Source: a virus | Lineage: Duplodnaviria; Heunggongvirae; Uroviricota; Caudoviricetes | IMG/VR virus record: IMGVR_UViG_2684622619_000023 | Reading direction: 5' to 3' (one strand) | DNA length: 8,430 nucleotides | Shown here: positions 1-8,430 of the stretch, in pieces | Layout of the letters: each line of letters begins with the position of its first letter | How positions within the stretch are numbered: position 1 is the stretch's first letter | Position numbers and translations under genes: made by a program | The notes under the pieces: generated by a model | Told to the model about the DNA's origin: nothing | Database searches by the model: none | Seen by the model: only the letters and a program-made list of their open reading frames with translations

Positions 1-174
1 CGGATTAAGGCCGTACTGGTTGGCGACGATCAACAATGCGATGAACTGCGCATCGCTGGCATCACCTTTAAATGCCGTCTGGCGAAGAGTGGTGATCAGT
101 TCCTGTGGGTCGACAGAATCCATGCCGACACGTTCAGCCAGCTTCCCTGCCAGCGTTGCGAGTGCTGTACTCAT
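1..174 (-). CDS. bet: Bet (Red beta) single-strand annealing recombinase, N-terminal 58 codons only; the rest lies beyond the left edge of the window
   Basis: Minus-strand ATG at 174-172. Translation MSTALATLAGKLAERVGMDSVDPQELITTLRQTAFKGDASDAQFIALLIVANQYGLNP matches my recollection of the lambda Bet N-terminus. It starts 5 nt after the gam stop, as in lambda. Homology is from memory, not a search. Confidence 0.92.
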   Translation of the reverse strand, partial: MSTALATLAGKLAERVGMDSVDPQELITTLRQTAFKGDASDAQFIALLIVANQYGLNP

Positions 175-179
175 CCGTT

Positions 180-476
180 TTATACCTCTGAATCAATATC
201 AACCTGGTGGTGAGCAATGGTTTCAACCATGTACCGGATGTGTTCTGCCATGCGCTCCTGAAACTCAACATCGTCATCAAACGCACGGGTAATGGCTTTT
301 TTGCTGGCCCCGTGGCGTTGCAAATGATCGATGCAGAGTGATTCAAACAGGTGCTGTGGAAGACCTTTTTCCATGTCGTCTGCCAGTTCTGCCTCTTTCT
401 CTTCACGGGCAATCTGCTGGTAATGACGCGCCCAGCTCTGAGCCTCAAGACGATCCTGAATGTAATAAGCGTTCAT
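180..476 (-). CDS. gam: Gam, host RecBCD nuclease inhibitor, 98-aa short (GamS-length) form
   Basis: 98-aa [101 protein letters not shown], near-identical to the recalled C-terminal 98 residues of lambda Gam. Directly upstream of bet on the same strand. In-frame upstream codons reach a TAA at 531-533 without any ATG, GTG or TTG. Confidence 0.9.
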
Positions 477-551
477 GGCTGAACTCCTGAAAATGGCTGT
501 GAATATATCGCCCGCGAAATGCCGGGCTGATTAGGTAAACAGGAAAGGGGA

Positions 552-962
552 TTAGTGATTCAGGCCGTTGCCGCGTCCGTCGAGAAAAACTTCCACGAGC
601 AAATCACGGGTATAAGTGCGCTCGATGCCGCGATGCAGATAAAGCCGTCCGCGTAAATTAGCTGATGCAGTCCAGGTACCATCTTTGTGTTTGACCAGCA
701 TTCCTGGCATGACCGCACCGCGATTAACGGTCTGCGTTCCGTAATGTTGATGAACCATAAAAACTCCTGCCCGTAAGCTGGGCTGCTGAACATATAGAGA
801 CTTCTGCGCGTATTCAGGCGGTGGATGGCCGCCGGTTGTCATAACTAAGCCGCCTCGTTGAAGCGACTGAGGTATGAGGTGTTGAGTTGATTTCAGCTGG
901 TCACACCGACGTTCACGCGTCCGCTTCACCCCTCGCACTTCCCGGAGCCTGCTGAAATTCAA
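552..962 (-). CDS. Hypothetical protein, first ORF downstream of the putative PL (N/kil position); Arg-rich N-terminal segment; start codon uncertain
   Basis: Only substantial ORF between the candidate PL and gam. The track start is a TTG (RC of 960-962); alternative starts are the GTG at the GVK codons, with GGGAAG about 7 nt upstream, or the internal ATG at MTTGG. The stop (cactaa) sits at the position where the lambda kil stop lies relative to gam. N-terminal [20 protein letters not shown] resembles an arginine-rich motif. No recalled homologue; could be partly spurious. Confidence 0.3.
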
Positions 963-1029
963 GCTGCGGATCTAAGCGGTCATCGCAACGGTGAATCAGG
1001 TGGTTGCCGTATCGTTGTGTTGTTGCGAT

Positions 1030-1110
1030 GAATTTATTTAAAACTATAGTTGTTTTGTCGTCAACAACAAAAGTTGTTTTATTGGTTTTTTTAGATGTAA
1101 ATGGTTGTAT
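1030..1110 (-). promoter_or_regulatory. Candidate PL promoter with OL operator-like palindromes, directing leftward transcription into the 552-962 ORF, gam and bet
   Basis: On the minus strand: -35 TTGACG (plus 1059-1064), 17-nt spacer ACAAAACAACTATAGTT, -10 TTAAAT (plus 1036-1041). This closely mirrors the PR candidate (TTGACT, spacer AAAAACAACCATAGTTT, TAATCT). GTTGTT/AACAAC half-sites at 1049-1054, 1063-1068 and 1073-1078, and AAATGGTTGT at 1098-1108, are shared with the OR region. Confidence 0.45.
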
Positions 1111-1207
1111 TTAGGATGGATTTATTTTGTGACTTGCATCGCATAGCGATAACTGAAGCGAGGTCGTGGTGGTTTTTTGAATGGTTTGTGTGATGAGGGG
1201 GAGGGGC

Positions 1208-1234
1208 AAAAGAAAACCCGGCACGGTGGCCGGG
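1208..1234 (-). terminator. Rho-independent terminator ending the leftward cI-cassette transcript
   Basis: Minus-strand RNA reads CCCGGC-CACCGU-GCCGGG (6-bp GC stem, 6-nt loop; plus 1217-1234) followed by UUUUCUUUU (plus 1208-1216). It begins 5 nt after the stop of the ASCH gene (1239-1241). Confidence 0.7.
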
Positions 1235-1238
1235 ATTC

Positions 1239-1616
1239 TTACGCAGGTAGGTAAAGATATGATTGTGGTGGCTTAATATTACTACCTAGAGCAGAGATAG
1301 GAATTGGTTCTTTATATCTTTCCACTTCACCAATTTTTATTGCGTAGGCCTTTTCTCTACCTGAATAATATGAGTCATAAAATTGCTTAGAAATACCTGC
1401 GTGTTTTTCCGTCTTTTTCCAAAGAGATTCCGGTTCGTCACTTAGTATTGATTCAATACGGAATTGACCAACAACTTTACCTAATGGCATCGTGGCATAA
1501 ATAACAACGGTGCTAATTTGCGGATTTTTGAATATACCTTTACGAAACTCGAACCGCTTTGTTCCGTTCAATATTTTTTCTGCAAACTCAGGCTTAATGG
1601 ATAATAAAACTTTCAT
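1239..1616 (-). CDS. ASCH-domain (PUA-like fold) protein, 125 aa; second gene of the AT-rich cassette
   Basis: N-terminus MKVLLSIKPEFAEKILNGTKRFEFRKG carries the ASCH GxKxxExR signature (G-T-K-R-F-E-F-R). Size and pattern are typical of standalone ASCH proteins. Overlaps the upstream gene by 23 nt (translational coupling). AT-rich compared with the flanking phage genes. Confidence 0.8.
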   Translation of the reverse strand: MKVLLSIKPEFAEKILNGTKRFEFRKGIFKNPQISTVVIYATMPLGKVVGQFRIESILSDEPESLWKKTEKHAGISKQFYDSYYSGREKAYAIKIGEVERYKEPIPISALGSNIKPPQSYLYLPA

Positions 1617-2667
1617 TTATCTTGCCTAACTCGATGATCTTTAAGAACTGCTCATTTGTGAGTTTAAAGTGACTCCATCGGAATGCACGCGAACCATTTA
1701 GCCCCACATGATCTATTAAAATAGCACGATTGGGTCTCTTTGGCAAAGACAGATTGTATGTGAATCTTATAATGAAAGGGTATCGACGTTCTTTATAGAT
1801 TTTTCTGAGTTCATCTTCAGAAAATACGCTAAAACGAATACAATAGTCTACAAAACTATCTTCGCTTAAAAATTCAGAAATATTTTTTACGCTCTCAACT
1901 ACACATAATGTACTGGCTACAGAACGATAGCGAGCTGGCCCTTTTTTGTCTCCGGTTCTATAGATGACAATGATATCTCCTCTTTTCATTCCCATCACAG
2001 AACGCATTCCACATATGTAAATTTTATGAATGCTGTTAGCATGGGATATATCTTTGACAATATCTGGTGATTCATTTACAAGTTTTGAATCAGGGAATAG
2101 TCTAGTGTGATATTCGGGATAAATCGCCAGTAAATATTTGTTGGCTCTTGATGTCATTATTCGAGGGTAATCTAATAAAATATCACCATAAGGCTCATGC
2201 AAAGACCTCGCATATACAAACTCTTTCCCGTTATGTGTTTCTTTTTCACCATGAATGTAAAATCCGTACGTTTGGAAAAGTTTTATTAGATGGACGTGTT
2301 TGTCGAAAACAGTAACATAAATATCATCAGATTTTGATGAAAATGCATGGTCAAACGCTTTTTTTAGAAATCGTTGTCCGCGAAGGGTGCCTTTAGATTC
2401 AAATTTGAATGTTCCTATCTTTAGATGACGTCCTGGTGGGAGCGCTGGATTAATGTCATTTGCATCATCATTTTCTTTTAGATACATAAAACCTTCGATT
2501 TTATGCTTGTCATCATAGAGCACATAAGCTGATTCTCCTTCTCTGGCTTTTTTTTCTAACCAAAGAGGAAACTCTTTATAATCTTTTTTTAAAGAGTCAA
2601 AAAATGGGTCATTGTGATCAAAATCAGAGAATTTCTCATATTTTAAAGTATCCATTAAGTTCTCCAT
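1594..2667 (-). CDS. Hypothetical two-domain protein, 357 aa: N-terminal GNAT-like acyltransferase-like region, C-terminal PUA-like (EVE/ASCH-type) beta-barrel-like region; first gene of the AT-rich cassette
   Basis: Long AT-rich ORF. N-terminal half has GNAT-like strand/helix patterns (AYVLYDDKHKIEGFMYLK; HLKIGTFKF; GTLRGQRFLKKAFDHA; DDIYVTVFDKHVHLIKLFQTYGFYIHGE). C-terminal half (IYICGMRSVMGMKRGDIIVIYRTGD...YRSVASTLCVVESV) resembles PUA-like barrels. The ATG at 2667-2665 has no good SD; the in-frame ATG at 2655-2653 is preceded by GGAG at 6-nt spacing, so the true start may be 2655 (353 aa). Domain calls are by eye and tentative. Confidence 0.8.
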   Translation of the reverse strand: MENLMDTLKYEKFSDFDHNDPFFDSLKKDYKEFPLWLEKKAREGESAYVLYDDKHKIEGFMYLKENDDANDINPALPPGRHLKIGTFKFESKGTLRGQRFLKKAFDHAFSSKSDDIYVTVFDKHVHLIKLFQTYGFYIHGEKETHNGKEFVYARSLHEPYGDILLDYPRIMTSRANKYLLAIYPEYHTRLFPDSKLVNESPDIVKDISHANSIHKIYICGMRSVMGMKRGDIIVIYRTGDKKGPARYRSVASTLCVVESVKNISEFLSEDSFVDYCIRFSVFSEDELRKIYKERRYPFIIRFTYNLSLPKRPNRAILIDHVGLNGSRAFRWSHFKLTNEQFLKIIELGKINESFIIH

Positions 2668-2735
2668 TCTAAAATGAATAATTAAGTTGTTTTACTGAAT
2701 GAGCACAATGCCCGGTTGATAATTTTTAATTGGTA

Positions 2736-3425
2736 CTATCCATGCTTCCTATACGTCTGCGGCATGCTCCCAATAACTTTCCCGAAGATAAACACCCGGT
2801 TCATCTCGTCTTTCTCGATTGGGTCCCACGGTGAGTAGCTCTTGTTATCAGAGATAACCAGCAGTTTATCCTTCATCATTTGCAGGCGCTTTACATGGGC
2901 TGTGTCGTCGTACAGAAACGCATAGATACCATCACCGTCGAAAGATTTAACCGTGATATCAACGAACAGCAGATCACCAGGTTCAATCGTTCCTGACATG
3001 CTGTCACCGCGTACGTTAATGATGCGGATATTTTCTGCCTTCCTGCCATCGAACATGTGACGAGCATCGTCAAACGAGTACTCAACCGAGCGTAGGACTT
3101 CTACAAACTCACGGTTGATGACACCCGGCCCGGCACTCACTTCTATATCAAGAACGTCAATCTTAAAGTATTTGGAATGGCTGACAGTTGGTTGTATTGG
3201 TTGCACTGTACTGTCTGACATATTTCCAACGCCAGAAGATAACCATTCTGCGCGCACACCCAAAGCGTTCGCGATCTCCACGATTTTAGTTGTTTGATTA
3301 GCTTTCCCTGTTTCGATTTTCTGAATAGCAGCTTGGCTAACCCCGACCAAATCCCCAAGCGCCTTTTGTGTAAGGCCTCGCGCTAATCTGGCTTCTTTAA
3401 GTCTTTCTGAGAGTGTTGTTTTCAT
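2736..3425 (-). CDS. cI: Phage CI-type repressor (XRE-family HTH N-domain + LexA-like S24 peptidase C-domain)
   Basis: 229-aa ORF. N-terminal HTH (LTQKALGDLVGVSQAAIQKIETGK). C-terminal S24 autopeptidase features (GDSMSGTIEPGDLLFVD with catalytic Ser; downstream HVKRL Lys). Divergently oriented from cro across an operator-rich intergenic region. Not lambda-cI-like in sequence, i.e. a different immunity type. Confidence 0.88.
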   Translation of the reverse strand: MKTTLSERLKEARLARGLTQKALGDLVGVSQAAIQKIETGKANQTTKIVEIANALGVRAEWLSSGVGNMSDSTVQPIQPTVSHSKYFKIDVLDIEVSAGPGVINREFVEVLRSVEYSFDDARHMFDGRKAENIRIINVRGDSMSGTIEPGDLLFVDITVKSFDGDGIYAFLYDDTAHVKRLQMMKDKLLVISDNKSYSPWDPIEKDEMNRVFIFGKVIGSMPQTYRKHG

Positions 3426-3529
3426 AGTTCAAATGTACAACCAAGGTTTTATTCCATCAAACGAAAATGGTTGTTGACTAAAAACAACCATAGTTTTAAT
3501 CTTGATTCAAATTAACCACGGAGGTTGTT
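3426..3529. promoter_or_regulatory. Immunity control region: OR operators with divergent PR (rightward to cro) and PRM (leftward to cI) candidates
   Basis: PR: TTGACT 3474-3479, 17-nt spacer, TAATCT 3497-3502, then GGAGG 3520-3524 and cro ATG at 3530. Perfect 9/9 inverted repeat ATGGTTGTT (3467-3475) / AACAACCAT (3483-3491) overlaps the PR -35. Additional half-sites ACAACCA at 3437-3443 and GGTTGTT at 3523-3529. PRM candidate on the minus strand: TTGATG, 17 nt, TACATT, ending about 6 nt before the cI ATG, so cI mRNA may be leaderless as in lambda. Confidence 0.6.
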
Positions 3530-3760
3530 ATGAACCCAGCTATTAAAACAGCGATCAATATCGTTGGTTCACAAAAGAAACTGGGCGCTGCTTGCGAAGT
3601 TTCACAGCAGGCCGTCTATAAGTGGCTTCACAACAAAGCAAAGGTATCCCCTGAACATGTCGGCAGCATTGTTACGGCTACTGGTGGAGTAGTGAAGGCA
3701 CACCAGATTCGCCCGGATCTTCCGAAGTTGTTTCCACACACCGAAAAGAACGCAGCTTAA
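3530..3760 (+). CDS. cro: Cro-like repressor, YdaS-type HTH regulator
   Basis: 76-aa ORF directly downstream of the PR candidate with a GGAGG RBS. HTH-like segment KKLGAACEVSQQAVYKWLHNK. Position and size as for cro; sequence resembles Rac-type YdaS/Cro regulators rather than lambda Cro (from memory). Confidence 0.8.
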   Translation: MNPAIKTAINIVGSQKKLGAACEVSQQAVYKWLHNKAKVSPEHVGSIVTATGGVVKAHQIRPDLPKLFPHTEKNAA

Positions 3761-3772
3761 ATTTCCATTTCA

Positions 3773-3785
3773 CGCTCTTTAACAA
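3773..3785 (+). promoter_or_regulatory. boxA-like element in the nutR position
   Basis: CGCTCTTTAACAA lies 13 nt after the cro stop. It matches the boxA consensus (lambda nut boxA CGCTCTTA; rrn boxA GCTCTTTAACAA). No convincing GC-rich boxB hairpin follows. Confidence 0.4.
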
Positions 3786-3829
3786 TAAGCAATCAACTTA
3801 ACAGTCAATTCAAACTAAAGGAGTCAATT

Positions 3830-4369
3830 ATGCAACCACTTACATACCAACAGACTAGCGGATTTAGCCCGACTGCGGTGATAAATCGTTCTCAAACAAA
3901 ACAGGTGCCAGGCCACGAAAAAATCCGTGATGCCGTCCGCGCCTGGTCGGCTGAAGATAATCAGGATGTCGTTGCCACACTCATTGTGAATGAGTATCGG
4001 GAGCAGGGCGGCGGCACCATCGATTTCCCTGATGATGTCAGCCGTGCACGCCAGAAGCTGTTCCGCTTCCTCGATAACAAATTCGATTCTGAAAAATACC
4101 GAAATAACGTGCGTGAACTGACCCCGGCAATTCTGGCGGTACTACCGCTGGAATATCGCGGTTACCTGGTTGAGCAGGATAGCTTTATGGCTAGGTTGGC
4201 TGAAATGGAAAAGGAACTCAGTGAGGCAAAACAGGCTGTCATTCTCAACGCACCACGCCACCAGAAACTGAAGGAAATTAGTGAAGGTATTGTGTCGATG
4301 TTTCGTGTGGACCCAGATCTGGCTGGTCCACTGATGGCGATGGTCACCACCATGCTGGGGGCAATATGA
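3830..4369 (+). CDS. YdaT-like protein occupying the cII position (function uncertain; regulator or toxin-like)
   Basis: 179-aa ORF with AAGGAG RBS 7 nt upstream. Motifs EYREQGGGTIDFP and LTPAILAVLPLEYR resemble what I recall of the Rac prophage YdaT family, which follows ydaS-type cro genes. Stop overlaps a downstream ATG (ATGA at 4366-4369). Confidence 0.6.
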   Translation: MQPLTYQQTSGFSPTAVINRSQTKQVPGHEKIRDAVRAWSAEDNQDVVATLIVNEYREQGGGTIDFPDDVSRARQKLFRFLDNKFDSEKYRNNVRELTPAILAVLPLEYRGYLVEQDSFMARLAEMEKELSEAKQAVILNAPRHQKLKEISEGIVSMFRVDPDLAGPLMAMVTTMLGAI

Positions 4370-4455
4370 CAGGTTCAGAAATGGCGAAAGCCGGTCTGCT
4401 GGAACAGAACCGACTTTCAGGTGCAAATCGTAACGCACTCATTGCGGGAGGAATT

Positions 4456-5320
4456 ATGGCAAACACTGCTGAGATATTCAATTTTCCAGTGCCGGATGTG
4501 GCACAAAAGGAGCCGCGCGTGGCAGATCTCGATGATGGTTATACGCGCATTGCAAATGAGTTGCTGGAAGCTGTGATGCTGGCCGGATTAACACAGCACC
4601 AGCTTCTGGTCTTCCTGGCTGTCATGCGCAAAACATATGGCTTTAATAAAAAACTGGATTGGGTGAGCAACGAGCAACTTTCCGAATTGACCGGGATATT
4701 GCCGCACAAGTGTTCTGCTGCAAAAAGCGTTCTGGTAAAGCGTGGGATTCTTATTCAGAGCGGGCGGAATACCGGCATTAATAATGTGGTCAGTGAATGG
4801 TCAACATTACCCGAATCAGGTAAGAAAAATAAAGTTTACCTGAAAGAGGTAAATTTACCTGAATCAGGTAAAAAAAGTTTACCCAAATCAGGTAAAGACG
4901 TTTACCCGAATCAGGTAAACACAAAAGACAAAATAACAAAAGACAATATAAAACCTTATTCGTCCGAGAATTCTGGCGAATCCTCTGACCAGCCAGAAAA
5001 CGACCTTCCTGTGGTGAAACCGGATGCTGCGATTCAGAGCGGCAGCAAGTGGGGGACAGCAGAAGACCTGACCGCCGCAGAGTGGATGTTTGANNNNNNN
5101 NNNNNNNNNNNNNNNNNNNNNNNNNNNNNNNNNNNNNNNNNNNTTCCGCTGGGCATGCCAGGACAACTTCTGGTCCGGTAACGTGCTAAGTCCGGCCAAA
5201 CTCCGTGACAAGTGGACCCAACTCGAAATCAACCGTAACAAGCAACAGGCTGGAGTGACAGCCGGAAAATCAAAACTGGACCTGACAAACACTGACTGGA
5301 TTTATGGGGTGGATTTATGA
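4456..5320 (+). CDS. O: Replication initiator protein O (lambda O-like); reading frame interrupted by a 50-nt run of N (5094-5143)
   Basis: ATG at 4456 with GGGAGG 5 nt upstream; N-terminus MANTAEIFNFPVPDVAQKEPRVADLDDGYTRIANELLEA parallels lambda O MTNTAKILNF...VADLDDGYARLSN. After the gap, the frame ending at 5320 gives ...FWSGNVLSPAKLRDKWTQLEINRNKQQAGVTAGKSKLDLTNTDWIYGVDL, matching the lambda O C-terminus. The in-frame ATG at 4366 is an alternative but less likely start. Confidence 0.88.
4807..4956. repeat. Origin of replication (ori-lambda-like) inside the O gene: five 17-bp iterons plus an AT-rich region
   Basis: Iterons TTACC(C/T)(G/A)AA(T/A)(C/G)AGGTAA at 4807-4823, 4836-4852 (degenerate), 4855-4871, 4879-4895 and 4902-4918, each with inverted ends TTACC/GGTAA. 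Followed by the A-rich stretch ACAAAAGACAAAATAACAAAAGACAATATAAAA (4920-4956). Same organisation as lambda ori within the O linker. Confidence 0.8.
5094..5143. other. Run of 50 N (assembly gap or masked bases) inside gene O
   Basis: Directly visible. The O reading frames before and after the run differ by one position, so 50 is not the true missing length. Confidence 0.99.
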
Positions 5321-6018
5321 AAAACATCGCCGCACAAATGGTTAACTTTGACTGTGAGCAGATGCGCCGGATCGCCAACAACATGCCGGAACAGTACGAC
5401 GAAAAGCCACAGGTACAGCAGGTAGCGCAGATCATCAACGGTGTGTTCAGGCAGTTACTGGCAACTTTCCCGGCGAGCCTGGCTAACCGTGACCAGAATG
5501 AACTGAACGAAATCCGCCGCCAGTGGGTTCTGGCTTTCCGGGAAAACGGGATCACCACAATGGAACAGGTTAACGCAGGAATGCGCGTAGCCCGTCGGCA
5601 GAATCGACCATTTCTGCCATCACCCGGGCAGTTTGTTGCATGGTGCCGGGAAGAAGCATCCGTTATCGCCGGACTGCCAAACGTCAGCGAGCTGGTTGAT
5701 ATGGTTTACGAGTATTGCCGGAAGCGTGGCCTGTATCCGGATGCAGAGTCTTATCCGTGGAAATCGAACGCGCATTACTGGTTGGTTACCAACTTGTACC
5801 AGAACATGCGGGCCAATGCGCTGACTGACGCGGAATTACGGCGCAAGGCTGCCGATGAACTGACCTGTATGACAGCGCGAATTAACCGTGGTGAGACGAT
5901 ACCTGAACCAGTAAAACAACTTCCTGTTATGGGCGGTAGACCTCTAAATCGTGCACAGGCTCTGGCGAAGATCGCAGAAATTAAAGCTAAGTTCGGACTG
6001 AAAGGAGCAAGTGTATGA
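5317..6018 (+). CDS. P: Replication protein P (DnaB helicase loader), lambda P-like
   Basis: 233-aa ORF MKNIAAQMVNFDCEQMRRIANNMPEQYDEKPQVQQVAQIING...KFGLKGASV, near-identical to my recollection of lambda P. ATG overlaps the O stop (ATGA at 5317-5320). Confidence 0.95.
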   Translation: MKNIAAQMVNFDCEQMRRIANNMPEQYDEKPQVQQVAQIINGVFRQLLATFPASLANRDQNELNEIRRQWVLAFRENGITTMEQVNAGMRVARRQNRPFLPSPGQFVAWCREEASVIAGLPNVSELVDMVYEYCRKRGLYPDAESYPWKSNAHYWLVTNLYQNMRANALTDAELRRKAADELTCMTARINRGETIPEPVKQLPVMGGRPLNRAQALAKIAEIKAKFGLKGASV

Positions 6019-6317
6019 CGGGCAAAGAGGCAATTATTCATTACCTGGGGACGCATAAGAGCTTCTGTGCACAGGACGTTGCCGCGGTAACAGGCGCAAC
6101 CGTAACCAGCATAAATCAGGCTGCGGCTAAAATGGCGCGGGCAGGAATCCTGGTCGTTGATGGTAAGGTCTGGCGAACGGTGTATTACCGGTTCGCTACC
6201 AGAGAAGAACGGGAAGGAAAGGTGAGCACGAATCTGATTTTTAAGGAGTGTCGCCAGAGTGCCGCGATGAAACGGGTATTGAGGGTATATAAAAGAACAT
6301 CAATGGGTACACAATGA
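6015..6317 (+). CDS. ren: Ren protein (lambda ren-like), divergent C-terminus
   Basis: 100-aa ORF MTGKEAIIHYLGTHKSFCAQDVAAVTGATVTSINQAAAKMARAGILVVDGKVWRTVYYRFATREEREGK... matches recalled lambda Ren. ATG overlaps the P stop (ATGA at 6015-6018). Confidence 0.9.
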   Translation: MTGKEAIIHYLGTHKSFCAQDVAAVTGATVTSINQAAAKMARAGILVVDGKVWRTVYYRFATREEREGKVSTNLIFKECRQSAAMKRVLRVYKRTSMGTQ

Positions 6318-6334
6318 TGAAACAGGTGAGTTGA

Positions 6335-6369
6335 GTTCAAACTGTAGTACAATTCTCTCCAGTTTGAAC
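6335..6369. repeat. Perfect 10-bp inverted repeat GTTCAAACTG (15-nt spacer) CAGTTTGAAC between ren and emrE
   Basis: Arms at 6335-6344 and 6360-6369 are exact reverse complements. Ends 1 nt before the emrE RBS (AGGAAAG, 6370-6376). Confidence 0.6.
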
Positions 6370-6384
6370 AGGAAAGAATATGTT

Positions 6385-6717
6385 ATGAACCCTTATATTT
6401 ATCTTGGTGGTGCAATACTTGCAGAGGTCATTGGTACAACCTTAATGAAGTTTTCAGAAGGTTTTACACGGTTATGGCCATCTGTTGGTACAATTATTTG
6501 TTATTGTGCATCATTCTGGTTATTAGCTCAGACGCTGGCTTATATTCCTACAGGGATTGCTTATGCTATCTGGTCAGGAGTCGGTATTGTCCTGATTAGC
6601 TTACTATCATGGGGGTTTTTCGGCCAACGGCTGGACCTGCCAGCCGTTATAGGCATGATGTTGATTTGTGCCGGTGTGTTGGTTATTAATTTATTGTCAC
6701 GAAGCACACCACATTAA
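6385..6717 (+). CDS. emrE: EmrE, small multidrug resistance (SMR) family efflux transporter, 110 aa
   Basis: From the ATG at 6385 (RBS AGGAAAG 6370-6376): MNPYIYLGGAILAEVIGTTLMKFSEGFTRLWPSVGTIICYCASFWLLAQTLAYIPTGIAYAIWSGVGIVLISLLSWGFFGQRLDLPAVIGMMLICAGVLVINLLSRSTPH, essentially the E. coli EmrE sequence as I recall it; four hydrophobic helices. The 18-codon upstream extension in the track (from 6331) is rejected. Confidence 0.95.
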   Translation: MNPYIYLGGAILAEVIGTTLMKFSEGFTRLWPSVGTIICYCASFWLLAQTLAYIPTGIAYAIWSGVGIVLISLLSWGFFGQRLDLPAVIGMMLICAGVLVINLLSRSTPH

Positions 6718-6747
6718 AAATAATTTCTTTTAAAAGACTGCAATATG

Positions 6748-6780
6748 GCGGTTCATATCTTTACATGGGCCGCTTTTGTT
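6748..6780 (+). terminator. Candidate intrinsic terminator downstream of emrE
   Basis: Stem GCGGTTCAT (6748-6756) / ATGGGCCGC (6765-6773), 9 bp including two G-U pairs, 8-nt loop, followed by TTTTGTT (6774-6780). Confidence 0.45.
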
Positions 6781-6961
6781 AATGTTTTTAGTTTTTGTGT
6801 ATTCTTTTGTGCCTTCAAGATTATTGCGTAAGCAAATTGCAATACGATTATTGTTGTATATTCAAGATAGTGTGATCGTAATTGTCTTTTTAAATAAAAA
6901 TTAAACAAAAATTATATCTCACCACTAAGGTTTATAAAAGCATAAGTTAGCAGGTGTCACC

Positions 6962-8430
6962 ATGAAAAAAGCCATAGCATATATGCGATTTTCATCACCA
7001 GGTCAGATGTCTGGCGACTCATTAAACCGACAGAGAAGACTTATTGCTGAATGGTTAAAGGTAAATAGTGATTATTATCTTGATACCATAACATATGAAG
7101 ATTTAGGATTAAGTGCATTCAAAGGAAAGCATGCACAATCAGGAGCTTTTTCGGAATTTTTAGATGCTATAGAGCATGGTTATATATTGCCAGGAACTAC
7201 ATTGTTAGTTGAAAGTCTGGACAGACTTTCAAGAGAAAAAGTCGGTGAAGCGATTGAACGTCTGAAATTGATTTTGAATCACGGTATTGATGTTATAACT
7301 CTTTGCGACAATACAGTCTATAATATTGACTCTTTGAATGAGCCATATTCATTAATAAAAGCCATACTTATAGCACAAAGGGCAAATGAAGAAAGCGAGA
7401 TAAAGTCAAGTCGGGTTAAATTATCATGGAAGAAAAAACGGCAGGATGCACTGGAATCAGGTACGATTATGACGGCGTCTTGTCCGAGATGGCTCTCCTT
7501 AGATGACAAAAGAACGGCTTTTGTTCCAGACCCCGACAGGGTGAAAACTATTGAGCTAATTTTTAAACTCAGGATGGAAAGGCGCTCATTGAATGCAATA
7601 GCCAAGTATTTAAATGATCATGCTGTAAAGAATTTCTCAGGAAAAGAAAGTGCATGGGGACCTTCTGTAATTGAAAAATTATTAGCGAATAAAGCTCTGA
7701 TAGGTATATGCGTACCTTCATATCGTGCAAGAGGGAAAGGGATAAGTGAAATCGCTGGCTATTATCCCAGAGTCATATCAGATGATTTGTTTTACGCTGT
7801 ACAGGAAATTCGGTTGGCACCTTTTGGTATTAGCAATAGTAGCAAGAATCCTATGCTAATAAATCTACTTCGAACAGTTATGAAGTGTGAGGCTTGTGGT
7901 AATACCATGATTGTTCATGCGGTATCTGGAAGTTTGCATGGCTATTATGTTTGTCCGATGAGAAGATTACATCGATGTGACAGGCCATCAATAAAGAGAG
8001 ATTTGGTTGATTATAATATCATTAATGAATTGCTTTTTAATTGTAGCAAAATTCAACCAGTTGAAAACAAGAAAGATGCTAATGAAACTTTAGAGTTAAA
8101 AATTATTGAGCTTCAGATGAAAATTAATAATTTAATCGTTGCATTGTCTGTCGCGCCTGAAGTTACCGCTATAGCAGAGAAAATAAGACTATTAGATAAG
8201 GAATTACGAAGGGCTTCGGTATCATTGAAAACTTTGAAGAGTAAAGGTGTAAATTCATTCAGTGATTTTTATGCTATTGACTTAACCAGTAAAAATGGAC
8301 GAGAGTTATGCCGTACACTTGCCTATAAAACATTCGAAAAAATCATAATTAATACGGATAATAAAACCTGTGATATCTATTTTATGAATGGCATTGTTTT
8401 TAAACACTATCCTTTAATGAAAGTAATATC
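6962..8430 (+). CDS. ybcK: Large serine recombinase (resolvase/invertase-type N-domain + recombinase domain + Cys-rich zinc-ribbon-like region), DLP12 ybcK-like; 3' end beyond the window
   Basis: ATG at 6962 with AGGTG 5 nt upstream. Frame is open for 489 codons to the window edge (my own translation; not in the track because no stop is reached). N-terminus MKKAIAYMRFSSPGQMSGDSLNRQRRLIAEW has the serine-recombinase catalytic motif; later CEACGNTMIVHAVSGSLHGYYVCPMRRLHRC is zinc-ribbon-like. AT-rich. The ren-emrE-recombinase order matches what I recall of E. coli DLP12. Confidence 0.88.
   Translation, partial: MKKAIAYMRFSSPGQMSGDSLNRQRRLIAEWLKVNSDYYLDTITYEDLGLSAFKGKHAQSGAFSEFLDAIEHGYILPGTTLLVESLDRLSREKVGEAIERLKLILNHGIDVITLCDNTVYNIDSLNEPYSLIKAILIAQRANEESEIKSSRVKLSWKKKRQDALESGTIMTASCPRWLSLDDKRTAFVPDPDRVKTIELIFKLRMERRSLNAIAKYLNDHAVKNFSGKESAWGPSVIEKLLANKALIGICVPSYRARGKGISEIAGYYPRVISDDLFYAVQEIRLAPFGISNSSKNPMLINLLRTVMKCEACGNTMIVHAVSGSLHGYYVCPMRRLHRCDRPSIKRDLVDYNIINELLFNCSKIQPVENKKDANETLELKIIELQMKINNLIVALSVAPEVTAIAEKIRLLDKELRRASVSLKTLKSKGVNSFSDFYAIDLTSKNGRELCRTLAYKTFEKIIINTDNKTCDIYFMNGIVFKHYPLMKVI

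Follow-up and report, generated by a model that had tools for sequence, protein, structure and literature searches.

Does a lambdoid phage with no recognisable N gene carry an N-like antiterminator at the head of its early-left operon? The question is raised by a 136-codon open reading frame (ORF) in an 8,430-nt stretch of viral DNA, IMG/VR record IMGVR_UViG_2684622619_000023, which we analysed whole and call the window. The ORF runs from 962 to 552 on the minus strand, starts with TTG and is rich in arginine at residues 5 to 24, all of which we confirmed in the sequence. The original prediction likened these residues to the arginine-rich motif (ARM) of N-type antiterminators. It also noted that the ORF lies where kil lies relative to gam, and warned that the ORF might be partly spurious.

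Here we conclude that the N-type reading is wrong, while the inference of kil and the doubt about the ORF are right. With a probability of roughly 90%, judged from sequence comparisons, the 136-codon ORF is a composite. Its downstream half is a real 68-amino acid (aa) kil gene, and its upstream half is an accidental open frame through the leader of the early-left transcript.

An N-less early-left operon

The window spans the immunity region and early genes of a lambdoid prophage. Along the minus strand, PL is followed by the leader, then kil, gam and bet. The gam gene (180–476; Pfam PF06064, E 3.4e-65) is the next gene downstream of kil, and bet, also of the early-left operon, runs off the window start. 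The same strand carries an ASCH-domain gene (1616–1239), a gene for a 357-aa protein (2667–1594) and an S24/HTH cI repressor gene (3425–2736). On the plus strand are a YdaS-type cro (3530–3760) and a gene for a YdaT-domain protein (3830–4369), followed downstream by O, P, ren and an SMR transporter. The region 6750–8430 was considered as an ORF-free stretch and rejected as such; it is a ybcK-like recombinase gene running past the window end.

We agree with the original prediction that this early-left operon is without N, cIII, ral and sieB. The sequenced close relatives, phages PhiR47_2, 4A7, Perceval, IdasGreatGrand and Turner, have kil-gam-bet-exo directly downstream of PL and have Q, and none of the five has an annotated N gene. 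Cargo in the slot between cI and PL differs by relative: a GevT/GevA pair occupies it in PhiR47_2 and in the window, and a HipD antitoxin, a SIR2 protein, a lipoprotein or a transmembrane protein in others. A literature search on GevAT and the PhiR phages found nothing relevant.

A candidate PL lies at 1036–1064 on the minus strand (−35 TTGACG at 1064–1059, a 17-nt spacer, −10 TTAAAT at 1041–1036). It overlaps operator-like palindromes, and the operator-like repeat at 1038–1056 shows 95% complementarity to 3481–3499 at PR. Downstream of the promoter, the leader is 96–99% identical among relatives with different OL/PL regions. This identity begins at about 1028, which fits a TTGACG-N17-TTAAAT promoter at 1064–1036. 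From this assignment and its probable start point, the early-left transcript would open with an untranslated leader of about 270 nt (759–1030, minus strand), the 5′ UTR of kil-gam-bet-exo. Codons 1–68 of the long ORF (962–759) fall within it.

The downstream half is a kil gene

The second half of the long ORF, residues 69–136, corresponds to a 68-aa kil of the KilR/phi80 type and predicted FtsZ inhibitor (552–758, minus strand; ATG 758–756, stop TAA 554–552). An AGGAG Shine-Dalgarno sequence can be read at 764–768, 5 nt upstream of the ATG. The stop, in the context cacTAA, does occupy the kil position beside gam, with 75 nt separating it from the gam ATG at 476.

Family searches limit similarity to residues 69–136. 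The hit to PHROG 294 ('Kil protein for bacterial septation inhibition') has E 1.3e-37. The NCBIfam profile PRK11354 ('FtsZ inhibitor protein') aligns over positions 1–70 of its 73 with E 1.8e-17 and a score of 63 bits, which is under the curated 92-bit cutoff of this KilR-specific model. In BLASTP the 68-aa form aligns with Rac KilR at 36% identity (E 9e-13), residue 1 on residue 1, and with phi80 Kil at 41% (E 5e-16), residue 5 on residue 4. The N-terminus has the family pattern M-x-x-x-H-Y/F-G-T at a length within the family range of about 68–73 aa, with alignments beginning at M69 of the long ORF. HK225 Kil, also 68 aa, opens with the same MVNQHYGTQ. The RefSeq/PGAP call is exactly the 68-aa form, WP_000233576.1, 'phage encoded cell division inhibitor protein', and database relatives carry the precomputed Pfam assignment PF27398. 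Longer forms exist, and several phage records annotate 96–139 aa; the N-terminal extensions in database entries are heterogeneous read-throughs of the leader.

An AlphaFold2 (AF2) model of the 68-aa protein, the one confident model of five, is all-beta with six strands and loose termini (pLDDT 82.4; residues 1–4 at low confidence). About nine residues follow the last strand, and the sequence of this tail is unlike that of KilR and like that of phi80 Kil. A Foldseek search of the model against viral structures returned only uncharacterised small beta proteins.

Homology at 36–41% identity suggests that the product would block FtsZ. The kil assignment made from position thus stands for the C-terminal half of the ORF, although the gene is of the Rac KilR/phi80 type, not the lambda type. 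It is an ordinary gene and already known, annotated by RefSeq in thousands of E. coli prophages. Among GTDB species genomes, kil adjoins PL in Citrobacter, Kluyvera, Enterobacter and Silvania behind unrelated, shorter leaders, and no homologue of the ARM-coding domain was found among these genomes.

Coding constraint begins at the kil ATG

We drew homologous sequences of this region from 12 sequenced phages, from E. coli genomes and from contigs in IMG/VR. The population set comprises 129 contigs with 97 distinct 500-nt haplotypes. Within kil (758–555), 67 sites vary, distributed 11/14/42 over codon positions 1, 2 and 3. The changes are 53 synonymous and 25 nonsynonymous, with no stop and no frameshifted haplotype, and the 68-aa ORF is intact in 126 of the 127 contigs that have a KilR-type kil. 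The upstream half (962–759) has 47 variable sites distributed 17/13/17, with 15 synonymous changes, 34 nonsynonymous changes, three stops and 14 frameshifted haplotypes. This flat profile argues against any other frame on either strand as well. Within it, 962–883 varies 9/5/5 by codon position, with no third-position excess, and includes radical substitutions of R by W, E by G, and S by L or G. Third-position bias is also absent from 882–759. These substitution patterns indicate coding selection on kil and none on the upstream 68 codons.

The same data bear on a product of the full 136 codons, which would be either Kil preceded by an N-like, arginine-rich RNA-binding domain or an N-type antiterminator of very small size. 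As such a product would need, the window has the frame open, and so have 58 of the 129 related contigs. However, it is interrupted in the other 71, most often by a CAG to TAG change at codon 32 (51 contigs), and kil is kept intact. The upstream half has no codon periodicity, and no Shine-Dalgarno sequence is found before TTG 962.

An intermediate start has also been proposed by gene callers. The in-frame ATG at 842 would give a 96-aa Kil (MTTGGHPPP...), and this form appears in many database entries, including one cluster of 472 members, and in several phage records. The ATG and the nucleotides after it are conserved in phi80, HK225 and HK639. In those three phages, however, the ATG opens an ORF of 20–21 codons that ends before kil. 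Indels in CobraSix and S9-5 shift the frame, and 1-nt indels between 842 and 758 break it in the isolated phages Turner and PhiR30_1, with kil intact. The only SD-like sequence, GAGG, sits within the stem of hairpin 1 of the leader, described below, 882–759 is without third-position bias, and the characterised homologues align from M69. We consider the 96-aa form very unlikely.

The arginine-rich motif arises from a G-rich leader domain

The motif itself, KRTRERR, is encoded at 906–926 on the minus strand in the frame of the long ORF. It lies within a G-rich domain of the leader (about 901–960, minus strand; C/G 0.3–0.5 across 960–901), and this G-rich centre is the source of the arginine and glycine codons of the upstream half. 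We defined an ARM-like window as seven residues with at least five K/R, including at least four R. Two such windows occur over the six frames, against 2.1 ± 1.6 in composition-preserving shuffles, and 12.5% of shuffled leaders carried an ARM-like motif. The motif is therefore present at chance frequency.

Homology gave a similar answer. Residues 1–68 (759–962) have no Pfam, NCBIfam or PHROG match at E up to 1. BLASTP against lambda N aligned nothing at the ARM; a single 21-residue match (E 0.03) lies elsewhere. Of the two relationships put forward for this ORF, then, that to Kil held and that to the N family did not.

We also looked for the RNA targets of an N-type protein. The leaders at 1036–745 (minus strand) and 3495–3835 (plus strand) contain no boxB-like hairpin, defined as a GNRA or GNRNA loop closed by a stem of 4 bp or longer. 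An exact boxA consensus, CGCTCTTTAACAA, is present at 3773–3785 on the plus strand, just after cro at the nutR position, with no adjacent boxB. It is the sole boxA match with fewer than three mismatches in the window, and the PL leader has none within three mismatches. A boxA at the nutR position with no nutL counterpart had been noted before, and the observation is borne out.

Taken with the coding test, these results leave the N-type reading of the ARM without N-family similarity, coding selection, a Shine-Dalgarno sequence or a boxB. For the 136-aa product, the resemblance of KRTRERR to lambda N TRRRERR, in a phage with no N gene, is set against these points and against a frame that crosses a covarying RNA hairpin. 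We regard this product as largely refuted and as the least probable of the readings weighed here.

A separate ARM peptide of 31–68 aa could instead be made from TTG 962, with phage transcripts as its targets in trans. Almost all relatives keep codons 1–31 open, a 31-codon ORF is annotated here in one record, and the codons for RTRERR are almost invariant. Indeed, only 5 of the 36 ARM-coding nucleotides vary. This near-invariance fits constraint at the RNA level; by itself it is compatible with a short peptide too, and RNA structure explains it equally well. The peptide would start from a non-ATG codon with no ribosome-binding site, its length would be 31, 40, 50 or 136 aa among close relatives, and the 962–883 segment that would encode it tolerates the radical substitutions noted above. 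A boxB-type target is absent. We find such a peptide hardly credible. The composite reading takes the motif as a by-product of a constrained leader, to which we now turn.

The leader is conserved at the nucleotide level

Of 5426 complete E. coli genomes, 2225 contain the 272 nt upstream of kil, and no coding sequence is annotated there. In phage D2 the same leader stands upstream of a non-homologous, lambda-type kil. Variable sites make up 23% of the leader, compared with 62% of kil third positions and 18% of kil first and second positions, which points to constraint on the leader at the nucleotide level. Its degree of conservation is close to that of nonsynonymous sites in kil.

The leader begins with a predicted 5′-terminal hairpin (981–1030, minus strand; RNAalifold), in which 1030–1024 pairs with 981–987 around a C-rich loop. 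Among 69 leader haplotypes its pairs vary only from C-G to U-G and from A-U to G-U, so pairing is kept. The transcript start CAUCG...AAC is common to HK639, phi80, HK225 and prophages of other genera. A second leader hairpin (967–944, minus strand) and the G-rich domain follow. Then comes a G-free tract, AAAUCAACUCAACACCUCAUACCUCA, at 868–893 on the minus strand, 26 nt long with 10 C. It resembles a Rho-utilisation (rut) site and may function as one.

Overlapping this tract is a conserved module at 876–797 (minus strand). It consists of CATACC, hairpin 1, UUAUGA, hairpin 2 and then GCGCAGAAGUCU. Hairpin 1 (848–868, minus strand) has 9 bp, with 868–860 pairing to 856–848, and an AAC loop, and overlaps codons 32–39 of the long ORF. 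Across eight phages of Escherichia, Klebsiella, Enterobacter and Salmonella, six of its nine pairs change on both sides. In that alignment 97% of cells are paired, compared with 37–57% when the partner strand is slid, and none of 500 shuffles equalled this. Hairpin 1 thus covaries across four genera. Hairpin 2 (817–833, minus strand; GGCGG CCAUCCA CCGCC) lies 3′ of the in-frame AUG at 842–840 and is almost invariant across the same eight phages. The equivalent of hairpin 2 is annotated as a terminator in the HK639 record. Here too the peptide frame is not conserved, as the indels of CobraSix and S9-5 fall across it.

Besides the window lineage, the module is found in phi80, HK225, HK639, Klebsiella KO-TP1, Enterobacter ENT1 and CobraSix, and Salmonella S9-5. 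In those phages it comes right after the intrinsic terminator of the first PL gene (N in phi80) and before the kil cluster.

Several candidate features of the leader were tried and rejected. The variants 945T and 924A always co-occur, yet they form no helix and occur in one lineage; this is linkage, not compensation. As for a remnant of an N gene or nutL in the 5′ domain, local alignments with the PL leaders of phi80, HK225, HK639, HK022 and four other genera share only the first ~25 nt. Likeness of the left and right leaders to lambda nutR, rutA and rutB gave weak, gapped alignments and is not used as evidence.

What the leader may do

We asked what a conserved leader could contribute alongside the kil gene. 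A cis-acting regulatory role would add to the composite reading rather than compete with it, and we put it at slightly under even odds. The low variability set out above favours it, as do the retention of the leader beside different PL/OL regions and different kil genes, the covariation of hairpin 1 across genera and the C-rich tract without G at 893–868. Precedents exist in related operons. NusG controls Rac kilR (PMC5793797), and Rho with NusG is described as silencing foreign DNA in the work of Cardinale et al. 2008, as cited there. The kilR leader of Rac contains an annotated sRNA, KilS, and the phi80 record annotates a Rho-dependent terminator, tL1B, between N and kil.

Other results weigh against such a role. 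By minimum free energy, the complete leader folds no more stably than its shuffles (z = −0.7). Within the lineage the 5′ domain shows only one-sided changes and no double compensations. An Rfam E-value scan of the whole window gave only chance matches of the miRNA/snoRNA type and no family match for the leader. The leader is without a boxA. Phage D2, which has the same leader, has no matching element on the right side, the boxA consensus being missing from its post-cro region.

The form of cis-action that we infer as most likely has Rho loading on the C-rich tract and the hairpins controlling access or stability, which would tune expression of the toxic kil. Less likely, the leader RNA would act as a processive antiterminator and so take the place of N and nutL in this N-less lineage. 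The put RNAs of HK022 and HK639 are antiterminator RNAs. We built a covariance model from three of their sequences (HK022 putL, HK022 putR and HK639 putL), which scores its own members at 62–98 bits. None of the leaders of the window, PhiR47_2, D2, phi80 and HK225 gives a match to this model, and its best matches in the window reach at most 5 bits and lie outside the leaders. A put-like antiterminator role is thus unlikely.

A bolder proposal makes the leader a hitherto undescribed cis-acting RNA in control of early-left transcription across a widespread lambdoid lineage that has no N. We hold this to be doubtful. Were it true, the leader would be either a Rho-dependent attenuator guarding toxic kil or a protein-free substitute for N plus nutL. 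The covarying module is shared with P22-like phages as well as with phi80, HK225 and HK639.

Discussion

The composite reading suggests a simple course of events. Inactivation of the S24-type cI would let PL fire, and Kil would be made, kil being the gene that opens the PL operon (kil-gam-bet-exo) in this N-less, DLP12-like lambdoid prophage. By homology, Kil would block assembly of the FtsZ ring and so stop cell division in early lytic development. At high dose it might also hit MreB, as reported for KilR (PMC12482147). The upstream 68 codons, KRTRERR included, would be part of no conserved translated protein but an accidental frame in a structured leader.

This removes a false lead, as the locus holds no hidden N-like antiterminator, and the caution that the ORF may be partly spurious was well placed: the upstream half is noncoding and the C-terminal half is a real gene. 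It also carries a warning for annotation. Many phage and metagenome records over-extend kil to between 96 and 139 aa, and the extension mimics an RNA-binding ARM. In this lineage the early operons appear to work with neither N nor boxB nor put RNA. The points of interest are thus the leader RNA and the handling of early termination in an N-less lineage.

Comparison with known systems

Rac KilR (73 aa) is homologous to the window Kil over almost its whole length, is of similar size and shares the predicted all-beta core. The two genes are also placed alike: each belongs to a lambdoid prophage's early-left operon, follows a long leader and precedes recombination genes. KilR inhibits FtsZ and, at high level, MreB as well; its AlphaFold3 model is described as an all-beta core with short unstructured termini, and its unstructured C-terminal tail of 12 aa is required for toxicity (PMC12482147). 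The two proteins differ in this tail. That of the window Kil, DGRGNGLNH, is shorter and unrelated in sequence to the KilR tail, GRDGLPVKAESW. The leaders are also unrelated, and nothing like KilS is seen in the window.

The tail instead resembles that of phi80 Kil (69 aa), with LDGxGNxLxH at both C-termini. Both phi80 and HK225 (Kil of 68 aa) have the same upstream hairpin module as the window. In both phages an N-like gene and an intrinsic terminator precede the module. The window has neither, and its PL is connected straight to the module by a lineage-specific 5′ domain of 150 nt.

Lambda Kil (47 aa), a reported FtsZ inhibitor, occupies the same slot upstream of gam with the same cacTAA stop context. 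BLASTP of the window Kil against lambda Kil gives no alignment at E up to 100, and lambda Kil is an analogue of the window Kil, not a homologue. Phage D2 joins the two situations: downstream of the same leader, the identical slot is filled by a lambda-type kil. The junctions lie at the start and stop codons, and the D2 sequence rejoins that of the window exactly at TCACTAA.

The likeness to N antiterminators (lambda N, P22 gp24, phi21 N) comes down to a T-R-E-R-R string in a non-conserved frame and the boxA at the nutR position. The window differs from these systems in its absent family similarity, coding constraint, boxB and left boxA. The put RNAs of HK022 and HK639 occur in a setting similar to that of the leader described here, in lambdoid phages that lack N and have a structured RNA shortly after PL, and in HK639 the first ~25 nt of the PL transcript resemble those of the window.

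A conserved hairpin module lies ahead of the kil cluster

The PL leader carries a conserved non-coding module on the minus strand (window 876-797), which reads, in transcript order, CATACC, hairpin 1, UUAUGA, hairpin 2 and GCGCAGAAGUCU. In lambdoid and P22-like phages spanning four genera, the module, from CATACC to GCGCAGAAGUCU, precedes the kil cluster, usually directly after the tL1 terminator. Further copies occur in the comparison phage loci L013 (2503-2580), L015 (2503-2590), L014 (2485-2560) and L030-L033 (near 600-690). Hairpin 1 shows compensatory changes at six of its nine pairs. No Rfam family matches the hairpin module.

Short blocks shared by the leader and the post-cro region

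Two short blocks, collinear in transcript orientation, occur both in the PL leader and immediately downstream of cro. The first, CGCAGCTTRAATTTC, is identical at 14 of 15 positions (window 954-968 versus 3751-3765), and the second, AATCAACTYAACA, at 12 of 13 (880-892 versus 3791-3803). The right-hand copies sit on either side of a boxA consensus. By our own estimate the probability that both left/right blocks arose together by chance is about 1e-4, making this origin unlikely. The right-hand blocks are missing, however, from phage D2, whose left leader is the same. The boxA itself, CGCTCTTTAACAA, is an exact rrn/P22-type element on the plus strand between cro and a YdaT-like gene (3773-3785), in a phage with neither an N gene nor boxB. 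This boxA may recruit host NusB/NusE unaided, or it may be no more than a relic.

Gene exchange in the kil and rexAB positions

In D2 (L003), a lambda-type kil (3072-3215) occupies the slot held in the window by the KilR-type kil (552-758), with the same leader upstream. The two genes have no similarity, and identity between D2 and the window resumes exactly at the common TCACTAA stop context. The exchange is a clean non-orthologous replacement.

Between cI and PL, in the rexAB position, the window has two overlapping minus-strand genes (1239-2667). The larger encodes 357 aa with no Pfam match and the smaller 125 aa with an ASCH domain; in the close relative PhiR47_2 the pair is annotated as GevT toxin and GevA antitoxin. 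In relatives this slot holds a HipD antitoxin, a SIR2 protein, or a lipoprotein or transmembrane protein.

Comparison with known prophages

The replication gene O contains a run of about 54 N (about 5093-5146), translated as 18 X, which reflects either masking or a gap in the assembly. Further right (6015-8430, plus strand) lie ren, an EmrE-like SMR transporter (6385-6717) and a ybcK-like recombinase gene, which is incomplete and continues past the window end. PhiR47_2 and the cryptic prophage DLP12 have the same order. By this shared gene order the window belongs to a DLP12-like phage, of which relatives keep complete forms.

In the Rac locus of E. coli K-12 (L029), RefSeq annotates the small RNA KilS at 5406-5503, within the long leader upstream of kilR. 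No sequence relation is visible between KilS and the window PL leader, but KilS sets a precedent for features at the RNA level ahead of kil genes.

Follow-up and report, generated by a model that had tools for sequence, protein, structure and literature searches.

The 97-bp block at 1029-1125 (minus strand) of the window, which is the whole 8,430-nucleotide stretch of DNA analysed here, is very probably (rough probability 0.85) the OL/PL region of a lambdoid prophage, bound by the CI repressor and the counterpart of OR/PR at 3432-3502. The putative CI operators in the two regions are most likely 14-bp, 434-like sites of the form ACAAC-N4-GTT(G/T)T, with two to three at OL and three at OR. The arrangement is the ordinary lambdoid two-sided immunity architecture, as found in lambda and 434, and leaves the understanding of lambdoid regulation unchanged; its sole mildly unusual aspect is a split pair of patches that appear to be co-selected.

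The DNA of the window belongs to a lambda-like Escherichia coli phage and makes up its early region. Phage PhiR47_2 matches it at 98% identity over 99% of its length, and phage 4A7 and its relatives match it at about 97% identity over 92%. The divergent cI (minus strand) and cro (plus strand) genes are separated by an intergenic region of 104 bp with three 14-bp sites at 3437-3497, which overlap PR and PRM. The CI translation shows the Ala-Gly (VSAGPG), GDSM, and VKRL motifs of an S24 autocleavage domain. Leftward of cI lie a cargo slot and a strong terminator, then the OL/PL cassette and the kil operon; rightward, the genes past the cII analogue are O, P, and ren. The features of this region are as follows:

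180-476, minus strand: gam, after kil in the leftward operon
552-758, minus strand: kil, the first gene of the leftward operon (annotation of relatives, Pfam/PHROG)
794-1028, minus strand: predicted untranslated PL leader, conserved between both immunity types (codon-position substitution counts, extent of the PHROG Kil match)
1029-1125, minus strand: exchangeable OL/PL cassette of 97 bp, spanning the distal operator half-site to about +1
1217-1234, minus strand: intrinsic terminator closing the cI-gevT-gevA transcript ahead of OL, 6 G-C pairs and then a T-run
1239-2667, minus strand: cargo slot between cI and OL (PV340567 annotation, Pfam and PHROG matches)
1239-1616, minus strand: GevA, with an ASCH domain, in the cargo slot
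1594-2667, minus strand: GevT, in the cargo slot
2736-3425, minus strand: cI repressor, Pfam HTH_3 (N-terminal, 434-like HTH) and Peptidase_S24 (C-terminal, autocleavage)
3293-3828: second swapped patch (N-terminal domain of cI, OR, and cro), unmatched at the nucleotide level in 4A7
3530-3760, plus strand: cro, YdaS type (Pfam YdaS_toxin, PHROG)
3830-4369, plus strand: YdaT-type cII analogue (Pfam YdaT_toxin, PHROG)

GevT is a protein of 357 residues whose N-terminal part is acetyltransferase-like by PHROG; GevT and GevA are annotated as toxin and antitoxin in PV340567, and no paper describing them was found in the searchable literature. A run of 50 N at 5094-5143 lies inside the O replication gene. 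Since PhiR47_2 carries 115 bp at this place, the run stands for sequence that was masked or left unassembled, for which the ori iteron region is a plausible identity.

PL and PR are near-duplicate modules on opposite strands. The minus strand from 1064 to 1036 reads TTGACG, a 17-nt spacer (ACAAAACAACTATAGTT), and TTAAAT, and the plus strand from 3474 to 3502 reads TTGACT, a 17-nt spacer (AAAAACAACCATAGTTT), and TAATCT; both promoters are as the original prediction had given them, and its three half-site hexamers (1049-1054, minus strand; 1063-1068, plus strand; 1073-1078, minus strand) are exact to the position. Their alignment, GTTGTTGAC-N-A(C)AAAACAAC-Y-ATAGTTTTAA, requires one gap of 1 nt. 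A repeat search returns 1038-1056 and 3481-3499 as 19-nt inverted arms that are 95% complementary, with one mismatch; this is the only inverted 19-mer pair in the window with at most one mismatch, and 0 of 100 dinucleotide-preserving shuffles yield one. AACAAC/GTTGTT is present in 15 copies in the window, compared with 5.9 ± 2.5 expected, and none of 200 shuffles reaches 15. The 19-mer pair, the alignment, and the shuffles together bear out the claim that PL/OL mirrors PR/OR. The promoter and operator elements, with scores from the weight matrix described below, are:

1036-1041, minus strand: PL -10, TTAAAT, at a 17-nt spacing, as read; cassette B has TATTAT at the same block offset, 85-90
1040-1053, minus strand: OL1, ACAACTATAGTTTT, 20.5 bits, the best match in the window; overlaps the PL spacer and -10
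1059-1064, minus strand: PL -35, TTGACG, as read; its counterpart in cassette B, likewise at block offset 62-67, is TTGATA
1064-1077, minus strand: OL2, ACAACTTTTGTTGT, 17.2 bits; perfect 5-bp arms; abuts the PL -35
1095-1108, minus strand: candidate OL3, conserved only in its strong half, ACAACCA (1102-1108)
3432-3460, minus strand: candidate PRM, TTGATG (3460-3455)-17-TACATT (3437-3432), hexamers as read, promoter predicted
3437-3450, plus strand: OR3, ACAACCAAGGTTTT, 18.1 bits; overlaps the PRM -10
3461-3474, minus strand: OR2, ACAACCATTTTCGT, 14.9 bits; between the PRM -35 and the PR -35
3474-3502, plus strand: PR, TTGACT (3474-3479)-17-TAATCT (3497-3502), read directly
3484-3497, plus strand: OR1, ACAACCATAGTTTT, 19.3 bits; overlaps the PR spacer and -10

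Both PL and PR escape a generic sigma-70 scan of the window because their -10 hexamers are weak: that of PR scores 8/12, and that of PL is without the A at position 2. Promoter calls made from the window therefore rest on good -35 boxes, spacing, and position, and gain support from comparison with other phages. In phages of Klebsiella, Providencia, and Erwinia, TTGACT or TTGACA is likewise joined to OL2 and TTAAAT or TTTAAT stands at the equivalent place of the PL -10, while the aligned PR -10 is TATTCT, TATTAT, or TATAAT; the PL -10 hexamer is also invariant in 34 distinct variants of cassette A, the allele of the window. The leftward start that had been placed near 1029, and the -10 chosen for it, are supported by the offsets that cassettes A and B share and by the end of the exchanged block about 7 nt past the -10; PL transcription is thus predicted to start near 1029. 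A rightward promoter-like match, TTGCGA-16-TATAGT (1023-1050, plus strand), overlaps OL1 and would be antisense to gevA; it is probably a chance match because its -10 is the palindromic centre of OL1.

The weight matrix used to score operators was trained solely on 15 sites of three phages from other genera (Klebsiella, Providencia, and Erwinia) that have the same recognition helix in CI. With this foreign-site matrix, OL1, OR1, OR3, OL2, and OR2 are the five best distinct sites of the window, which has 12 matches of at least 10 bits compared with 1.5 expected from shuffles. A plain search for ACAAC-N4-GTTGT with up to two mismatches gives 10 matches (4.3 expected), six of them within the two short control regions. 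All six sites have ACAAC in one half; the other half is TTGT in OL2 only and is TTTT, TCGT, or ACAT in the rest. Conservation across genera supports the 14-bp frame of the sites. The centres of OL1 and OL2 are 24 bp apart, and the same 24-bp pair occurs in each of the three other-genus phages (L086, L087, and L088). Among A-cassettes, OL1 has no recurrent polymorphism, and only 1 of the 17 recurrent polymorphisms found in 34 distinct cassettes falls within the 37 bp of the -10, OL1, -35, and OL2 (binomial estimate from these counts, p ~0.003). The candidate OL3 has a low matrix score and a weak half that is polymorphic at 1097 and 1101. All four phages carry AAACAACCA upstream of OL2. The distal half-site ACAACCA is separated from the OL2 start by 31, 31, 42, and 41 nt in them, and a shift of about one helical turn between these values would keep its phase. 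The cI coding sequence contains an additional operator-like 14-mer, ACAACTAAAATCGT (11.8 bits; 3280-3293, minus strand), which is about 145 bp away from OR3 and at the left edge of the swapped patch.

The half-sites of the original prediction are real, but most likely they pair not across the -35 but within the 14-bp sites AAAAC-N4-GTTGT at 1040-1053 and ACAAC-N4-GTTGT at 1064-1077. In OL1, GTTGTT at 1049-1054 makes up the strong half and AAAAC (1040-1044) is its partner, and the AACAAC that begins at 1063 and the GTTGTT that begins at 1073 together form OL2. An operator that consists instead of the long palindrome across the -35, with one dimer on half-sites about 17 bp apart, is unlikely. 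This palindrome (ATGGTTGTT-N7-AACAACCAT at 3467-3491) is the strongest of OR, has 9-bp arms that are picked up as a stem-loop, and has an equivalent at OL (GTTGTT-N8-AACAAC at 1049-1068). A long palindrome over each -35 arises automatically, however, because the strong halves of O1 and O2 face each other. The arm spacing is 7 at OR but 8 at OL; OR3, which has no such partner, nevertheless does not vary in 80 loci and is kept in three other genera; and the weak halves GTTTT and ACGAA are conserved in the 14-bp frame. The CI of the window is also homologous to the 434 repressor, and HTH dimers of the 434 type read half-sites about one helical turn apart, as the 14-bp frame would have it.

The homology to 434 lies in the N-terminal domain of CI, which matches the 434 repressor (1per/2or1 chains) at E = 4.7e-9 over residues 5-68; about 38% of 64 residues are identical. 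Phage 434 has operators of 14 bp with ACAA in the outer position. The putative operators of the window appear to share with them the length, the invariant outer ACAA of the strong half, and the variable centre, and OL2 fits ACAA-N6-TTGT exactly; they differ in that site position 5 is fixed as C and most weak halves read TTTT. For its recognition helix, CI has QAAIQKIE here but QQSIEQLE in 434, a difference at 4 of 8 positions, and the Cro of the window is not 434-Cro-like.

Closer relatives of this N-terminal domain are found in phages of three other genera, Klebsiella ST101-KPC2phi6.1 (74% identity), Providencia PSTCR7lys (65%), and Erwinia phiEt88 (61%), all of which keep the recognition helix GVSQAAIQKIETG. 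In each, the cI-cro intergenic region has three 14-mers in the places and at the spacing seen in the window, whereas the central 4 bp and the DNA between sites diverge. Downstream of cI and the cargo (rexAB in the Klebsiella phage) is a further pair of 14-mers at a distance of 24 bp. The distal member of the pair is joined to a TTGAC(N) -35 that is followed 17 nt on by TTAAAT or TTTAAT. A look for the half-site in related phages, which had been proposed as a check, thus finds the whole OR3-OR2-OR1 and OL2-OL1 arrangement kept in three other genera. Yersinia phage YP3 (L089), with an N-terminal domain 58% identical, was left out of this comparison, as its intergenic region has no comparable sites and its layout is different; BTP1, Klebsiella phage 6, and PhiR68_2 were rejected as diverged relatives since they carry the B N-terminal domain.

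The same four phages (the window and L086-L088) keep the elements of the candidate PRM, TTGnnn-17-TAnnTT followed after 6-7 nt by ATG. In the window, 6 nt lie between TACATT and the first base of the cI ATG, and a Shine-Dalgarno sequence is absent. From this we infer a lambda-like leaderless PRM, with OR2 beside its -35 and OR3 over its -10.

The OL/PL cassette and the OR region are exchanged together. Phage 4A7 is 96% identical to the window over 1-3292 and 98% over 3829-5093, with 3293-3828 unmatched; 1029 to ~1122 is also replaced in 4A7, between flanks of 96-100% identity, and the two phages have the cI C-terminal domain and the gevTA cargo in common. Of 80 IMG/VR loci fetched via Kil, 76 have a block of exactly 97 bp between conserved anchors. 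In 41 loci this block is allele A, with ACAAC sites, and in 35 it is allele B, with the CAATAGCAA motif. Allele A accompanies an A-type cI N-terminus and A-type cro in 37/37 loci and allele B the B types in 35/35 (four loci are truncated), a total of 72/72 that overstates the number of independent events because the compared loci are related prophages. In both alleles, block positions 62-67 hold the -35 and positions 85-90 hold the -10 (TTGACG-17-TTAAAT in A, TTGATA-17-TATTAT in B), and the motif of allele B clusters only at its own OL and OR. The cI C-terminal domain is common to all A and B loci. At least 12 length classes of the cargo slot, between 230 and 1892 bp, are present in the loci, several of them with both alleles, so recombination between the patches looks frequent. 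In a separate set of 80 loci, fetched via this cI, the OL block accompanies the gene wherever the flank is long enough (76/76 loci), and its distance from cI takes more than 12 different values. The operator sites in their arrangement are, in these comparisons, strictly co-inherited with the repressor's DNA-binding domain.

Type B, represented by BTP1, ST104, and 4A7, has a near-identical cI C-terminal domain but differs from type A in its N-terminal domain (50% identical), its motif CAATAGCAA, and its cro. The E. coli phages of type B (4A7 and the IMG/VR loci) have the same flanks, 97-bp OL cassette, and promoter offsets as type A; in BTP1 an N gene follows PL. The A/B allele pair is a clean natural case of operator-repressor co-variation. 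Immunity specificity may be split into two patches, an OL/PL cassette of 97 bp with its end at the transcription start and a stretch of 536 bp with the cI N-terminus, OR, and cro, the two being kept matched by selection while the intervening DNA, which comprises the cI C-terminal domain and a cargo slot for defence genes, recombines freely between heteroimmune phages; the odds on this proposal are about even. If it is true, the matched patches provide a natural two-allele system for repressor-operator co-evolution and for long-range epistasis in phage mosaics.

Because the cI N-terminus and cro are swapped jointly, sequence cannot tell CI from Cro as the binder, and the block could be bound mainly by the YdaS-type Cro or by another factor, with CI acting at OR only. 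This is very unlikely: the form of the sites is that of the 434-repressor family, to which CI belongs and Cro does not, and a kil operon left unrepressed would harm the lysogen, lambda Kil being harmful to the host. In the analogous region of prophage CP-933P, moreover, repressor and YdaS are both reported to regulate a PL (PMC8630535).

Control of both early promoters by CI, the one repressor that the original prediction had assumed, is supported by the co-inheritance of alleles and by the sites in other genera. CI dimers would bind the 14-bp operators at OL and OR. Occupancy of OL1 and OL2 would occlude PL and shut off the leader, kil, gam, and bet; occupancy of OR1 and OR2 would occlude PR and shut off cro, the ydaT-type cII, O, and P. 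The YdaS-type Cro presumably acts on the same sites as CI. Upon DNA damage (SOS), autocleavage of CI would free PL and PR together. In this scheme CI binding, cooperativity, any OL-OR looping, PRM activation, and the transcription start sites are predictions. That the similarity of PL and PR instead has no regulatory role and stems from module exchange, from a recombination junction, or from duplication of an AT-rich linker is scarcely credible even though the block edges a cargo slot of high variability and its mosaic boundaries are sharp, since a junction need not match the repressor allele in 72/72 related loci, identical -35 and -10 offsets would be unexpected in two unrelated alleles, and the sites are kept across four genera though the surrounding DNA diverges.

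The putatively CI-controlled pair of regions resembles that of lambda in its divergent cI and cro genes flanking a three-site OR; in a second operator cluster on a leftward promoter about 2.4 kb away, past cargo (rexAB in lambda) and a terminator; in a centre-to-centre spacing of 23-24 bp; and in the position of O2 beside the PRM -35, the leaderless cI, and the S24 C-terminal domain. It differs from lambda in that the operators are 14 bp rather than 17 bp and unrelated in sequence, Cro and CII are of the YdaS and YdaT types, and OL3 is only a half-site; in contrast to lambda, 434, and P22, there is no N gene after PL. CP-933P/Sp12 is similar in using YdaS as Cro and YdaT as CII and in its leaderless repressor gene; experiments there are reported to place a distant PL under the same proteins as PR, and the -35 and -10 elements of this PL are reported to be identical, apparently to those of PR (PMC8630535). 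CP-933P/Sp12 differs in its repressor, PaaR2, which is without S24, in its repeats, which have the consensus GTTTAGTAA, and in its cargo, paaA2-parE2 (PMC8630535).

Transcription from PL would run through a leader of about 235 nt and then kil, gam, and bet, as a partial Kil match and the lack of a coding signature upstream of it indicate. A 136-codon open reading frame at 552-962 (minus strand) has an Arg-rich start, and its PHROG Kil match is restricted to residues 60-136; variable sites by codon position are 11/6/5 in 794-962 and 4/6/17 in kil. An N-like antiterminator in the extension of this frame was rejected, as 794-962 has no third-position excess and the Kil match starts at residue 60, and no N-type antiterminator is annotated after PL in close relatives. 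The 794-962 extension is annotated as part of Kil in PV340567 and is without a coding signature. A search of the whole window against Rfam (E <= 1) returned only chance matches of eukaryotic miRNA and snoRNA type, with nothing in the PL leader, the folding energy of which is not unusual (z = -0.79). The first ~25 nt of the predicted PL transcript (CATCGCAACAACACAACGATA; 1005-1029, minus strand) resemble those of the heteroimmune phage HK639 (CATCGAAACGAAACATCGATA; L092, ~345-370, minus strand), and both 5' ends have a short ATCG...CGAT inverted repeat, so there may be a conserved 5' hairpin at the start of the PL transcript in the two phages. A put-like RNA was considered and rejected because similarity to the HK639 putL-like RNA does not extend past the first ~25 nt.

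Among complete E. coli genomes, the OL block is found in 1518/5426 and the block of cI N-terminus, OR, and cro in 1524/5426 (~28%), so that the two have near-equal genome counts. Only six recently sequenced phage records (PhiR47_2, PhiR26_1, PhiR34_1, PhiR5_1, IdasGreatGrand, and Turner) have the CI N-terminal domain at an identity of at least 95%, and no description of the operator strings or of this immunity type, the PhiR phages included, was found in the searchable literature. The present analysis gives a sequence-level definition of the operators and a promoter map for an immunity type present in ~28% of complete E. coli genomes, with which predictions on superinfection immunity, on induction, and on how cargo defence genes are expressed in such prophages can be made and easily tested. 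The same immunity region is present in O157:H7 strain EC4115 (L090, 2961495-2993635), in a prophage integrated next to mlrA (yehV). IS1203 interrupts the P gene of this prophage, and genes of DLP12-like character (emrE, ybcK-ybcO, rusA, and Q) follow downstream.

Follow-up and report, generated by a model that had tools for sequence, protein, structure and literature searches.

What is the function of two overlapping genes that occupy, next to the repressor gene of a lambdoid phage, the slot in which lambda carries rexA-rexB? We addressed this question in an 8,430-nt stretch of DNA from the IMG/VR virus record IMGVR_UViG_2684622619_000023 (the window), for which a sequence-only reading had proposed that the two genes form a novel lysogen-expressed defence or toxin-antidote module. 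In the window, which represents the immunity region of a lambdoid prophage, the genes and sites are arranged in the order gam (180-476), a kil-like gene, PL/OL, the cassette, cI, a YdaS-type cro, a YdaT-type gene that occupies the cII position, O, P, ren, emrE and a ybcK-like recombinase gene. The features that bear on the cassette are as follows.

1028..1082, minus strand: candidate PL/OL, a promoter-operator segment mirroring PR/OR.
1208..1234, minus strand: t_imm-like intrinsic terminator at the end of the cI operon, consisting of a hairpin and a U tract.
1235..2735, minus strand: the exchangeable cargo itself (1501 bp, GC 0.348), delimited by phage alignments and GC content.
1239..1616, minus strand: gevA, encoding a free-standing ASCH domain of 125 aa (Pfam ASCH, 2.5e-8).
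1594..1616, minus strand: 23 nt that are shared by the 3′ end of gevT and the 5′ end of gevA and are coding in both genes, a putative site of translational coupling.
1594..2655, minus strand: gevT, encoding a 353-aa fusion of a GNAT acetyltransferase and a PUA-like domain; the mechanical ORF runs to 2667 (357 aa).
2656..2735, minus strand: spacer between cI and gevT, with the gevT ribosome-binding site (GGAG at 2661-2664).
2736..3425, minus strand: cI-type repressor gene (HTH_3 and Peptidase_S24).
3460..3512, plus strand: PR/OR, recognised by a palindrome at 3467-3491, repeats and its alignment to PL/OL.

The minus strand of 1028-1082 aligned nearly base for base with PR/OR at 3460-3512, with the common core GTTGTTGAC..AAAACAAC.ATAGTTTTAA, and it holds a perfect AACAAC-N4-GTTGTT palindrome at 1063-1078 (chance expectation 0.01). 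Together, the alignment and the palindrome support the candidate PL/OL that had been placed just past the terminator. The cI gene lies directly upstream of gevT on the same strand and is presumably the first gene of a lysogenic operon, the transcript of which presumably originates in the PR/OR region, with a putative divergent PRM within the 3426-3529 intergenic stretch. An Rfam search of the window returned nothing credible, only sub-threshold matches to eukaryotic miRNA and snoRNA models.

The borders of the cassette were defined by comparison with the phages PhiR68_2, PhiR70_1 and Perceval, which have the same backbone and carry unrelated cargo genes in the cassette slot. Homology to these phages stops just past the terminator hairpin on one side and just past the cI stop codon on the other. 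Because the three phages match the window up to these borders, we assign 1235-2735 to the cargo and the terminator to the conserved backbone that is common to phages with other cargo. The GC content of the cargo was 0.348, compared with 0.467 for cI, 0.501 for the left flank and 0.488 for 3426-6317, so the cassette is indeed more AT-rich than its flanks, as the sequence-only reading had noted. The same reading had described two overlapping minus-strand genes of 357 and 125 aa, which correspond to the ORFs 1594..2667 and 1239..1616 with a 23-nt overlap, and a strong terminator at 1208-1234 as the end of the cassette. The hairpin at 1217-1234 with its U tract is real (dG −19.2 kcal/mol, z −4.76, with none of 200 shuffled sequences as stable) and is located approximately 135 nt before PL/OL, but on the alignments it is a backbone element and not the cassette's own.

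The start of gevT is probably the second ATG, at window position 2655, because GGAG is found 5 nt upstream, most homologs start there and RefSeq annotates a protein of 353 aa. The cI-gevT spacer is therefore 68 nt long for the mechanical ORF or 80 nt with the start at 2655. As claimed earlier for its 68-nt form, it contains no terminator-like site, and its predicted fold is no more stable than those of shuffled sequences (z +1.26). Minus-strand matches to the promoter consensus were found at 1746..1718, upstream of gevA, and at 1628..1601. Across the window, 16 promoter-like sites were observed compared with 17.9 expected from shuffled sequence, and in view of this lack of an excess the internal matches are uninformative.

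Because the sequence-only reading could name no defence system for the two proteins, we compared both with the PADLOC models. GevT matched PDC-M11A (2.1e-133, residues 6-356) and GevA matched PDC-M11B (6.8e-52, residues 1-123), so a name for the system does exist. At the DNA level, the cassette was 99.9% identical over 1651 bp to phage PhiR47_2 (PV340567.1), and the proteins were 100% identical. The PV340567.1 record, released in GenBank in 2025, annotates the pair as "GevT toxin" and "GevA antitoxin"; we use these names here, and the putative toxin and antitoxin status of the two proteins is the wording of that annotation. PhiR47_2 belongs to a temperate-phage panel credited to Brenes & Laub 2025 (PMC13190303).

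A computational study by Bell, Wolf and Koonin had defined the operon class in 2020 as "(PIN)-GNAT-EVE" with ASCH (PMC7641849), and "Gev" is presumably short for GNAT-EVE. According to that study, nearly all GNAT-EVE operons encode a further PUA-like protein, of the ASCH type, an AAA_17 ATPase is often encoded as well, and GNAT-EVE plus ASCH operons are common among gammaproteobacterial prophages. The study predicted a toxin-antitoxin function for the class and considered that its target might be aminoacyl-tRNA; it credited Iyer et al. with an earlier description, in which acetylation of DNA bases was proposed, and as of 2020 the class was without any experimental characterisation (PMC7641849). 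The present copy agrees with this class, PDC-M11 and GevAT in its GNAT with a C-terminal PUA-like fusion, its adjacent ASCH gene and its site in a gammaproteobacterial prophage. AAA_17 genes and PIN-fused variants also occur among the relatives that we collected, whereas this copy has neither the PIN domain nor the AAA_17 gene that some GNAT-EVE relatives carry. The cassette is thus almost certainly a copy of the GevAT module, that is, of the GNAT-EVE plus ASCH operon or PDC-M11. With a computational description in 2020, an entry in PADLOC-DB and a GenBank name in 2025, the module was already known, and the earlier claim of novelty falls. Within the literature that we searched, full-text queries for GevT, GevA or GevAT found no phage paper, no description of a mechanism in which a GNAT acetyltransferase is guided by a modified-base reader was found, and PDC-M11 appeared only as a PADLOC match in a list of O157:H7 strains.

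GevT combines a GNAT-fold acetyltransferase (approximately residues 8-155) with a C-terminal PUA-like reader domain of the EVE/ASCH type (approximately residues 177-357). Among the GNAT residues, G97, R99, Y134 and E149 are invariant. The nearest GNATs are PaiA and N-alpha-acetyltransferases, NCBIfam models gave weak similarities to PaiA and PseH, and by our reading of the alignment the position of the canonical general-acid Tyr of PaiA is a Phe in GevT. The Pfam EVE model did not match the C-terminal domain, for which the best solved match was an ASCH structure; the EVE label is therefore a subfamily assignment that was not reproduced in the present searches. No sequence relationship between GevT and the GNAT toxins that acetylate tRNA was detectable.

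GevA is an ASCH domain of the ZmASCH type, and its predicted structure is globular (pLDDT 95.5). It contains the invariant motif G18-x-K20-x-x-E23-x-R25, and its invariant polar pocket residues include K20, E23 and R25. ZmASCH, which is reportedly a ribonuclease specific for single-stranded RNA, was the closest solved relative of both GevA and the C-terminal domain of GevT. When GevA was tested as a sequence paralog of that domain, hhalign aligned only 21 columns at 24% probability. Because this match is weak, the link between the two PUA-like domains is structural and not demonstrable by sequence. The Zymomonas mobilis protein (PDB 5GUQ/5GUS) is a stand-alone protein without a known partner toxin, in contrast to GevA, which is paired with GevT.

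We surveyed homologs in one genome per species, which yielded 215 loci, 80 of which were kept. These loci span the Gamma-, Beta-, Alpha- and Deltaproteobacteria, Bacteroidota, Firmicutes, Verrucomicrobia, Acidobacteria and Campylobacterota, with a patchy distribution and identities of 45-74% across phyla. In 77 of the 80 species-level loci, gevT was followed directly by an ASCH gene, and 72 of the 80 had an overlap of exactly 23 nt (87 of 95 loci overall). The same bases encode the C-terminus of GevT and the invariant MKVLLSIK of GevA, and the exact overlap was found from the Enterobacterales to Lactobacillus, including prophage Lj965, Salmonella phage SopEPhi and the TIR- and PIN-fused variants. 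At the level of gene order, the survey shows gevT and gevA to be an obligate coupled pair, with an overlap that is conserved across phyla.

GevA was the better conserved of the two proteins (55.3 versus 50.8% identity), with the higher value in 62 of 77 pairs (Wilcoxon p ~1e-8). This conservation is unlike that of a typical fast-evolving antitoxin and suggests that GevA may have an activity or ligand of its own.

Within Escherichia coli and its phages, the cassette hardly varies. Eight sequenced coliphage records carry it at 99.3-99.9% identity, and at least 1000 public contigs contain it. Of 5426 complete E. coli genomes, 275 have the cassette in essentially unchanged form, and many of these are O157:H7 (EC4115, TW14359, SS17). 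Even in defective O157:H7 prophages it was 100% conserved; in EC4115, IS1203 interrupts the P gene.

The neighbourhood survey of homologs, which the sequence-only reading had suggested as a check, located the pair in prophage cargo positions and in defence islands. In P2/186-like Klebsiella prophages, the homologous pair lies downstream of CI and upstream of int; a 355-aa ORF between CI and the GevT homolog was considered as a GevT paralog but is unrelated and matched no family. In SopEPhi, the pair is located between gpA and the portal gene, which we take to be the position of the tin/old hotspot of P2, and in the Lactobacillus prophage Lj965 it adjoins the terminase genes. In Vibrio cholerae, a Tn7-like CRISPR-associated transposon carries it as cargo, next to a SNIPE-domain gene, umuDC and a SIR2 gene for a protein of 1270 aa. 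The 80 loci had 149 nearest neighbours, of which an AAA_17/18 P-loop kinase-like gene was the most frequent family (approximately 10 loci). Other neighbours matched MADS, ThsA, GajB, type I and type III RM, SoFic and further PADLOC candidates, as well as S24 repressors, integrases and resolvases. These locations show that the gevT-gevA pair moves between phage cargo hotspots and defence islands. Together with the PADLOC models and the GenBank annotation, they bear out the proposal that the rexAB-equivalent slot holds a horizontally acquired cargo of the toxin-antidote or defence type.

An exhaustive family search with clustering at 50% identity gave 1421 clusters at E<=1e-3, approximately 172 of which had E<=1e-30. 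Besides the core of approximately 350 aa, four variant forms were seen. One (P0244) joins a TIR domain to the core (TIR_2, 1.7e-13), and a form of approximately 500 aa joins a PIN-like domain to it. A third form of approximately 620 aa consists of a different ASCH domain, a PIN-like domain and the core; its N-terminal ASCH domain was tested and is not of the GevA type. The fourth (P0306) combines a PIN-like domain, the core and a C-terminal GevA-type ASCH domain (hhalign 99.6%, E 2e-24). TIR and PIN-like domains are typical parts of immune effectors, and in the variants that carry them the killing effector may be other than the GNAT. Because P0306 fuses both proteins, we propose that GevA acts in the same complex as GevT. 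By analogy with fused toxin-antitoxin sensors such as CapRel-SJ46, this single chain suggests that the "antitoxin" could work in cis, as an autoinhibitor or as a sensor. The domains of CapRel-SJ46 are unrelated, however, and the E. coli GevAT consists of two separate proteins.

We also compared the module with systems that resemble it in position or chemistry. Lambda RexAB occupies the same slot, on the strand of cI between that gene and PL, with a terminator before PL, and its presumed expression as lysogen-expressed exclusion cargo is the same as that of GevAT. RexB is a polytopic membrane protein, whereas GevA would be a soluble globular ASCH domain, and the chemistry is entirely different. 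As the sequence-only reading had stated, the proteins are unlike Rex: among the PADLOC models, none for RexA or RexB matched and only those for PDC-M11 did, and membership of RexAB was rejected. The type II toxin-antitoxin systems with a GNAT toxin and an RHH antitoxin (TacAT, AtaRT, ItaRT, KacAT) are likewise two-gene operons with a GNAT-fold protein as the toxin, a role that is putative in GevT, and a block of translation by acetylation is the leading hypothesis for GevT too. By sequence, GevT did not fall into the TacT, AtaT, ItaT or KacT families. In those systems an RHH DNA-binding antitoxin is encoded upstream, whereas in GevAT the toxin gene comes first and the ASCH partner follows; GevT, unlike the GNAT/RHH toxins, bears an additional PUA-like domain.

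Taken as a whole, the explanation that we favour, and to which we give slightly better than even prospects, is that GevAT is a lysogen-expressed toxin-antitoxin or exclusion cargo that acts by acetylation. In the lysogen, PRM transcripts would pass through cI into gevT-gevA and end at 1217-1234. We propose this co-transcription because the genes share the strand of cI, the spacer has no terminator, a strong terminator follows gevA and the cassette junctions are precise. Translational coupling would yield GevT and GevA at a fixed ratio, and GevA would form a complex with GevT that keeps it inactive. Infection by another phage would upset the control by GevA and release GevT, an acetyl-CoA-dependent toxin whose PUA-like domain would pick a target linked to nucleic acid. 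Acetylation of aminoacyl-tRNA by GNAT toxins is established. The most plausible target of GevT would be a modified or aminoacylated tRNA, so that translation stops and the infection is aborted, but the assignment of a tRNA-type target is tentative and, of the parts of this scheme, the one that we would least expect to hold. We regard a toxin-antitoxin or exclusion role as such as probable, because relatives carry TIR and PIN-like fusions and are located in cargo hotspots and defence islands.

The conservation of GevA and the TIR and PIN-like variants argue against a picture of a labile antitoxin with the GNAT as the only effector. Far from being passive, GevA might instead be a reader or enzyme of the ASCH type that has a conserved ligand of its own and competes for or acts on the modified nucleic acid recognised by the PUA-like domain of GevT, with TIR and PIN-like domains as alternative effectors in relatives. 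Control of the type "reader versus reader" is, to our knowledge, undescribed among toxin-antitoxin systems. We consider this reading unlikely, but grant it some weight because GevA is conserved, its pocket residues are invariant, both PUA-like domains resemble ZmASCH and a natural cis fusion exists. A more specific proposal, that GevA enzymatically removes the acetyl group placed by GevT through an amidohydrolase activity like that of YqfB, an ASCH protein that hydrolyses N4-acetylcytidine, in the way that DarG reverses DarT, has in our estimate only a slim chance of being correct. The action of GevT could also be directed at DNA, through acetylation of a base or by marking or attacking modified phage DNA that is read by the PUA-like domains, with the ASCH protein supplying or competing for modified-DNA binding; the module would then resemble modification-dependent restriction or anti-restriction and not a translation toxin. 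We judge this improbable: the E. coli cassette encodes no nuclease, the nearest GNATs modify amines of proteins or small molecules and not bases, both PUA-like domains are closest to a protein that is said to cleave single-stranded RNA, and the PIN-like fusions point to RNA, as has also been argued previously (PMC7641849).

The preferred reading of GevAT as toxin-antitoxin or exclusion cargo must also be weighed against roles outside defence. The main effect of GevAT might be to kill cured cells and thereby to stabilise the prophage or its cargo slot, with exclusion absent or incidental. The toxin/antitoxin annotation, the tight coupling of the genes, the site beside a prophage immunity gene and the complete conservation of the cassette in defective O157:H7 prophages fit such an addiction role, yet homologs are found in defence-type islands outside prophages, such as the transposon that carries SNIPE-domain and SIR2 genes, components of RM, Thoeris, Gabija and MADS are among the nearest neighbours of the homologs, the TIR and PIN-like fusions are typical of immune effectors, and GevA is not fast-evolving and bears no mark of a labile antitoxin. 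We consequently regard addiction as the main role as quite improbable. Nor do we expect an ordinary metabolic or housekeeping acetyltransferase pair without a role in conflict, a reading suggested by the database names, which are merely "N-acetyltransferase" and "ASCH domain-containing protein", and by the weak NCBIfam similarity to PaiA and PseH. We rejected it as very improbable in view of the cassette of 35% GC in a phage of 50% GC, the exact swap junctions, the patchy spread across phyla, the sites in phage cargo hotspots and defence islands, the TIR and PIN-like fusions, the PADLOC candidate status and the toxin/antitoxin annotation.

The rexAB-equivalent slot, read from the DNA alone, thus correctly pointed to toxin-antitoxin or defence cargo. 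In the sister phages, the cargo of this slot matched no family whatsoever, and it is there that the more novel lead lies. Should GevAT exclude other phages, this would bear on competition among prophages and on the choice of therapeutic phages for pathogens of the O157:H7 type.

In the sister phages PhiR70_1, Perceval and PhiR68_2, which have the same backbone as the window, the slot between cI and the operon terminator is occupied by unrelated sets of two to three genes each.

Cargo in the cI-terminator slot of three sister phages (coordinates of the compared loci)
L091 (PhiR70_1), 1860-3382: proteins of 136, 195 and 167 aa
L092 (Perceval), 1828-3378: a 340-aa protein and a 168-aa protein, the latter annotated as transmembrane
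L093 (PhiR68_2), 3582-5037: proteins of 341 and 149 aa

None of these slot proteins had a significant match in Pfam or PADLOC, and for one 167-aa protein the PADLOC matches were borderline only (E about 1e-3). These sets are more likely than the gevTA cassette to be novel lysogen-expressed cargo.

The gevTA cassette itself was also found, 100% identical to that of the window, in a prophage of E. coli O157:H7 strain EC4115 that is integrated beside mlrA (yehV; locus L094, 12376-41651), despite the interruption of the P gene of this prophage by IS1203. No stx genes are present between its Q antiterminator and lysis genes. Downstream of ren, the window contains a second AT-rich block (6318-8430, GC 0.357) with two features.

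Features of the AT-rich block 3′ of ren (window coordinates)
6331-6717: emrE, an SMR efflux pump gene
~6962 (where the open frame has its first ATG) to beyond the window end: ORF of a ybcK-like serine recombinase

This arrangement of emrE and a ybcK-like recombinase ORF also occurs in prophage DLP12 and in the EC4115 prophage.

The gene in the cro position (window 3530-3760) matched the Pfam family YdaS_toxin (1.7e-16), and the gene in the cII position (window 3830-4369) matched YdaT_toxin (9.5e-30). In both names, "toxin" is a mere family label for cro/cII-type regulators of the Rac prophage and is no evidence for a second toxin pair in the window. Replication gene O contains a run of 50 Ns (window 5094-5143) at about the site of lambda-type origins with iterons; this run seems to reflect masking of the sequence and not a biological feature.

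No ORF resembling N was found in the interval from PL to the kil-like gene (window 940-1035, minus strand). Over the same interval and strand, the presumed PL transcript begins with ~95 nt that form two stem-loops (dG -25.2, z -2.3); in one of these, the 10-bp stem (980-989 / 1022-1031) is perfect. The stem-loops, which have no Rfam match, may act in antitermination as a put-like RNA element of the kind known from HK022.

GevA matched NCBIfam NF008917 (PRK12279, 2.8e-15), named "50S ribosomal protein L22/unknown domain fusion protein", on the C-terminal "unknown domain" of the model. This Rosetta-stone match hints that the ASCH subfamily of GevA is tied to the ribosome or translation.

In V. 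cholerae, a GevAT homologue, accompanied by a third, AAA_17/18 kinase-like gene, lies inside the cargo of a TniQ-Csy2-Csy3-Csy4 transposon (loci L087-L090, 1-16700). Next to it lie umuDC and the genes for a 480-aa SNIPE/T5orf172 protein and a 1270-aa SIR2_2 protein. Here, a CRISPR-associated transposon carries a compact defence island. At three Vibrio/Photobacterium loci (L013, L017 and L022), the ASCH gene does not follow gevT with an overlap but is encoded on the other strand at a distance of 0.4-2.6 kb; these are exceptions to the otherwise fixed 23-nt gevT/gevA overlap. The Methanothermobacter phage psiM100 encodes a distant homologue of GevT (record 8698-9534; matches H43/H44) with 27% identity and E 9e-15. 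Because it is located within a feature annotated as "inserted fragment IFa", the GevT family is movable cargo in archaeal viruses, too.

Follow-up and report, generated by a model that had tools for sequence, protein, structure and literature searches.

We found that the window (the whole 8,430-nucleotide stretch of viral DNA that was analyzed) carries two overlapping genes, A and B, which follow the repressor gene cI within a lambdoid prophage of E. coli O157:H7; their place in its immunity region is the one taken by rexAB in lambda. The predicted architecture of the gene A product, a GNAT domain fused to a PUA-like barrel of the EVE/ASCH type, was confirmed by a structure model together with two independent fold searches; gene B encodes an ASCH-domain partner. 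We give about even chances to the notion that the pair forms a toxin-antitoxin-like defense cassette, in which A would acetylate an RNA amine and B would neutralize A by erasing the mark or by binding. The module itself is not new, as GNAT–PUA plus ASCH has already been described as the "(PIN)-GNAT-EVE + ASCH" operon and as PDC-M11 in PADLOC; its two-gene prophage form is a biochemically unsolved candidate for a toxin-antitoxin or anti-phage system. The initial annotation of this DNA had recognized the architecture, which stands, and had left out the overlapping ASCH partner, the position in the immunity region, and the prior description.

Genes A and B form an obligate and mobile pair

The two genes are arranged as follows:

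1594 to 2655, minus strand: gene A, GNAT–PUA-like fusion protein of 353 aa (match to PDC-M11A; "GevT" in GenBank PV340567.1)
1239 to 1616, minus strand: gene B, ASCH-domain partner of 125 aa (match to PDC-M11B; "GevA" in PV340567.1)

The minus strand is open without interruption at 1594-2667, and a phmmer search with the gene A protein retrieved 1421 cluster representatives at E<=1e-3, of which 868 also passed E<=1e-10, so the frame is not a chance one; a PHROG search matched it to phrog_6345 (1e-186). The earlier call of a protein-coding gene of 357 aa at 1594-2667 thus holds, with an adjustment of its start. The 357-aa form begins at an upstream ATG at 2667 and is the one annotated in PV340567.1. 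From the sequence, the second ATG at 2655 appears the likelier start (353 aa). It is preceded by GGAG at 2662-2665, 6 nt before the ATG; the homologues are nearly all 350-357 aa, with alignments that begin at the Met encoded at 2655; and RefSeq WP_000380252.1 gives the 353-aa product at identical coordinates.

Gene B and the 3' end of gene A share 23 nt. Upon examining 80 related loci from 80 species and many phyla, retrieved with an alignment of closer sequences, we found the gene B partner in every one, with its homologue immediately following A on the same strand in 75 of the 80 and with 23 nt as the commonest overlap, as in the window. A and B were the only genes common to all 80 loci; no third universal gene was found, an AAA_17 P-loop gene being present in only 15. 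This obligate pairing is combined with a mobile and patchy distribution: relatives are spread over many bacterial phyla and reach an archaeal virus, Methanothermobacter phage psiM100, and of 5426 complete E. coli genomes, about 275 contained the intact pair at an identity of at least 99%. In other species, the neighbors of A and B varied and included integrases, repressors, and known defense genes, with type I or type III restriction-modification (R-M) components next to some of the related loci, and the cassette also occurred beside defense genes in many non-prophage contexts.

Among 43 longer homologues of gene A, 13 contained an ASCH domain within the same polypeptide, about 11 carried an N-terminal PIN domain, and 1 carried an N-terminal TIR domain, the latter two being effector-type domains. 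A toxin and its own eraser in one polypeptide, as in the ASCH fusions, fits a simple writer/eraser pair less naturally, and PIN or TIR fusions could make the GNAT–PUA part a sensor or regulator instead of an effector.

Against the PADLOC models, gene A matched PDC-M11A (2.1e-133, residues 6-356 of 357) and gene B matched PDC-M11B (6.8e-52, residues 1-123); with both models matched and the genes adjacent, the pair belongs to PDC-M11, where PDC systems are listed by PADLOC as candidates only. A pair with 100% identity appears in PV340567.1, where an annotation without a reference labels the two proteins "GevT toxin" and "GevA antitoxin". Independently, a toxin-antitoxin role was predicted by Bell, Wolf & Koonin 2020 (BMC Biol), who placed GNAT-EVE proteins in beta- and gamma-proteobacterial prophages (PMC7641849). 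The window resembles these (PIN)-GNAT-EVE + ASCH operons in having a GNAT followed by a PUA-like barrel, an adjoining ASCH gene, and a gamma-proteobacterial prophage location. The initial suggestion of a nucleic-acid-directed acyltransferase like the GNAT toxins is plausible, and it matches both the published predictions and the "GevT toxin" label. In the searchable literature, we found no experimental study of PDC-M11, GNAT-EVE, GevT-GevA, or ASCH together with GNAT proteins in defense, and for PhiR47 we found only a paper in which related phages served as a test panel.

The gene A protein is predicted to join a GNAT domain to a PUA-like barrel

Two domains were assigned within gene A:

2191 to 2655, minus strand: GNAT acyl-CoA N-acyltransferase domain, residues ~1-155
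1597 to 2163, minus strand: PUA-like (ASCH/EVE-type) beta-barrel domain, residues ~165-353, basic (pI 9.7)

We took these domain calls from structure, because Pfam gave 0 matches to the gene A protein at E<=1 (neither GNAT, EVE [PF01878], nor ASCH [PF04266]) and NCBIfam gave GNAT matches below threshold only. In the AlphaFold2 model (pLDDT 93.2, pTM 0.90), SAYVLY forms a strand (residues 42-47), HLKIGTFKF a further strand (77-85), RGQRFLKKAFDHAFS a helix (92-106), and VHLIKLFQT a helix (121-129) ahead of two strands (133-140 and 143-151), which gives the N-terminal half the canonical GNAT order of elements, b1-a1-a2-b2-b3-b4-a3-b5-a4-b6-b7. The C-terminal half was modeled as a beta-barrel of five to six strands, the first of them followed by a helix, and GDIIVIYR, SVASTLCVVESV, and FIIRFTYNL are strands of this barrel. 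All secondary-structure elements named in the initial annotation are present in this model, and the fusion that it had proposed is borne out by the model and both fold searches, in agreement with the published "(PIN)-GNAT-EVE" (PMC7641849).

With matches assigned to the two halves by aligned lengths, secondary-structure order, and sequence matches (the fold-search output came without aligned query residues), Foldseek paired the N-terminal domain with PaiA (1tiq, E 1.2e-6) and many other solved GNATs, and gave ZmASCH (E 1.9e-5) as the top structural match of the barrel. At the sequence level, the gene A family profile matched PaiA at E 2.8e-4, the PHROG "acetyltransferase" family matched residues 8-151 (4e-24), and two homologues (P0124 and P0142) exceeded the Pfam Acetyltransf_1 cut-off. 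Searches of PDB sequences with the gene A protein or its profile matched only the N-terminal half, to GNATs, and gave no match for the barrel; of the 43 longer homologues, 3 had a weak Pfam EVE match (best E 0.0018).

As PaiA and spermidine/spermine acetyltransferases are the best GNAT matches by both sequence and Foldseek, gene A could be an ordinary acetyltransferase moron that acts on a small molecule or a protein (for example, a polyamine or an antibiotic), with a barrel that has no nucleic-acid role. We regard this as very improbable: the weak matches to PaiA and spermidine-type enzymes (E 1e-2 to 3e-4) come from the fold that they have in common, and a metabolic role leaves the PUA-like fusion, the ASCH pairing in 80/80 loci, and the PIN/TIR fusions unexplained.

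The GNAT motif A, Q/RxxGxG/A, is degenerate in gene A, where the loop reads G89-T-L-R-G93-Q-R95 and only the last Gly (G93) aligns with the QxxGxG of PaiA, and Phe127 stands at the usual motif-B tyrosine position in an alignment read by eye; the catalytic competence of A is therefore not assured. The GNAT core residues are strongly conserved among homologues, with G93 invariant and R95 in 97%. In the barrel, the ASCH octapeptide GxKxx(E/T)xR is absent and the corresponding segment is a conserved F-P-D-S-x-L, which makes a reader function of the barrel likelier than ASCH-type hydrolysis. We also considered the barrel as a recent duplicate of gene B and rejected this, as hhalign against the partner ASCH family aligned 21 columns, covering the first strand and helix only, at 20% probability; homology of the barrel and gene B is not established at the sequence level.

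Gene B keeps the putative active site of ASCH amidohydrolases

Gene B encodes a basic protein (pI 9.55) that scored above the cut-off for Pfam ASCH (PF04266, 2.5e-8). Its closest solved relative was ZmASCH (PDB 5guq/5gus, 8e-16, full-length alignment), which itself matches PDC-M11B (9e-28). The sequence contains the motif G18-T-K20-R-F-E23-F-R25 (GxKxxExR) and S6, and thereby combines the Pfam match, the GxKxxExR motif, and the N-terminal Ser/Thr that define the ASCH "GKER," or TRIP4-like, clade. Across 77 homologues, S6, K20, E23, R25, Y40, W66, and Y83 were invariant, Q118 and S119 nearly so (99%), and G18 was kept in 96%; Y40 and S119, conserved in 99-100%, correspond to the functional Tyr47 and Ser128 of ZmASCH. 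ASCH ac4C-tRNA deacetylases use the Lys and Glu of the GxKxxExR motif as their catalytic dyad, and this Lys/Glu site of the "GKER" deacetylases is retained in gene B.

ZmASCH stripped ac4C from tRNA (preprint 10.64898/2026.02.27.708502), and EOLA1 was reported to be active on free ac4C only and not on intact cellular RNA (preprint 10.64898/2026.08.01.741249); the deacetylation of RNA in cells by ASCH proteins is disputed. We also examined ZmASCH (ZMO0922) as a possible member of a GNAT-EVE operon and rejected it: its upstream Zymomonas neighbor, of 375 aa, is unrelated to gene A and has no PADLOC match, and ZmASCH is therefore a solo gene.

ZmASCH binds nucleic acids and binds and cleaves single-stranded RNA, its only cleavage substrate, in a Mg-dependent manner (PMC5615036). 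With its key Tyr and Ser kept in gene B, and with PIN or TIR domains added to the GNAT–PUA scaffold in relatives as is typical of sensor-effector fusions, B itself could be the effector, a ZmASCH-type RNase for single-stranded RNA, with A sensing modified phage nucleic acid and controlling B, for example by acetylation. We consider this quite unlikely, as ZmASCH was described as a weak RNase (PMC5615036), the invariant K/E/R motif of B matches an amidohydrolase site, the strong conservation of the GNAT core in A is expected of an enzyme rather than of a pure sensor, and the GenBank label gives the toxin role to A and the antitoxin role to B.

The same relative bears on whether DNA is the substrate. 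Iyer, Zhang, Burroughs & Aravind 2013 (NAR) proposed DNA-base acetylation, as reported in PMC7641849, according to which A would acetylate a base in host or phage DNA, either to mark it epigenetically or to damage it, and B would read or remove the mark, with a logic similar to R-M. PIN-GNAT-EVE operons adjoin type I R-M systems, HsdS or HTH domains are joined to some ASCH partners (PMC7641849), and the R-M components next to some of our related loci point the same way. We nevertheless hold this to be unlikely for A and B: it is the PIN-bearing form, and not the prophage form, whose association with R-M was reported (PMC7641849), the two-gene prophage form has no nuclease and so cannot restrict unmarked DNA, the effector fused in relatives is PIN, typically an RNase, and ZmASCH, to which both B and the A barrel are closest among solved proteins, cleaves only single-stranded RNA and acts on ac4C in tRNA.

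The pair occupies the rexAB slot of the immunity region

Around A and B, the window contains the following elements:

2736 to 3425, minus strand: cI-type repressor with HTH and S24 peptidase (Pfam Peptidase_S24 1.2e-18, HTH_3 5.5e-13)
1217 to 1234, minus strand: intrinsic-terminator-like hairpin, CCCGGC…GCCGGG then TTTTCTTTT, a few bases past the gene B stop
3470 to 3488, plus strand: operator-like palindrome with embedded TTGAC, between cI and cro, at the right boundary of the immunity region
1049 to 1068, minus strand: second copy of the operator-like palindrome, GTTGTTGACGACAAAACAAC, at the left boundary of the immunity region

The repressor gene, which carries the label cI in PV340567.1 and "CI-like repressor" in phage 4A7, shares its strand with gene A and immediately precedes it; in the 80 nt between the two, we found no terminator-like site. 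The order is hence cI, A, B, and terminator, with operator-like palindromes on both sides, of which the left copy lies downstream of gene B and faces kil/gam; the palindrome had 2 matches in the window versus none expected from 200 shuffles. The G+C content is 33-37% in this block versus 44-53% in its flanks. The layout suggests that A and B are expressed from the cI promoter.

On the lambda map, rexAB lies downstream of cI, at a place that holds lysogen-expressed exclusion genes and not early lytic genes, and RexAB is a membrane-depolarizing exclusion system. A and B occupy the identical slot, downstream of cI, on the same strand, and inside the immunity region, and expression in the lysogen would be expected for them as well, whereas they have no sequence or fold kinship with RexA or RexB. 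Because of this location, the pair is probably a lysogen-expressed exclusion module.

Phages 4A7 and PhiR47_2 carry the pair. Functional temperate, free-living lambda-like phages carry the same cI-A-B layout, which would also suit a counter-defense or host take-over factor, as Bell et al. suggested for the prophage form (PMC7641849), directed for example against host restriction or tRNA-targeting defenses. We judge this decidedly improbable, given that the genes lie on the cI strand in the immunity region with their own terminator, in a slot for lysogen-expressed exclusion genes such as rexAB, that the cassette turns up in many non-prophage contexts beside defense genes, and that PADLOC lists it as a defense candidate.

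A proposed writer and eraser of RNA acylation

Three further known systems offer points of comparison. TacT, AtaT, KacT, and ItaT are toxins that acetylate aminoacyl-tRNA, and they share with A/B the GNAT fold, the overlapping two-gene cassette, and carriage on mobile elements; a tRNA-linked amine would be a plausible target of A too. These toxins are single-domain proteins of ~160-175 aa with an upstream RHH/DUF1778 antitoxin that binds the toxin, whereas in A/B the putative toxin gene comes first, has an extra 190-aa barrel, and is followed by an enzyme-like ASCH partner; gene A had no Pfam or NCBIfam match to TacT/AtaT-type families and is not a member of them. DarT/DarG, in which ADP-ribosylation of DNA is reversed by a macrodomain antitoxin, combines a writer on nucleic acid with a downstream overlapping eraser in an abortive-infection role, an arrangement that we propose by analogy for A/B, although the chemistry and folds differ and the eraser activity of B is predicted. 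The pairing of an acetyltransferase with a putative ASCH amidohydrolase furthermore recalls TmcA/NAT10 and YqfB-type ASCH proteins, and operon links of ASCH genes with NAT10/Kre33-like acetyltransferases were noted in a 2026 preprint. A does not belong to the TmcA/NAT10 family: it lacks the RecD-like helicase/ATPase and tRNA-binding domains as well as a TmcA-type GNAT signature (Pfam, AlphaFold2), its 353 aa being too short for their domains, and gene B falls in the ZmASCH/TRIP4-like clade rather than in the YqfB (GKTR) clade.

On this confirmed architecture, we infer an activity, substrate, toxicity, eraser role of B, and trigger that would make A and B a self-contained two-gene cassette, a toxin-antitoxin-like anti-phage or exclusion module. 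The basic PUA-like barrel of A would dock a nucleic acid, for which tRNA or some other single-stranded RNA is the likeliest candidate, and the GNAT domain would then move an acyl group from acyl-CoA to an amino group of the docked substrate, either the N4 of cytidine or the alpha-amine of an aminoacyl-tRNA, where either modification would block translation. B, which belongs to the ZmASCH/TRIP4-like "GKER" clade and whose Ser/Lys/Glu/Arg site is intact, would bind the same kind of substrate and neutralize A, most likely by hydrolyzing the amide that A makes, as a writer and eraser in the manner of DarT/DarG, and otherwise by binding A. Infection by another phage would upset the balance between A and B, and translation would stop in the infected cell. 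In its full form, namely a reversible immunity switch based on nucleic-acid acetylation, with a PUA-guided GNAT writer of tRNA or other RNA, an ASCH eraser, and abortive infection by the prophage, we put this proposal forward tentatively, as a possible but rather doubtful reading.

The module is common and holds a prime lysogen-expressed slot in E. coli O157:H7 lambdoid prophages. Since ASCH proteins have now been reported as N4-acetylcytidine amidohydrolases, the hypothesis of an acetyl writer and eraser is directly testable. If true, A/B would be the acetyl counterpart of DarT/DarG and would give ASCH deacetylases a first defined physiological role in bacterial immunity, nucleic-acid acetylation would join the chemistries of phage defense, and the plating of therapeutic or diagnostic phages on O157:H7 strains that carry the prophage would be affected.

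Location of the gene pair in a lambdoid immunity region

In many E. coli O157:H7 strains (e.g., EC4115 and TW14359), the chromosome matched at 100% identity the 1.7 kb around gene A, which encodes the GNAT–barrel fusion, and gene B, its ASCH-domain partner. Of 5426 complete E. coli genomes, ~275 contained this whole stretch with at least 99% identity. The EC4115 copy lies within a lambdoid prophage integrated beside mlrA. The open reading frame that the initial annotation had placed at 1594-2667 is real, and translation more likely begins at its second ATG (2655), since GGAG lies 6 nt upstream, homologues align from that methionine, and the RefSeq product has 353 aa. Gene B overlaps the 3′ end of gene A by 23 nt and is directly followed by a strong terminator-like hairpin. 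Over both genes, G+C content was 33-37%, versus 44-53% in both flanks.

Features of the window
180-476, minus strand: gam
552-758, minus strand: kil-like gene
759-1238: gap of 480 bp between the kil-like gene and the ASCH gene
1049-1068, minus strand: operator-like palindrome, facing kil/gam
1239-1616, minus strand: gene B, ASCH
1594-2655, minus strand: gene A, target gene
2736-3425, minus strand: cI-type HTH/S24 repressor
3470-3488, plus strand: operator-like palindrome, facing cro
3530-4369, plus strand: YdaS-like (Pfam 1.7e-16) and YdaT-like (9.5e-30) proteins, filling the cro and cII positions

The plus strand carries cro/YdaS-like, cII/YdaT-like, O, P, ren, and emrE-like genes. The YdaS-like and YdaT-like families are "toxins" by Pfam name, yet occupy lambda regulatory slots here. 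Further cargo of the same prophage, at 6331-6717 (plus strand) and 3′ of the replication genes, consists of ren and a gene for a small multidrug resistance transporter of the EmrE type. Within O, 50 consecutive N (5094-5143), either masked or unresolved, break the reading frame in the six-frame listing; in EC4115, O is intact (1020 nt) and P is split by IS1203, while P is intact in the window.

Two copies of the operator-like palindrome, GTTGTTGAC(N1-2)AAAACAAC with an embedded TTGAC (a -35-like hexamer), bracket cI–A–B, compared to none expected in shuffles. They are probably OR/PR and OL/PL of this phage and, as they flank cI–A–B on both sides, the immunity region includes the A–B pair, in the slot that belongs to rexA and rexB in lambda. 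No N-like antiterminator ORF was annotated in the 480-bp gap.

Identical A and B genes in the same layout were found in the free-living lambda-like phages 4A7, 4C10, D2, 1W, 3W, IdasGreatGrand, and PhiR47_2, and a phage counter-defence role ranks third among the alternatives that we weighed. Distant relatives of gene A occurred in Salmonella phage SopEPhi, Lactobacillus prophage Lj965, a Lacticaseibacillus phage, and, at 27% identity and within "inserted fragment IFa", Methanothermobacter phage psiM100; hence, the cassette travels in bacterial and archaeal viruses.

Structure and conservation of the GNAT–barrel protein

Using an alignment of 67 diverse homologues, we obtained a confident AlphaFold2 model of A (pLDDT 93.2, pTM 0.90), which contained all strands and helices listed in the initial annotation and, upon Foldseek search, matched PaiA (1.2e-6) and ZmASCH (1.9e-5). 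The family profile also matched PaiA (2.8e-4), a PHROG "acetyltransferase" match spanned residues 8-151, and two homologues passed the Pfam GNAT cut-off. These results bear out the by-eye GNAT call for the N-terminal part, and the model together with the ZmASCH match does so for the PUA-like barrel. A Pfam scan of the A protein did not detect the barrel; the EVE model matched it weakly in three longer relatives.

Invariant or nearly invariant residues mark strand 4 (K79, G81, T82, K84), a loop (T90, G93, R95) that should hold the CoA pyrophosphate, strand 5 (Y113, T115, F117), and further GNAT-core positions (G131, F132, E145). Motif A is degenerate and, in our reading of the alignment, motif B carries Phe instead of the usual Tyr. 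The basic barrel (pI 9.7) holds an equally conserved polar cluster (H183, D189, S190, D202, N207, S208, K211, D227, Y232, R233). The ASCH catalytic octapeptide is absent from it, which makes a reader or docking role likelier than hydrolysis.

Pairing with an ASCH gene across species

The family of gene A comprised 1421 representatives (50% clustering, E≤1e-3). We compared the gene neighbourhoods of 80 related loci, each from a different species, of Proteobacteria, Bacteroidota, Firmicutes, Acidobacteria, Verrucomicrobia, and others. An ASCH gene was present in every one, immediately 3′ of gene A on the same strand in 75, with an overlap of usually 23 nt. No third gene was common to all 80; an AAA_17 P-loop gene stood beside the pair in 15, and the remaining flanking genes, among them integrases, repressors, resolvases, and assorted defence genes, were unrelated between loci. 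Such a constant pair amid changing neighbours is what characterises an autonomous mobile cassette. What the analysis as a whole shows for A and B is their fold, their pairing, their conservation, and their location. Many NCBI records name the A protein "N-acetyltransferase". A plain metabolic acetyltransferase comes fourth in weight among the alternatives.

Accessory genes included a stand-alone GNAT of ~170 aa just 3′ of the ASCH gene (6/80 loci), a ~380-aa protein without Pfam match just upstream of gene A (10/80), and a second, diverged ASCH copy in locus L081; example positions are 6435-6935 and 8473-9428 in L081 and 3835-4974 in locus L010. In longer relatives of A, the polypeptide included additional domains (ASCH in 13 of 43, PIN in ~11 of 43, TIR in 1); the PIN and TIR fusions could mean that GNAT–barrel acts as a sensor and not as the effector. 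Among family members outside the window (P0124, P0169, P0186, P0202), TIR or PIN was N-terminal and ASCH stood at either end, as in the PIN-GNAT-barrel-ASCH order of P0186; ~620-aa forms begin with ASCH, followed by ~160 uncharacterised residues and the GNAT domain.

The ASCH partner and a candidate writer/eraser pair

The 125-aa protein of gene B contains an ASCH domain (Pfam 2.5e-8) and aligned with ZmASCH over its full length (8e-16). Its GxKxxExR motif is conserved (S6, K20, E23, and R25 invariant; G18 96%), as are Y40 (invariant), Q118, and S119 (both 99%). ZmASCH and other "GKER"-type ASCH proteins were reported to strip N4-acetylcytidine from tRNA, with Lys and Glu essential (10.64898/2026.02.27.708502, a 2026 preprint), and E. 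coli YqfB is an ac4C amidohydrolase (PMC6972931). Whether ASCH proteins act on intact RNA is disputed (10.64898/2026.08.01.741249, preprint). Second in weight among the alternatives is that B is an RNase effector: ZmASCH binds nucleic acid and weakly cleaves ssRNA via Tyr47 and Ser128 (PMC5615036), which align with Y40 and S119 of B. By profile, ZmASCH (ZMO0922, PDB 5GUQ; 5001-5447 in the Zymomonas mobilis loci L083-L085) belongs to the family of PDC-M11B (E 9e-28), the PADLOC phage-defence candidate model for B. We rejected it as part of a GNAT–barrel pair: in Zymomonas it is a solo gene, and the gene upstream of it encodes a 375-aa protein with no relationship to A. An orphan "antitoxin" is one possibility for ZmASCH.

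Both proteins matched PADLOC PDC-M11 near end to end (A 2e-133, B 7e-52). Bell, Wolf and Koonin (2020; PMC7641849) described exactly this architecture as "(PIN)-GNAT-EVE", with an ASCH protein in almost all operons, often an AAA_17 ATPase, and a PIN-less form common in beta- and gamma-proteobacteria prophages; no component had been characterised at that time. GenBank PV340567.1 (phage PhiR47_2) annotates identical proteins as "GevT toxin" and "GevA antitoxin", names for which our literature search found no paper. Given these model, literature, and database names, the feature is not new but an already known, computationally described and database-named family. The first description and a DNA-base-acetylation proposal are credited by Bell 2020 to Iyer et al. 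2013, whereas the Bell authors themselves preferred a toxin–antitoxin role (PMC7641849); we give a DNA-base acetylation system the first weight among the alternatives.

Our preferred reading is that A would be an acyl-CoA-dependent transferase whose barrel brings it to RNA, with a tRNA cytidine or an aminoacyl-tRNA amine as the target, and that B would neutralise A, the simplest way being hydrolysis of the amide that A forms; activity, substrate, toxicity, the eraser function of B, and the trigger are what we infer. On this view, A–B would correspond to DarT/DarG, with acetylation as the chemistry. The degenerate motif A, the Phe in motif B, the dispute over ASCH action on intact RNA, and the sensor role that the PIN and TIR fusions may point to are weak points of this reading. 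The nucleic-acid-directed acyltransferase function proposed in the initial annotation is plausible; that interpretation is partly supported, with the architecture right and the function a candidate. Overall, recent findings on ASCH deacetylases open a direct way to test a specific writer/eraser hypothesis for A–B.

Follow-up and report, generated by a model that had tools for sequence, protein, structure and literature searches.

What is an array of short repeats doing in the middle of the coding sequence of a phage replication initiator? The question is raised by an 8,430-nt stretch of phage DNA (the window, meaning the whole stretch that was analysed), in which five 17-bp units and an A-rich tract lie within the reading frame of gene O. 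A preliminary description took this array for an iteron-type replication origin whose repeats double as codons for a repetitive linker in the protein, so that the same letters could be read as binding sites on DNA, as a peptide repeat, or as both. The answer reached here is that a lambdoid prophage replicon very probably has its replication origin at positions 4807-4957, one that would operate in an ori-lambda-like mode, belong to a different specificity class and carry its fifth iteron as an auxiliary element.

The O gene and its prophage setting

Within a lambdoid prophage, the window represents the early-right region, and contains the following genes and gene parts.

2736-3425, minus strand: S24/HTH repressor
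3530-3760, plus strand: Cro-like YdaS-family gene
3830-4369, plus strand: YdaT-family gene in the cII position
4366-5320, plus strand: gene O, replication initiator (Pfam Phage_rep_O, E = 1.2e-34)
4516-4800, plus strand: N-terminal domain of O, presumed to bind the iterons (Phage_rep_O match, residues 51-145 of the ORF from 4366)
4909-5320, plus strand: lambda-homologous part of O (end of the linker and C-terminal domain), presumed P-interaction module
5317-6018, plus strand: gene P, lambda-type DnaB helicase loader and partner of O, intact (full-length profile match to Phage_lambda_P, E = 6.3e-62)
6015-6317, plus strand: ren
6385-6717, plus strand: SMR transporter, emrE

An origin of this kind is expected to have a helicase-loader or helicase gene immediately 3′ of O, and P (5317-6018) occupies that place. 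RefSeq relatives have the start of O annotated at the equivalent of 4366; the true start is likely the ATG at 4456, which has a GGAGG 5 nt upstream and aligns with MTNTAKILNF of lambda O. Escherichia coli O157:H7 EC4115 has an identical O gene, annotated there as encoding a “replication protein” of 339 aa, and in relatives O is an uninterrupted frame of the same 339 aa. In the window, O is interrupted by a run of 50 N at 5094-5143, which replaces 115 nt of the identical relatives. Because 50 N stand for 115 nt, the listed O ORF appears to shift frame if the run is taken as length-true. The disparity between 50 and 115 nt suggests a nominal gap rather than a deletion.

The state of these genes bears on whether the origin is alive at all. 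It could be intact in appearance yet inactive, left behind in a decaying prophage without any present function in the genome. A frame shift across the N run, were the run length-true, would fit such decay; so would the EC4115 locus, otherwise identical, in which P is split by IS1203, and the ren-emrE-ybcK neighbourhood, which we take to be that of the cryptic prophage DLP12 in E. coli K-12. P is full length in the window, however, the N run is better read as a gap of nominal length, and viable phages carry the same origin, O and P. Moreover, an origin can fire with O and P supplied in trans. Inactivity is, on balance, unlikely.

Scanning 3400-5093 for promoters and terminators returned fewer sites than chance predicts, and no Rfam family, an oop-like RNA for example, was matched in the window. 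One minus-strand promoter-like site was seen at 4481-4453, roughly at the place of lambda pO. Relatives of O were searched for among solved structures and none was found, and a single-sequence AlphaFold model of its N-terminal domain was unusable (pLDDT 42.6).

Five dyad-symmetric iterons

The pattern TTACCYRAAWSAGGTAA matches five times in the array and nowhere else in the 8430-base window, against a chance expectation of 0.02 matches, and none of 200 dinucleotide-preserving shuffles reaches the observed count, bearing out the repeats first described here. Each iteron is a 17-bp dyad-symmetric unit, TTACC-N7-GGTAA, and its arms TTACC and GGTAA are reverse-complementary in all five copies, in agreement with the palindromic ends noted before. 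An origin of this type is expected to contain at least three to four internally dyad-symmetric iterons of ~18 bp spaced about two helical turns apart, and such a series is present, with start-to-start spacings of 29, 19, 24 and 23. Strand does not apply to the individual units, which are as follows.

4807-4823, iteron 1: TTACCCGAATCAGGTAA; extra upstream copy, 29 bp before iteron 2, without a lambda counterpart
4836-4852, iteron 2: TTACCTGAAAGAGGTAA; variant centre, in register with lambda ITN1
4855-4871, iteron 3: TTACCTGAATCAGGTAA; in register with lambda ITN2
4879-4895, iteron 4: TTACCCAAATCAGGTAA; in register with lambda ITN3
4902-4918, iteron 5: TTACCCGAATCAGGTAA; in register with lambda ITN4, with lambda homology beginning inside it, at 4909

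The whole array, together with the A-rich region that follows it, lies inside the O reading frame, as had been claimed and as the Phage_rep_O match now supports; the repeats begin at 4807, just past the end of that match (nt 4516-4800). There are indeed more iterons than the four of lambda, and the supernumerary copy is the first one, at 4807, a perfect match to the consensus. The copy that the preliminary description called degenerate is a different one, at 4836, which occupies the position of lambda ITN1, and the term is only half apt. This copy does differ, but its three differences are confined to the 7-nt centre (AAAGAGG vs. GAATCAG) while both arms are intact, and a variant centre, AAAGAGG or AAAAAGG, is also kept at the iteron 2 position in relatives.

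The A+T-rich region and its neighbouring dyad

A further feature expected of such an origin is an A+T-rich, strand-asymmetric region of ~40 bp to the right of the iterons, and one is found directly beside iteron 5. Two elements, again without strand, are distinguished here.

4919-4957 (39 bp): A+T-rich, strand-asymmetric region, presumed DNA-unwinding element, homologous to the 38-bp high-AT region of lambda
4962-4989: weak hyphenated dyad GTCCGAGAATTC / GAATCCTCTGAC to the right of the AT-rich region, complementary at 10 of 12 positions by direct reading

In the former, 77% of the letters are A or T, and A alone makes up 64% of the top strand; it holds two ACAAAAGACAAWATA direct repeats, and among all 40-mers of the O gene the one beginning at 4922 is the least stable. 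The region is kept in all relatives, even those with a differing O C-terminus. The A-rich region after the repeats, initially described as “unwinding-type,” is thus confirmed as A-rich, and that wording proves an understatement, in that the region is directly homologous to its lambda equivalent. The dyad at 4962-4989 is the homologue of a better one in lambda and 434 (92% complementarity in the 434 copy). A dyad search at seed 6 detected the 434 copy and did not detect this one in the window, and its membership in the origin is uncertain. As a proxy for intrinsic bending, the periodicity of AA dinucleotides (A-tracts) was weak (p ~0.04-0.05 at 11-11.5 bp, uncorrected).

Repeats of DNA or repeats of protein

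The iterons had been said to encode a LPESGKK-like repeat. This is true of three of the five: iterons 1, 3, and 4 (4807, 4855, 4879) translate as LPESGK or LPKSGK, but iterons 2 and 5 (4836, 4902) fall in a different frame and yield VYLKEVN and VYPNQVN. The peptide repeat is limited to three copies because the spacings 29, 19, and 23 are not multiples of three. One could still suppose that the repeats are primarily a matter of protein, a flexible LPESGK-like linker with no role as DNA-binding sites, and the three in-frame copies do lie where lambda O has a flexible linker (PMC6022878). Such a reading has to contend, beyond the frames and spacings, with the fact that each unit is a palindrome in DNA and that the repeats stand in register with experimentally defined lambda O-binding sites. 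It must also account for the synonymous third codon positions of the arms, which are invariant across genera.

This last point emerges from a cross-genus conservation set of 12 non-identical loci from nine genera, whose O N-termini are 67-84% identical to that of the window. In the four core iterons, 40 of 40 arm columns are invariant across the 12 loci, 12 of these columns being third codon positions; conservation scores in the same set are 0.91 for iteron centres, 0.72 for spacers and 0.89 for the AT-rich region. A parallel pattern is seen within the E. coli type, where third codon positions in 90 distinct sequences from viral contigs score 0.997 in arms, 0.964 in centres and 0.878 in spacers, compared to 0.823 in the O N-terminal domain, values that are descriptive and not probabilities, since the sequences are related to each other. 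On the combined weight of the frames and the third-codon data, the protein-level explanation was rejected; it is hardly credible. To judge from these patterns of conservation, the repeats act at the DNA level, and the peptide repeat is partial, a by-product of the DNA repeat.

A lambda-type architecture with a different recognition module

When the locus is aligned with lambda ori, iterons 2-5 line up, in register, with the four sites annotated as gpO-binding in phage 434, which has a lambda-type origin. Nucleotide homology to lambda (the 434 O gene), at 92%, begins at 4909 and continues through the rest of O into P; to the left of 4909, the lambda alignment shows no nucleotide homology. In tblastn comparisons of the O N-terminal domain, identity is 47% with lambda O and reaches 59% with P22 gp18, the closest named relative. 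Since lambda homology starts at 4909 and the N-terminus is 47% identical, it follows that the lambda origin architecture and P-interaction module have been joined to a different recognition module. As the alignments have it, this recognition module is the O N-terminal domain together with its iterons, and it differs from that of lambda. Iteron 1 follows the N-terminal domain, which closes with a conserved ...SEW, and precedes the core array. The 434 alignment, the annotated rep_origin of P22 and the cross-genus conservation at the DNA level all point to an iteron-type origin embedded in O, as originally proposed. What is gained is a precise annotation of that origin: its iterons, its unwinding element and its module boundaries at ~4806 and ~4909.

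If the N-terminal domain recognizes the iterons, then the two should change together. Where the O N-terminus belongs to another class, the dyad is another one too, at 20/24/23 spacing.

P22 and prophages of Pectobacterium and Serratia: TTACC-N5-GGTAA
SEN34: TTAGC-N7-GCTAA
Prophages of Siccibacter, Rahnella, Scandinavium and Tatumella: TTAGCC..AGCTAA
Lambda: TCCCTC..GAGGGA
Phi80-like mEp237: TTCCCG..CGGGAA

Iteron type co-varies with O N-terminal class, the lambda, P22, SEN34, phi80-like and Aeromonas classes each having a dyad of their own, and this is consistent with the earlier proposal that the iteron sequence goes with the specificity of O. In a protein alignment, the segment LTG(I/M)L(P/S)HKCSAAKSxLV(K/R/S)R is kept in 12 of 12 members of the TTACC-N7-GGTAA class and is different in every other class. 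Such a class-specific segment fits the variation of O-family proteins with origin-binding specificity (PMC8022706). At the loci L018 and L020, the O N-terminus shares 70-76% identity with that of the window and diverges from it exactly in this segment. Both bear a ~330-nt insertion; no repeats were detected in L020. Overall N-terminal identity alone does not predict iteron type, because L018, despite its 70-76% identity, carries different repeats.

Distribution of the origin

Of 5,426 complete E. coli genomes, 2,244 contain at least 80% of a query comprising the O N-terminus plus origin, with up to five matching places per genome. The segment is 100% identical to that of a prophage of E. coli O157:H7 and O55:H7, and a ~98% identical origin is carried by the plaque-forming phages 4A7, Lambda_4C10, 1W, 3W, and Perceval, as well as by several PhiR phages; the 4A7 record has no rep_origin feature. 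In a scan of one genome per species, the same iteron class was found in prophages of Enterobacter, Klebsiella, Kluyvera, Pseudocitrobacter, Xenorhabdus, Pantoea, and Providencia. The five-iteron origin is very common in Enterobacterales prophages, and essentially ordinary. The exact iteron sequence had no match in the literature searched, nor did that search turn up a paper combining “five iterons” with “lambdoid.”

Another suggestion is that the array is a regulatory element for O titration or exclusion, directed against co-resident phages of the same replicon, either besides initiation or in place of it. In addition to the E. coli genomes with up to five places matching the query, two reports describe inhibition of lambda-type replication by cloned lambda iterons (PMC3349717; PMC4488673). 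Such an effect would nevertheless add to origin function and not replace it. Titration as a function of this array seems distinctly unlikely.

The fifth iteron and its copy-number variants

What remains to be accounted for is the upstream copy at 4807. An extra copy at -29 bp is found in relatives from Escherichia, Enterobacter, Klebsiella, and Pseudocitrobacter; those from Xenorhabdus, Pantoea, and Providencia have the four core iterons only, without the upstream copy. In a Kluyvera prophage, a 48-bp unit (spacing 29 + 19) stands three times in tandem and brings the total to nine copies. Copy number was counted in IMG/VR contigs with the last iteron as anchor; 113 of these contigs were usable.

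5 iterons, 102 of 113 contigs: spacing 29/19/24/23
4 iterons, 7 of 113 contigs: core array only
9 iterons, 1 of 113 contigs
7 iterons, 1 of 113 contigs
4 iterons, 1 of 113 contigs: spacing 29/19/23, a core iteron lost (24-bp in-frame deletion in L076)
3 iterons, 1 of 113 contigs: spacing 19/23, a core iteron missing, without the extra copy

Perhaps the origin works with four iterons, and the 4807 copy has no effect on function, having simply been passed down since the O linker underwent an insertion or duplication. This is a real possibility, if somewhat short of an even chance. It would suit the Xenorhabdus, Pantoea, and Providencia relatives, and also the weaker conservation of the extra copy across 44 distinct five-iteron origins, with arms at 0.96 and the centre at 0.83 compared to at least 0.998 for the core arms. 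Its location is congruent as well: 29 bp amount to 2.8 helical turns to the next copy, out of phase with the core spacing of about two turns. Mere descent accounts less readily for a copy with intact arms in 102 of 113 viral contigs, 44 distinct origins and four genera, or for its two third-codon arm positions, which score 0.989 and 0.967, compared to 0.823 in the N-terminal domain. The Stx phages supply an argument for each side, in that their O binds extra iterons weakly and only the four AT-proximal ones efficiently, yet in phage P27 these weakly bound extra iterons are needed for plasmid establishment (PMC7466680). Whether the fifth iteron would be auxiliary or neutral stands at roughly even odds.

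A more specific, and rather doubtful, proposal is that the fifth iteron is a conserved, out-of-phase (29 bp, ~2.8 turns) auxiliary O site by which O-some assembly or the frequency of initiation is tuned, the 48-bp cassette (one copy here, three in Kluyvera) being a copy-variable “dial” for origin strength. Were this true, it would concern a class of replicon that ~40% of complete E. coli genomes contain.

A model for initiation

The mechanism by which this origin would fire is taken from work on lambda (PMC5043065, PMC6022878, PMC3349717), and by that analogy O binding, unwinding, P/DnaB loading and any contribution of the fifth iteron can be set in order. Dimers of the O N-terminal domain would bind the dyad iterons TTACC-N7-GGTAA. 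The four iterons beside the A+T-rich region (4836-4918) would form the core nucleoprotein complex, or “O-some,” in which the DNA is expected to be bent and wrapped. On negatively supercoiled DNA, the O-some would then destabilize the A-rich region next to it (39 bp, 4919-4957). Through its lambda-like C-terminal domain, O is predicted to recruit the lambda-type P, which would carry the host DnaB helicase, and rightward transcription from the early promoter would activate the origin. The fifth iteron (4807), 29 bp upstream, would be an auxiliary O site added by insertion in one sub-lineage.

Comparison with known systems

The closest parallel in layout is ori-lambda itself. In lambda, 434, and 21, four iterons and a 38-bp AT-rich region lie inside O, between the N- and C-terminal domains, and the window has this location in common with them, as well as iterons of ~18 bp with dyad symmetry. 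Its AT-rich region aligns almost base for base with that of ori-lambda, both arrays run straight into AACACAAAAGACA..., the lambda high-AT region, and the DNA of the O C-terminal domain and P is ~92% identical to the lambda type. Core spacing is 19/24/23 in the window compared to 20/24/23 in lambda and 434. The differences lie in the O N-terminal domain and in the iterons: lambda has four of the latter, with arms TCCCTC/GAGGGA, in place of five with TTACC/GGTAA. Membership in the lambda iteron class (TCCCTC-N5/6-GAGGGA) was rejected on the differing arms and the N-terminal domain of 47% identity.

P22 approaches the window from the other direction. Its gene 18, with an annotated rep_origin, contains four iterons (the window has five) at 20/24/23 spacing, and has in common with the window TTACC/GGTAA arms and ACAAAAGACAAT AT-rich repeats. 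The centre of the P22 dyad, however, is 5 nt (TTACC-N5-GGTAA) as opposed to 7 nt, and gp18 pairs with the DnaB-like helicase gp12, whereas the O of the window pairs with a lambda-type P. The P22 gene-18 class was likewise rejected, given the 7-nt centre, the N-terminus of 59% identity and a differing presumed recognition segment.

Phage 82 presents the same layout as the window: its O combines a heterologous N-terminal half with a C-terminal half and P that are compatible with lambda, and the DLP12-type nin region is related to phage 82. The iteron class of the window may be the classical ori82, in which case the finding is already known. A literature search for phage 82 origin data returned nothing relevant within its reach, which stopped short of the phi80/82 origin papers of 1979-1981.

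Plasmid iterons are generally plain direct repeats outside the rep gene, unlike the units of the window, which are palindromes inside the initiator gene. The iteron origins of pSC101, R6K, P1, and F nevertheless resemble the window in that initiator-binding repeats adjoin an AT-rich unwinding region; plasmid iterons bind initiator monomers, and lambda iterons bind O dimers (PMC5043065).

The nearest precedent for supernumerary iterons is offered by the Stx phages 933W and P27. They have six iterons, and, as in the window, the extras lie towards the promoter, at the end of the array away from the AT-rich region, and make the O linker longer. Theirs are lambda-type iterons, however, two of them gained by a 39-bp in-phase duplication (spacing ~20 and 19), whereas the window has one extra copy of another class at 29 bp. 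The Stx six-iteron type, a 39-bp duplication of the iteron 1-2 pair, was rejected for the window on account of its single extra copy at -29 bp. Together, the natural series of 3, 4, 5, 7, and 9 iterons, in which the arms do not vary and the core spacing is constant, provides material to test the effect of iteron number and phasing in lambda-type initiation. It complements the six-iteron work on Stx phages, and leaves the accepted picture of lambdoid replication unchanged.

Variation in iteron number and repeat sequence

Natural variants of the same origin class, differing in iteron number, occur among the related loci compared with the window.

Loci of this origin class that differ naturally in iteron count
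L011 (Kluyvera sichuanensis), 1852-2059: nine iterons, arising from three tandem 48-bp units
L148 (related locus): seven iterons, with altered spacing
L076 (related locus): four iterons, left by a 24-bp in-frame deletion
L078 (related locus): three iterons

Two further loci, L018 and L020 (1501-2259 in each), carry O-like genes whose N-terminal domain is 70-76% identical to that of the window, with divergence from it over residues ~80-115. Both bear an insertion of ~330 nt after the SEW motif that ends this domain. In L018 the repeats also differ, reading TTTCnnCC...GGAAA, and lie directly before a related AT-rich region. The divergence of the L018 and L020 proteins from the window's O may mark the site where iteron specificity is set.

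Integrity of genes O and P

The database-annotated start of O is the equivalent of position 4366, where it overlaps the upstream stop codon as ATGA. Further downstream, ATG 4456 lies 5 nt after a Shine-Dalgarno sequence, GGAGG, and aligns with the start of lambda O; most relatives begin their O at the equivalent of this codon (MANTAE...). The true O is probably a protein of 309 aa rather than 339.

Within the gene, the window holds a run of 50 N at 5094-5143 where identical relatives have 115 nt, and as a result the O reading frame is apparently shifted across this segment. Either the run is a gap or mask of nominal length, or its length is true, in which case the window copy would have suffered a 65-bp deletion and its O would be a pseudogene. 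Gene P is intact in the window, whereas in Escherichia coli O157:H7 EC4115 (L007, 6017-8031) an IS1203 insertion of the IS3 family splits it in a replicon that is otherwise identical; the EC4115 copy is probably defective.

Early control region and flanking genes

The next gene after ren is emrE (6385-6717), a cargo gene encoding an SMR multidrug efflux protein, and in relatives ylcJ and ybcK come next; the ren-emrE neighbourhood presumably resembles that of a DLP12-type prophage. Between cI and cro lies a palindrome with perfect 9-bp arms (3467-3491, ATGGTTGTT-GACTAAA-AACAACCAT), possibly an operator or a piece of the OR region, which a promoter and terminator scan reported as terminator-like on both strands. 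The same scan, which returned fewer promoter-like sites than expected by chance, placed one at 4453-4481 on the minus strand (TTGAAT-17-CATAAT with a TG extension), pointing leftward from just inside O at about the same place as the lambda pO/oop promoter. An Rfam search gave no oop match.

The genes at the cro and cII positions (3530-4369) belong to the Pfam YdaS_toxin and YdaT_toxin families, as in the Rac prophage and unlike lambda Cro and CII. Directly downstream of the cI-like repressor, on the minus strand (1239-2667), two genes code for proteins of 357 aa and 125 aa, the second with an ASCH domain; the pair matches PDC-M11, a candidate defence system in PADLOC (PDC-M11A, E = 2e-133; PDC-M11B, E = 7e-52), and occupies the position that rexA and rexB hold in lambda.

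Follow-up and report, generated by a model that had tools for sequence, protein, structure and literature searches.

An intact large serine recombinase gene, ybcK, within an accessory slot of lambdoid Escherichia coli prophages

Introduction

What is a large serine recombinase gene doing in the interior of a lambdoid phage that has a tyrosine integrase of its own? The question is raised by the right end of the window analyzed here, an 8,430-nt stretch of Caudoviricetes DNA from IMG/VR, for which a sequence-only reading had proposed a nested mobile element, a DNA inversion switch or a second integration system. The gene is ybcK, a large serine recombinase gene of the serine-integrase family carried by DLP12-type lambdoid prophages; it has been annotated before, and its function is uncharacterised. 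In this work we establish that ybcK is an intact enzyme gene under selection, and no relic, and that its DNA is foreign and AT-rich. Our preferred reading, on which our confidence is evenly balanced, is that a small integrase cassette, inserted into the phage by a serine recombinase, gave rise to the insert holding ybcK, which may still be such a cassette.

Results

Integrity and distribution of ybcK

From its ATG at position 6962, the frame runs for 489 codons to the end of the window without a stop (Table 1). In complete genomes the gene is 1,527 nt long and encodes 508 amino acids, so the window is short of the last 19 codons only, and the 3′ cut is the window end, with no mutation responsible; the truncation or frameshift beyond the window that had been put forward as grounds for refutation is absent. 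Matches obtained with tblastn span all 508 residues in 80/80 IMG/VR loci. Alleles compared at dS 0.13-0.15 give a dN/dS of 0.06-0.09, an estimate new in the present analysis that indicates strong purifying selection on ybcK.

Table 1 Features of the window in the ren-ybcK region, with the evidence for each
Feature	Position	Strand	Evidence
ren gene	6015..6317	+	PHROG Ren-like exclusion protein, E 6e-42
emrE unit (emrE CDS 6385-6717)	6308..6725	+	Pfam Multi_Drug_Res, E 2e-35
Left end of the 2,085-bp insert (ybcK leader)	6726..6961	+	Homology to empty islands stops at 6724/6725
ybcK CDS, codons 1-489 of 508	6962..8430	+	Translation; PHROG 95 integrase, E 1e-119
Resolvase-type catalytic domain (residues 4-161), including long helix E	6971..7444	+	Pfam PF00239, E 5e-19
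Recombinase domain (residues 191-284)	7532..7813	+	Pfam PF07508, E 2e-14
Zinc ribbon (302-357), then coiled-coil hairpin (369-429)	7865..8248	+	PF13408 Zn_ribbon_recom, E 7e-8; model helices

The arrangement ren-emrE-ybcK is found in 1,399 of 5,426 complete E. coli genomes, and ybcK is also present in 12 deposited lambdoid phage genomes; that of phage 4A7, the one whose complete annotation was examined, has a tyrosine integrase and an excisionase besides ybcK. The gene order ren-emrE-leader-ybcK, in one orientation, is common to all 80 IMG/VR loci and to every genome locus examined. The IMG/VR scan, which returned E. coli copies only (97-100% identity), served as an orientation survey and gave no new contexts. 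The comparison with DLP12 suggested by the sequence-only reading shows that K-12 has the same gene, annotated there as a recombinase family protein, in the same ren-emrE-ylcJ-ybcK order. K-12 MG1655 is 98.1% identical to window positions 6200-8430, and between ybcK of a DLP12-like locus (L004) and the window allele there are 2 differences in 1,467 nt. DLP12 is degraded, whereas the lambdoid prophage around the window copy is fuller, having a repressor, cro, O and P.

Disrupted copies also occur: IS1203 interrupts ybcK in some O157:H7 strains, and the gene is partly deleted in O104:H4 and in one other strain. Such lesions, together with the silence of ybcK in K-12, are what would be expected if ybcK were the remains of a former integrase, in decay and without present function. 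The low dN/dS, the full-length matches in every IMG/VR locus and the retention of ybcK in deposited phage genomes argue against decay, which we consider very unlikely.

The YbcK protein

The predicted protein has the architecture of an integrase. Its AlphaFold model (mean pLDDT 81) displays the catalytic domain, helix E (residues 128-166), the recombinase domain, the zinc ribbon and the coiled coil, the last as a predicted hairpin of residues 369-395 and 401-429, followed by an additional C-terminal module of helix and beta-sheet (residues 444-507). The nucleophile Ser11 is encoded at 6992-6994, and R9, S11, D87, R88 and R91 do not vary among 31 homologs, whose identity goes down to 27%. The zinc-ribbon cysteines C309, C312, C331 and C339 are invariant in an alignment of 20 sequences and reach at least 90% conservation in that of 31. 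This conservation of the catalytic residues and of all integrase DNA-binding domains makes DNA recombination probably the selected activity. No integration, excision or other recombinase activity of YbcK is reported in the literature searched.

The same domain order and the same catalytic Ser/Arg/Asp set are found in the Listeria A118/LI integrase, Bxb1, PhiC31 and TP901-1. A phmmer search of PDB sequences returned no match, and a fold search was required: full-length Foldseek matches comprise 9dxd, 9dxh, 9tep (PhiC31), 9iu2 (Bxb1) and 4kis (E 2e-19 to 8e-8). Similarity to phage serine integrases is structural over the full length (E 2e-19 to 5e-14), at a sequence identity of only 15-19%. YbcK departs from these integrases in its C-terminal module, in its non-terminal location within the prophage and in sharing its phage with a tyrosine integrase. 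The sole NCBIfam match is XisF (NF041201), at 47.1 bits against a curated equivalog cut-off of 375, and orthology to XisF was rejected on that score. XisF, SpoIVCA and SprA belong to the same large serine recombinase family, but no interrupted host gene is restored at ybcK.

The proposed inversion switch, in which YbcK would flip a neighboring segment in the manner of Hin, Gin and Pin, draws on its membership of the serine recombinase superfamily and on a weak PHROG match to DNA invertases that is confined to the catalytic domain. DNA invertases of the Hin/Gin/Cin/Pin type are proteins of about 190 amino acids with a C-terminal helix-turn-helix, acting on a segment between short inverted repeats. 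YbcK, in contrast, is a 508-residue protein with an integrase-type C-terminus comprising recombinase domain, zinc ribbon and coiled coil. The search for inverted repeats enclosing a segment found none, the orientation is single in 80/80 contigs, and inverted isoforms are absent from the 80 IMG/VR loci and the fetched genome regions; excised forms were not found either. We therefore regard the inversion switch as scarcely credible.

An AT-rich accessory slot

Base composition sets ybcK apart from its surroundings: GC content is 0.501 in O-P-ren, 0.395 in the emrE unit, 0.354 in ybcK and 0.291 in the leader (6718-6961). The leader, put at 240 nt by the sequence-only reading, measures 244 nt, and the other features read from the letters hold as well: the large serine recombinase frame of 489 or more codons carries the full domain set, the YMRFSSPGQ motif corresponds to residues 7-15 and includes Ser11, the Cys-rich segment is a zinc ribbon with four cysteines, and the segment is markedly AT-rich (35% GC in ybcK against 50% in O-P-ren). 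Also sustained was the internal, nin-region position in a lambda-like phage with a separate tyrosine integrase. ybcK lies between ren and ybcN, a ninB homolog, and the matching prophage has its tyrosine integrase and excisionase at its mlrA end.

This position is a hypervariable slot between ren and ybcN, filled by an AT-rich accessory island that consists of emrE followed by variable cargo. The last 27 nt of ren (from 6291) differ from the ren of island-less phages, and homology is lost at query position 591 (window position 6290) in 140 of the 152 phage records that carry this ren, which places the left edge of the island inside the 3′ end of ren. The right edge is a conserved promoter-like and hairpin element that is also present in phages without ybcK; the slot edges are common to phages with and without the gene. 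Other cargo in the same slot includes PD-lambda-1 with Rha, and an acyltransferase with a lipoprotein; SIR2 lies nearby in L099. Variation from phage to phage in the DNA 3′ of ybcK, a finding new in the present analysis, includes a truncated antirepressor gene in the more common E. coli variant. The emrE unit contains an inverted repeat (6335-6347/6357-6369).

The window itself has 50 N at 5094-5143, where identity to the reference prophage shifts from 100% to 98.7%. The left and right halves of the window may therefore have been brought together by a scaffold join or by collapse of a repeat; ren-emrE-ybcK itself is unaffected.

The leader contains a terminator-like hairpin (6747-6774) with a T-run and the annotated small ORF ylcJ (6776-6904), whose short, hydrophobic product, considered as a candidate recombination directionality factor, has no family match. 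It corresponds to the published Rho-dependent terminator t_ybcK, at which Rho/NusG-dependent termination takes place upstream of ybcK (PMC4150792). The terminator, together with polyphosphate-dependent binding of Hfq to ybcK DNA (PMC10954037), is evidence for silencing of the gene. An Rfam scan of the window returned no RNA family.

The 2,085-bp insert

The emrE unit is about 91.6% identical to a chromosomal fliE-yedK island that has emrE-ybcL-ybcM and no ybcK. Relative to these emrE-ybcL islands, ybcK and its leader form a clean 2,085-bp indel, first described here, at which the fliE-yedK islands have 5 nt. Homology to the empty islands ends at window position 6724/6725 and restarts at position 28875 of L002, the junction being read against islands of 91% identity and thus uncertain by about 4 nt. 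The loci L101 and L102 align to the window at 6308-6724/6725 only. In order, the insert comprises the Rho-terminated leader with ylcJ, ybcK and some 300 bp of additional sequence.

The proposal of a nested mobile element is partly supported, by this clean indel and by the roughly 3-kb relatives with partial gene duplicates described below, but not by the insert ends or by its distribution. The ends have no dyad or inverted symmetry, target duplication, terminal repeats or common core beyond a T-run, and a repeat search of the whole ren-to-ybcN region gave short chance-level matches only. Within E. coli, the left context of ybcK is always the same, and neither recent movement nor a second context is apparent. 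No closely related empty site was found in the species: a chimeric ren+ybcN query of the 5,426 genomes recovered no clean empty site, its matches being deletions or other cargo. In four loci, the DNA 3′ of ybcK lacks the displaced ren 3′ end and ninA, which would be the expected right attB half.

The sites that serine integrases recombine are about 40-50 bp long, with partial dyad symmetry around a central dinucleotide. DLP12-type loci have one candidate of this size, a perfect inverted repeat with arms of 13 nt and a 24-nt spacer (50 bp in total) located 200 nt 3′ of ybcK (L002 28764-28813), whose TGTCACG core recurs at the emrE 3′ end. This palindrome is missing from the commoner variant, with the truncated antirepressor downstream, and a search for att-like palindromes beside nine homologs and the two E. 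coli variants found nothing recurrent. No cognate attachment sites were identified in the flanks, nor was a recombination directionality factor for YbcK.

The palindrome bears on the proposed second integration system, in which YbcK would use an attP near ybcK to direct the whole phage into an alternative bacterial site when that of the tyrosine integrase is unavailable. The terminal position of homologs in other genera (below) counts for the proposal and the E. coli loci count against it: none of those examined, which comprise the 80 IMG/VR loci, the fetched genome regions with annotation and an even sample of 60 genome matches, joins ybcK or the palindrome to host DNA, and ybcK is internal to the prophage in every one. 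Insertion at ybcK would, moreover, split the early-right operon. With the palindrome missing from the commoner variant and nothing comparable near homologs, we regard a second integration system as possible but improbable.

Relatives in other genera

YbcK relatives are of two kinds, a pattern new in the present analysis: they are either prophage-terminal or located in inserts of about 3 kb within lambdoid early genes, flanked by diverged partial gene copies. Prophage ends are where integrases sit, and ssrA is a classic integration target. The close relatives at prophage ends, with 50-59% identity to YbcK, were found in Atlantibacter (beside ssrA/smpB), Ewingella, Erwinia (beside lepA) and apparently Yersinia. 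Relatives nested in lambdoid early regions were found in L099, L006, L020 and Pantoea dispersa. The nested unit of L099 measures 2,980 bp and lies between copies of a 181-nt repeat (86% identical) matching the 5′ part of a DUF1367 gene; that of L020 measures 2,935 bp, and its flanking repeat, of about 440 nt (71-73% identical), matches the P gene. What unrelated contexts have in common in Pantoea is the recombinase gene by itself, along with some 210 nt on its 5′ side and 70 nt on its 3′ side. At the nucleotide level, the E. coli unit and the homolog loci are homologous in the coding region only, so the flanks are not comparable across genera.

These junctions also bear on a plainer account, in which ybcK is an ordinary moron, brought into the ren-ybcN slot by the mosaic exchange, homologous or illegitimate, that is usual between lambdoid phages, and acts in trans away from its own locus, for instance in superinfection exclusion, anti-phage defence or host stress. 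That the slot holds different cargo in other phages, within edges common to phages with and without ybcK, is consistent with such an origin, as are the one fixed context in E. coli and the strong purifying selection even in a cryptic DLP12-type prophage. A role in host stress is in line with the report that over-expression of ybcK raised sabinene tolerance and its knock-out lowered it (PMC7181518). Against this account, no PADLOC defence model matches YbcK (zero family matches at E up to 0.01), the integrase catalytic residues and DNA-binding domains are conserved, and mid-gene junctions (the ren 3′ end, the truncated antirepressor gene, and DUF1367 and P in the relatives) are atypical of gene-boundary mosaicism. 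We judge the moron account rather unlikely, if the most serious competitor. Ordinary lambdoid mosaic recombination, with later selection for intact genes, could also produce every junction observed, which counts against the cassette reading.

Discussion

Arrival of the insert as an integrase cassette, the reading we prefer, has a parallel in TnpX of Tn4451 and TndX of Tn5397, large serine recombinases that move compact elements, with precise presence/absence polymorphisms as the outcome. The 2.1-kb indel in E. coli and the roughly 3-kb inserts of the relatives resemble these elements, but neither conserved end dinucleotides nor a circular form was seen, and the long, diverged partial gene duplicates on either side of the YbcK relatives differ from the classic pattern of such transposons.

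That YbcK is active, when it is expressed and on what DNA it acts are inferences. The cassette would have arrived by serine-recombinase-mediated insertion into a lambdoid phage. In the lysogen, the leader terminator would silence ybcK, as would nucleoid proteins acting on its AT-rich DNA. When the phage infects or is induced, rightward early transcripts, once antiterminated, would extend past O, P, ren and emrE into ybcK, and YbcK would then perform conservative site-specific recombination via Ser11.

A broader proposal, which we advance as speculative and on the whole unlikely, is that the YbcK family consists of small integrative cassettes living in phage genomes. Such cassettes would insert into the early-right region of Enterobacterales lambdoid phages, from replication to nin, bring a replacement for the interrupted gene segment (the DUF1367 gene, P), ride the phage between hosts and create an adjacent site for the exchange of cargo such as ybcL-ybcM, an esterase or antirepressor fragments.

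Present in about a quarter of complete E. coli genomes, including K-12 and O157:H7, ybcK is among the more widespread uncharacterised recombinase genes of the species. If it is only a silent passenger, the present results amount to routine annotation. If YbcK is active, lambdoid and Stx-type prophages would harbor a second site-specific recombination system, which could influence prophage stability and the traffic in accessory genes, emrE and ybcL among them, and might also matter for genome-engineering toolkits. The contrast between terminal and nested relatives across genera, combined with purifying selection on the E. coli gene, offers a concrete and cheap experimental entry point.

YbcK is a divergent, complete large serine recombinase

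The open frame at the right end of the window, taken in the sequence-only reading for a large serine recombinase, proved to be one. The stop-free frame of 489 residues, with the translated N-terminus MKKAIAYMRFSSPGQ, corresponds to ybcK, which the best-matching complete genomes annotate as 'recombinase family protein' (1,527 nt, 508 aa). The gene is thus not truncated beyond the window, and its natural stop lies 19 codons past the window end. YbcK contains three Pfam domains (Resolvase, residues 4-161; Recombinase, 191-284; Zn_ribbon_recom, 302-357) and matches phrog_95 of PHROGs ('integrase', E 1e-119). The only NCBIfam match, XisF, was sub-threshold (47 bits vs a cut-off of 375) and was rejected. 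Catalytic residues R9, S11, D87, R88 and R91 are invariant in 31/31 homologs with identity down to 27%, and Cys 309, 312, 331 and 339 are invariant in a 20-sequence alignment and at least 90% kept in a 31-sequence alignment. The AlphaFold model (mean pLDDT 81) shows the catalytic and recombinase domains as well as the zinc ribbon; residues 128-166 form a long helix E, residues 369-429 a helical hairpin, and the C-terminus bears a small additional module. Foldseek aligned full-length YbcK to solved serine-integrase complexes (E 2e-19 to 8e-8), with PhiC31 and Bxb1 complexes and LI integrase among the matches, and a phmmer search of PDB sequences returned none. Domains, catalytic residues, fold matches and the lack of a PDB sequence match therefore identify YbcK as a divergent yet complete large serine recombinase.

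Genomic setting

The window holds the immunity, replication and left-nin portion of a lambdoid prophage: Gam and Kil homologs, a minus-strand gene pair downstream of the repressor, the S24 repressor, cro, a YdaT-type cII, O, P, ren, emrE, a leader with ylcJ, and ybcK. In strain CEC01302 the same prophage adjoins mlrA, carries a tyrosine integrase and excisionase at the mlrA end, and continues beyond ybcK with ybcL, ybcM, ybcN, ninE, ybcO, rusA, ylcG and Q. The AT-richness ascribed to ybcK and its leader is confirmed, with GC content at 0.35 for ybcK and 0.29 for the leader, against 0.40 for the emrE unit and 0.50 for O-P-ren. The leader has a terminator-like hairpin and corresponds to the untranslated region upstream of ybcK in which a Rho- and NusG-dependent terminator was shown experimentally (PMC4150792). 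Hfq also binds ybcK DNA, in a polyphosphate-dependent manner (PMC10954037). No Rfam family was matched in the window. The overlapping minus-strand ORFs (357 aa, and 125 aa with an ASCH domain; GC 0.35) match PDC-M11, a candidate defence system in PADLOC, with E 2e-133 for part A and 7e-52 for part B. In lambda this position is occupied by rexAB.

A run of 50 N inside O replaces 115 nt of reference. Left of it the window is 100% identical to the mlrA-site prophage L002; right of it identity is 98.7% to L002 and 99.3% to an O157 icd-site prophage. The run probably reflects either a gap in the scaffold or a repeat collapsed between two prophages, and the two halves of the window may not be joined to each other in the source genome.

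Positions of the features discussed, by sequence
Feature	Sequence	Position	Details
ORF pair matching PDC-M11	window	1239-2667	minus strand
N run in O	window	5094-5143	
End of homology in ren	window	6290	
Replaced ren codons	window	6291-6317	
emrE-only match	window	6308-6725	
Inverted repeat between ren and emrE	window	6335-6347 / 6357-6369	13 nt, 92% complementary, 9-nt spacer
TGTCACG at emrE 3' end	window	~6695	
Start of ybcK indel	window	6725/6726	
Terminator-like hairpin	window	6747-6774	
ybcK frame	window	6962-8428	
50-bp palindrome	L002 (mlrA-site prophage)	28764-28813	
Right-edge element	L002	30420 onward	30420-30500 compared with aligned loci
Aligned left of indel	L101 (fliE-yedK island) / L002	5001-5418 / 26373-26789	
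Aligned right of indel	L101 / L002	5424-7154 / 28875-30605	
fliE-yedK island	L101; L102	5001-7154; 4520-6673	
PD-lambda-1 interval	L090 (PhiR26_1)	308-1810	
SIR2-domain interval	L099 (nested relative)	5755-7695	
Direct repeats, DUF1367	L099	9671-9851; 12651-12831	
P gene repeats	L020 (Pantoea alvi)	9239-9681; 12174-12616	
Homolog and 555-aa protein	L190 (Citrobacter koseri)	6145-9530	
Internal ybcK deletions	L104; L088	4327-5299; 3556-3711	

An accessory hot spot between ren and ybcN

Homology ends 27 nt before the ren stop in 140 of the 152 phage records with this ren, so the island replaces the last ren codons. The replacement is found in all emrE-carrying phages, with a ren product of 100 aa vs 96 aa elsewhere, and places the left island edge inside a gene, not between genes. 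The right edge of the slot is a conserved element just upstream of ybcN, consisting in L002 and the aligned loci of a promoter-like sequence, TTTGATTTT...CATAAT, and a GGAG..CTCC hairpin; it precedes a small ORF and ybcN, and is common to 7/7 phages compared, whatever their cargo. Because phages with PD-lambda-1 plus Rha, acyltransferase plus lipoprotein, or small ORFs in the slot share this edge, the ren-ybcN interval is a general accessory hot spot. Other phages carry known or likely defence genes in the ren-to-ninB/ybcN interval: a SIR2-domain protein in L099 and, in PhiR26_1, PD-lambda-1. What follows ybcK differs among loci: ybcL-ybcM in some, in others an opposite-strand esterase gene, a 310-nt remnant, or the C-terminal half (P22AR/Rha) of a truncated antirepressor, to which more small genes may be added.

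Roughly half of the matching records (31/60 evenly spaced rows; 2,265 records with 90-95% identity) match emrE only, at ~91.5% identity; there emrE lies on the chromosome, in an island bounded by fliE and yedK, with ybcL-ybcM directly after it. The alignment of L101, one such island, with L002 defines leader, ybcK and 309 nt downstream as a clean 2,085-bp indel, its junction uncertain by ~4 nt because the two lineages are ~9% diverged. At the ends of the indel no target duplication, terminal inverted repeats or half-site symmetry was seen, and the inverted repeat between ren and emrE lies inside the unit shared with the island. The arrangement emrE-ybcL-ybcM without ybcK occurs in ~2,200-2,300 complete E. 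coli genomes, including CFT073, ST131 and O111:H8. The island is not a prophage. It resembles a worn-down lambdoid fragment and still has the final 10 nt of ren together with the element that precedes ybcN. In CFT073 it also has an ompC/nmpC-like porin gene.

Candidate roles of the recombinase

Of the roles first proposed for the enzyme, a DNA inversion switch is rejected: no inverted repeats were found bounding any segment, gene order and orientation were the same, with no inverted isoforms, in 80/80 IMG/VR loci and all genome regions examined, and the protein is not of the small-invertase type. A second integrase for the whole phage would join ybcK to host DNA, and none of the E. coli loci examined has such a junction; in its favour stands, as a weak lead, a 50-bp palindrome of the size of a serine-integrase attP, which is a candidate YbcK site. 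This perfect 13-nt inverted repeat (AAAATACGTGACA / TGTCACGTATTTT, 24-nt spacer) is found in DLP12-type loci, 200 nt beyond the ybcK stop and ~335 nt past the window end. It is present only in the ybcL-ybcM variant and absent from the commoner antirepressor-type variant; its core, TGTCACG, recurs at the emrE 3' end (3 occurrences vs 0.4 expected), and no counterpart was found near YbcK homologs. The proposal of a nested mobile element is supported insofar as the 2,085-bp indel argues for a discrete ybcK unit, but within E. coli that unit has a single context: neither a second one nor a closely related empty site was found.

Relatives in other genera

YbcK homologs with 40-60% identity occur in Atlantibacter, Yersinia, Erwinia, Ewingella, Pantoea, Kluyvera and Citrobacter, and relatives fall into three kinds of context: prophage ends, nested early-right positions, and plasmids or conjugative elements. 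At prophage ends, the classical integrase position beside host genes, the recombinase follows tail-fibre and tail-fibre-assembly genes and adjoins host genes. Examples are Atlantibacter P0009 (the tmRNA gene's 3' end is 540 nt away, with smpB beyond), Ewingella, Erwinia (adjoining lepA) and Yersinia, where a P2-like prophage lies on one side and a lambda-like tail module that includes an autotransporter gene on the other. Nested relatives occupy the early-right region of lambdoid prophages, oriented with early transcription, between replication genes and NinG/Q in L099 and L006 (59-60% identical), between a ParB-like gene and KilA-N, DUF968 and Q in Pantoea dispersa P0048 (42%), and between two P copies in Pantoea alvi L020. 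In L099 a unit of 2,980 bp comprises the recombinase, KGG and DinI genes; it lies between the two copies (86% identical) of a 181-nt direct repeat that represents the first ~60 codons of a DUF1367 gene, the upstream copy ending ~150 nt before the recombinase start. L020 has a 2,935-bp unit between ~440-nt P gene repeats (71-73% identical), and its common part with two unrelated Pantoea contigs is the recombinase gene only, plus ~210 nt upstream and ~70 nt downstream. Such diverged partial gene duplicates are expected of integrative elements that bring a replacement for the displaced gene part, and could also result from unequal mosaic recombination; no empty sites matching the nested inserts were found. 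A TraD/MobA conjugative element carries the Citrobacter koseri homolog (49% identical), which faces a 555-aa protein head-to-head; the latter gave a faint Shufflon_N match.

Distribution, selection and decay

The ren-emrE-ylcJ-ybcK block, scored as present at >=80% of its length, occurs in 1,399 of 5,426 complete E. coli genomes, including K-12 MG1655 and O157:H7, and in 12 deposited phage genomes, among them 4A7, 4C10, Perceval, Turner and PhiR34_1. For 4A7, the one examined in full, the annotation also lists a tyrosine integrase and excisionase. One circular 'plasmid' of 44.8 kb, from a wild-bird E. coli (L103, NZ_CP172337.1), is a lambdoid phage genome with the same block. Between alleles with dS of 0.13-0.15, ybcK dN/dS is 0.06-0.09, and tblastn matches cover all 508 residues in 80/80 IMG/VR loci. 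Decay is the exception: IS1203 splits ybcK in several O157:H7 lineages (hits H1-H8, H27-H40), and internal deletions have removed parts of it, joining emrE to its 3' half in O104:H4 and, in a bear isolate, leaving its 5' end alone just upstream of ybcN.

Interpretation

It is firmly established that ybcK is a selected, lysogen-silent gene for a complete serine-integrase-type enzyme, in foreign AT-rich DNA within a lambdoid hot spot. Gene order and established lambda biology suggest that it would be expressed via antiterminated early transcription. That the 2.1-kb unit is a present or former self-inserting integrase cassette is our preferred reading, to which we give an even chance. Its main rival, an ordinary moron with a trans-acting role, appears rather unlikely. 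In the literature searched, altered sabinene tolerance on over-expression or knock-out (PMC7181518) was the only ybcK phenotype found, and no report of recombination by YbcK was found.

The feature itself, annotated and named, is already known. As far as the literature was searched, the comparative pattern may be new: some genera have the enzyme as an integrase at the prophage end, others have it in a nested cassette between partial gene duplicates, and the position immediately after the recombinase gene varies in cargo.
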